Assembly: GCF_004010195.1 (NCBI RefSeq)
Contig: NC_057719.1
Coordinates: 23,377,217 to 23,441,216, forward strand
Origin: Chiloscyllium plagiosum
Taxonomy: Eukaryota
Direction: 5' to 3'
Length of the DNA: 64,000 bases
Within the stretch, counting starts at the first letter, position 1; each line of letters opens with the position of its first letter. The notes below the pieces were generated by a model, which did not search any database, had not been told where the DNA came from, and saw nothing but the letters and a program-made list of their open reading frames with translations. Positions 1-64,000 of the stretch are shown here, one piece after another. Both the position numbers and the translations under genes were made by a program.

Positions 1-434
1 GACTGGAGGGCTTATCTTATAAGGAGAGGTTGACTGAGCTCGGACTTTTTTCATTGGAGAAAAGGAGGAGAAGAGGGGACCTAATTGAGGTATACAAGGT
101 AATGAGAGGCATAAATAGAGTCAATAGCCAGAGACTATTTCCCAGGGCAGAAATGACTAACACGAGGGGTCATAGTTTTAAGCTGGTTGGAGGAAAGTAT
201 AGCGGGAATGTCAGAGGAGGGTTCTTCACACAGAGAGTTATGAGAGCATGAAATGCGTTGCCAGCAGCAGTTGTGGAGGCAGGGTCATTGGGGACATTTA
301 AGAGACTCCTCGACATACATATAGTCACAGAAATTTGAGGGTGCATACATGAGGATCAGTGGTCAGCACAACATCGTGGCCTGAAGGGCCTGTTCTGTGC
401 TGTACTGTTCTATGTTCTATGTTCTATGTTCTAT
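1..434 (+). mobile_element. CR1-clade LINE, 3' end fragment
   Basis: ORF 30..251 has the CR1 ORF2 C-terminus ([30 protein letters not shown]); ends in a (GTTCTAT)n tail at ~407-434. Confidence 0.9.
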
Positions 435-477
435 GAAATAGTGCCTGCCCATCTCGTATGGATAATCAAGGTTCCTC

Positions 478-2078
478 TGTGGATGGTGAAATCTTGAAAA
501 ATGTCCATATTACAGAGGAGGTGGTGCTGGATGTCTTGAAACGCATATATGTGTATAAATCCCCAGGACCTGATCAGGTGTACCCTCGAACTCTGTGGGA
601 AGCTAGGGAAGTGATTGCTGGGTCTCTTGCTGAGATATTTGTATCATCGATAGTCACAGTTAAGAAGCCAGAAGATTGGAAGTTGGCTAACGTGGTGCCA
701 TTATTTAAGAAAGGTGGTAAGGACAAGCTAGGGAACAATAAATCAGTGAGACTGATGTCAGTGGTGGGCAAGTTGTTGGAGGCAATTCTGAGGGACAGGA
801 TGTACATGTATTTGGAAAGGCAAGGACTGATTAGGGACAGTCAACAGCTTTTGTGCGTGGGAAATCATGTCTCACAAACTTGATTGATGCTTTTGAAAAT
901 GTTACAAATAGGATTGATGAGGGCAGAGTGGTGGATGTGATCTATATGGACTTCAGTACTGCATTCAACAAGGTTTCCCATGGGAGACTGGTTAGCAAGG
1001 TTAGATCTCATGGAATACAGGGAGAACTAGCCTCTTAGATACAGAACTGGCTCAAAGGTAGAAGACAGAGGATGGTGGTGGAGGGTTGCTTTTCAGACTG
1101 GAGGCCTATGACCAGTGGAGTGCCACAAGGATCGGTGCTGGGTACACACTACTTATCATTTATATAAATGATTTGGATCTGAACATTGGAGGTTTGCAGA
1201 TGACACCAAAATCCGAGGTGTAATGGACAGTGAAGAAGGTTGTCTCAGTGTACAATGGGATTAGATGAGCCAATGGACTGCGGAGTGGCAGATGGAGTTT
1301 AATTTAGATAAATGTGAGGTGCTGCCTTTTAGGAAAGCAAATCTTAGCAGGACTTATACACTTAATGGTAAGGTCCTAGGGAGTGTTGCTGAACAAAGAG
1401 ACCTTGGAGTGCAGGTTCATAGCTCCTTGAAAGTAGAATTGCAGGTAGATAGGATAGTGAAGAGGGCAATTGGTATGCTTTCCTTTACTGGTCAGAGCAT
1501 TGAGTATAGGAGTTGGGAGGTCATGTTGTGACTATACAGGACGTTGGTTAGGCCACTTTTGGAATATTGCATGCAATTCTGGTCTTCTTCCTATCGCAAG
1601 TATGTTCAGCAAAGATTTACAAGGATGTTGCCATGGTTGGAGCTATGGGGAGATGCTGAATAGGCTGGGGCTGTTTTCTGTGGAGCATGGGAGACTGAGG
1701 GGTGACCTTATAGAGATTTATAAAATCATGACGCGCATGGATAGGATAGATAGACAAAGTATTTTCCCTGGGTGGGGGAGTCCAGAACTAGATAGCATAG
1801 GTTTAGGGTGAGAGGGGAAAGATATAAACGGGATGTAAGGGCAACTTTTTCACGCAGAGGGTGGTATGTGTGTGGAATGAGCTGCCAGAGGAAGTGGTGG
1901 AGTCTGGTACACTTACAACATTTAAAAGGCATCTGGATTGGTATGTGAATAGGAAGGGTTTAGAGGGATTTGGGCCACATTCTGGTGAATGGGACTAGAT
2001 TAGGCTGGGATATCTGATCGGCATGGGTGAGTTGAACCGAAGGGTATGTTTCCGTGCTGTACATCTCTATGACTCTAT
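478..2078 (+). mobile_element. CR1-clade LINE, 5'-truncated degraded ORF2/RT
   Basis: ORF fragments KSPGPD, ANVVPLFKKG, SCLTNLI, DVIYMDFS, WQMEFNLDKC, RLRGDLIE; 3' tail CTATGACTCTAT. Confidence 0.92.
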
Positions 2079-2538
2079 ATTGAGCCGTTTTAATAAAACC
2101 AGAACAGAAAATGCAAGCTAACAAGCCAGGTGAAAACCTATTAATCTTAAAATTAGTGGAACTAAGCTTCAATGGAAAATAAAATTGCAGTGACTTTCTA
2201 GGCGAACTCATGCAAAGCATACACGAATGTAAGAAAGTTTAAGTCGTGCCCTCTGGATTGTACAGAGGGTAGAAAGTGTTAGTAACTGAGAGTTATTGAG
2301 TGAAGGTGCTTCATGCAATAATGAAATTGGTAATCCATGAATATTGGTGAGGTTTGTCCCCAATGAAAGAGTTAAATTGAGTCTCAGGTAGCAGAGAATA
2401 GTTGGTAGATCGCTATATTCTTGTGACGCACAGATCATTGACCATTTTCCTGCACTGTTAGACTTTCCATTTGACCCCCTGAGAGAACACTGACCCAGGC
2501 CATGATTTATGTCCAGGCTTTGGCTTTCTCTGATGGCC

Positions 2539-3665
2539 TATTAAAGTACGTATCAGAAATGGCTCAGGGAATCCCTGATGGACTCGACCTGTAACCTTTC
2601 TTGTTTCATCGTACTCTGTGATTGTCTGGAATATAAAACTCTTACAGACAGTATAGTTTAAATTATTACCTTTATTTACCAATGGCATCAATGTTGCACT
2701 ATAACGTAGATACCTACAAGCGAAAGTGAGGACTGCAGATGCTGGAGATCAGAGTCAAGATCAGAGTGGTGCTGGAAAAGCACAGCAGGTCAGGCAGCAT
2801 CCGAGGAGCAGGAAAATGAAGGTTTTCAGGCTAAAACCCTCCTTATTGCTACAAACAAGCTGTCTTTATACTGAAATTGGTATTAAAATTACAAAAATGC
2901 CACATGCCCTTAATCAGATAAGCAGCAATAAAATGGCAAAGGTTTGTAGAGTCACTTTGCTTAACTAACATGCCCAATATCATTGTCCTACAAAATGGCT
3001 ATTTCTTTTATAATCAGATTCCCAAAATGCAATTTAAATTCATAACATTCACAGATCTCAAGCTCCAGGGAACAACACACACATTCAATCCATGACAAGC
3101 CAGTGTTCACTCAACTCAGACCATCAAGGGTTAATCTTTCCACCAGCTTCCATCCTGTCTGTCTCTCTCACTCTCTCTCTCTCTCTCTGTGTCCCGTGAA
3201 CCCTTCAGTCAGTGAGTGTAATTTACAAAAGAATATTTTCTCTCTCACTCATGCATGAACATCTTCCAACTTTCAGCCTTTGTGTTTTCCTAGCCTGTCA
3301 GGGTAATGAGACATTCACTTCCCTGAACAGTCAAGATGAGGGAGCTGAGTTTTATAAATTCAAATCTGCTCAGTGTGCTATACAGGAAAATGTATCAGGA
3401 TTGTTCTATCATGTGCATATTCCATTCAGCTTATTAAATTACAAGTTCTTTTCATATTGAGTATGAGTTTTGTTAAGAGTCTTTGAACTAAACCAGCAAT
3501 TTAGTTATCTGACATTTCACTGTGAAATAGGCATGGCTCCAGCCTCCAGCATGAGAAGGAAGTATTGCCACACATTCCACAAGTGAGCAAATTTTATGAC
3601 CTTATTTACGCTGATCCATCGACATGAACAACAGATGCCCCAATTCTTCTGAACAACTATCAACA
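2539..3665 (-). repeat. ERV 3' LTR (contains a short Penelope-derived insert and a (CT)n tract)
   Basis: 2539-3118 aligns with 8063-8696 (e.g. GGGAATCCCTGATGGACTCGACCTGTA in both); on the minus strand it begins TGTTG directly after a polypurine tract. Confidence 0.85.
2722..2838 (-). mobile_element. Short Penelope-derived element inserted in the ERV 3' LTR
   Basis: GAAAGTGAGGACTGCAGATGCTGGAGATCAGAG...CAGGTCAGGCAGCATCC family; absent from the 5' LTR. Confidence 0.8.
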
Positions 3666-4374
3666 CCTCCCCCCCCCCAACTGTGGTCGAGTGCTTTCCC
3701 GCATCTCCTTAGCAGATGTAAGAAGATCATCAACGGAACATCCCGAAGCACCAATGCCATTTCCAGTGTAGCTGTGAGTACATTGGCATTCTACACGTAG
3801 ATTGCTGGTTTTATTTCTGCAAGTAGCATTGGGGTGACAAATGGGACACTTTAGTATTCCCATGGAATCATGGGTGGTGTTCAGATTCTAAATAGGGATA
3901 GCAAAATGGGTAGTGGTTAGCAGAGTGAGTGTTGTTAATTTTTGTTGTTTCATGGTCATCGGGGTTGTCTTGTCATGATTAGTAGTAATGACGTCTGTGA
4001 TAGTGATGGTTGTAGGTGATGATATGGTCGTCGGTATAGGGGCAAGAGTCATTGATAGGCATCTAACGTCACATTGGTTCGGCATGTGGCATCCTCCAAA
4101 ATATCATTTAGATTGATAAAAGTAATTCTTGTGACATTGTTCTTACCAACAAATTTACATACCACTTTGGTCACTTCTCCATTTGATTCATTAGCATTGA
4201 CACAAATTCCATTCATACAGTCACATTGGAGGTTTAGCCAGTCAGAGATATTACAGATGGGCAGATTACATCTGGGCGCATGTACTTGGTTTGTGTATTC
4301 ATCGGATGATTGCACTCGTACTAACACTAGGATTGTAGGGTGATACAAGCTTGCAATCTCCTTTGTAGACCCAT
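3660..4374 (-). pseudogene. Degraded env-position ORF: putative signal peptide, Cys-rich glycosylated domain, Thr-rich stalk, EGF-like domain
   Basis: Joined from ATG 4374 (MGLQRRLQACITL), ORF 4049..4348, ORF 3888..4085 and in-frame ORF 3660..3863 (CPICHPNATC...CQCTHSYTGNGIGASGC); needs two inferred frameshifts and one in-frame TAG at 3888-3890. Confidence 0.7.
3666..3678 (-). other. ERV polypurine tract
   Basis: Minus strand reads a G-run then AGG immediately before TGTTG (LTR start). Confidence 0.85.
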
Positions 4375-5480
4375 GTTGACCATCCTTCTGTTTTTACTGC
4401 AGTTTCAGTTGTCAGAAGAACTTAATAAGGGCCTTTCCAGCGAGGGCCCAATTTTTCCCAATTAAAGTCTTTTAATAATACATAGTCACCAGGGTTGATG
4501 TCTTTAAATGCTGGCACTCTTTCTTCTTTCTTCCCTCGATAGGCTTCTTTGACCTGTTGATGATAAGACTGCAATGCTTTGGTTAGCTTAATCAGGTACC
4601 TGTGCATTTCTTCTGCAATGACATGCACATCAACAGGATGTTGGGCCATCGATGGTGCAGATCAGGGAGTCCTCAGGGGCTTTCCATATACTAGTTCAGC
4701 CGCTGAGAATCCTGTCTTTTTCTGGATTGTAGTTCTCCTATTAAAAAGGGCAATTGGGAATACTTGCAGCCAATTAAGGCCTGTTTCCTCTACCAACTTG
4801 CTTGGCTGACCTTTTAAAATACCATTGGCTCTTTCTACAATTCCTGCTACTTGGGAATGGTAGGGACAACGGAATTTTTAATTCATATTCAGACTCTTAC
4901 ATAGTTCCTTGTTTAGCTCCACACAGAATGGGGGCCATTATCGGAAGAGACCTTTGCTGGTATCCCAAACCTGGGCATGATTTCCCTTAGTAGAATTTTA
5001 CGGCTAGTTTTTGCTGTGCAGTCAGTACAGGAATAAGCTTCAATCCGTTGACTAAATACATCAATAATCATGAAGCAATACTTATAACAATGGCATCTAG
5101 ATAATTCTATAAAATCTGACTGGACAGTATCAAGAGATGCACTTGGCAAGGGAGTTTCACCTGGTGGACACTTTACTCCTTTTCCGGGATTATGCTTTTT
5201 TGACAAATTAGACAATTTACAGCTGTTTGTTTTGCTTTTTCTTGCTGGTGGGGATTCCACCAAGTTTGGAGAATTCTGTCCACCATTCTCTCCTTACCTA
5301 CATGTGCGCGCGCATGAACATAATCAACTAGAATAGGCAAAAGCAAATCGGGCAGACATGTCTGTCCAATGGCATAATCCAAAGTTCAGTATAACTATTT
5401 ACATAACAACCATGGTTCATCCATGTTTGTGTTTCCTCATCAGAGGCGTGCCTCCGATGAGTCCGTATTTGCTCTCGATC
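4328..5480 (-). pseudogene. pol: Retroviral integrase (frameshifted)
   Basis: HARAH...CLIC zinc-binding motif, TVQSDFIEL, KVSSDNGPH, VERANG, PGDYVLLK, LGPRWKGPY*VLLTT across ORFs 5173..5382, 4913..5263, 4422..4649. Confidence 0.92.
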
Positions 5481-5539
5481 AGGCATGGTCAGAGTATCAG
5501 TAGAGGATAAAGGAGAAGCTTCCTTTGGCTTCCTGTTTG

Positions 5540-6105
5540 TCATTTGGGTGACCATAGCTCTTTGTCAAAACCTGCCACCTTAGCAGCCACGTAAGCAGCA
5601 TGGTTGCCTTTAGTGACATCAGAAGCATCGGAAGAGTGAGCGGAACTTTGATAATTACCAATTGAGAGGGAAGTTGAGTAGCGCAGAGGAGGTTCGTAAC
5701 ACAAGCAGCATTGAGGATAGGAGTTCCTAACGAGGTAAGAAAGCTGCACTGTTGCCAGAGTTGACCAAAATCATGGGCACATCCAAAGGTGTAGTGAAAG
5801 TCATTGTAGACATTAGCTGACTTCCCTTCAGCAAGTATGCAGGCATGGGTGAGAGCAAGGAGCTCGGCTTGTTGGGTAGAGCAGGGTGGATCGATGGAAT
5901 AAGCTTCTATCATTTGAGACAAAGTGACAATCGCATATCCTGACATGCATTTGCCTTCTGGAGAGATGGAAGAAGAACCATCAACAAAAAGTGTAAAATC
6001 TGGGTTAACAAGAGCCTGATCCGCAAGATTAGGATGTGACTTAGTAACAAGGTTATTTATAACAACACAGTCATGGAGAGGATCAAGGTCCATCCTCAGA
6101 GCTAG
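5540..6105 (-). pseudogene. pol: Retroviral RNase H with the end of the connection region
   Basis: ORF 5497..6093: HDC, TLFVDGSS, GYAIV, TQQAELLALT, NVYNDFHYTFG; ORF 5540..5749: AHS..GNHAA. Confidence 0.92.
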
Positions 6106-6146
6106 CGGTAACCATGGGAAGATTCAAGGGATGTTGATGACCTAAG

Positions 6147-7800
6147 TCAGGGAGCCAGGTTTGGAAAGGTTTCTGTACAGTAAAAGGGGCAAACTACTGG
6201 GGTCCCTGAAGAGGGTGAATCAGAAGGTTGCTGGTGGCTTCCATTCTGGTGATCAACATGGGGCTGCTTTGGGAAAGAGCAGTTCTTGGACTAATGTCCT
6301 GGTTGATTACAGTTGACGCAAATGTCTGGCCGTTTAGGGAATCTTAAGGGTGGGAGAAGTGGAGAGGAATAGGAAGAGGATGTATAGGGAGTAAGGGGCA
6401 TCATGGACTGTTGGGTAGGGTACCTAGCAGGACCCCAAGGTCCATAGGATATTGTTGATATATGGTACCAATCCTATTGTCTTGCCATACTGGATGACAG
6501 TATGAGGGTTCCATTTGATAGCCTGGATGGTCTTGCGGATGAGAAGGTCTATTCGGAGTTCTGGTTTTAGGTCTAGCCCCTGCAGTTTGGGCAAATTCGG
6601 TCTTGACCTTAACTGTTGAGGCCTTAGTGTCGGGGTCCTTTAGTTCCCAGAAGTAACATACTTCTCAGCTGAATTGTTCAACATTGGCATGTTGCCAGTG
6701 CATATTACGGGTTTTAAGAGCTTTCTGTACCTAGCCAGGAAGGACAGTCATACATAAGGCATTAAATTGGGTAATTGTCATTGTGGGTACTGAGAATTAC
6801 GAGAGTAAGCACCATAGCAGTCCTTAAAGCAGACAAGGAAATCCTCAGCTCCTTTACTTGAACGAGGTTTGTGTGTAATAATCCAATCTGACCTATTAGG
6901 TTCAGCTGGATGCATTAGCATGAGTTGGGTATGATTATTACATTGCAAAATTTCTAAGAACTTAGTCCATTTTCAGGGGAAAAAGCGCATTCTATGAGGT
7001 TAAGTAAGTCTTGGGAGGCCACTTTGTTAATGGTCCTAGTCCAATTAATATAACTAACGAATCCTTCGGGAGTCTTTCCACAGTCTGAAGGCTCATTGAT
7101 GATGCTAGAGATTTCATGAGGCTTCCAAGGCTGATAAAGATTAACAAATCCCTGATTCTGGATAAGCAGGATTGGGGACTCTTCTAGTCGGGAAATTTCC
7201 CTTTGGCCATTTCATATCAGGGTGAGTGTGAGGACTAACGTTAAGGACCCTAAAATTTTATTGTAATTATCAATGTCTTCAGGACTCATTTATGGACGGG
7301 GGAGGGGTCTGATTTTCATTGACCGGTTTCCCTTTCCTTTGGGACCCCTGAAATTTCAGATTAGGTTGTGGTTCTCTGCCTTTTTTATTTTTTGCTTTTT
7401 TTTCTCTAGCCAACTCCAATTCTGTTTCTAAATCATGTGCTTCACATTTGCATTTTAGTTCTGTCCAATCTAATTCAAATCCTTCCTCAGGTAATGGACT
7501 GATACCCCTTTTAATACAGCTTTGTCTCCATGATGACTGCATGGATTTTCCCCACTCTTCTTTAGCTACATTTTTTCCATATAGCTGGCTTTTCTTTTTA
7601 CTCCCACAACCGTTTTTCCATATCGCTTATTCAACTTCCATAAGTAGCTTTAGATCATGTGTGCCTCACAGAGGTTAGTCCTTATTGTATTGGGCAGCTG
7701 CACCTGATATTCCCCTGAATTGTTTCTCAAAATTAGGATACATACTGACTATCTCTATTAAGGGACATTTGCCCTCTATCTTATCTAGGGTTGCACCCAT
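6147..7800 (-). pseudogene. gag: Retroviral gag (degraded)
   Basis: Starts MGATLDK at 7800 (Gly2), in frame with ORF 7279..7542; capsid-like LYQPWKPHEISSII near 7140; zinc knuckle CVNCNQPGH*SKNC at 6279-6320; that frame ends TGA at 6147-6149. Confidence 0.85.
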
Positions 7801-8062
7801 ACTTATCCTATTTATTGTATACCTTCACAAAATTCTTGCTGTTGTCTCTATTTTTAGTGCCTATTTAAATCATCTCATTCGGGGTTCCATCAGGGTATGT
7901 GAGAGTGAAATGGGAGAGGCGGCATACAAAAATACAGACAGAGAGCAACCAAGGTATAACCTTAGCTTGTGGGCCTGTTGGTCTCTAATCTGACCTTTAG
8001 ATGAAGCTCCTCTTTTCTGGTTTCACTCACATGAATCCCTTGTTGGAACCCTGGTCTCAAAT

Positions 8063-8696
8063 TGTTAAAGTCCCTATTTGAGACAGCTTAGGGAATCCCT
8101 GATGGACTCGACCTGTAGCCTCTGTTATTTCATCCCAGAGATCGTACTCTGTGGTAGTCTGGTATATAAAACTCTTACAGTTTACATTATTACCTTTTAT
8201 TTACCAATGGCATCAATGTTACACTATTACATAGATATCTACCTTACTCGTAAGAGCTCTCTCAGGCTTCTCCCCTTATTGCTGCAAACAAGCTGTCATT
8301 ACACAGAAATTGGTATTAAAATTACAAAAATGCCACATGTCCTTAACCAGATAAGCAGCAATAAAATGGCAAATGTCTGCAGAGGAAGAGAAGCTCTGAG
8401 TATGTTTGACTAATTAAGCTACACACACATCAAAGTGGGAAACCTTGATCCAGCCAGGCCAAATGCTCAATTGCTTTAGATAGTACATTATGATGAGAGA
8501 CTAGTCTCAACTATGTGAGAAAGGTCATAGGATCACCTTGCTCAGCCAATATGTCTAGTATCATTGTCTTACAAAATGGCTGTTTCTTTTAAAATCATCT
8601 TAGATTCCCAAAATGCAACTTAAATTCATAACACACCCGATTCTCAAGCTCCAGGGAGCAACACACATTTAATCCATGCCAGTGTTCACTCAAATC
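8063..8696 (-). repeat. ERV 5' LTR (partial, truncated by gap)
   Basis: Homologous to 2539-3118; minus-strand end ...TTTAACA. Confidence 0.88.
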
Positions 8697-9196
8697 NNNN
8701 NNNNNNNNNNNNNNNNNNNNNNNNNNNNNNNNNNNNNNNNNNNNNNNNNNNNNNNNNNNNNNNNNNNNNNNNNNNNNNNNNNNNNNNNNNNNNNNNNNNN
8801 NNNNNNNNNNNNNNNNNNNNNNNNNNNNNNNNNNNNNNNNNNNNNNNNNNNNNNNNNNNNNNNNNNNNNNNNNNNNNNNNNNNNNNNNNNNNNNNNNNNN
8901 NNNNNNNNNNNNNNNNNNNNNNNNNNNNNNNNNNNNNNNNNNNNNNNNNNNNNNNNNNNNNNNNNNNNNNNNNNNNNNNNNNNNNNNNNNNNNNNNNNNN
9001 NNNNNNNNNNNNNNNNNNNNNNNNNNNNNNNNNNNNNNNNNNNNNNNNNNNNNNNNNNNNNNNNNNNNNNNNNNNNNNNNNNNNNNNNNNNNNNNNNNNN
9101 NNNNNNNNNNNNNNNNNNNNNNNNNNNNNNNNNNNNNNNNNNNNNNNNNNNNNNNNNNNNNNNNNNNNNNNNNNNNNNNNNNNNNNNNNNNNNNNN
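8697..9196. other. Assembly gap (500 N), probably hiding the rest of the 5' LTR
   Basis: N run; about 550 bp of LTR is unaccounted for. Confidence 0.95.
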
Positions 9197-9557
9197 TTCC
9201 TGACTGAATGGAAAATTTAATTTCTTACTAATTCTGATAAAATAATGAAGATGAGACATCAAATACTCATATAAATACACAAACATCAGGACAAAGTTCT
9301 AAAGTTTTAAAAGGATAACATCTAGTACAAAAAATAAATAAAAGTAATATGCAATTTTAAAATCCTTAGAGTCCTTAAATTGCTAGATTTTAACTTGGGT
9401 TGACAGTTTGTTTAGTTGATGCCTTATATCTCAGCTATAGTGAATGTTAAAGCAAATAAGTCACAGTGAAGGGAGTTCCTCGAATTTGTTTTATCACTGG
9501 GTATTGAATTTGAAAAGGCTGAAAGGAAGTTGGTTGAGAGAGAGCTTTCCAGTTCTG

Positions 9558-9782
9558 CTGAAAAATGTGTTGCTGGAAAAGCGCAACAGGTCAGGCAGCA
9601 TCCAAGGAGCAGGAGAATCGACGTTTCGGGCATAAGCCCTTCTTCAAGAATCTCTTCCTGAAGAAGAGCTTATGCCCGAAACATTGATTCACCTGCTCCT
9701 TGGATGCTGCCTGACCTGCTGTGCTTTTCCAGCAACACATTTTTCAGCTCTGATCTCCAGCATCTGCAGTCCTCAATTTTTT
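9558..9782. mobile_element. Palindromic Penelope-derived element with hammerhead-like motif
   Basis: Inverted arms centred near 9652; CTGAAGAAGAGCTTATGCCCGAAAC; flanking direct repeat CAGTTCTGCTG (9550-9560, 9783-9793). Confidence 0.82.
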
Positions 9783-10220
9783 CAGTTCTGCTGTTAGGAA
9801 TCCATTTCCCTCTCCCTGCTCTGCCCAAAAGCAGTTGCTTGACATACAACTAATCGTTGTATTCCCAAGTCTGGCTTCATTGTTGTTCCAAGGTGGATAA
9901 TTAACACACAGGTCATTCATCCTACAACTTGTGAAACATAACAGCGTGAAGTAAACAGAATATACAGATTTGAATTTCAATGTCTTTTGATCCAATGTTA
10001 ATTTCAGCTCAGATTGATTCTTGTTATTGATGGCTTCAAAAGTTAGCTGAACCTGTGCTAGGGCCATCTTAAATCAGTGTTTTCACCTTTTAGAAGCATC
10101 TTATATGTACTTTTTCTAACCTATTTTCCTAACCAACTCAGAGACGTTATCGCACATCTCTGGAGCAAGTGGGACATGAGCCCAGGCCTCTCAGTCCAGG
10201 GTTTGGGGCCTTACTACTGA

Positions 10221-10429
10221 GGAGAAAGTGAGGTCTGCAGATGCTGGAGATCAGAGATGGAAATGTGTTGCTGGAAAAGCGCAGCAGGTCAGGCAGCATC
10301 TAGGGAACAGGAGAATCGACGTTTCGGGCATTAGCCCTTCTTCAGGAGCGGTAATTCTATTCTACTTTCACAGAATTTCCTGAAGAAGGGCTAATGCCCG
10401 AAACGTCGATTCTCCTGTTCCCTAGATGC
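10221..10429. mobile_element. Palindromic Penelope-derived element with hammerhead-like motif and templated spacer
   Basis: Perfect inverted arms; CTGAAGAAGGGCTAATGCCCGAAACGTC; TSD GGCCTTACTACTGAG (10207-10221, 10430-10444). Confidence 0.85.
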
Positions 10430-11462
10430 GGCCTTACTACTGAGCCATAAGTGACCCGAAAAGAAATTATTCAAGTAGTTTGTGAAAGCTCCAAGTGTTA
10501 AAAAACAGGTGATGTGATTCGTTACTATTTTTTCACTATAATAACAATAACCATTGAGACAGATACATAATTAGGCAGAAAATGTTCCATTAAAAACATA
10601 TAATCCTGCCTGGCCATTTAGTCTTTACACTCTTCATGAATTCATCACTCCTGTTTATCTCCACTATTCCCAGTTCCTCATTCTATTATACACAAAAAAG
10701 CTTTAACTGCTAATGCTGGCAAAACCCTTGATTGTAAGAGATCACAGTAAGCCTAATCATGTCTCATCCTGTATCAAAATAGCATTTCAAATAAAAATAG
10801 TTGTACAAATATTACAAGTAGTACAGGAAATTGAATCAAATAATACTGCTCCTGCTACCGGATATACAGAGAGCAGCATTCAATACAGAGCGGCTTCCAT
10901 GGTCTGTACAGCCAAAAGTCAGGAGCTTATGATTTCTCTGCAGCCTCTCCTAATTTTCTATTCTACTTTCACAGAATTACCACTGAAAAGTATATTAACT
11001 GTAGGGTTCTTTGACATCCATATTCTGAATTTACAACAAGAAAACCCACAAAGTTTTTCTCCCAGAAGGGAATCCTCTAAGCCATCAGGGAAATAAGCAA
11101 CATTCTTAATATAGAATGAATGCAAAAGAGAAAGCAGTCAAAGTAAGTAATGGTGTTCAGTAAATGGCTTGAATACAGCAGTTTAATTAGTTTTTTCTAA
11201 AATAAAGAACACTTAACCCAAGCAGTTCAACAATAAACAAACAGCTCAAAATCTAATGTGTGACAAAATGTTATAAATTATTGTACTTAGAGCCTATGTT
11301 TCAACAAATCATGTGCATCAAACTGCAGATCTCTAAACTCTCGATAAGATATTCATTATTAGTGTAATTAATTTAATATTCTTATCTAGTTATATGTGCC
11401 ACTTTGTGGTAACTTTGATGAGCGTGCTTTTATTCAATGAGTGGGAGCACAATCTGCTCTAA

Positions 11463-11565
11463 GACATCATTGTGACACTCCAGCGTACATTGTTCAGTTC
11501 AGTGGAAAGTGTTGACTCAATGAACCAGGAAATAGGAAAAGGAGCCCTCCTGAAGAACAAAAAAG
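11463..11565 (+). CDS. Weak candidate host exon (start uncertain)
   Basis: Open frame IIVTLQRTLFSSVESVDSMNQEIGKGALLKNKK ending AG|GTAAAT in phase 1, compatible with exon 18137; acceptor poorly defined. Confidence 0.2.
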
Positions 11566-12151
11566 GTAAATTCACTGAAGCAAGAAATGGGAAACAGGCC
11601 TTCGGAGAATCAAATGCACATTTACTAAATTTGTTTCAAAAAAAATAATTACCAAGGTAATTACATTTAATAGCTTTTATCAAAACAATAATTAAAGAGG
11701 TGAGTTGTTTTTCTCCCATTAAATGCCGAGGAATGGTGAACATTGAATTTCAATGGTGTTCAGTCTACTGTGGGCTTCAACCATGGTGAACGGGTTACAG
11801 TGTGAAATTTCTGGTGGCTTAGACACAATAGCTTATGAGGTGATATTCAAGCAATTAAATTTGTAGTATTTAAACTGCTTGTTCCATGCCATTGTAGTTT
11901 GAGGCTGATAGCAGTGGCAGATCAATGTGATGATGTGCAGGGAAACTTGGGTGAGGTGACTCTCCTGACTTTAGTTTCCTTCCCTCAATCTCACCATGCC
12001 TCTCAACGCCCAAGCTTGGATTTTCAATTGTGCCTCCTGTTTTTACCTTGCAGATCTCCAACTGCTGAGTAAGTAGCGAGACAGAGAGGTTTTCAGGCTT
12101 TTTTCTCACATGAGTATTGAATCTTCCTAAAGCTTCACAAAGTATCATCAC

Positions 12152-12713
12152 TGTAGTGATTACAACAAGGTCAGCCAAGTCGACCTCATAGAATATCCCT
12201 GATTGGGAATGTTAACCTGGTCCAAACAGGAAGCCCTTCACTGTTTGATCACACAGCATTGCCCTTTGATGTGAAGGGCACTGCTTGACACTGGCCACTC
12301 GGGTGTTTCCTTTCTTCCTGGTGGTAGAAATTTGAATAAAGATTCGTGCACCTTGTGTCTCTCACTGTGTTTCACACCTGCACACACACACAACATTCGT
12401 GCTAGGGAAAAATAAGCACTACCACAGTTAGGCGGTAGTGTGGGGGAAAAAAAAATAAACAGAAATGTCAGAGGTTCTGGTCTGTCTGAGAGCTGGCTCT
12501 GAGGGAGCTAGATCAGTGTCAAGGACCTTCTAAGTGTAAATGAACATTAACTTGGTGACAGGACTTTAAAAAATGAGAAAAAAACAGGAATGTCAGAGGT
12601 TCTGTTCTCTCTGAGAGCTGGCTCTGAGGGAGATGGATCAGTGTCAATGACTCTCCAAGTGTAAATAAAGGGGAACTTGGTGACAGGATACCAGCCTCTC
12701 TGGAGTTATTTCA
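12152..12713 (+). mobile_element. Probable solo LTR with internal A-tailed insertion and ~124 bp tandem duplication
   Basis: TG...CA ends, AATAAA near 12664, duplicated block 12463-12562 / 12589-12688, A-rich tailed insert ~12240-12460; no TSD seen. Confidence 0.4.
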
Positions 12714-13271
12714 AACATCATCTCTCAGCTGTTGTACCTTGGTTCTCTCCAAATAAGGCTAATTGTTTACTCTTTGCAGGCTTATCAAGCCAAAACAATG
12801 CTTTTAATTCCTTCCAGGTGTCTTTGCTCCTTTCCAGCACCAAGCCAACCTCTACACAGAGTATAATTACAGCAAACTTTATTTTAACCTTATCAACCTA
12901 CACACTTGGTAAATCAGCAAAAATTACCTACCTCAAATACTGCGATCACACTTCGATGTTCAAGTATTTATGCTGCAAAACAGTGACGTGTAAACCTCCT
13001 GCATGACATTTTGATTAATTACTATGTATTCTTGCATTGATTTTGGGAGGTGTTGATGTTTTTACATTGGTGTTTTTAGGGGATGTGGATGTCTCAAATC
13101 TTCACCTGGTCAGGGGTTGCTGTGGTTCTGTGTAATATTTGATTATCAGGAATATTTGATCAATCAGCTCACTCCTGGTCCTATAGGTACAAGTTAATAA
13201 AATGTATTACCATAATTGTCTTTACCAAAATTCATCCCCTAATACTGAGTCTCATTTCACTGCAGGCATGA

Positions 13272-13598
13272 TAGGGTGGCATGGTAGCTCATTAGGTAAC
13301 ACTACTGTCTCACAGCGCCAGGCACCCAGGTGCTGACTGTGTGTGGAGTTTGCACATTTTCGCTGTGTTTCTGTGAGTTCTTCCAGGTGCTCTGGTTTCC
13401 TCCCCTCATCCAAAGATGTGCAGGTTCTGTGGATTGGCTGTGCTAAATTGCCCATAGTGTCAAGGGATGTGCAGGCTAGGTGGATTAGCCACGGGAAATG
13501 CAGGGGTAGGGGACAGGCCTTGGTGGAATGCTCTTCAGAGGGTTGGTGTGGACTCGATGGGCTGATTGGCTTGCATCCACACTGTCGGGATTCTATGA
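13272..13598 (+). mobile_element. HE1-like V-SINE (degenerate)
   Basis: tRNA-like head (GTGGCATGGTAGCTCATTAGG), V domain TGTGTGGAGTTTGCAC...TGGTTTCCTCCC. Confidence 0.8.
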
Positions 13599-13727
13599 TC
13601 ATACACATATGCCATACCTCCCAAAGAATGACAGATCACACTAAACACAATATTCCTTCAGAGGACATAGATTTAAGGTGAGAACAGTAAGGTTTAAAAG
13701 GGACCTAAGGGGGAGATTTTTCATGGA

Positions 13728-14863
13728 TAGTCATAGAGTCATAGAGATGTACAGCATGGAAACAGACCCTTTGGACCAACTTGTCCATGCCGACCAGATA
13801 TCCCAATCCAATCTAGTCCCACCTGCCAGCACCTGGCCCATATCCCTCCAAACCCTTCCTATTTATATACACATCCAAATGCCTCTGAAATGTTGCAATT
13901 GTACCAGACTCCACCACATCTTCTGGCAGCTCATTCCATACACGTACCTCCCTCTGCGTGAAAAAGTTGCCCCTTAGGTCTCTTTTATATCCTTCCCCTC
14001 TCACCCTAAACCTATGCCCTTTAGTTATGGATTCCCTGACCTCAGGGAAAAGACTTTGTCTAGTTATCCTATCCATGCCCCTCATAATTCTGTAAACCTC
14101 TATAAGGTCACCCCTCAGCCTCCGACGCTCCAGGGAAAACAGCCCCAGCCTGTTCAGCCTCTCCCTATAGCTCAAATCCTCCAAACCTGGCAATATTCTT
14201 GTAAATCTTTTCTGAACCCTTTCAAGTTTCACAACATCTTTCCGATAGGAGGGAGACCAGAATTGCACGCAATATTCCAACAGTGGCCTAACCAATGTCC
14301 TGTACAGCCGCAACATGACCTCCCAACTCCTGTACTCAATACTCTGACCAATAAAGGAAAGCATACCAAATGCCTTCTTCACTATCCTATCTACCTGCGA
14401 CTCCACTTTCAAGGAGCTATGAACCNNNNNNNNNNNNNNNNNNNNNNNNNNNNNNNNNNNNNNNNNNNNNNNNNNNNNNNNNNNNNNNNNNNNNNNNNNN
14501 NNNNNNNNNNNNNNNNNNNNNNNNNNNNNNNNNNCAACCCTCCACCACCACCCTCTGTCTTCTACCTTTGAGCCAGTTCTGTATCCAAATGGCTAGTTCT
14601 CCCTGTATTCCATGAGATCTAACCTTGCTAATCAGTCTCCCATGGGGAGCCTTGTCGAATGCCTTATTGAAGTCCATATGGATCACATCTACTGCTCTGC
14701 CCTCATCAATCTTCTTTGTTACTTCTTCATAAAACTCAATCAAGTTTGTGAGACATGATTTCCCATGCACAAAGCCATGTTGACTATCCCTAATCAGTCC
14801 TTTCCTCTCCAAATACATGTCCATCTTGTCCCTCAGGATTCCCTCCAACAACTTGCCCACCAC
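13728..14863 (-). mobile_element. CR1 LINE fragment spanning a 109-N gap (14426-14534)
   Basis: ORFs 13813..14412 and 14417..15016 with CR1 RT motifs; tail (ATAGAGTC) at ~13727-13746. Confidence 0.92.
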
Positions 14864-14869
14864 TGAGTT

Positions 14870-15215
14870 CGAGGTGGTGTATGTATGGAATGAGCTGCCA
14901 GTGGAAGTGGTGGAAGCTGGTACAATTATAACATTTAAGAAGCAATTGGATGGGTACATGATTATGAAGGGTGTAGAGAGATATGAGTCAAGATTAGAGT
15001 AATGCTGGAAAAGCACAGCAGGTCAGGCAGCATCCGAGGAGCAGGAAAATTGATGGTTCAGGCAGGAGTCCTTCATCAGGAACCTTCATCATTCAAGGGA
15101 TAGGAGTCAAGTGCTGGTAAATGGGACTAGATTAATTTAGGATATCTGGTTGGTATGGACGAGTTGGACCAAGTGGTCTGTTTCCATGCTGTATACCCTT
15201 ATGACTCTATGAGTA
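14870..15215 (+). mobile_element. CR1 3' end with a Penelope-derived insert (~14985-15090)
   Basis: VWNELPVEVVEAG, 3' UTR and ATGACTCTATGA tail; insert GCTGGAAAAGCACAGCAGGTCAGGCAGCATCC...CTTCATCAGG. Confidence 0.82.
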
Positions 15216-15712
15216 TGAATGCTGTTTTCCCTTTACGTTGATATTTCTTGCAAATTGCCTTCTTGAGACAAAAAGTTTGAGTAAATGTGTCTTCTTTCCC
15301 AACAGTATACAAAATCTACTAGCAAATGGCTAAATAAATGGTGAGTTCTAATTTAGTTCTAAGCATCATTCTACGTTTTGACATTTGCAGGATCTTTGAC
15401 AGACGCTTAGGCTATGAATTTCATAGTTGCATTCTCCTTCTAAGTCAGCAGAACCTGGTTGCCTTCTTCCCTCAGGATGAGACCTTCTGAGTATAACAGG
15501 TATGATGACTCCAACAAGTCAAACCAAGTTTAGAATTTCTCTGCAACCTGCTGTAGAGCATGCTTTTAAATGTATTCCCAAGACATCTTCAAATTGGCTG
15601 TACGTGTGTTAGTATCTGCCAATCTCTTAAAATGGTAAGTGTTGTAGTCTGGAATACTGACCTGTGCAGTCTTACAAGTCTAGAACTTTCGTCCAACCTG
15701 GCAAATTCCATG

Positions 15713-15920
15713 TGTAGAAAGTGAGGACTGCAGATGCTGGAGATCAGAGCTGAAAAATGTGTCACTGGAAAAGCACAGCAGGTCAGGCAGCATCCAAGGA
15801 GCAGGAGAATCGGCGTTTCGGGCATAAGCCCTTCTTCAGGAATTGGACATAAGCCGATTCTCCTGCTCCTTGGATGCTCCCTGACCTGCTGCGCTTTTCC
15901 AGCAACACATTTTTCAGCTC
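15713..15920. mobile_element. Palindromic Penelope-derived element
   Basis: Inverted arms; TSD CAAATTCCATG (15702-15712, 15920-15930). Confidence 0.82.
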
Positions 15921-16809
15921 AAATTCCATGAAGAATGGACGAATCTGGAACATTGTATGGTTACAGAGTAATTGCATTCGGATCTGCTTTTCTTTCTGTT
16001 CGTTGCAGTTGATCTAGTATTCATATGATGCACAGCTCTCATTTCTCAGGGACATATAACGTCAGTTTTGTCAATCATCATTTCATTTGGGTTACAATAA
16101 TATTTTTGCCCCTGCTTAGCATGCATATTCCCTTGTAAGCTACTGGCTTTGAACAGCTTCCTACAGAAACTGATTCCTTGAGCTCATGACGAGACCGTCC
16201 AAAGTGAAGACCAATTCTAAAATAACAAATGGTTTAATTTACGTATACAATTTCATGTTTCGAGGGTTTCAAGAGTACCAATCCATTCCCTCCTCCAAAC
16301 TGTCATCGAAGATTGCTTTGTCCCAGCTGCTATTAGTTATCTGCCCAGATATGAAATCATGTGGAAAGTACTGAAAGCAGAAGTGTCATAAATATCTGTG
16401 AACCTACCACCAAAATCCAAATGACTCATGAGTATGTAATAAAAATTGACTATAACTCTTATCAGCCACCTTGTTCCAATGGTAATAGGTGTATTTGTAG
16501 ACTAGAAAGCTTTTAATGATCATTTTCAAGAAAACCATTGAGAATGAACTTAACAGATATGTTATGATCAGCTCTAAGATAATTTAATACCTCATTAAAA
16601 CATATTGTGGGGTAATTGAAAAATTCTAAAAGATAGTTTTATTCCAGTTAGCCAACACATGCATTCAGAAACACCTTTTCAGGAGAAACACCTTACTCAG
16701 TGAATCGTAGCACACGTTTTCCCTGAACATGAAACCTCATTCAAGTTGATCCAGTTTTGGAAAGACTACGTTCATGTCTTTTGGGTAGGCAGAAGCTTAA
16801 AAGTACAAA

Positions 16810-17025
16810 ATAAAACAAAAAACTGAAGATGCTGAAGATCTGGAACAAGAACAGAAATTGCTGGAGGAAGCATCTATGGAATAAAGCAAAGTTAACAGTT
16901 TGAGTGCAGTGACCTTCTCTCAGGACTCAGTTCTGAAGAAGGGTCACATGACACAAAAGGTTAACCTTGCTTTCTCTCCAGAGATGCTGCCAGACCCACT
17001 GAGTTTCTCCAGCTATTTTTGTTTA
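16810..17025. mobile_element. Older palindromic Penelope-derived element with degenerate hammerhead-like motif
   Basis: CTGAAGAAGGGTCAC...GAC..AAA followed by GATGCTGCCAGACC..CTGAGTTTCTCCAGC; related pieces at ~22200-22297, 48265-48375, 56018-56115. Confidence 0.6.
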
Positions 17026-18136
17026 AGAGGCAACCCTTGGGGAAACTTGAAGAGTAAAGAAAGCATTTTCCTTTCCATCCATGACCAATCGATATAAGTG
17101 ACATTGATCCTACAGCTACTGCTCTTCCTAAGGTTTAAACAGTGAATTTAAAAAGTAATATTAAATTTTAAAAATGTGTTCTTTTGCTCCAAAGAAAGCA
17201 AAGTTGTTTTACTCTTTTCAAAAGCAGCTTAAGTGCAAGAATTGTTTCATGATGTCTCATGATCAGCATATCTGTACATCTTTAAGAGGCATGATCATGA
17301 TATCATAGCACATAACCTGAGCATATAAAGATCTCATATTCTATCTTATCTCAGACCATTTGAGTATGACACTGTATTGGAAGTAAGGTCTTTTGTTGTA
17401 ACATAATAGTATTTTGTCAGATTAGACATTTATGTGTATCTGAGAAATGAAATATTTGAACATAATTGTTAGTCATAAGAAATATCTGTTAAATCCTTCA
17501 GTACCATAATGTCCTTGTCCATTTTATTATTTAATGGGAGATAACAAGCATTACCGCGTCAAGTAAAATCCTGTTGGAGGTCACCTTACTCCATGGTAGC
17601 TGCAGTGGCCATCCATAAAACATAATGTGGGCAAAAGGTAAATTCACTACCATTAAGCAGTATCATTTTCTGTGAATACAGACAACTGCACAGATTAGTA
17701 GATAGGACATTAAACACCCAGAAAACAGAACTAATTTTTTTTTATTCGAATGTAAGTTCATTCAAGATATTCTTTTTTTTACAATTGCCTTAAGTAAAGG
17801 AAAGAATATAATAAAAAGATTGAAAAGTAACACTGAGCTGAAACACAAAGAGAGTGAAGAGCACCACAGGTATCTGGGACAAAGCTCTGTTTCCTCCCAT
17901 TCAATACATATGTAACAGTTTCTGATAACTGTAGCTGCAGAGACTGTGTCCTTAACGAAGGGACAATTTTAAACTTACAGTGCAACAATGTAAGAAGTAA
18001 AGGACTTACAGTGGACTCGTCCAATCATTTTTAGGCAGAATCATTGATAGCATAAATTTCATTATGCAGTGGGGATCCAGTGCTACCTTTACTGAGTGAC
18101 AAAAATTCAAACTAAGGAAGCAATTCTGCTTTACAG

Positions 18137-18270
18137 ATCAAGTAATAAATGACACTGAGAAAAGAGTTCTAAAAATCTTGCTTACCATTGACAAAGGGTT
18201 GATTCTTAGAATCAATGAATCTGACGTTTCCATGGAAGATCGTAAAGATCTGAAGGCTCTTGAAGACAAG
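18137..18270 (+). CDS. Candidate internal coding exon of an unidentified host gene
   Basis: TTCTGCTTTACAG acceptor, AAG|GTAAGG donor, 134 nt open frame (D)QVINDTEKRVLKILLTIDKGLILRINESDVSMEDRKDLKALEDK in non-repeat DNA. Confidence 0.5.
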
Positions 18271-18457
18271 GTAAGGATTAATTTCATAATTGATAGACTT
18301 CATCTAATGTCTTGCAAAAAGAAACACTTGGAGTTGATTAATTAATTTGCAGGAAAACTCTACAGCAATGAGCATAAGTCTCTATTTTTTAAAGCTGAAT
18401 AGTCAGAGAAGCTGATTGAGTTGTAAATTGTCACAATATTAATTAAGCTTTAAGGAA

Positions 18458-19146
18458 GGTCCATTGTACCCTGCAGGTTACTGCACAGGTGGACAGAGTG
18501 GTCAAGAAGGCATATGGTATGCTTTCTTTCATTGGACGGGGTATTGAGTATAAGAGCTGGCAGGTCATGTTAAAATTGTGCAAGACATTGGTTCGGCTGC
18601 ATTTAGAATACTGTACAGTTCTGGTCGCCATATTACCAAAAGGATGTGGATGCTTTGGAGAGGGTGCAGAGAAGGTTTACGAGGATGTTTCCTGGTATGG
18701 AAGGTGCAAGCTATGAAGAGAGATTGAGTAGACTAGGATTGTTTTCATTAGAAAAAATGAGATTGAGGGGGGCCTGATTGAGATTTACAAAATCATGAAG
18801 GGTATAGACAGGGTGGATAGAGACAAGCTTTTACCCAGGGTGAAGGATTCAATAACGAGAGGTCACGCTTTCAAGGTGAGGGGTGAAAAGTTTAAGGGGG
18901 ACACATGCGGCAAGTACTTTACACAGAGGGTGGTGGGTGTCTGGAACGCATTGCCAGCGGAGATAGTAGAGGCAGGCACGGTAGATTCATTTAAGATGCG
19001 TCTGGACAGATGCATGAGTAGGTGGGGAGCAGAGGGATACAGATGCTTAGGAATTGGCCGACAGGTTTATACAGTAAATTTGGATCGACTCAAGCTTGGA
19101 GGGCCAAAGGGCCAGTTCCTGTGCTGTAAATTCTCTTTGTTCTTTG
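18458..19146 (+). mobile_element. CR1 LINE 3' fragment
   Basis: ORFs 18489..18716 and 18795..19178 (TRGH, FTQRVVGVWNALP); CTTTGTTCTTTG tail. Confidence 0.9.
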
Positions 19147-19476
19147 AAGGATGTTTTTGGCAAGAAAAAGAGCCATAACATTAACAAGTAGAAAGAAACC
19201 ATATTTCAGGTAAACAATAATTTGGTGGTTTTAGGTGCAGCCAACTATATTGCTATGATCAGCAAAGCACATCAAACTAACAAAATGTGTAACAAATGTA
19301 GTTTGTCACAACTACCCAAATGCTGTCCAGCATTTCTTAATATCTGCAAAGCACTTGACATCAAGAGACATTGGGAACATATGAAAATCTGATTTCAAAC
19401 AACAAGCTAGATCCCAGCACAAAAAACAGGTGACCGTATAGACAGTCAACAGTAAACATTGTAGTTAGAGATATTA

Positions 19477-19987
19477 AAAAAAGCTGCAATTGCTGGAATC
19501 CAAAATAGACAGGCAGGAGGCTGGAAGAACACCACAAGCCAGGTAACATCAGGAGGTGAAGAAGTCAATGTTTCGGGTATAACACTTCTTCAGGGCTAGG
19601 GGTGGGTATGAGGGGAGCTGCAGATAAAGGGGGTGGCTGGGGCAAGGGGATGAAGTGGGGATAGGTGAAGACAGGCAGAGGGTATGATCTAGCCGGTCAG
19701 TGGGAGGAATGAATCCGGTAGGTGGTTGGGAGCAGTCAATGGGATGAAGAGGGGCTGGAAAGGGAGTCTGGGAATGGGGAAGGAGGTTATTTGAAATTGG
19801 AGAACTCAATGTTGACTCCTCCGAGCTGTAGGCTGCCCAGGCAGAAGATGAGGTGTTGTTCCTCCAATTTGCGGTTTGGTTCATTGTGGCAATGGAGGAG
19901 GCCAAGGATGGCCACGTCGGAAAGAGAGTGGTTAGGGGGATTGAAATGGGCAGTGACTGGGAGGTCCGGTCAGCCCCTGCGGACCCA
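19477..19987 (-). mobile_element. Penelope-like element, inverted 3' portion/pseudo-LTR
   Basis: Reverse-complement homologue of ~20395-20870; minus-strand CTGAAGAAGTGTTATACCCGAAACATT. Confidence 0.85.
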
Positions 19988-20044
19988 GTCCTCACCTACT
20001 ATCTCACCAGTCTCTGCATCCAACATATCAATCTTAAACACTGT

Positions 20045-20872
20045 CTCTAACTAGACCCCACCACCAAGAAAATCTTCTCCTCCCTACCAATCTCTGCCTT
20101 CAGAAAGTGCCATTCTCTTTGACAGTCATTGGTTTGTGCCACTCTCCCCACTGACCACTGCCCCCCCCACCCCGAACCCTCAAGTACCTTCTCCTTCAAC
20201 CAGAAAAGATGCAAAACCTGCCAGTACACCACCCCATCACCTCCATCCAGAGCCCCAAACAGTCCTACCAGGTGAGACAGAGGCTCATCTGCCTCTCTTC
20301 CAAAATAGTTTACTGCATCAGGTGTTCCCGCTGTGGTCTTCTCTACATCGGGGACATTGAATGTAAACTTAGGGAATGGTTCGCCGAGCATCACAGCCAG
20401 GCTCACAGTGGCTGCCCGAACCTCCCAGTCACCGCCCGTTTCAATTCCCCCAACCACTTCCTTTCCGACATGGCCATCCTTGAACTCCTTCATTACCAAA
20501 ACGAACCACAGCACATATTGGAGGAACAGCCCCTCATCTTCTGCCTGGGCAGCCTACAGCCCAGAGGACTCAAAATTGAGTTCACTAGTTTCAAATAAAC
20601 TCCGTCCCCATCCCCCGATTTCCTTCCCAGCCCCTCCCCCTCCCTTCCACTGCTCCCTGCCACTAACCACATTCATTCCTCCCATTGACCAACCAGGTCA
20701 TACCCTCTGCCTGTCTTCACCTTTCTCCACTTCACCACCCTGCTCCCTCCTTCCCACTCCCTTTATCTGCAGCTCCCCCCACATCACCCCCTGAAGAAGG
20801 GTTACGCTAAAAACATCGACTTCTTCACCTCCTGATGCTGACTGGCTTGCCGTGTTCTTCTAGCCTCCTGCA
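20045..20872 (+). mobile_element. Penelope-like element, GIY-YIG endonuclease end and pseudo-LTR
   Basis: ORF 20209..20598 IVYCIRCSRCGLLYIG..LREWFAEH..LGSLQPRGLKIEF; CTGAAGAAGGG motif at 20792. Confidence 0.88.
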
Positions 20873-22539
20873 CTACACAAATCACTGGCAGCAAGGAAAT
20901 TGCTAAGAAGGTGCAAAAACATGAATGAAATTCAGAGTCAACCAAATAAGAGAGAGACTTCAGAAAATGGCCACACTTTCTACATTGTGATCAGTTGATA
21001 AAGTAGAACATAAAAACAAATTTGCATGTTATTTTAAACTTACATTAGAAAGGACCTCAGTTTTAAGAAAATGTCTGACAGAATAATTTTCAGAGGTCGC
21101 AAAACAAAAATACACGGGGGTCATGGGAAAAGCAGCTGGATGATAAAGCATCAGATTCTGAACTAAAAGGATGAGCTTGAGCAGACAACACAGCTTTGCT
21201 CATCCATTCCTTTCCTTATGCTCTGTTGCTTTCATGACAGTCCTCAGTGTGTTAATGGCTGGCATTTCAAAATGTCCACCATCACAAGCAGCAGTGTCTT
21301 CTTCATCGCTCTCATGTACTTGCGCTGACAATAAAGCAATTTTTTTTAAATATAAATGAATACATTTCTTTTCAGCTTTTCTTTTTCAATGGGGTGAGGA
21401 AGTCTCTGAAACCTAAATTTCAAGAACATCTCTGGGGATTATTAAACATTTATTTAGTCCTCTTTGCAAGCCTGGCTCTTTAGCATAACTGTACCGTTCG
21501 TCGTAGCAATTATATCTTTGAATGTTGGATTGCATTAATTATTAAATACAGTTGTATCCTCTAAGGCAGAGTAGTACATAAAATTTTAAATAAAAGTGCA
21601 AACCAGGAAACCCTTACTAACTAGAATTACAATACCATTTCAACTAAGTGTTTCCTGCTGAAGAGTTACTGCACATGCCAACAACGGTCTTCGGTTTTCA
21701 TGTTGCTCCAAACAGATTTTGTAGACAGTTGTAAAATTCCACTCAGAGTAGCATCATTTTTATGTCAATGATAATGGAGTTAAATCCAAAGATAATTAAT
21801 TTAAGCTTTTGTGAGTGGACTTGTTTGCATATCTACTAAAATGGTGGTTGGTATAACCCATGTGTAAAACCAAGAAAATGCTTCAGGGCATATAGGAATT
21901 AGCACATAACTTTTAAAAGATGCAGTTCTGGCTGAATGGGGGCCTGGGAAAGTAATAGGTAAGAAGATTAGTGTCAATGTCAGCATGATGGACAGCAAAT
22001 GGCGGAAGGGTAGGCAAATAATTGAAAAAGTGGAGGTGTAACTCCAATAATGGCTTAAGTGGTTAAAGGTAACAAAAGGATAGCACTAAGACATTGAGAT
22101 TTGGTTCGTATCAAGGAAGACTAGGATTCTGCTCCTCCATTGAGGGAATGGAATTTCCCACCTAATAATGTAGGCCTTCAACAAATGGTGAACCTCTGAC
22201 ACCAAACAGAAATTGTCAGAAGAGAGCAGCAGATCTGCCAGCATCTGTGGAGAGAAATCAGAGTTAATGTTTCAGGTCAAGTGACCCTTCCTCGGAATTG
22301 GAAGCATTTTAAGACTCCCCTCGCCATAAATTTATGGAAAATTTGGCATTCACAGGGCCCAGTGAGCATGAACCCAACTCGGTCAATTTGAGACCTATTT
22401 CAACTTCTTGGTATGTGTAAGGAGTGTCAGTTGGAATGCGGCTGGTGCTACAATCATCTCTGAGTCAGGGGAATGTGAGTTCAAGTCAAAGACCAGAAAT
22501 GTGAGCACAAAATCTCAGGTGACATTCCAAAGGAGTGAG

Positions 22540-22893
22540 GCATTGTCTTTTAAATGATGTATGTGCGTACTATCTACAAGATGCACTGCAGAAATTCACC
22601 AAAGATCCTTCCAAATCTACAACTATTTCCATCCAGGAAGACAAGGGCAGCACCTGCACGTTCCCCTCCAAGTCACTCACCACCCTGCCTTGGAAATATA
22701 CTGCCATTCCTTCCCAGTCATTGGGTCAAAATCCTGGAATTCCCTCCCTACCAGCATTGTGGGTCAACCTACAGCAAGTGGACTGCAGCTATTCAACAAG
22801 GAAGCTCACCATCACCTTCTCAAGGGCAAATAGGGATGGGTTATCAATGCTGGCCAGCCAGCAATGCCCAAATCCCACAAATGAATAAAAAAA
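22540..22893 (+). mobile_element. LINE 3' end (CR1/L2 superfamily, second family)
   Basis: KSWNSLP..FNKEAHHHLLKG (ORF 22561..22833), AATGAATAAAAAAA tail; same family inverted at 56985-57660. Confidence 0.7.
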
Positions 22894-23501
22894 ACTTCTT
22901 TCAAAATATTCAATTGCTTTGTTTAGAAAAAGAGCAGCAACATTCTCCTCAGTGTCCTGACTAATATTGATTCCAAATAAATATCACTGAAACAGATTCC
23001 CTGGTCATTTTTACATTTGCAGTTTGTGGCGGTCTTCTGCTTTTGGCTGCCACCTTTGCAATGTTCCAGCCAGGGATACAATCCAAAATTACTCCACTGG
23101 GCTGGAAGCACTTTCGGACATCTTAATGCTGTGTAGAGGCTCTATAAAAATGCAAGTGTTTCTTCCAGCTGATAGGAAAATTGACTGCTTGAAATGGGTG
23201 ATAAATGCAGTTAGCCAGCTTCAGACAGATCAAAAACGTAAACACCGGATATTATGAGCTGGTTATAATCTCATGGCAGATATGATCAAGGCCACTTTAC
23301 TGGTGGATGTGTCTAGAGTAGTTGGAAAGCCTTCAGCAGCAGAAACCCAAAAGTGCTGGCCTGACAAAAGTAATATTCTCACCCATCTTTAAAATGTATT
23401 CCTCATTACCAAGGTTTGGACATGAAGAATCTTTGAATCACCAAATCCCTGCACCACATTCTTGACTAAAAGGTTGAATGGTTTCTTCTTAACCATTGTC
23501 G

Positions 23502-23662
23502 GAAAGTGTGGAGCTGGAAAAGCGCAGCAGGTCAGGCAGCATCCGAGGAGCAGGAGTGTTCACGTTTCGGGCTGCTCCTCGGATGCTGCCTGACCTGCTG
23601 TGCTTTTCCAGCTCCACACTTTTTGACTCTGATCTCCAGCATCTGCGATCCTCACTTTCTTC
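23502..23662. mobile_element. Palindromic Penelope-derived element (centre deleted)
   Basis: Inverted arms GCTGGAAAAGCGCAGCAGGTCAGGCAGCATCCGAGGAGCAG / CTGCTCCTCGGATGCTGCCTGACCTGCTG. Confidence 0.8.
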
Positions 23663-24227
23663 TTGATCATTGCCAATCTCAAATGAGTTCCTCGTGAATT
23701 TAAGTTCAGAACACAAATGAACATCAATTCATCAATAAACTAATGAACTAATTAACAATTAACTCAGGTGTCTTTTATACTTAATTGGCTAGGGCCAGTG
23801 AGTTAGATTTAAAAAGTTGTTTGGTTCATACATTTGGTTCATAATAGCTCATACATATTAATAATTTAGATGGTGCCCAAAATCTGAAGGTGTTGCCCAT
23901 ATGCCAAAACATGCTCTTGAGTTATTAAAGTTAAACCAAAATGACTGATTCAGCTTATCATAAGCATGTTAAAGCAATCTACCATGACCTGAGGTGAATT
24001 TGATTCATTCTCATGCATGGAAAGAGAATTTGCGAAGGAATTCTTGAAGGACATTGGGCTCTGGAAAATTGCTTTGCTTTTACTGTAGATTATCCATTAA
24101 AGTGAATCTTTCTCTGGTTGTATCTGAGTGTTGCATGGTATTTGGTTTTTTTTTGACATATAAGATATGAAATTTTCACTACTCCAACAAAGAGAAAAGC
24201 AAAATATATTTAATGTTTTGAAATAGC

Positions 24228-25129
24228 ATGGTGCAGTGGACAACAAAGAAGATTACCTCAGATTACAACAGGATCTTGGCCAGATGGGCCAGTGGGCTGA
24301 GAAGTGGCAGATGGAGTTGAATTTAATTCAGATAAATGCAAGGTGCTGCATTTTGGGAAAGCAAATCTTAGCAGGACTTATACACTTAACAGTAAGGTCC
24401 TAGGGAATGTTGCTGAACAAAGAGACCTTGGAGTGCAGGTTCATAGCTCCTTGAAAGTGGAGTCGCAGGTAGATAGGTATGCTTTCTTTGGTATGCTTTC
24501 TTTTATTGGTCAGACTATTGAGTACAGGAGTTGGGAGGTCATGTTGAGGCTGTACAGGACATTGGTTAGGCCACTGTTAGAATATTGCGTGCAAGTCTGC
24601 TCTCCTTCCTATCAGAAAGATGTTGTGAAACTTGAAAGGGTTCAGAAAAGATTTACGAGGATGTTGTCAGGGTTGGAGGATCTCAGCTACAGGAAGCGGC
24701 TGAACAAGCTGGGGCTGTTTTCCCTGGAGCGTTGGAGGCTGAGGGATGACCTTATAGAGGTTTACAAAATTATGAGGGGCATGGATAGGATAAATAGACA
24801 AAGTCTTTTCCCTGGGGCCGGGGAGTCCACAACTAGAGGGCATAGGTTTAGGGTGAGAGGGGAAAGATATAAAAAGGACCTAAGGGGCAACTTTTTTCAT
24901 GCAGAGGGTGGTACGTGTATGAAATGAGCTGCCAGAGGAAATGGTGGAAGCTGGTACATTTGGAATATTTAAAAGGCATTTGGATGTGTATATGAATAGG
25001 AAGGGTTTGGAGGGATGTGGGCCGGGTGCTGGCAGGTGGGACTAGATTGGGTTGGGATATCTGGTCGGCATGGACGGGTTGGACCGAAGGGTCTGTTTCC
25101 ATGCTGTATATCTCAATGACTCTATGACT
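24228..25129 (+). mobile_element. CR1 LINE 3' fragment
   Basis: ORF 24304..24927; tail ATGACTCTATGACT. Confidence 0.92.
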
Positions 25130-25221
25130 ATAATTAAAATTATAGACTACATACAAGGAGATCATTCAGCTCATTGTGCCCATGCCAGTTCTCTTGAAGA
25201 GAACACTCAACTGTTCTCACT

Positions 25222-27560
25222 TAGAACATAAAACATTACAGCGCAGTACAGGCCCTTCGGCCCTTGATGTTGCATCGGCCTGTCATACCAATCTGAAGCC
25301 CATCTAACCTATATTATTCCATGTACGTCCATGTGCTTATCCAATGATGACTTAAATGTACTTAAAGTTGGTGAATCTACTACCGTTGCAGGCAAAGTAT
25401 TCCATACCCTTACTACTCTCTGAGGAAAGAAACTATCTCTGACATCTGTCCTATATCTATCACCCCTCAATTTAAAGCTATGCGCCCTCATGCTCACCGT
25501 CACCATTCTTGAAAAAAGGCTCTCCCTGTCCACCCTATCTAACCCTCTGATTATCTTATATGTCTCTATTAAGTCACCTCTCAACCTTCTTCTCTCTAAC
25601 GAAAACAGCCTCAAGTCCCTCAGCCTTTCCTCATAAGACCTTCCCTCCATACCAGGCAACATCCTAATAGATCTCCTCTGCACCCTTTCCAAAGCTTCCA
25701 CATTCTTCTTATAATGTGGTGACCAGAACTGTCCACAATACTCCAAGTGCGGCCGCACCAGAGTTTTGTACAGCTGCAGCATAACCTCATGGTTCCGGAA
25801 CTCGATCCTTCTATTAATAAAAGCTAAAACACTGTATGCCTTTTTAACAACCCTGTCAACCTGGGTGGCAACTTTCAAGGATCTGTGTACCTGGACACCA
25901 AGATCTCTCTGCTCATCTACACTACCAAGAATCTTACCATTAGCCCAGTACTTTGCATTCCGGTTATTCCGACCAAAGTGAATCACCTCACACTTGTCCG
26001 CATTAAACTCCATTTGCCATCTCTCAGCCCAGCTCTGCAGCTTATCTATGCCTCCCTGTAACCTACAACATCCTTCCTCACTACCCACAACTCCACTGAC
26101 GTAAGTGTTGTCTGCAAATTTACTAACCCACCCTTCTACGCCCTCATCCAGGTCGTTTATAAAAATGACGAACAGCAGTGGACCCAACACTGACCCTTGC
26201 GGTACACCACTAGAAACTGGACTCCAGGATGAACATTTCCCATCAACCACCACCCTATGTCTTCTTTCAGCAAGCCAATTACTGATCCAAACTGCTATAT
26301 CTCCCACAATCCCATTCCTCCGCATTTTGTACAATAGCCTACTATGTGGAACCTTATCGAACGCCTTGCTGAAATCCATATACACCACATCAACCAGTTT
26401 ACTCTCATCTCCCTGTTTGGTCACCTTCTCAAAGAACTCAGTAAGGTTTGTGAGGTACGACCTACCCTTCACAAAACCATGCTGACTATCCCAAATCAAA
26501 TTATTATTTTCTAGATGATTATAAATCCTATCTCTTATAACCTTTTCCAACAATTTACCAACAACTGAAGTAAGGCTCACTGGTCTATAATTACCAGGAT
26601 TGTCTCTACTCCCATTCTTGAACAGGGGCACCACATTTGCTATCCTCCAGTCTTCTGGCACTATTCCTGTAGACAATGACGATTTAAAGATCAATTCCAA
26701 AGGCTCGGCAATCTCCTCCCTGGCTTCCCAGAGGATCCTAGGATAAATCCCATCCGGCCCAGGGGACTTATCTATTTTCATACTCTGCAGAATTTCTAAT
26801 ATCTCTTCCTTGTGAACCTCAATCCCACCTAGTCTAGTAGCCTGTATCTCAGTATTCTCCTCGACAACATTGTCGTTTTCTAGAGTGAATACTGTCGAAA
26901 AATATTCATTTAGTGCTCCACACACAACTTCCCACTACTATCCTTGATTGGCCCTAATCTTACTCTCGTCATTCTTTTATTCCTTAAATACCTATAAAAA
27001 GCCTTCGGGTTTACCCTGATCCTATCCGCCAACAACTTCTCATGTCTCCTCCTGGCTCTTCTGAGCTCTCTTTTTAGGTCTTTCCTGGCTACCTGGTAAC
27101 CCTCAAGCACCCTAACTAAGCCTTCACATTTCATCCTAACATAAGCCTACTTCTTCCTCTTGACCAGAGATTCCACTTCCTTCGTAAACCAAGGCTCCCG
27201 CATCAACAGTTTCCTCTCTGCCTGACAGGTACATACTTATCTCGGACACACAGGAGCTTTTCCTTGAATAAGCTCCACATTTCTAATGTGCCCATCCCCC
27301 TGCAGTTTCCTTCTCCATCCTGTGCTAAATCTTGCCTAATCGCATAATAATTGCCTTTCCTCCAGCTGTAACTCTTGCCCAGTGGTATACACCTATCCCT
27401 TTCTATCACTAAATTAAACATTACAGAATTGTGATCGCTATCACCAAAGTGCCCACCTACTTCCAAGTCTAACACCTGGCTGGGCTCATTACTCAGTATC
27501 AAATCTAATGTGGCTTCGCCCCTTGTTGGCCTGTCCAAGTACTGTGTCAGGAAGCCCTCC
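25222..27560 (-). mobile_element. CR1 LINE with a long open RT frame (25309..26925) and disrupted endonuclease part
   Basis: 538 aa [41 protein letters not shown]; upstream TRGEATLDLIL, GDSDHN; tail at 25222. Confidence 0.95.
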
Positions 27561-27952
27561 TTGATACTTCCTTGTCTTTTCCCTGTAGCCCTGCAATCTG
27601 TTTCCCTTCAAATACTTTTCCATTCCCTTTGAAAAGTGCAACTGACTAGACATCCACCACACTGTCAGACAGTGCATTCCAAATCCAAACTACTTGCTGT
27701 ATTAAAGTATTTTTCTCATGTCACCATTAGTTATTTTGTTGTTAACTCAGGATCCTCCTGCTTTCAATTCTTTCACAAAGGGTATGGTTTCTCTCTGTTT
27801 AATCTGTCTGGACCACTTTGAACATGTTTACCAAATCTTTTCTCAACATTTTCTTCTACATGGAGAACAACCACAGCTTCTCCAATTCATTCTTATAACT
27901 GAAGCCTCTCATCCCTGGAGCCATTATCGTAAATCCTTTCTTCAACCTCCTT
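27560..27952 (-). mobile_element. Older CR1 3' remnant, apparently interrupted by the 25222-27560 copy (continues at ~25145-25220)
   Basis: Degenerate CR1 C-terminus (ORF 27489..27677 CLTVWW..MEKYLKG). Confidence 0.5.
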
Positions 27953-30900
27953 AAGTATACTTATTATTCAGAAACATCTCAATACAATGATCACTTGGAA
28001 TGAACACAACCATTTCCTATCTCATGGGTCTCGACAGAGTATATGGGAGAGAGATTGTTCCCTTTGACAGAAGGTCCAAGAATAAAAGGAAAACATTTAA
28101 ACTGATTGATGAAGAAACCAAATTCAATGTGAGAAAATGTTTTTACTTTGTTCTGAATGGTTAGGATCTCACTATCTGAAAAGGTCCCAGCAGTATATTC
28201 ATGAGCTTTCTCAAACGAAAATTGGATAAGCACCTAAAGGAAAATTTTTGGCAAGGAAATGAAGAACGAGCAGGAGTTGGATGAGCTACATTGCTCTTGT
28301 AGAAAGCCTGCGTTCATGGTTAAATGATTTCATTCCATTCTACTCTGTTAGTCTGAATCACTTTAGTTAACAAATTATGCACATTCTTGGAATATTTTCA
28401 CATTTAGAATTAAAAGTCAAATTATCTGGCAATGAATAAGGAAATCCCTTTCTTTTTCTGGGGTGACAGAACAAAAATATTCAGTTGCTACATTAATCAG
28501 TGATTAAATGCATCATACGCTTTTTATGAGTGCGCCATTTTGTTCTTTTTTTAATCGATACACCCAGCACTGAATTAAACTGCATTAGACAATATGACAG
28601 CAGCAGCAACTTGACAGTTAATGTGACATAAAGTTCAAAACAAACTGAAAACATTGATGAGTATACTTTTGTTGATGGAATTACAATGAAGATCAGCAGA
28701 AACAGTGCATTCGATGATACTTGTATGCTATCTCACTGATTGTTAGTATTTATCTTTCTATCAGCTAAGTAAGGTACTAACAGCAATCATCAAAGAAGCA
28801 CAATAAATGTAATTTGCTATCAGCAGGGCTCATCAACAGTATTTGGGCCAAGGATCAAGATTGATTTCATAATAAGCTCTGGATGTCTGGCAGTTCTGTC
28901 TGATCAGTTTTGCACTCAGAAGGTGTTACTTAACTTTTGCAACTGCTGGCAGTATCATCACTGAATTGAATTGATTCTCCCCTGTGAAGCAAATTAAATG
29001 CTTAAAAAGAACAGGAAATGGCTTTTCTTTCCCCCTGAACGTGAACTGTGTTGCTAACTGGTAAAGGTGGCACTGAAGGAATTAATGTTGCTCAGTCCAA
29101 TAAAGCTGAAATTAAAGGGAGCAACAAATAGGTACCAACTGAGCTGAGGAGAGGGTTGGATGAATTACTCGCATTAGGTTTTGAGTCTTTATTTTTGAAA
29201 AGTAAAAAATTAAAACAGTCGAAAGAATCAAAAGCTGAATTTGTTGATGCAACAAAATAAAAATAACTTGAATTTACATAGCACCCTTAATGTTATATAA
29301 TGTGCTAAGGTGCGTCATTGCAGAACTATGAAACAAAATTTGACCTTGAGTCACATTAGCTGATATTTGGGCTGATGCCTAAAGGCTTGTTCAAATAAAT
29401 GAGGTTGAAAGGCCATCTTAAAGTGGAAAAAGAGATGCGTTGAGGATATATTTAGAGAGGAAATCCTAGCACTTAAGACCTAGGTAGTGAAATGGCACCT
29501 TTTATAGAAAGGCAAGATGAGAGGTTTGTCAAGGCCTATGTTGTTGAGATGGCTGTCTTTCAAGAAAAAGATGACAGCAAAATCATGCCAGTTGGAATCC
29601 ATCCAGAATTGATTGAACATTACGTCAGAGAGTGCTCCATCTTTGAAAACTCATCAATCAGAATAAACTGGCACCAATGTCGATCACTTGTCCAGATCCA
29701 TTCCTTTGAAGTAAATTATTTTGATTGGTAAATAAGACAAGTTCTACTTGTTATGAAGATATGATTTCTGAAATATGCAGTCATAATATAATCAGCTTGT
29801 GGTGCAACAGGGGGAGGGTGTTCTGAAATCCATATTACTGGTTCCTGGAAAAGAGAATTCAACCAGACAAAACTGATCAAAGGAACCCCAGTGCCAAGAG
29901 ATTGGGTGGAAAGTGACAGTGGCTGCAGCCCAGTACTTGGATAGCAAGTGGGATAACAAGAAATCCATCATTTCATCGGTTTCATGGAGGGTTTCTCCCT
30001 TTATGGACTATCAAATTTTCTCAACCTAGTCTGAAATTTGCTCCATGTATTAACTGCAACACCCCTCTGGTAACCTCCTTATCTAAGCCTGCTAGGTTAT
30101 CCCTGTTGTTGTAACCATCTTTAAACTCCAGCCATGCACCCAGTCAAGCCTGGTCAGTGCGGAGTTATCCTTCACAATGCATGTAGTGGGTCTGTATCCA
30201 CAAACCACAGCCTTTCAGAGCACATGGGTGGCCTGGATGAAACCTTATTGCATATACAACTGCACATTCCTACACTATTGCTGATCCAGTATAAAGGCAC
30301 ACAGTTTATGTGTCCTTAGTCACATCCAATCTGACATTCCTCTCTAAGCCACTGCGACTTATTCCAAATGCACCCTGTAACCCAGCATTTTATTTTTGCT
30401 CAAGGTGGGACTATACGTACAAACCAGTCTTTTTTTTTTATTCACCACTACCAAAAGTGAACAGAAATCAAATAAACAGAATCTGCATTTGCCTCTCAGA
30501 CTAGAAAAGACTTCTTGTCTTTTGAGCACAGACAATTTTACAGTCAATGAATAATCATTGCACACAGCACTTATTCGCTGAACCAACTGTTAATTAAATC
30601 CTGACTGGCTTGCTGTTCTGAGCCCTGTTGCATTCCTTCATGCAGAAGATGATGTTCCTCCTGCTCAATGTCCTCATCTTCCTTCTTGGAAGACTACTCC
30701 TGCTATCCCAGCTTGTCAGTCTTTAAGACATTTCCTCTTTGCCGACTCCAGTTGTGCAGAGAGCAAAACCCCATTTTCAGCAGGCCAATCATCTACTTCA
30801 CCATGGCCCTGGTGGAAGAATAGGCTATGTATGTATCAACTCGCCACCTTATTTTGGGAGTTGCATAGTCGGTTCATCAGCCATGGTCATAGTGGGTAAC

Positions 30901-31221
30901 CCTAGACCCCAGTAACCATCCTTGCACATCATCTTGGCCCTCAAACATAGTAGGACAATGAGCCCCCTAGGGATATCAGCATCATGGTATCACCAAGGTT
31001 TCTCACACAGACTTCCTAGATGCGGTTGCCAAAGGGTCATATATGGACACAATCTTGGAATAGAATTCATCTATTGATGAATTCATATAGCCCTCTCAAC
31101 GTGATGTGTGTGCAATCTACAGTGCCTTGCACCAAAGGAAAGACATCTATATTGCCAAAGCCTACTGCTCCTGTTGTAGCCCTACAGCACAAGTGGCATT
31201 GGTAACAGCCTCGATACATTT

Positions 31222-32400
31222 ATAGAGTTAGAGAGTCATAGAGATGTACAGCATGGAAACAGACCTTTCCATCCAACACATCTATGCTGACCAGATATCC
31301 CAACCTAATCTAGTCCCACTTGGCCCATGCCCATCTAAACCTTTCCTATTCATATACCCATCCAAATGCCTTTTAACTGTTGCAATTGTACCAGCCTCCA
31401 CTACTTCCTCTGGCAGCTCATTCCAAACACGCCCCACCCTCTGCATGAAAACGTTTGCCCCTCAGTTCTCTTTAATATCTTTCCCATCTCACCCTAAGCC
31501 TTAGCCCTCTAGTTATGGACTCCCCCACCCAAGAGAAAAGACTTTGCCAATTTACCCTATCCATGCCCTTCAGAGTTTTATAAACGTCTATGAGGTTACC
31601 CCTCAGCCTTCAATGCTCCAGGGAAAACAGCCCCAGCCTATTCGACCTTTCCCTATTGCTCATATCCTCCAAATCTGGCAACATTCTTGTAAATCTCTTC
31701 TAAACCCTTTCAAGTTTCACAATATCTTTCCAATAAGAAGGAGACCAGAATTGCACGCAATATTCCAAAAGTGGCCAAATCAATGTCCTGTACAGCCACA
31801 ACATGATCTTCCAACTCTTATACTCAATGCTCTGACCAATAAAGGAAAGCATACCAAATGCCATCTTCACTATACTATCTACCTGTGACTCTACTTTCAA
31901 CGAACTGTGAAACTGCACTCCAAGATCTCTCTGTTTAGCAACATTCCCCAGGACATTACCGTTAAGTGTATAAGTCCTACTAAAGTTTGCTTTCCCAAAA
32001 TGCAGCACCTCGCATTTATCTAAATTAAACTCCATCTGCTACTCCTTAGCCCATTGGCCCATCTGATCAAGATCCCATCGAAATCTGAGGTAACCTTCTT
32101 CTCTGTCCACTACACCTCCAATTTTTGTGTTATCTGCAAACTTATTAACCAAACCTCCTGTGTTCATATCCAAATCATTTATATAAATGACAAAAAGTAG
32201 TGGACCCAGCACCAATCCTTGTGGCACTCCACTGGTCACAGGCCTCCAGTCTGGAAAACAACTCTCCACCACCACCCTCTGTCTTCTACCTTCGAGCCAG
32301 TTCTGTATCCAAATGGCTAGTTCTCCCTGTATTCCATGAGATCTAACCTTGCTAACCAATCTCCCATGGGGAACCTTGTCGAATGCCATACTGAAATCAC
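31222..32400 (-). mobile_element. CR1 LINE fragment
   Basis: ORFs 31700..32035 and 32039..32404 (AFDKVPH, GVPQG); tail TAGAGTCATAGAG. Confidence 0.92.
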
Positions 32401-32854
32401 ACACAGGTCCCTAGTGACTCCTTGGAAGGAGCCAGTTGAAAAATGTTCAATTTGGTTGTCATTCTGATGGCCACTGGGAAAGGACTGTCACCCACTACTT
32501 CAGATGGCAGAACACACTCCAGCAGCTGGCATTGTTCAATGGTGTAAAAGACTGAACTCTCTTCCCTATACCTCCTGGACATCTTGAGAGGACCTCCAGA
32601 TGTAGCCTTTTCATGTTGAGGTTGTTTGGCAACTCCTGGATGTAGCTGCTGGTTCTGGGCTTGCTGACCTATCCTCCTCCATTTCACTTGACCTTTGTTG
32701 CAATGCAGCAACAATAATGGAAACCCCTGTTGTGGATGGATTCATCACTCACATGGTAAATGAGCCTGGGGCACATAAGAAACAGAACAGGTCTTTAGTA
32801 ATGTGGGCAGTCAGTATGAGTGTCAATGATTAATAACAATAACATTAGCACTGA

Positions 32855-33050
32855 TAACTCACAATACCAGGGATCCAGGTTCAAATCCAGCCTTGGGTGA
32901 CTGTGTGTGGAGTTTGCACATTCTCCCTGTGTCTGCATGGGTTTCCTCTGGATCCTCTGGTTTCCTCCCACAATCCAAAGATGTCTAGGTTAGGTGGATT
33001 AACCATGGTGAATGCGGGGTTGAGGGGAGCTGTTATCTGGGTGGGATGCC
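32855..33050 (+). mobile_element. HE1-like V-SINE fragment
   Basis: GGTTCAAATCC B box followed by TGTGTGGAGTTTGCACATTCTCCC. Confidence 0.75.
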
Positions 33051-36000
33051 AGGATTGATGCAAATACTTCTTGAAGAGTCTCCAGTCCATCAGAAGTAAA
33101 GCTCACATGTTGGGACAGGAAACAGACACTGACTCAGCTGATTACAGCTATTTCCCACTTGTAGTTTGCATTTAGGAGTCAAGAAAATGTAGAAGGTAGA
33201 GCAGGACATAGTTGGCACCATGAATAATGCACTTAGCCTTATAATCCAAGACTGTTGCAAACCAGCCACTAAACCTCCATGACTATACCTACCTAGTATG
33301 CTGTGAACAGTCCAGCACTACGGATTCCACACATGTTCCAACACACCCCCTGCACAACCGCAAATCTTGTGGTTACTCCCTGAACCTGGTCCCTAAAGTT
33401 TACTCATGCCCACTCTTTTGTGACACACACTCCCCCATCAAGGCCAATGTGTTGGTGACTCCTACATTGTTTTCCACTAGGAGACCTCCCACACCATCCC
33501 ATTTGGCACCACACACCCACATTGGAGAGTCAGGGACTATCATGAATCGGCAATTCATCTGAGTCTCCCAAGGCTCTGCTGCAAAAGCGCCACCAAGATA
33601 GTCTAGTCTGTTGCAGTGACTTCCAGAGTGAAAGGGGGCTCTCCATCTGGCACCTGTACAGCCTGAGACTTGGCCAGGTATTGCCTTAGTTTAGAAACAA
33701 CTTGGTCCGCAATCACAGGGCATTCTGTTTCAGGAGGTCAGACAGTGGAGAGGCTTTGGTAGTAAAACCATCAATGTGGTTTCAACAATATCCCACTCAT
33801 CCTATCAAAGACTCAAAGGGACATCACATTCCTTCAGAGGGATAATTGTAATATTTACAACGGTAATTGTAACAATGACTTGAAACGCATTTCCTCTCAA
33901 TATCTTACTTACCATGAACTTCTACAGTTTCTAAACACATGACTTAAGGCTTTATTCTTGAGCTTTATTAGGATTAACCTTCAGTTTTAGGGAAGTGAGA
34001 CAGGCTGACAGTTCACTAAGGAGTTGGAGCTGTTCTTCCTTAATGTTAGTCTGAAGGAGCAGATCATCTACATATTGGATCAGCTATTCAGGCCATGAGA
34101 AATTATCAAGCTCTTTCATCAGTTGCTGGTGAAAAATCAAAGGGGGATTGTGGAAGCTTTGATGTAAACAGTTTTACATGTAATGTTGGCCGTGGAAGCT
34201 AAAAAAGCTGACTTCTGGAGTTCATCCTCACTTACTGACTGATTTAGTTTTTAACTGCTGCTAATTATCCATTCCGCCAGTAAAATAACTGGTGTAATGA
34301 TTCAATTACTGGTCAATTACTGCTGCTCCTTTAATCAGTTAATTCCTGGCTATCACATGGGGCATTTGTCTTCTTACATCAGACTCAGGCTGAGGAATTG
34401 AGATGTATGAAGTTTTGGTGGTCCAAATCCTGGAGTGACTTCAGTGACTCACCCACTTGGGACACAGGAGACAACTGGTAGCGGATTGGGCTTCACAATG
34501 ATACCTATTTGTAGGGAACATATGCATGGCCTCCTTCCGGTACAACCTCCAGCATGCAGATCAACAGCAGCAGGCATTTGCTCTGTATGTCCCCTTGTGC
34601 TGGTTCCCATCAAACCGAAACGCACCTTGCTCATTTGGAGGAAGATTGCATATTTTTCATATCCACACAGTGCAGATCCTGGATCCACTTTTCTAACAGT
34701 TCTATGTGTGCACCTTGAACTAGTGAAATGTATAAGCTGCAATCTCTGTGGACTCTTTCCACTGGTAAGGGCAGGGAAAAGGGAAACATCTTGTCCTGGC
34801 TTATCAATGAGTTTCTAAACTCATGAAATAATAAAGTTTGAGAGGCAATTGGCCATGCGGGGAATGTATCACTGAACTGTAGGGCCTTTTTTTTTTGTTC
34901 TGAGACTTTTTGCATTGTTTTTAGGAACAGGCAGCCACTGCTGAGATTCAAAGTAGGGCGTGACTTTCAGTGATGCTGCTGGCTTACTGTCAAGTTCTGT
35001 ATAAAAATGGGACATGGACCTTCCTAGCTTGTGAGATTACAGTGGAGTCGCCAATTTCCTAATTCCTCCTGCTGCACCACTGGCCAGCTCCCAAGCCTCT
35101 GCGTTATCTAATTGGTGGGTTGCCATGTAATTGGGCATGGTCCATCTTTCCACAAGCAAGTGTAATGCCTGCAAAATTTCAAATCTGTCATCAAGACAGT
35201 ACATTTCCCCCTGGAGCAGAGTTCCACCCATTATATTTGAATTTTCAACTTGGAGAGAACTTTAAAACTTGTGGCAAATTACTGGAGAAAGAAAGGATGT
35301 GGATATCAAATGTTAGTCTTTGTTTATACTAACATCTACTTTTTCAAGAAAATTAGGAAACAGGAAGGCATAGTCAGAAACAAATGATTCTATCTGCAGT
35401 CGTTCATTTTTAATTCGAATAATCACTAGTAACTCTCGATGTTATTTAAGTTAACTTATTTTGAAGTTCATATGATAGACACAAATATCTTTGAAGGGGG
35501 CATAGGAATATAAAATGCTAAATCGTGTAGCGATTAGCAATTGTTTTGCACTTCGATCTTTGCTTCCATAAATCATGTCAATAAATGTGGTTATTTCTCT
35601 GTTGTTGTCTCTGTTGATAATGTTTCAACCTTGTGTGCAAATCTTTCACACTGATTCTGAACAATGCATACCAATTTTTTTCGAAGTGTTTCATTAATTT
35701 TACAACATACATGCAAGTAATTCCTTTGATTGTAACTTACTGACAACTTTGTATTCTATGGAATTTAATAAACAATAGCAACAAGCTTTCACTGTTTTGT
35801 ACTCTTACATTGTGGACTATTTAGATACATAGAATTCAATAGATATTTACATGTGCCACATACCTCATGTGTGATAGGCAGAACACGCTATTGCTTGATG
35901 GCAACACCCTGTTAGTGGCAAACATCATTAATGTTGCTATTGTAAACCAGCTGGATAAATTCTTTGTTGTTGAAACTTTTGAGATACAAATCTGAGGTAG

Positions 36001-36088
36001 ATGGGGCACTTTTCAATGCATGTTTGTATGATGTACAACAATAAATGATCTAATCAGATTTGTCATGATCTTGCAGGAAGGTTTTCGT

Positions 36089-36472
36089 AGAATCCTTACA
36101 GTGTGGAAGCAGGCCATTTGACCCATCGAGTCACACCGACCCTCCTAAGACCATCCCACCCAGAAGGAGACCCGCCTCCACCCGCTTCCCCACCACCCCC
36201 CCCCCCCCACCCCCACCCCAGAGCCCTGCATTTACTATGACTAACCAACCTAACCTGCAAATCTCTGGACACCATGGGCAATTTAACATGGCCAATCCCC
36301 CTAACTCGCACATCTTTGAAATATGGGAGGAAACAGGATCACTGGAGGAAACCAATGCAGACATGGGAAAATTTTGCAAACTCTACACAGACAGTCATCT
36401 GAGGGTGGAAGCAAACCCAGGTCACTGGTGCTGTGAGGCAGCAGTGCCAACCACTAAGCCACTGTGGCACCC
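36089..36472 (-). mobile_element. HE1-like V-SINE
   Basis: Reverse-complement head (CCACTAAGCCACTGTGGCACCC), V domain and tail (TACAGTGTGGAAGCAGGCC). Confidence 0.82.
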
Positions 36473-37925
36473 ATGCCATATTGATGCACTGTATCTCAAC
36501 ACCAAACTGAACAAATGTGTCAGTTTCTATGTATGATGTTGCTGTTTAGTCCAATCTTAGATCACTTGGAAGTTTCGAGGTTTCAGTATATATATATCGA
36601 TCACTTTATATCATGCATTTCTCAAGTATATAATTAATAGTTAACTTGAAGTAAGCAAAAGAACAGTTTAATGTTGTAAATTGTTTTCCTGGAACCCATT
36701 TCAAGTTTTATTTCTGGCTAATGACAGAAGCATCCAGTCCGTGGGAGGCACATGGATAGACAATGCTTCTGCAATAGAGGATGGGAAACACATTAAAAAG
36801 TGAAACTTACAACTGTACACAGAAGCTGCATTAAGCTTGCTCAGTTCAGATGCTTGCTGAAATTTGTAAAATAATTAGTGTGTGGAAGTAAAAGAAAAGC
36901 TATTTCAGTCATGATCTAAAGATCTCTATGGTTCAACAGCTTGTTAAGAAATAAGAATGGCGAAATGAATGGCCATTATAAGCAAGTTCTTAGCAGACCT
37001 CTCAAACAGTCTTAGATAACTGAGAGTGAAATGAAAAGAAATACTGAAATTTCTTGAATTAGATTTGACTGGAATATGGAGTTTAGAGAGAGTTTGCATG
37101 TTACTGTGGATTATGTCTGCAGGAAGTGTGTTTGGTTGCAAATTCAATCAGATTGAATGGATTGATTGGAGTGGCAGTTAGAGGCAACGAGGAATCTACA
37201 AGAGCTAGAGAGTGTGATAGATGGCAGTTATGGGAAGGAAGAAAAGCCACAGATACAGTCAGGTAGATGTTACTTCCAGGAAAGGTAGGAGAGGTAGGTA
37301 GGTAGTGCAGAAGTCTTCTGTGGCTACCCCCATTTCAAATAAGTATGCTGTTTTGGAAAAGGTTGGTGATGATGGACTCTCAGGGGAATGTAGCACAAAC
37401 AGCCAAGTTTCTAGTATCGAGACAGTCAGTTAAGTAATGAGGGGTACGTCGGATTCCAAGTGATCTATTGTGATAGGGGACCCTCTAGTCAGAGGCACAG
37501 ACAGGCATTTCTGCAGCCAGCAGTGAAAAATCAGAATAGTGTGCTGCCCCCCTAGTGTCAGGATCAAGGATATCTCAAAAGGGGTACGGAATGTTCTCAA
37601 AGGGAAGAGAGACCGGCAGGAGGTCATTGTACACATTGGAACCAATGACATAGGAAGGGAAAAGGATGAGATTCTGAGGGGAGAATATAGAAAGTTAGGC
37701 AGGAATTTAAAAAGGAGGTCCTCAAGTATAGTTATATCTGGCTTACTCCCGGTGCTACAAGCTAGTGAGGATAGGAATAGGAGGATACAGCAGATGGATG
37801 CATGGCTGAGGTGCTAGTGTATGGGAGAAGGAATCACATTTTTGGATCACTGGATTCTCTTCTGGGGTCAAAGTCACCTGTACAAGAAGGACAATTGCAC
37901 CTGAATTGGAAGGGGACTAATATAC

Positions 37926-39480
37926 AGAAGTGGGAAGTTGAGTGTGGACCCTGTGGAGATTGAAGAGGTGCTAAATGAACATTTCTCACCAGTTTTCATT
38001 CAGGAAAAGGAGAATATTGTAGAGGAGAAGAATGAGGTATGAGATATTAGACTAGAAAGGATCGAGGTTAGTTATGAACAGGTGTTATCAATCCAAAAGG
38101 AGTGAAAGTAGACAAGCTTACTGGGCCGGATGGGATTTATCCGAGGATTCTCTGGGAAGCTAGGGAGGAGATAGCAGAGCCTTTGGCTTTGATATTTGAG
38201 TCGTCATTGTCTACAGGTTTGGTACCAGAGGACTGGAGGATTGAAAATGTTGTGCCCTTGTTCAAGAAGGACAGTAGAGATGACCCAGATAATTATAGAC
38301 CAGTGAGCCTTACTTCTGTTGTAAGAAAGGTTTTGGAAAGGATTATAAAGGATAAGATTTATAATCATCTAGCAAGTAACAATTTGATTTCAGATAGTCA
38401 ACATGGTTTCGTCAAGGGTAGGTCATGACTCACAAATCTCATTGAGATTTTTGAGAAGGTGACCAAGCATGTAGATGAGGGTAGGGGAGTTGACGTGGTA
38501 TACATGGACTTCAGTAAAGCCTTTGATAAGGTTCCACATGTTAGGCTGTTGGAGAAAATGCAGAGGCATGGAATTGAGAGTGATTTAACAGTTTGGATTA
38601 GAAACTGGCTTTCTGAAAGAAGGCAGCGAGTGGTAGTTGATGGAAAATATTCAGCCTGGAGTCTGGTCACTAGTGGTGAGCCACAAGGATCTGTTTTGGG
38701 ACCACTGCTGTTTGTCATTTTGATAAATGACTTAGACGCAGGCACAGGTGAATGGATTAGTAAATTTGCAGACGACACTAAAGTCAGTGGAGTAGTGGAC
38801 AGTGTGGAAGAATGTTACAGCTTGCAAGGGGACTTGGATAAACTGCAGAATTGGGCTGAGAGGTGGCAAATGAAGTTCAATGCAGCTAAATGTGAGGTGA
38901 TGTACTTTGGGAAGAATAACAGGAAGGAAGACTATTGGGTCAATGGAAAGATTCTTGGAATTGTGGATGTGCAGAGGGATCTTGGAGTCCATGTACATAG
39001 ATCCCTGAAAGTTGCCACCCAGGTGGATAGTGCTGTTAAGAAGGCATACGATGGGTTAGGTTTCATTCGTAGAGGGATTGAATTCCAGAGCTGCAATATC
39101 ATGCTGCAACTATACAAAACGCTGGTGCAGCCACACTTGGAATATCGTGTACAGTTCTGGTCCCCATATTTCGGGAAAGATGTGGAAGCATTGGAAAAGG
39201 TGCAGAGGAGATTTACCAGGATGTTGAACTACAAATTGAGGGGTGATAGATTTAAGTCAGATGTCAGAGACAGGTTCTTTACGCAGAGAGTGGTAAAGGC
39301 ATGGAATGCCCTACCTGCTAATGTAGTTAACTCAGCCACATTAGGGAGATTTAAACAATCCTTAGACAAGCACATGGATGATTTTGGGATAGTGTAGGGC
39401 GACGAGCTGAGAATAGTCCACAGGTCGGCACAACATCGAGGGCCGAAGGGCCTGTTCTGCACTGTATTGTTCTATGTTCT
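37926..39480 (+). mobile_element. Nested CR1 LINE of another family (5'-truncated, internal deletion near 39225)
   Basis: ORFs 38102..38428 and 38459..39397 (FADD); jumps from RRFTRML to NYKLRG; own GTTCTATGTTCT tail. Confidence 0.9.
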
Positions 39481-41471
39481 CAGTTTTTGAAAGTTCTTGC
39501 CTGATACCGTCAAAATTAGCCTTCCTCGAATTTAGAACTTCAACATTTAGATTTAGTCTAAATCAGGGAGATTTGCTAGAGCTGCTCGGGAGGATTTAAA
39601 CTAGTTGGGGCAGGGGGTGGTGGGGGAGTAGGGGAGAGACCCAGGGAGATACTGAGGAAAGAGATCAATCTGAGATTGATACAGTTGGGAAAAGGAGCGA
39701 GTCAAACAGTTAGAGCAGGCAGGGACAAAGCAGACAACAAGGTAGGACTGAGAATTTAAACCCCATTTACTTCAATGCAAGAGGTCAAACAGGAAAGGCA
39801 GATGAACTCAGCTCATGGTTAGAAACATGGGACTGGGACATTGTAGCAATTACAGAAACATGGCTCAGGGATGAACAGTACTGGCAGCTTAATGTTCCAC
39901 GATGCAAATGCTGCAGGAATGATAGAAAGGGATGCAAGAGAGAAGGGGGAATCGTGGTTTTGATAAGGGATAGCATTACTGCTGTACTGAGGGAGGATGT
40001 TCTTGGGAATACAAGGAAGTTAGATGGGTGGAACTGAGAAATGAGAAAGGGATGGTCACCTTATTGGGATTGTATTATAGACCCCCCTAATAGTCAGCGG
40101 AAAATTGAAATCTCCTCACAAATTAGTTTCTCAGTGATCTGTAAGAATAAAAGGGTGTTTATGGTAGGGGATTTTAACTTTCTAAACATAGACTGGGCTG
40201 CCATAGTGTTAAGAGTTTAGATGGCAAGGAATTTGTTAAGTGCATACAAGAACATTTTCTGCTTCAATATGTGGATGTACCTACTAGAGAAGTGCAAAAC
40301 TTGACCTACTCTTGGGAAATAAGGCAGGGCAGGTGACTGAGGTGTCAGTGGGGGGGCACTTTGAGGCCAACAACCATAATTCTTTTAGTTTTAAAATAGT
40401 GATTGAAAAGGTAAGACTAAATCTAAATGTTGAAGTTCTAAATTCGAGGAAGACTAATTTTGACGGTATCAGGCAAGAACTTTCAAAAACTGATTGGGTG
40501 CAGATATTTGCAGGTAAAGGGATGTCTGGAAAATGGGAACCCTTCAGAAATTTGTGATGACGAGAGCCCAGAGAGAGTATATTCCTGTTAGGATGAAAGG
40601 AAAGGTTGGTAGGTGTACGGAATGCTGGATGATGAGAGAAATTGAGGTTTTGGTTAAGAAAAAGATGGTCGTACATGTCAGGTATAGACAGGAGAGATGG
40701 AAAGAATCCTTAGAAGAGTATAAAGGCAGTAGGAGTCTACTTAAGAGGGAAATCAGGAGGCCAAAAAGGGGACATGAGATAACTTTGGCAAATAGGGTTA
40801 AAGAGAATCCAAAGGGTTTTTATAAATACGTTAAGGACAAAGGGGTAACTAGAGAGAGAATAAGGTCCCTCAAAGATCAGCAAGGCAACCTTTGTGTGGA
40901 GCCACAGGAGATGGGGAAGATACTAAACAAATATTTTGCATCAGTTTTTACTGTGGAGAAGAACATGGAAGATACAGAATGTGAGGACATAGATGATGAC
41001 ATCTTGAAAAATGTCCATATTACAGAGGAGGATGTGCTGGATGTCTTGAAATGCATAAGAGAGGATAAATCCTCAGGACCTGATCAGGTGTACCCTAGAA
41101 CTCTATGGGAAGCTAGAGAAGTGATTGCTGGACCCCTTGCTGAGAACTTTGTATCATCAATAGTCACAGGTGAGGTGCTGGAAGACTGGAGATTGGCTAA
41201 TGTGGTGCCACTATTTAAGAAAGATGGTAAGGAAAAGTCATGGAACTATAGACTAGTGATCCTGACATCGGTGGTGGGCAAATTGTTGGAGGAAATACTG
41301 AGATATAGGATTTAAATGTATTTGGAAAGGTAAGGACTGATTACGGATAGTCAGCACGACTTTGTGCGTGGGAAATCATGTCTCATGAACTTTATTGAGT
41401 TTTTGAAGAAATAACAAAAGGATTGATAAGGGCAGAGTGGTGGACATGATCTATATGGACTTCAATAAGGC

Positions 41472-41556
41472 AAGGGCCTGTGCCCGAAACGTCGAATCTC
41501 CTGTTCCCTGGATGCTGCCTGACCTGCTGTGCTGTTCCAGCAATAAAGTTTCAACA
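41472..41556 (+). mobile_element. Penelope-derived fragment inserted in CR1 RT
   Basis: AAGGGCCTGTGCCCGAAACGTCG...GGATGCTGCCTGACCTGCTG interrupting MDFNKA/FDK. Confidence 0.78.
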
Positions 41557-42621
41557 TTTGACAAGGCAGGCTAGTTAGCAAGGTTAGATCTCATGGAATA
41601 CAGGGAGAACTAGACATTTGAATACAGAACTGGCTTGAAGGTAGAAGACAGAGGGTGGTGGTAGAGGGTTGCTTTTTAGGCTGGAGGCCTGTGACCAATG
41701 GAGTGCCACAAGGATCAGTGCTGAGTCCACTACTTTTCGTCATTTAAATAAATGATTTGGATGTGAACATAGGAGGTATAGTTAATAAGTTTGCAGATGA
41801 CACTAACATTGGAGGTGTAGTGGACAGTGAGTTACCTCAGAATACAATGGGAACTTGATCAGATGGGCCAATGGGCTGAGGAGTGGCAGATGGAGTTTAA
41901 TTTAGATAAATGTGAGGTGTTTTATTGTGGAAAAGCAAAGCAGAGCAGGAGTTATACACTTAATGGTAAGGTCCTAGGGAGTGTTGCTGAACAAAGAGAC
42001 CTTGGAGTGCAGATTCATAGTTCCTTGAAAGTAGAGAGGATAGTGAAGAAGACGTTTGGTATGCTATTCTTTTATTGGTCAGAGCACTGAATATCGGAGT
42101 TGGGGGGTCACGTTGCGTCTCTACAGAACATTGGTTGGTCACATTTGGAATATTGCACGGAGTTCTGGTCTCCTTCCTATCGGAAGGATGTTGTGAAAGT
42201 TGAAAGGGTTCAGAAAAGATTTACAAGGATGTTGCCAGGATTGGAGGATTTGAACTATACAGAGAGGTTGAATAGGCGAGGGCTGTTTTCCCTGGAACGT
42301 CACAGACTGAGGGGTGACCTTACAAAAGTTTATAACATCATGACAGGCATGGGTATGGTAAATAAACAAGATCTTTTCCCTGGGGTGGAGGTGTGCAGAA
42401 CTAGAGGGCATAGGTTTAAGGTGAGAGGGCAAAGATATAAAAGGGACCTAAGGGGCAACATTTTCATGCAGAGAGTGGTGCATGCACGGAATGAGCTGCC
42501 AGAGACTGTGGTGGAGGCTGGTACAATTGCAGCATTTAAAAGGCATCTGAATGGGAATATGAACAGGAAGGGTTTAGAGGGATGTGGGCCAAGTGCTGGC
42601 AAATGGGACTAGATTAGGTTA

Positions 42622-42720
42622 TGAATTGGAGATTTGAACAACCACCTGATGAAGGAGCAGCACTCGAAAGCTAGTGTTTCCAATAAACCTGTTGGACTAT
42701 AACCTGGTGTGTATGATTTT
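42622..42720 (+). mobile_element. Second Penelope pseudo-LTR family fragment with hammerhead-like motif, inserted in CR1 3' UTR
   Basis: CTGATGAAGGAGCAGCACTCGAAAGCTAG..AATAAA; flanked by TAGATTAGGTT / TAGATTGGGTT. Confidence 0.72.
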
Positions 42721-44688
42721 TAGATTGGGTTGGGATATCTGCTTGGCCTGGAGGAGTTGGACCGAAGGGTCAGTTTCTGTTTTGTACATCTCTATGACTC
42801 TATTTCTTGGGAGGATGAAACTCTCATTGCACAGGCTAGGGAGGGATAATAAAAGAACAGAGGTATGTGTGAAGGTCAAAGTAGCTAACATCAGTAAATG
42901 ATGTTAAAGGTAGGTTTTCACATTAAGGTTTAAACAATGAATGTATATTACGTATCGGACATTTGGTAACAATCAATTAAATCTTCCCAGCCCTTGAGTA
43001 GCTTGGGCAATAGTGAGAAATTTGGGAGAATGTGGAAAGAATAAATAGAAGAGTTTCCCAACATCAAGAAAAGAAACACAACTTTCCTCTTAAGTTTCAA
43101 CAACCAGAGTAGAATCTCGCTACCCGCGAGGTGCCTACTTGAATGCATTGCCATTTCATTATTAGCTAATCTGGCCCAATTTCTGTGTAGTTCACAATCC
43201 TAGACCATCTTCAATGTCTGAATGGTTCCCTGGTGATTGCAGCTCTCTAAAGTCCTCCCTAGGCTGAATGATGACCATCATTCCTCAACATCTCCAGCAC
43301 GCTCAATAACTGCCTTCACCCTCCGACCACAGAAGTTGGCATTGGCAAAACACCAGCCTCCCACATCATCGTGGCCAAACCTGGAGTACCTCAGAACACA
43401 CTTTACTCCTTCGCCATTACTTTTTGGAACTCATCAACACCTTTGCATTGCAATGCTTATGCCAGACTTTGCACACCCATCACAGGTTTCTGTGCAAGAT
43501 GCATATTAGGGATTTAGCTTCATATTGTTGTTTTCATTCACTTTATGTTTATTTTGAAACTGTATTTTTACCTTGCCTTGTCCATTGCCAGTACATTCAG
43601 AATGTACAACCTTACAGCTTATCTGCCTCGTTGTGCCTTGTCATACAGAAAGAAAACCAAGCAAAGGAGTGGGCATGTTGTTGCATGGCACCATCCTATG
43701 TCAATGTCACACGTACTGCATGTGCCAGCAACCTGCATGGCAAACACACCGAAAGTTCATTAACCAAATGGCCATGCCTGACAGTCTAAGGGGACATCTT
43801 TAATAAGCTGTAGGGGACAGTCACAAAGTGCTTAACCTGATCCTACAACCAAAATAATAATCAATGAAAACAGTGAGGATTGAAAACGGATATATTTAAA
43901 GAGCAGGAATTATAATTGCAATGCATGTCTATGCTAGCTATATTTTTCCTTGCCCTTTCACTTCGCCTATAAGCAGCCCCAGAGTCTGCAGCTTGGATGG
44001 ATGGAGTGTGCTCTGTAGTCCAGTGTTGGCCCGAATGATTTGGTCAGAGGACTAAGGGGTCAATGAGACCACACATAGTGAGAGAAGAAGAATAAAGAGC
44101 TTTTTGTGTACGTGGCTTTATACACTGTAACTTGCCAATTTCATTTTCCTCTGATGGCAAGGGCTGAATCTTACTATAATTTGACAAAGTGTCATTTCCG
44201 CTGAGTTTCATGAAGAGTTTCTTCCCATGATGCCAAGCAATTTGTCTTGCACTATTATTCCAACCACATCTCATAATCTACCAATCATGTTCCTATGGCA
44301 CCCCTCTAGTTCAATGCTAGCCCAATGCTTCCACTTGGTATATATAGGCTATGAGACTCACGTATTATGCTGCCAACATACCAATATCCCTGGCATCATC
44401 ACTGTAAATAAGTTCTCACATTTGTAAATTCACATTCTCTTTTCACAATCATCTGGGTGAGTGATCCTCTGTTCAGCTTAAAACTGCAGCATGTCAAGTA
44501 CAGAACCCACCCATCATTAGTGCTGCCTGATGGTCTCTGGTCCAAGGTGTGATGCATGCTGTTCCTACACCAAATGTAGGTAATCGCTAAATCACAGGAC
44601 ACTGCTATTCTTACAGCTCCTAGGATCAATATTTCAGATGGACAAACATTGTAATTACATCCCACAAATTAGTGAGATTCCGTTGTTA

Positions 44689-44737
44689 TTAGATTAGATT
44701 AGATTAGATTAGATTAGATTACTTACAGTGTGGAAAC
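44689..44737 (-). repeat. Isolated HE1-like SINE tail (TTAGA)n
   Basis: (ATTAG)n TTACTTACAGTGTGGAAACA; a similar plus-strand tail lies at 47107-47153. Confidence 0.75.
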
Positions 44738-44867
44738 ACACAATCTTGCACAATATCTTGCACAATATGGTCAGGAATGCTTGGGGTAAGGATTTGAACT
44801 GTACACACCAGGCCAATGACTCACAAAGAATGTCATGCTCACAGCTTTGGTGTGTGGATATCTGTTT

Positions 44868-45087
44868 CGAGAGTGTAGTGCTGGGAAAGCACAGTAGGTC
44901 AGGCAGCATCCATGGAGCAGGAGAATCGACGTTTCAGGCAAATGTTTTTCATCAGCCCTTCCTGATGAAGGGCTTTTGCCCAAAACATTGATTCTCCTGC
45001 TCTTTGGATACTACTTGACCTGCTGTGCTTTTCCAGTACCACACTCTTGACTCTGATCTCCACCATCTGCAGTCCTCACTTTCTCCC
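44868..45087. mobile_element. Palindromic Penelope-derived element
   Basis: Inverted arms, CTGATGAAGGGCTTTTGCCCAAAAC; imperfect TSD TGTGTGGATATCT / TGTATGGATGTCT. Confidence 0.8.
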
Positions 45088-45369
45088 TGTATGGATGTCT
45101 CTGCCTGATGGTCTTGCCCTTTGATAGGTATCACATCATTCAGACTTGCAGCCCCTCCCTCACAGAATGAAGCACTTACCCTGACCCCTCTGCCTGTGGG
45201 CACAACCATTTTCATCTCCTCTGTGAACTTGTTCTTGATGGGAAAATGGCAGTCTCAGGCTGCAACTTTCTGTGTTCAGGAACCCCTAAGCATAAACATC
45301 CCCTTTCTGGAAACCTTCCATGCCAATGACATCTGCTTTGCTCTTCTCCAAAGAGCAAAGCCTATGAAG

Positions 45370-46190
45370 AGCATCAAATTCTAAAGAGTGACAATAACTG
45401 ACAACCTGTCCTGGACTTCCCATGTAGACACATGGTCAAGACGACACAACAATGCCTCTTCTTCCTCAGGTGAATCAAGAAATTTGGCATGTCCATAAGG
45501 ACCCTCACCACCTTCTACATTTCTGCTTGATGCACCATTGAAAGCATACTGTCTGGATGCATAACAGACTGGTAGTAGTTACTGCTCTGCCCAGGACTAT
45601 AAGAAATTACAGAAGGTGGTGTGCACAGCCCAAACCATCATAGAAGCCAACCTTCCACTCATGGTCTCCATTTACATGGCTTGTTGCCATGGAAAGGCTG
45701 CCAACATCATCAAAGACCCATCCCACCCCGTTAATGCTCGTGTACAATCTCCTCTGTCAGGCAGAAGATACAGAAGGAGAAAGTGAGGTCTGCAGATGCT
45801 GGAGATCAGAGCTGAAAATGTGTTGCTGGAAAAGCGCAGCAGGTCAGGCAGCATCCAGGGAACAGGAGAATCGACGTTTCGGGCATAAGCCCTTCTTCAG
45901 GAAGATACAGAAGGTTGAACACATGTACCAGCAGGTTCAGGAAAAGCTTCTTCCCTGCCATTATTAGACTGATGAATGGACTCTCTAATTTCAATTAATG
46001 TTGATCTTGTTAATGTTGATCATGCCTAACACATGCCCTATGGGACATACCCTGTATGCCTCTGTCTAAGTTTTTATACACCCTATAATCTGTATATTGT
46101 TGCTTACTGTGGTCTGTTTGTACTGCTTGTAAACAAAGCTTTTCACTGTACTTCGATACACGTGAAAATAAATCAAATAATCAATCAGTT
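45370..46190 (+). mobile_element. Rex1/Babar-like LINE 3' fragment
   Basis: Degraded LSWTSH, QQCLFFLR, TIESILSGCIT, KKLQKVV; AAATAAATCAAAT tail; family call is from motif recall. Confidence 0.7.
45776..45902 (-). mobile_element. Single-arm Penelope-derived element with hammerhead-like motif
   Basis: TSD GAAGATACAGAAGG (45764-45777, 45901-45914); minus strand CTGAAGAAGGGCTTATGCCCGAAACGTC. Confidence 0.85.
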
Positions 46191-46779
46191 CCTGGTGATA
46201 GAAAATATAGAATAAAGTTTCAGAACAATGACATATTTTAACAGTGTCCCAACACGTATACACACAGCCACAGATGATTTGAGATTTTTCTGCTAGGCTC
46301 CCTTTGGGTGCAGTGGTTGTGTGGGGGATAGGAAAGAAAAGCAAAACAACAAACAGGAGATTCAGAGAGTCACCTCACCCTAGGAATCCTTAAAAAAAGC
46401 TTAACATCCCATAAATACATTCTTGGCAGAGGCAAATTCAGTAAAACAGATTGTCTCAAGTGTAACATTCATCTAGTTCAGGAGGAAAGAATATCAGGAG
46501 AAAATTGTGAGAGAAAATTCAAGTGTTTTGCTGTAGCAGGGAGAAATGTATAGCGCTTCCAAACCCCAACAGCTATTGAAAGTTAAACTAAAATCCTGGT
46601 TCTGTGGGAGCTTGACCTTCCCCGTTCATGTTGTTTTTCTTGTTCCAACTTCAAAAATAAACAAACCTAACTGGGCTCAGAGCAGACAGCTCATCTTCAA
46701 GTTTACAACACTGGCTTTCGAAAGAAACATGACAGAACAAATCCTTCTTATAAGTACATCTCGTAACAGCAATAGACAG

Positions 46780-47330
46780 GGAGGAAGGTGTTCATGTTTT
46801 GAAATTGTTAGCCCCTCGATGTTGAGCTCTGAAGGGATGAGGTGTTGTTCTTTCAGCTTGCATTGAGCTTCACTGGAGCATAGCAGTCAGCCTGAGACTG
46901 AAATCTTAGACAGAGGCATACAGGTTATATCCCAAGCAGGGGATGAGGTGTTGTTCTTCCAGCTTGTATTGAACTTCACTGGAGCACAGAATTCAGCCAG
47001 AGACTGAAATCTTGTCCAAGAAACACATTGGAGTGTTGAAGTGCCAGGCTGCTGCAAGTTTTATGGCTTGAGTGTGCATATTCTGCGAAGCAGTCACCCA
47101 TCTACAAGGGCCTGTTTCCACACTGTAAGTAATCTAATCTCATCTAATCTAATAAAATATAAAGGAGAACAGATTTTGAGCAGTAACTACACTAGACTAG
47201 ATTGATTGAAGTGCAAGTAAATTGCTGCTCCACCTGGAAGATGTGTCTCGGGGCCTGAATAGTGAGAAGGAAGGAGCTAAACGAGAAAGTGATACAACTC
47301 TTGTGATTGCATGGTATGGTCCCATGATGG
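46780..47330 (-). mobile_element. Degraded Penelope GIY-YIG fragments with local duplication and SINE tail insert
   Basis: GATGAGGTGTTGTTCTT..AGCTTG block twice (46836, 46942), homologous to 19848; SINE tail at 47107. Confidence 0.6.
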
Positions 47331-48839
47331 TGTGGGGAGATGTTGGGAGTGGACTGCGGTGTCCCAGAAGCAACAGTCCCTGACTGAATACCTCAGTATC
47401 AATATCCTGGGGGTTACCATTCCCCATAAATTGAACCAAACCAGCCATATATTTCACCCAGTCTTAATGATGAAGATATATATACACCTAATAAACATTG
47501 TAATTTTATGACTGCTTCTGAATGTAAGGCAAAGTTTGGATTCAATGAAACCTAAAATGTTAACAGTGCATTTTCATTAAAATAAGGTATTAGAACTCAT
47601 TTGAATCAAAATCACATAAGTGTTAAGCATTTTCTGCTTTTTTAGAGCAGATTGGCTTTGATCATTGGCTCCCTGTTTTCTGCTTCAAGTTCAGTTGCAG
47701 TAGATGTCTACTGTTCATGGTCTCTCCACAGTCACCCCTGTAGATGACTAAAAATATGGTCAGCACTTCTAACAAGGCAGAATGAATTGTGAGATGTAGA
47801 TTAGAAATGTACTCAAGAGACCATTTTTTTAAACAATGTTCCTCTGAAAGTGTGCACCTTGGCAACATACAAGATAATAATGAATGACTGTAATTGAATA
47901 CTCATACATTATGAATGGAAGAAAAATGCTGGTTGCAGTAATTGTATAACCTGTATATTGTATAATGCATTACAGAATTTAATGGCCCAGGCAGATGAAT
48001 TAGTTTGCAGTAACTGCACTTCTTGAAGAAAGAAAGCTAGAATGATCATACCCTATACTTATTATACTTGCTGAAGAATGAAAACCAGGGTATGAATACC
48101 TGAATTGCTAACTTGTTAACTCATCTGGCTTGTACGATAATGTTCAGCCATCATGTATGATGATGCATATTCATGGGTAAGTCAACTGAGTGAATTAAGG
48201 CATGAATTAATGGTTATACTGGATTAAGACATGCTATTAAGTGCCCGAGGTTGCTATCTAAAGCTGGAGGAAACTTTAACTCTGCTTTCTATTCAGAGAT
48301 GCTTCCATACCTGCTGTATCTCTCCAATAATTTTGTTTTTTGTTGCAGATTTCCAGCATCTGTAGTTTTCTGTTTATTTTTTGTTGCTAATTGACTATAA
48401 CTATTTGTCAATGGGAGAAACCAAGCAACCTGTTTTAAGTAACTTATGTTCTGCAAAGATATGGGCAAAGAGTCAAATTAAAATAAAACTAGTTTTTGAG
48501 GGATACCATGTATCTGATGCCTATGCTCTCAGAGCCAGGCTGATTGGTGTGAGTGGACAAACAGTAGCATATTATTGTGTGGAGTGATGTCGTTGCTTGT
48601 CCTTTAAAACTGGTTTTAGTTTCAATGACCATTTAAAATGAAATTTACCTTTTTACTTAAAGCACGCTTTGCCCATTAAGTCATGTTTAGTTTGCATTGG
48701 TTCTGATTTATGTTAAAGTACAAATTCCAAAAGTGGAATTTCATTGGTAATATCTTCATTTGGATTTCCTTCAATTAATTTGGTTATTTTGTTTATAGTT
48801 CCCTAGTTGTGATCACATTAGAGTTGGAGGTCACACAGG

Positions 48840-50400
48840 GTTAGACAGCATCCATGGAGAGAGAGAAAGGTAACATTTCGAGGCTAGATTACTCTTCAAC
48901 AGAGCTGAAGTGAAGTGTGGAGGGGGCAACATTTATGCAATAGTTTAGGAGAGATGACTGGGGGTAGTGGTTGGGGGTGCTGGTGGAGAAAAGCTGTCGA
49001 TAGTTGAGATTAAGCGGTGGTAATGTGAGAATGGCAGGACAATGGTGTGTCTCCTGTCAGACTTGAAAGGACAGACAGTCCTACTGGGGTGGGGGAGGGA
49101 AGAAAGGACATCATGCCAGAATGTAGCAAGTTAAAAGAAAAGGAAGAAATGGTTGGAAGTGTTGAACTCAAGTGTTGAAGGCAGCAAAGTGCCGAGTCTG
49201 AAGCGGTCACCCAGTCTGTGTTTGGTTTATCCAGTGTAGAATAGGTCACATTGGGTGCAGCAAATACAATATTTAAGATTGGAGGAGGTACAGGTGAAAT
49301 GCTGCTTCAGCTGCAAAGACTGTTTAGGCCCTTGGATAATGAGCAGGGAGGAGGGGAAGGGGGCAGGTGCTGGCGGCTGTGGAATGGGCTAGGGTGTCCC
49401 CGAAGGGGAATGATCCCTACAAAATTCAGACAGGGGAGTGAGGAGAAGATGTGTTTGATGATGACATTTTGCAGGAGTTGTCTAAAATGCTGGAGGATGA
49501 TCCTTTGAATGCAGAGACTAATGGGATGAAAAGTGAGGACAAGGGGGAACCTAATCCTGCTGTTGTGAGTGATGGCAAGGGGCAAGGGTGGAAACATGGG
49601 TGATAGGTCAGATACAGTTGAGGGCCCTGTCAACCACAGTGAGTGGGAAACCACGGTTATGGGAGAAGGAAGCCATGTCAGCAGTATTGTTTTGGAAGGT
49701 GGCATCATCAAAACAGATACGACAGAGAACATGGAGTGTAGGAAGTGTATTGGGAATCATTGACTATCTAGTGGATGGTAGTGGACAGTTTATTCCCCAA
49801 AATAGAGATGAAGAGGTCAAGGAAAGGAAGAGAAATGTCAGAAATAGACTATATGGAAGTTATAGAGAGGTGGAAATTGGAAGCAAAATTAACAATGTTT
49901 TCAAGGTCCAGGTGAAGCATGAAGTCACACCAAAACATTTGTTGATGTACAACAAAAAGCATTGTGGGAGGGGGCCAGTGTAGGACTGGAACAAGGATTC
50001 TGCCACGTATCCCATAAAGAGGCAAGCATAACTAGGACCCATGTGGGTGCCCGTAGCCACTGCTTTGACCTGGCAGACTGAGATGAATTAAAAGAGAAAT
50101 TGTTCAGTGAGAGAACAAGTTCAGCCAAGTGGGGGAGAGTGGTTCAGATGAGGTGGGGGGGGGGGGGGCAGAATCATGGCCGAGGGGAGGTAGGAAGAAG
50201 TGTCAGAGAGTTGGCATTAAGCCTCCACAAGGTAAAGATCAGTGCACCAGACAACAATGACACCACCTTTGTCAGGGGGTTTGACAACAAAGTTAGGGTT
50301 GGACCTGGGAGCATGAAGTGCGGTAATTTTAGAAGGAGGCAGTTAGTGTAGGTAAGGGGGCAGAGAAATTGCGACAGATGACGTCACGCCAGCAGTTTCA
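48840..50400 (-). mobile_element. Penelope-like element, degraded RT region to pseudo-LTR
   Basis: AELVLSLNNFSFN, GTHMGPSYACLFMG, RFPLVLTFHP (ORFs 49925..50128, 49860..50060, 49307..49732). Confidence 0.85.
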
Positions 50401-50656
50401 ATGAAGTGATTGAGGCCAGAAAGCTTCACCAAGCTAATGCCACAATGTGTCTTTTTCCCCAAGCTCTAGTCTTGCTCAGCTGCATTAAGCAAATATTGTT
50501 TGTGCAATTTTCAATCCCCACTATCAACTGACACTGAACAAGACACACAGTGTCTTCTGAGCCCCCACAGATTAATAGACTTTTCTGGAGTCCTGATTCT
50601 AACAATTAGGTGCCCAATAACTCCTAAAGAGCACAGATCTTATTTTTTTTAAATGT

Positions 50657-50973
50657 GGTGGCACGGTTGCTCAGTGGTTAGCACTGCTGCCTCACAGCAT
50701 CAGGGTCCCAGGTTCAATTCCAGCCTTGGGCGACTGACTGTATGGAGTTTGCACATTCACACCGTGTCTGCGTGGGTTTCCTCCGGGTGCTCCGGTTTCC
50801 TCCCAGAGTCCAAAGATGTGCAGGTCAGGTGATTTGGTCGTGCTAAATTGCCCATACCATTATGAGCGTTAGTCAGAGGGAAATGGATGTGGGGTGGGTT
50901 ACTCTTCAGAGGGATGGTGTGGACTTGTTAGGCTCAAGAGCCTGTTTTCACACTGTAGGTAATCTAATCTAAT
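50657..50973 (+). mobile_element. HE1-like V-SINE
   Basis: A/B boxes, V domain, TAATCTAATCTAAT tail. Confidence 0.88.
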
Positions 50974-50974
50974 G

Positions 50975-51290
50975 TCCTCTCTCCCCACTGCCCCTCCCAG
51001 GGCTACCGTCTGTCCTTTCCAGTCTGGCAGTAGACACACCATTGATCTGCCATTCTCACATTCCCATCACTTAATGTGAACTATCAACACCTTTTGGCCA
51101 CCAGCATCCTACACCAACTACCCCCACACACCCCACTCTAAATTAGAGCAAAAATGCTGTCTCCTCCACACTTTACTTCAGCTCTGATAAAGAGTCATCT
51201 GGCCTTGAAACCTTAGTTTGTTCTCTCTCCATGGATGCTGCCTGACCTGCTGTGAACTCTAGCTCAGATTCCAACATGTGCAGTAATTTG
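50975..51290 (+). mobile_element. Penelope pseudo-LTR copy inverted relative to 48840-49105
   Basis: Reverse-complement similarity; CTGATAAAGAGTCATCTGGCCTTGAAAC motif. Confidence 0.75.
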
Positions 51291-51489
51291 CTCATATATA
51301 TATTAGAATTGATCTTTCTCTGCATCTTCTGTGTTGCTTTGACACTGTATACTGCATCCTGTTCTTTAACTCTGATGTAGTCATGTAAGGTCTGATTTGT
51401 CTGGTTAGCATACAAAACAATATTTTTACTGTATCTCAGTACATGTGACAATAATAAATCAAATCAAACCAAATCAAATTCTTCTATTA

Positions 51490-52915
51490 CTTCCATTCTA
51501 TTACTGATGATGCCACCTTCTCGAGAGGGGCCTCAGAAATGTCCACAATTTTCCTTAATCAAGAATTCTGCACCATTGCGGTTGATTGGGCTGTTTAGCT
51601 GTGTCTGACCCATTTCCCACACTTTTGCCCTCACCCCCACAGACCAACAGAGTCCCTGGTCTCACTTACCACACCACCAGCCTCCACATCCAAAGGATCA
51701 TTAGCCACTATTTTAGCCACGTCCAACGGGATGCCATTACCAGACACATATTACCCTCCTCTCCCTTGACAGTCTTCTGAAGGAACCATTCCCTCCGGGA
51801 TACCCTCGTCCACTTTGCCTCCATTCCCAAAAACCCCCATGCTCCCATGACACTATCCCTTGCAATCATAGATGGTGCAACACTTGGCCGTTTACATCCT
51901 TCCTCTTCATTCTCCAAGCCGTAGACAACCCCCCCACCCCAACCCCCACCCCCAAAGTAAAACAGTGGTCTACCTGTACTTCCCTCAATCTAGTCTATTG
52001 TATTTGCTGCTCGCAATGCGGTCCTGTCTACACTGGGGAGACAAAATGCAGACTGGGCGACTGATTCACTGAATGCCTATACTCTGTCTGTAAAAATAAC
52101 CTGTGCCTAGCACTTCAACATGCCACCATGTCTCAGGCATGCTGCAGTGATCCAATGAAGCTCAACACAAGCTGGGAGAACAGCATCTCATTTTATACAG
52201 GGAAGTCCTGCAGCCTTCAGGATCAATATTGGGCGGCACGGTGGCACAGTGGTTAGCACTGCTGCCTCACAGCGCCAGAGACCCGGGTTCAATTCCCGCC
52301 TCAGGCGACTGACTGTGTGGAGTTTGCACGTTCTCCCCGTGTCTGCGTGGGTTTCCTCCGGGTGCTCCGGTTTCCTCCCACCATCCAAAGATGTGCAGGG
52401 TCAGGTGAATTGGCCATACTAAATTGCCTGTAGTGTTAGGTAAGGGGTAAATGTAGGGGTATGGGTGGGTTTCGCTTCGGCGGGTCGGTGTGGACTTGTT
52501 GGGCCAAAGGGCCTGTTTCCACACTGTAATCTAATCTAATCTAATCTAAATATTGAGTTCAATAATTTTAAAACCTCAACACTTTTTTACACTGCTGCAC
52601 TCCGGGCCTTCTCATGACGTGGTCTGCTTTCAATCCAGCCAACTCACTTTTACCTATTTATAGTCTCCATTAACAGCTTTTCTTCTTCCTTGGAATACTA
52701 TTATCCAGCCCTTTGTCTGCCCAACTGTTGTGTTCTCTCTTTCTGGGCTCCACCTCTGTCTTTAAGTCCAACCCCTTGTCTTCAGCATATGTATATACCA
52801 TCTTTTCCTGGCAACTGTTAGTTCTGAAGAATGGTTACTGGACTCCAAATGTTAATTCTGCTTTCTCTGACAGATTCTGCCAGACCTGCCGAGTTCCTCT
52901 AGCAGTTTTAGTTTT
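51490..52915 (+). mobile_element. Penelope-like element 3' half (degraded), SINE inserted at endonuclease C-terminus
   Basis: RVPGLTYH, degraded GIY-YIG near 51990-52070, LQPS/INIEFNNF split by SINE, CTGAAGAATGG..CCAAATGTT at 52824. Confidence 0.75.
52231..52548 (+). mobile_element. Young HE1-like V-SINE
   Basis: GGGCGGCACGGTGGCACAGTGG..GGTTCAATTCC, V domain, (TAATC)n tail, TSD AATATT (52225-52230, 52549-52554). Confidence 0.93.
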
Positions 52916-52970
52916 TTGGGGGGAGCTATAGTTATTTGTTTTATTATCCTTCAATTACTTTGGTTTTCAG

Positions 52971-53011
52971 TGCTGAAAGCAAAAATTGAACATGAACTTA
53001 AATATGACGAG
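52971..53011 (+). CDS. Candidate 41-nt coding exon of an unidentified host gene
   Basis: TTTGGTTTTCAG acceptor, GAG|GTAAGT donor, frame LKAKIEHELKYDE. Confidence 0.45.
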
Positions 53012-55665
53012 GTAAGTTCAATTGTTATGAAGAATGATCTTGATATTTGGTTGGTTGAAGCATTTTTCAAAGGCAAGCAAACACAGAAAATAAGTGAAAA
53101 CCAGGGAATAAAAACTGAAAAGTGTTTCCGAATCTTTCTAAAAAGTGAAAACACGCATGACAATTTGGCTTTCAGAAGCCACTGAAATTCATCAAGTTTT
53201 ATTTGGCTTCCTACACCATGTGGTAGCAATTTCTGCATTGTCACAATGCTCTGAGTGAAGAAGGTTCTCTTGAATTCCATCTTGGATTGATTACTGTCTA
53301 TACTTTACCAATGACCTCTAATTTTATACATCCATACTGGTGCAAATAGAAAGCTGTAAAGAGCAAACTCAATGTTTCAGCTTGAGGCCATATTTAATAA
53401 AATGAGTAACATTGCATTCAATACTGTTCAACAGTCTCCAAACTCTAAAGTTTATAGTACTACAGGCTATATATTAAATATTGTACATAATATCTTCCTG
53501 CCCATTTGTTTTAACATGCATTTCATAGAAGTAATCTGCATTAGTTAACATCAATTTATTTTCTTCCATTCCTTTAAAAACTGTTTGCTGTTATCTTACT
53601 GAGTTATAGCAGTTTCCCACATGCCTCTCAGCAGACTGGAACATTTTACTTTAAACTTTAATGATTCTCAGGACTTTAATTCAAATTAAATATCTTCCCC
53701 AGACCTGTGCTAATGCTGATATTATTTTCCTGATCTATGTTCCTCAGCACTTTAAATCTTCGAAACAGTTACAAACCTGCTTCATGAAAGTATTTGCCCA
53801 ACCTTCAGTTGTAAAAATGCTTCTTTTTGTTTAATTATATTTGTTCTCTCTTTCATATGTAACCTTTGAGATACTTTATCTTGTTTCTCATGTTTTATGA
53901 GCTAACGTAAGATTCTTACATGTAATCAATATTACAATGACTTCTTACTATCAAATTCTTGTATACTGATTTATCTTTCTCATTTAATATCTCACATCCC
54001 TCATTATAGCTGCTTACCCTATGGTTATCTTTGTTTCATATCATTCTTCCTATCATCTTGTTTCTCTTCTACTCTGAGTCCAAATGTTTTCCAATCTTAT
54101 TATTTTTTGATTAAATTTCCTTCATCTCTTCCAAATTGTTCACAACTTCCTAGAAAGCCTATTTCAATTTAACTTTTTTATACTTTAAATTAAGTGCTGT
54201 TATGCCAATATTCAGGATAGAGAAACTTTCAACAATTCAACCTCAACTTCTTAATGCCTTCTTAAGAATTGCACGGATTGTATGTAAAGGAGGAAGAAAA
54301 ATCTTTTTTGCTATTGTATCTTGTTGCAGGAAAAATATTTACAAATTAACGGCACTTATTACTCTTAGTTTAGAAAGAAAAATCAATCCATTTACTTGTG
54401 GTGAAACGGAGATATGTGTGAGCTCCAATTCTGCACAAATTTCTGGAATGATCTGTGTCAATTTGCCTCAACAAAACTGAGCAAATTGTAAACTTGCCAT
54501 CAGCAACTCTGGTGAAATTCATTGCATATCATAAAATTGTTAGATTGGCACCATAAATGTGAATTAATCCAATCACCTCTGTTTAGGTAGGCATAATTTA
54601 AAGTGGATGTCTTAGGTGATATACTTTAGGAGAAAAAAAATACAAGTAAATCAAATTACCTGGCATGGAGCAAAATTGGAACATTTGGATGAAGAGTGAT
54701 CTTGGAGTTCAGATGTGCAGTTTCTTGAAAATGTCAAACACATTTCTATGGGTCTGGAATTACATTTAAGGGAGGCGAATTTTCTTCTGAAAAGGACATT
54801 AGTGAATAATGTGGGTTTTTATTATAACTAGCTTTATGTTCCACATTTATTCATTGAATTTAAATGTCACCAGCTGCCATGATGAGATTTAAATCCGTGC
54901 CCCAGAGTATTATCCTGGACCTCTGGGTAACTAACCCAGCAATATTACCACTATAGCTATCACCTTCCTTATGGCAAGTGCAGCAAGATAGGAAATACGG
55001 AGAGACAGAAATTCAATGAGGTTAATTTTAGATTGTGCTAACAAAGTTAGCATAGTCACAATGGAAAAAAACATAAAATCTTTCTGTGCTGTAATCCCCA
55101 ATGGTTTGCATGCATAACAATAATAGAATTTAACTAGGATGGTTGAGGTTCCGCTATGAACGATGAAAGCAGGGGGTAACCCTGTTACAACCCCAGATAA
55201 GACCACCACATTATGTTATAATTTGGCTTTTTTTCAAAAGTAGATTAAGTGTGAGATCCAAAGGACTTACACAGTGAATAAAACCATAAGATTGCAAACA
55301 ACAATAATAGACTTTATTAACAATGTCAGAACAGTGATAAAATCTTCACTGTGTGTACAACTATAACACCCAGAATTAATGTGGTAAATATGGGTAATAA
55401 ACTATGCACGAACATCTCACATCACACAAACAGAAAATGAGATTAAGACAGATCACGCATCTGAGAAATTTCTCTTAGATGGGAATGACATGGTGAATCA
55501 TCAAAACTCATTAAACTTCACAAGGGATTTGTGACTCCCATCCAAGTGCTGCTCTATTATGGACTGCCTCTATATCTGGTCCTTGATCTGTTCTAAATTG
55601 AAAAAAAATCACTATGGAAAAGGTTGCAGCTTGTCCTGAGTGTTACTTTTAAAAAAAAGCTGACT

Positions 55666-55995
55666 TAGAATCATAGTAAATGGGAGCAGAATTAAGCCAT
55701 TTGGTACATTGAACTATACAACATGATCATGGCTGATCCACTATTTCACAGCTACACTCACACTCTCTCTCCATTTCCCATGATACCTTTAACCTCTGGA
55801 AATCTATTTATTCCTTTCTTAAACATATTCACAGCTTCCATGCCCTTCTGTGGTGGAGAATTTCACAGCTTCACTGCCCTCCTTATCTCAGTCCGAAATG
55901 GCCTACCCCCTATACTGTACTGACATGTGATCTCTTGTTCTCTGTCCTCCACCAACAGAAACATTACCCCTGCATCCAATCTGTCCAGCCTGCCA
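55666..55995 (-). mobile_element. Old CR1 3' remnant
   Basis: Degenerate similarity to 57680-58030. Confidence 0.55.
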
Positions 55996-56149
55996 GAACA
56001 GAAGAGGAAAAATAAAGTTCTGAAGAAGAGACATGTCAGACTTGAAATATAATTCTATTTCACTCTCTACAGATGTTGTCAGACCTGCTGAGTTTTTCCA
56101 ACAATTTCTTGTTTTGTTACTATTTGAATATGTTCTGTCATTCTGCCAT

Positions 56150-56712
56150 TTTTGAATACTCTGTGCAATCCTGGTCTCCTATCTATTGGAAGGATATTGT
56201 GAAACTTGAAAGGGTTCAGAGAAGATTTACAAGGATATTGCCAGGGTTGGAGGATTTGAGCTGGAGGGAGAGGCTGAATAGGCTGGGGCTGTTTTACTGG
56301 AGCATCAGAGGCTGATGTGTGATCTTAAAGAGGTTTATAAAATCATGAGGAGCATGGATAGGATAAATAAATTAGGTCTTTTCCCTGTGTTGGGGGGATT
56401 CCAGAGCATAGGTTTAGAGTGAAAGGGGAAAGGTTTAAAAGGGACCTAAAGGGCAGTTTTTTCACACAAAGGGTGGTGTGTATGTGTATGTGTGTGTGTG
56501 TGTAATGAGATACCAGAGGAAGTGGTGGAGGCTGGTACAATTGCAACATTTAAGAGGCACGTGGATGGATACATGAATAGGAAGAGTTTAGAGGGACATG
56601 AGCCAAGTGCTGGCAAATGGGACTGCATTAGGTTAGGGTATCTGGTCAGCATGAATGAGTTGCGCCGAAGGGTCTGTTTCTGTCCTGTACATTTCTATGA
56701 TGCTATGACTCC
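56150..56712 (+). mobile_element. CR1 3' fragment with internal (TG)n expansion
   Basis: [21 protein letters not shown] repeat at ~56477-56503. Confidence 0.88.
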
Positions 56713-56984
56713 AAATTCTAGCCATTGCCTATCCACTGTCATGTCTTTTAATGAAGTTACCCGGTCTATTGCAGCTAACTCACACCATGCCTTTGTCGCT
56801 TTATTTGTTGAGATTTGAGACCCTGGCTTTGGATTGGACTACTTCTCTTTCTATCCCAGTGAAGAAATCTATAATATTATCTTCACACTTTCCTCAAGGA
56901 TCTTACACAACAAGATTATTGTTAACTTCATCTAATTACACAAAAACAAATCTAGGATAACCTGGTCCTCAACAATTTTGTTGA

Positions 56985-59095
56985 CTTACTCATGAGACAT
57001 GGGCATCGCTAGCTGACCAGCATTTATTGCTCTTGAGAAGGTGGTGGTGAGCTGCTTTCTTGAACTGCTGCAGTCCGTGTGCTATAGGTTGACCCACAAG
57101 GCCCTTAAGAAGGGATTTCCAGGAGTTTGATCCAGTGACAGTGAAGGAACAGGGATATACTTGCAGGTCCGGATGATGAGTGGCTTGAAGGAGAACTTGC
57201 AGGTGGTGGTGATCCCACGTATCTGCTGCATTTGTCTTTTTAGATGGAAATGGTCATGGGTTTGGAAAGTGCTATCTAAGGAGTCTTGGTGAATTTCTGC
57301 AGTGCATCTTGTGGTCAGTACACACTGCTACTACTAAGCATCAGTGGTGGAGGGAAATGATTCTTTTGGATGTGATGCAGGCTGCTTTGTCCGGGATGAT
57401 GTCAAGCTTTTTGAGTGTTGATGGAGTTACGCCCACCTAGGCAAGTGGGCAGTATTTCTAACTTGTGCTTTATAAATGGTAGACAGAATTTGGAGAGTCA
57501 GGAGGTGAGTTGCTCGCTGCAGTGATCCTAGCCTCTGACCTGTTGTTGTAAGCACTGTATTTATATGCCAATTCTGGTTGAGTTTCTGGTCAATGATAAT
57601 CCCCAGGGTATTGATAATGGGGGCTATCATAACAATAACATCATTGAATATCAAGGGGATTTGGTTTCATAGTTTTATAGTTTCATAGTAATAGAAGCAG
57701 GAGTAGGCCATTTGGCCCATCGAGCCTACTCCGCCATTCATTAAGATCATGGCGGATCATTCATCTCAGCTCCTCCTACCTGCCTTATTCCCATAACCCT
57801 TAATTACCCTACTATGCAAAAACACATCCCACTGTATCTTGAATATATTTAATGAAGCTGCCTCTACTGCTTCCTTTGACAGAGAATTCCACAGATTCAC
57901 TATTCTCTGGGAAAAGCAGTTCCTCCTCATCTCTGTACTAAATTCACGCCCACTGATCTTGAGGCCATGTCCTCTAGTCCTAGTCTCACCCATGAGTGGA
58001 AACAACTTGCCTATCTCTATCTTACCTATCCCTTTCATAATTTTATATGTTTCTTCTAAATTCTCGCGAGTACAGTCCCAGGCAGCTGAACCTCTCCTCA
58101 GAGGGTAACCCCCCCTCATCTGCAGAATCAACGTGGTGACCCTCCTCTGCACCGTCTCCAAAGCCAGTATATCCTCCTTCAAATAAGGAGACCAGATCTG
58201 CGCACAATACTTCAGGAGCAGCCTCACCAACACCTTGTACAATTGCAGCAGAACCTCCCTGCTCTTAAATTCAATCCCTCTAGCAATGAAAGCCAATATT
58301 CCATTTGCCTTCCTGAATATGTATTGCACCTGTAAATCAACTTTTAACTATTCATGTACAAGCACTCCTAAGTCCCTCTGCACAACAGCACGATGCAATC
58401 TTTCACCACTTAAATAATACTCTGACCTACTATTTTTACTTACAAAGTGGACAACCTCACATTTACCAACATTGTACTCCATCTGCCAGACCTTTGCCCA
58501 TTCACTTAGTCTATCTAAATCTCTCTGCAGACCCTCCACCATCTTCTGCACAGTTTGCCTTTCAACTCAATTTAGGGTCATCTGCAAACTTGGATACAGT
58601 ACATTCGGTCTCCTTTTCCAAATTATTTATCATGAACCTAACCTGGTTAGATTGCCTGTTAATAGAGATAGTCAATGCTTGGCATTTGTGTGACGCAAAC
58701 GTTACTTGCCACTTGTCAGCCCAAGTTTGGATAGTGTCCAGGTCTTCTTACATTTGAATGTGACTGTTTCAGTATCTGAGGTGACGCGAATGGTACTCAA
58801 CATTGTACGATCATCAGCAAATATCCCACACCTGGCCTTATAATGGAGGGAAGGTCATTGTTGAAGCAGCTGAAGATATTTAGGATCTAGGACACTACCT
58901 TGAGGAACTCCTGCAGAGATGGTCTGGGGCTGAGTTGATTGACCTCCAACAACCACAGCCATCTTCCTGTGTACCATGTATGACTCCAGCCAGCAGAGAA
59001 TTTGCCCCCGGATTCCCGTTGATTCCAGTTTTGCTCAGGGTCCTTGATGCCACACTTGGTTGAAGGTGGCCCTGATGTCAAAGGCTGTCACTCTC
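56985..59095 (-). mobile_element. LINE remnant (same family as 22540-22893) interrupted by a CR1 at 57670-58628
   Basis: LGIIIDQKLN..TIYKAQVR (ORF 57427..57654); RT-like remnants 58660-59095. Confidence 0.7.
57670..58628 (-). mobile_element. CR1 LINE 3' fragment
   Basis: ORFs 57766..58329 and 58348..58551. Confidence 0.9.
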
Positions 59096-59399
59096 ACTCT
59101 CCTCTCTCCTCATCTGAAAACAATCTTGCACCCACTCCCGAAATTCATCCACCATAATAGTTACTGCTAATGTGATTTGAGCAGTCAACAAGTGGATTAA
59201 TGACACCAATGATTACTGTAACATCTTTGCTGTATGAATTTTGGTGTCATCTGCAAACTTATTAACTGTACCTCTTACAAAGACAAATGTAAAGCTGAAA
59301 TTGTAAGGGAATTACTCAAAACACAAGTGTGTAAGAGAAACCAACAAGTGCAGTAGAGGTAGAAAAACTTAAATTAGAATTGAGGAAAATGGAGTTACA

Positions 59400-59570
59400 A
59401 GACAAAGAGAGAGAGGGAGAGGAAAGAGAGAGAGACAGAGAGAGAGAAAGTCCTTAGCTGAGTAAAGAGAGGGAGAAGAAAGGGAGAGAGAAAAAGAGAG
59501 AGAAGAGAGAGAAAGAGAGCGATGAGGGAGAGAGAGGGAGAGGGCAAAAAGAAAGAAAAAGAAGGTTCTT
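59400..59570 (+). repeat. GA-rich low-complexity tract within Gypsy gag N-terminus
   Basis: (GA)n-like sequence encoding E/R/K-rich stretch. Confidence 0.8.
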
Positions 59571-62500
59571 AGCTGAGCAAAAAGAGAGAACTTGAGAAGT
59601 TGCAACTTAGTCAGCAGTCAACAGGATGGAGATTAAAAGTGAAGGTAGTGATATATATACAAATATGTTAAAATGTTGCCACATTTTGATGAGAAAAAAT
59701 GTTGAAGACTTCTTTATTTCATTTGAAAAATTGGCTAGGCGGATGGAGTGGTCTGAGGATTTATGGGTAATGCTAGTTCAGAGTAAACTGGTAGACAGAG
59801 TGAGTGAGGTATTTGCCACATTTTCAGATGAGGTATCAAGAGATTATGAAGGGGTTAAACAGGCTATTTTAAGTGCTCATGAATTGGTACCAGAAGCATA
59901 TAGCCAGCGGTTCAGAAACACAAAGAAGGAACCACGTGAGACTTATGTTGAGTTTGAAAGAATTAAACATAGTAATTTTGATAGATGGGTGTGGGTTTTA
60001 AAACTAGATAGGACCTCTGAGGCTCTATGAGAGATTATTCTGTGGAGGAGTTTAAAAACTCACTTCCGGAGATGGTAAGAATTCATGTGGAGGAACAGAT
60101 AGTTCAGGAAGTGAGAAGGGCAGCAGAATTAGCAGATGAGTACATGTTGGTGCATAAGACAAGCTTCCAGCCAGAATTTCATCCTGTGAGGGATAGAAGT
60201 TGTGGGAAGGGGAAATCCTACACTATGAAACCAAGGGTAGAGAGCACTGGTAAGAATTTACCGAAGGATAAAAAAGAAGCCCAAAAGGGTGGAAAGGAGG
60301 TGAAAGGTCTTAGGTGATTCCACTCTGGTAAAGTGGGACATGCAAAGTCACAGTGCTGGTTGTTAAAGAAAGGCACTGTGGGAAAAGATGTGGTAAAAGA
60401 AGCTAAGCCAATGGCATTAGAGAAGGTAGTAAAGAAAACCCCAAGAAGAAACAAGGTGCTGCAGGAGACTGCACAGCCTGGGCAGGGGCTAGTCATGGAG
60501 TTAGTACCTGATCTCTATAAAGAATTTGCCTCTGTGAGTAAAGTTTACTCAGAAAGAACGGGGGGAGAAGGACAAGAAGTTATAATTTTAAGAGATTGAG
60601 GATCTAACCAGTCGCTGAAAGTAAAGGATAAGCAAATATGCACTCTTTCTGATCTGTTACCCAAGACTGTGGTAACTTGTGGGATAGAAATTTAGCATTC
60701 CTCTATGTAAGGTTAGGTTGGAGTGCCAACTCAAGGCTGGGGAAGTTACAGTGGGAGTGGTTCTCAGAGTGTTAGTTCCGGGAATTCAGTTTGTTCTTGG
60801 GAATGATTTGGCAGGATTCAAGGTGGCAGTGACACCCCTTGTTGTGGAGAAGCCCAAGGGAGACCAAGAAACCAAGTAATATCCTGGTATTTTCCCAGAC
60901 TGTGTGTTAACCAGATCCAACTATCATAAGTCACAGCATGAAGCAAAAAGTAAAGAGAAAGATGAAGGAGTTGAGGTTCAGTTCTGTTTGATGTAATGGC
61001 TGAGGAAAAACCTGAACAGGCAGAAGGTCAGGTAGAAGTGCTTAGTCCTGAAAAGCGAAGAGACTTGCAACAGCAAGACAAGACAATAAAAGATATATAT
61101 GTGGATGCATACTCCGAAAAGGAGGCAGAGAATATTCCAGAGGGTTATTATCTAAAAGGTAGAATCCTTAGGCGGAAATGGAGACCACAGCAAATTAGTG
61201 CAGGGCAGAAATGGGCCTAAGTGCATCAGATTGTATTGCCAGTAGCATACAGACAGGAGGTGTTACGGGTACACATGAACTACCTGTAGGAGGTCACCTA
61301 GGGGCATAAAAGACTCAGGCTAAGATACAAAAACATTTTTATTGGCCTGGACAAGGCTATCGTTAACTTTTGCCAAATGTGTCATATGTGCCAAATGGTA
61401 GGTAAGCCACAGGTGGTAATAAAACCAGCACCTTTCTTGCTAATTCCTGCATTTGAAGAACCTTTCACACGGTTATATTTGATTGTGTAGGTCCTCTTCT
61501 GAGGACTAAAAGTGGGAACCAGTACTTGTTAACCATAATGGATGTATCTACCAGATTTCTGGAGGCAATTCCATTACGGAGTATCAAGGCAGAAAGGTGG
61601 TAGAGTAGTTAATAGCTTTCTTCACATGGTCTGAGCTACCCAGAGAGATTCAGTCAGACCGAGGATGTAATTTAAATCAATGTGTATCATTCTGAATCCC
61701 AGGGAGTTTTAGAAAGGTGCCATCAGACCTTGAAAACAATGTTGAGAGCATACTGTCAAGGCTCCCTGAGTGATTGGGATAAAGGTATCCCATTTGTATT
61801 ATTTGCTATTAGAGATGCCCCAAACAAATCTCCTCAGTTCACTCCCTTTGAGTTAATATTCAGGCATAAAGGGAGAGGTCCTTTGAAATTAATTAAAGAA
61901 AAATTGGCAGGACCAAAGTCAGAGATCTCACACTTAGATTATGTATCAGAGGTGAGGAAGAGACTAAATAGAATAAGTGAGTTAGCTAAACAGCAATTAA
62001 AGAGGGCACAGTGTAGAATGAAGCAGGTGGCAGATAAAAACTCTAAGACTCGGACGTTTTCCCGAGTGGATGACATGTTAGTACTGTCACCAGTGATAGA
62101 AAATCCCTTCAAAGCCAGGTTTTGTGGTCTCTATCAAATTGAGAAAAAGTTGAGTTGGGTAAACTATCCAGTAAAGATGCCAGATAGAAATAAAGGTATT
62201 GGGTATGTCATGTGAACATGTTGAAACGGCATTGTACGAGAGAGAAAGAACTGGAGAAATAGGTGTTAGTTACTCCCCCCGCAGAGTGAAAAATCATATC
62301 CAGATGATGTGGATTTTGATGTGCCTCAAAGTAGATTAAAAAATGAAGAAGCCCTTGGGGAGTGGGATAGATTAGTAAGCTATCTGTCTCAGGAGGATAG
62401 AACACAGTTGAAAGATGTATTACTGCAGAATAAGGACATATGTAAGAATCAGATGCAGAGGGCTAATGTTATTGTACATGAAGTAGACGTAGGGAGTACT

Positions 62501-62766
62501 GTTCCGATAAAACAACACCCCTATTGGTTTAATCCTTTCAAAGTCAAACAGGTCCAGAAGGAGGTGGAGGCCATGCTCAACAAGGACATGATTGAACTAA
62601 ACTAGAGAGAATGGAGTTCGTCGATCATCTTAGTTCCCAAACTGGACAGTACTCAACGATTCTGTGTGGATTATCGGAAGCTCAAAGCAGTTATAAAATC
62701 AGACTCATATCCAATTCCTAGATTGGAGGACTGTATCAAGAAAGTCGGACAAGCCCGTTACATCAT

Positions 62767-63074
62767 GGGCGGCACGGTGGCACAGTGGTTAGCACTGCTG
62801 CCTCACAGCGCCAGAGACCCGGGTTCAATTCCCGACTCAGGCGACTGACTGTGTGGAGTTTGCACGTTCTCCCCGTGTCTGCGTGGGTTTCCTCCGGGTG
62901 CTCCGGTTTCCTCCCACAGTCCAAAGATGTGCAGGTCAGGTGAATTGGCCATGCTAAATTGCCCGTAGTGTTAGGTAAAAGGGGTAAATGTAGGGGAATG
63001 GGTGGGTTGCTCTTCAGCGGGTCGGTGTGGACTTGTTGAGCCGAAGGGCCTGTTTCCACACTGTAAGTAATCTA
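62767..63074 (+). mobile_element. Young HE1-like V-SINE inserted in Gypsy RT
   Basis: Near identical to 52231 copy; ATCAT duplicated (62762-62766, 63075-63079); removal restores ARYIIKLDL. Confidence 0.93.
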
Positions 63075-64000
63075 ATCATCAAGTTGGACTTAATGCATGG
63101 TTACTGGCAAGTCCCTTCATCAGAGACGGCGAAAGAAATTTCTGCATTTGTAACCCCAAATGGGCTATATCAGTTTAAAGTGATCCTTTTGGAATGAAGA
63201 ACGCACCCGTCATATTCCAAAGACTCATGAACAGAGTTATGACTGGGTTAACAAACTACACAGTCTATTTGGATGATGTAGAGATCTTTAGTAAGTCCTA
63301 GAAAGATCACATGGTACAGTTGGCAGACTTCTTTGAATCACTATGAGAAGCAAAACTGGTGATAAACGTAAATAAAACTGAATTCGCAAAAGCAGAGGTG
63401 ACATTCTTCGGCCATAACATCGGTCATGGAAGGTTGATCCCACGGAGCGCAAAGACCAAGGCCATCGAGGAATTTCCATGACCCACCTCGAAGAAAGAGG
63501 TGCTTTGATTCTTAGGATTCAATGGATTCTATCAGAAGTTTGTTCCAAACCTCAGCAGTGTAGTGGCATTGTTAACTGATTTGCTGAAGAAGAACACAAA
63601 GTTTCGGTGGACAAAATAATGCCAGGAGACATTCGACCATTTGAAATCAATATTAACCACCAAACTAGTTTTAGCTACACCAAACTTTTCAAATCATTCA
63701 AAGTTGCCATCGATGCTAATGACATAGGAGTTGGAGCTGTACACCTACAGGAAGATGAGGATGGGATTGAACTGCCGGCTGGTTACTTTTCAAAGAAGAT
63801 CAACATCCACCAGAGGAAATACTTCACAATCGAAGAAGAACTACTGAGTTTGGTACTGGCCGCACAACATTGTAATGTGTATGTCACGAACAATGTGTTG
63901 GAGACGGTTGTGTACACGGATCACAATCCGCTTACATTCTTAGAACACTTTAAAGGCAAGAATATGAGTCTATTTTGTTGGAGTCTTATGTTACAGACTT

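Follow-up and report, generated by a model that had tools for sequence, protein, structure and literature searches.

The retroviral copy described here is best explained, with a probability of roughly three in four, as a dead provirus with an env truncated by a deletion of its own. Its family would have made a gamma-type Env with a likely host-captured tip of EGF, cbEGF and mucin modules, probably serving optional attachment or shielding. The copy lies in a stretch of 64,000 nucleotides of Chiloscyllium plagiosum (NC_057719.1, positions 23,377,217 to 23,441,216), hereafter called the window. The EGF-bearing Env is real; capture of a host domain into SU is already known, and it is the class of module that differs. 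The precedent we found is the SIRP IgV of a 2024 preprint, to which the shark family adds the EGF, cbEGF and mucin module class, a cartilaginous fish, and a pair of subfamilies with and without the module. The family favours a view of the N-terminal slot of gamma-type Env as a plug-in site that is filled from host genes and works first as an accessory.

The window provirus

On the minus strand the provirus is bounded by LTRs at ~2541-3722 and 8060-8697; the second of them abuts an N gap. Its features are the following.

2541..3722, minus strand: 3' LTR without its first ~20 nt (aligned by blastn with L031 6611-7941 and the 5' LTR)
3660..3722, minus strand: U3 stretch, including a G-run, read by the shortened env frame
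3722..3726, minus strand: junction of a ~1.83 kb deletion (cbEGF, domain X, SU core, TM, PPT and LTR start lost)
3726-3737, minus strand: first acidic residues of the deleted cbEGF, directly after EGF2
3738..3848, minus strand: EGF2, six-Cys EGF_3 domain (Pfam PF12947, E 9.8e-8)
3870..4052, minus strand: mucin-like stalk rich in Thr, Ser and Pro; in-frame stop at 3888-3890
4060..4270, minus strand: Cys-rich region, weakly EGF-like (PF24887, E 0.0023, below the cut-off), frame break at ~4067
4305..4374, minus strand: start of env with a predicted signal peptide, in overlap with the IN end; frame break at ~4336
4327..5330, minus strand: integrase, broken (rve E 9.4e-10, MLVIN_C E 1.7e-4)
5497..6084, minus strand: RNase H, broken (RNase_H E 7.1e-11)
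6084..6087, minus strand: junction of a second deletion of ~2.15 kb (protease, RT and connection lost), L037 7544 to 9708
6090..7750, minus strand: gag, broken, assigned by position and sister-copy match (no Pfam gag matches)
8040..8058, minus strand: primer-binding site, decayed in this copy
8060..8697, minus strand: 5' LTR, 3' part, the remainder falling in the N gap

The locus is an ordinary dead provirus with two deletions. The env junction at 3722-3726 joins position 4780 of the sister copy L031 to its position 6611. It was seen in the window alone (1/51 copies); the full query length was likewise matched only by the window, the best sister copies ending at window position 3726. Although this junction is taken from the assembly and is absent from the listed read-contig pieces, the env loss is almost certainly a copy-specific deletion. 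The second junction is crossed by a 387-nt contig of run X1 with 0 differences, and the sister-copy stretch corresponding to this pol deletion gave RVP and RVT_1 matches. After integration the window copy would have been deprived of protease-RT and of three quarters of env on the 3' side, and it decayed.

Much of what the initial annotation had read from the letters alone was recovered: the minus-strand element, the ATG at 4374 overlapping the IN end, the signal-like hydrophobic stretch, the Cys-rich region, the Thr/Pro-rich stretch and the six-Cys domain of EGF_3 type (32.5 bits, cut-off 28.5). The break claimed near 4340 maps near 4336, the second one near 4067, and the single in-frame TAG is that inside the stalk. 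Of the seven sequons three were confirmed by count and four by eye in the 4049-4393 frame. Furin site, fusion peptide, CX6CC and anchor are indeed all missing from this copy. The IN stop is at 4327-4329 and not at 4328-4330. The frame had been said to run through the PPT. That candidate, at ~3670, was rejected: in comparison with L031 and L032, where the PPT directly precedes the LTR start, the G-run at ~3666-3678 is U3 sequence. As EGF2 is joined in the window ~20 nt into U3, the true PPT is gone with the deletion, and the last ~22 codons of the proposed ~235 aa protein are LTR read-through. Nor is the ~670 bp between IN and LTR the design of the family, since the same interval of L031 holds an env of ~2.4 kb.

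The signal-like peptide, the seven sequons and the missing anchor had suggested a secreted mucin/EGF glycoprotein of ~235 aa in the env slot, kept by the virus or the host like the soluble Envs of cats and primates. Refrex-1 is a precedent (PMC9245640, as far as its text was available), which the window copy resembles in having a signal peptide and SU N-terminus without TM. Further points in favour are the pN/pS of 0.55 of its env (27 N, 16 S, 191 codons), the insertion common to a second species, and one contig each from runs X1 and X13 with another length at the first break, which cannot be placed at the window locus. However, the window frame is broken three times, by a stop and two frameshifts, one within the signal peptide, whereas Refrex-1-type Envs are intact, expressed and functional. 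The value of 0.55 falls within the range of 0.29-1.93 of the 22 scored copies, the junction is private to this copy, and the terminal branch of 0.076 is like those of dead sisters. That the window copy encodes or ever encoded such a protein is therefore hardly credible, and as a design of the family it was rejected, for sister copies run on into full Env. A full env in sisters with a copy-specific deletion in the window is what the annotation had itself named as speaking against its proposal. Its other suggestion, an unusual SU whose TM was deleted, proved right: the sisters continue into TM and only the window has the junction. The 'ordinary SU fragment' it had also considered fits as regards the deletion and fails as regards 'ordinary', since the full Env of the family includes the EGF and mucin modules.

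K2P between the two LTRs is 0.125 (438 columns). The boundary of flank and LTR is spanned by a contig from a second species, so the insertion is older than that species split. Env RNA reads were absent from ~2% of run X21 and from X16 over 3670-4354, the data being too thin to weigh either way. The 3' LTR is interrupted by a SINE insertion (~2722-2830) and an internal gap at 2951; short SINE-like repeats are numerous elsewhere in the window too. LINE fragments at 1-2080 and 13722-14990, in opposite orientation and 85-90% alike, flank the provirus region; by their motifs we take them to be CR1/L2-type.

Env of the sister copies

Of 234 candidates from the DNA search of the shark's own genome 40 were scored, with 43 matches. 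Copies were tallied as n=51, the window included; L080 (no match), L089 (TM only) and the short contigs L013, L027, L029 and L030 were omitted. L044 and L045 are counted as local duplicates. The two (G000:C8:81.24-81.26 Mb) are near-adjacent, of identical structure and about 2x the usual divergence, likely a local duplication, so L045 was excluded from dN/dS and trees.

EGF2 is present in 23/51 copies. In all 22 of these other than the window it is followed by a second EGF (cbEGF), and in 18 of the 22 the sequence reaches fusion peptide, ISD, CX6CC and anchor; the remaining four have different deletions of their own. Read in natural frames, the N part of Env consists of a signal-like peptide, Cys-rich region, mucin, EGF, cbEGF and domain X (~85 aa), and the C part of a CXXC-bearing SU core, basic cleavage site, fusion peptide, ISD, CX6CC, anchor and tail, by coordinates ~810 codons in full. 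L002 has a single open frame from env start to domain X and L071 a single one of 340 codons, running from EGF2 on through the SU core; the env start and signal region is open in sister copies such as L002, L010 and L025. Signal peptide and anchor were both judged by eye as hydrophobic stretches. Three long-form copies, L071, L072 and L049, have deletions of their own that affect the N-terminus of env.

The gamma-type marks tabulated in PMC9967133 (in its available part) were found in the natural frames of the family Env. CXXC of SU was read in several copies, K-x-K-R followed by a hydrophobic stretch gives the cleavage site and fusion peptide, the TM region with ISD and CX6CC occurs in 18/23 EGF2 copies and 22/27 short copies, and anchor and tail are present in sister copies. 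TM pieces match TLV_coat and the Ebola-like HR1-HR2 below the cut-off. From the window the SU core, its CXXC and TM are missing. The closest RT in PDB is of MLV type, and pol is class I. We take the primer-binding site of sister copies to be tRNA-Ser-like.

In the alignment with env homologues the SU core starts directly after domain X, where several relatives begin behind their signal peptide, so the first ~340 residues are an addition. As predicted from its sequence, the family Env is a gamma-type protein with ~340 extra N-terminal residues. Separate loci with an EGF-bearing env number at least 22 and are spread over many contigs, and the tree is star-like, which indicates that the module was acquired before germline integration.

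Between protease and RT sister copies carry a domain of ~135 aa with two H-x-T motifs (L039:622-1014, L031:705-1127, L041:1424-1843), which gave no Pfam matches and whose region is deleted in the window at 6084-6087. By its pattern it is presumably a 2H phosphoesterase. 2H domains are known from fish retroviruses (PMC9503650, available part).

Long and short subfamilies

The copies form two subfamilies. The short one (27 copies) is without mucin and EGF2 and without the adjoining halves of the Cys-rich region (its second half) and of cbEGF (its first half), a loss of 181 codons in frame (L031 frame), and several of its members read through the join in one open frame. All 27 retain the C-terminal half of cbEGF. 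The LTR interior differs between the subfamilies as well, and they are separate clades (100/100) both in pol (28/50 copies usable) and in env (29/50), in unrooted trees without an outgroup env. The window copy falls among the long copies, on a star-like terminal branch.

Between the subfamilies dN/dS, with a neutral expectation of 0.74-0.90, was 0.10 (0.01-0.29) for IN, 0.37 (0.19-0.68) for the SU core, 0.15 (0.07-0.27) for the SU end/TM and 0.09 (CI 0-0.53; 22 codons) for the C-terminal part of cbEGF. Values for domain X (0.40, CI 0.18-0.92) and for the signal region (0.43, CI 0.16-1.30) were not clearly sub-neutral. The sub-neutral values indicate purifying selection on the shared env and suggest that env was working while the lineages diverged. 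Within subfamilies values of dN/dS type were 0.5-1.1, fitting decay after integration. Within long copies pN/pS was 0.76 against an expected 0.86-0.90, shared variants were 18 N : 8 S, and no clear signal of selection on the EGF/mucin insert itself was found. The EGF/mucin module looks dispensable, judging from the sequences of the short copies.

The long form is in register with the EGF-cbEGF pair of uromodulin and the short one keeps half a domain, from which we infer that the long form is the older; the argument is one of domain logic, the tree being unrooted. A later in-frame loss of the 181 codons would have given rise to the short subfamily, which still spread, and which for entry would have depended on its SU core, on domain X and on what is left as a hybrid EGF.

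Possible role of the N-terminal modules

We propose that virions displayed the modules on a glycosylated stalk at the apex of the Env trimer, where they would add optional attachment or shielding to a fusion machine that is otherwise standard. The lineage without most of the module spread at least as widely in the sample, for which reason an accessory role seems to us somewhat the better bet, in parallel with the Hotzel model and the EGF-Env MLV discussed below.

The EGF-cbEGF pair could instead be the primary receptor-binding domain, the short form being a receptor switch or binding through its hybrid EGF. The pair does occupy the N-terminal RBD slot, by alignment and by the available text of the Hotzel preprint (bioRxiv 10.1101/2024.03.17.585361), and the cbEGF C-half, kept throughout the short subfamily, has the lowest dN/dS, albeit on 22 codons. 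Yet the short form amplified without EGF2 and without the acidic, calcium-binding-type start of cbEGF, and extension-free relatives have the same SU core. We regard this possibility as unlikely.

The filovirus GP has a mucin domain thought to shield against antibodies. In a similar way the shark module could be mainly a shield of glycans and self-mimicry without a ligand, a view not exclusive of our preferred reading and, taken by itself, rather more doubtful than receptor binding. It agrees with the mucin-like stretch of ~60 Thr/Ser/Pro-rich residues and its numerous sequons, with the dispensability in frame, and with shared mucin variants that are mostly non-synonymous (10 N : 2 S). What it leaves unexplained is the upkeep of two six-Cys domains with a host-like consensus, in which the 11 scored Cys columns are Cys in 14-20 of 19-21 copies.

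Relatives and known systems

With a short-form copy (stops as X) as query against 1.84 billion proteins we found 43 env homologues, all matching from residue 139 onward and thus in the SU core and TM only; none of the 43 had an EGF Pfam match. Chiloscyllium, Hemiscyllium and Callorhinchus supplied the closest of them, in agreement with a carpet-shark host. Full or partial relatives with an EGF-env were not found in the protein database by a word-based, weak search. Three Astyanax 'syncytin-A-like' proteins (P0023, P0058, P0059) have an Ig V-set match before the SU core (E 1e-4 to 3e-4, below the cut-off), so that they too may have a host-type domain in this slot. P0016 has a long insertion at residues ~215-345, after the C-terminal motif of SU and before TM begins, Ig-like by eye. 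P0017, annotated as a Hemiscyllium GPCR, has a C-terminus made of integrase and TM of the EGF-env ERV family, likely a gene-model fusion.

The gamma-type Env of anamniote ERVs described by Chen et al. (bioRxiv 10.1101/2021.11.23.469661, available part) has CXXC, cleavage site, fusion peptide, ISD, CX6CC and anchor in common with the shark family, which adds the ~340-residue N-terminal extension of EGF, cbEGF and mucin. Their classification is by TM and includes such ERVs of Chiloscyllium, so the EGF-env family may be in their data; the main text, to which our search was confined, mentions neither EGF nor mucin. Host gene capture has been reported for anamniote ERVs as OGFr in pol.

Env-Dbi and Env-Per of the Hotzel preprint, in its available text, likewise have a SIRP-derived IgV in the N-terminal SU slot, called there the first host domain in a retroviral SU. 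As in Env-Dbi, the host-type domain of the shark family stands in frame before the SU core, without introns. Env-Dbi is mammalian and alpha-like, without CXXC and with a clear donor, whereas the shark family has EGF and mucin, CXXC, a SUSD1-like donor lead only, and, unlike Env-Dbi, a derived subfamily that lost most of the host-type part. In the model given there newly gained domains first serve generic cell binding, the IgV being an accessory cell-binding step. An engineered MLV with an N-terminal EGF replicated, and its EGF was deleted when it hindered entry (PMC544597, available part); EGF before a working SU and EGF deletion during replication are common to both systems, although that virus is artificial and carries an EGFR ligand, while the shark modules are adhesion/matrix-type EGF and cbEGF. 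A natural EGF-bearing Env was not found in the literature searched (most subscription papers being beyond its scope), and a term search of the available text of PMC8672886, PMC12813294, PMC10072453, PMC9967133 and the Chen and Hotzel preprints gave no relevant mention of EGF.

Origin of the module

EGF_3 (PF12947) was matched in sister pieces with 34.9, 43.8 and, in a third, 23 bits, beside the window's 32.5 (cut-off 28.5). Long copies show the cbEGF motifs, an acidic start of D-x-D-E type and C-x-N-x4-Y-x-C-x-C, although EGF_CA (PF07645) scored at best 21.3 bits, below the Pfam cut-off of 27. For the first Cys-rich region the match was to Stabilin-EGF, at the sub-threshold E-value given above. 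EGF2 and cbEGF form one frame without introns in front of the SU core, and align in register with uromodulin EGF1-2 across the short-form breakpoint. AlphaFold gave pLDDT 36 both for EGF2-cbEGF-X (15 rows) and for the EGF pair alone, a value too low for a confident fold. No Pfam or PDB assignment was found for domain X, whose Atlas matches (<= 0.82) to SUSD1, SNED1 and FN3 clusters are under the trust level.

The module is probably of host origin, and the idea of host capture raised by the initial annotation stands. A segment of spliced host mRNA was likely captured into the N-terminal Env slot by recombination during reverse transcription. That the EGF likeness is convergent or came from another virus, without direct host capture, would agree with the outcome of DNA and protein searches of the shark's own genome, in which no close host donor was found. 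It is nevertheless highly improbable in view of the tandem EGF_3 and cbEGF in host order and register, the Pfam match above cut-off and the absence of EGF from all 43 env homologues.

In the protein database the viral EGF pair matched generic EGF arrays (37-43%), and in PDB uromodulin ranked first and cubilin was absent from the matches. Host EGF matches were 37-53%, with unrelated chance frames scoring equal or higher. From 1313 candidates the genome-wide EGF_3 scan yielded 150 scored matches; 20 hand-picked loci were compared, 6 of which came from another search. The spacing pattern C-x2-C-H-x-N/D-A-x-C had 77 genome matches, 6 of them ERV copies; among the 38 non-ERV matches examined (33 others were left out) the sole real EGF was an exon of a SUSD1-like gene, so called for its architecture, in which EGF_3 and EGF_CA exons occur with sushi and Fn3_PTPRU ones. 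The first two of its EGF exons agree with the viral pair in the same order (17/32 and 11/20 columns), each beating 300/300 shuffles, but in profile ranking SUSD1 is below chance frames and other host exons score as high. On these sequence comparisons the SUSD1-like gene is a candidate donor, a lead and not a unique one. The N-termini of both uromodulin and SUSD1 have an EGF_3 with a C-x2-C-H-x2-A-x-C start and then cbEGF, as in the shark Env; the sushi or ZP part that follows in them does not follow in the shark Env, and the scores single out neither. More specifically, though tentatively, a shark retrovirus may have taken a SUSD1- or uromodulin-like EGF-cbEGF head, carried it on a mucin stalk at the Env tip and bound its natural ligand, one lineage later shedding most of it. 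If so, it would be a natural case of a ligand-display retrovirus, and one genome would preserve both gain and loss of a host-derived binding module.

Three loci with an EGF2-like stretch were rejected as duplicated non-viral sequence. In the SUSD1-like locus (L112-L117, G000:C2:112170001-112230000) near-identical sushi-type exons follow the two EGF exons, eight of them in L113-L116. The EGF_3 genome scan also revealed a host array of ~100 similar EGF_3 exons at G000:C19:5671515-5988709 and, at C9:28620003-28628304, single frames of 734 and 899 aa made of tandem EGF_3 repeats.
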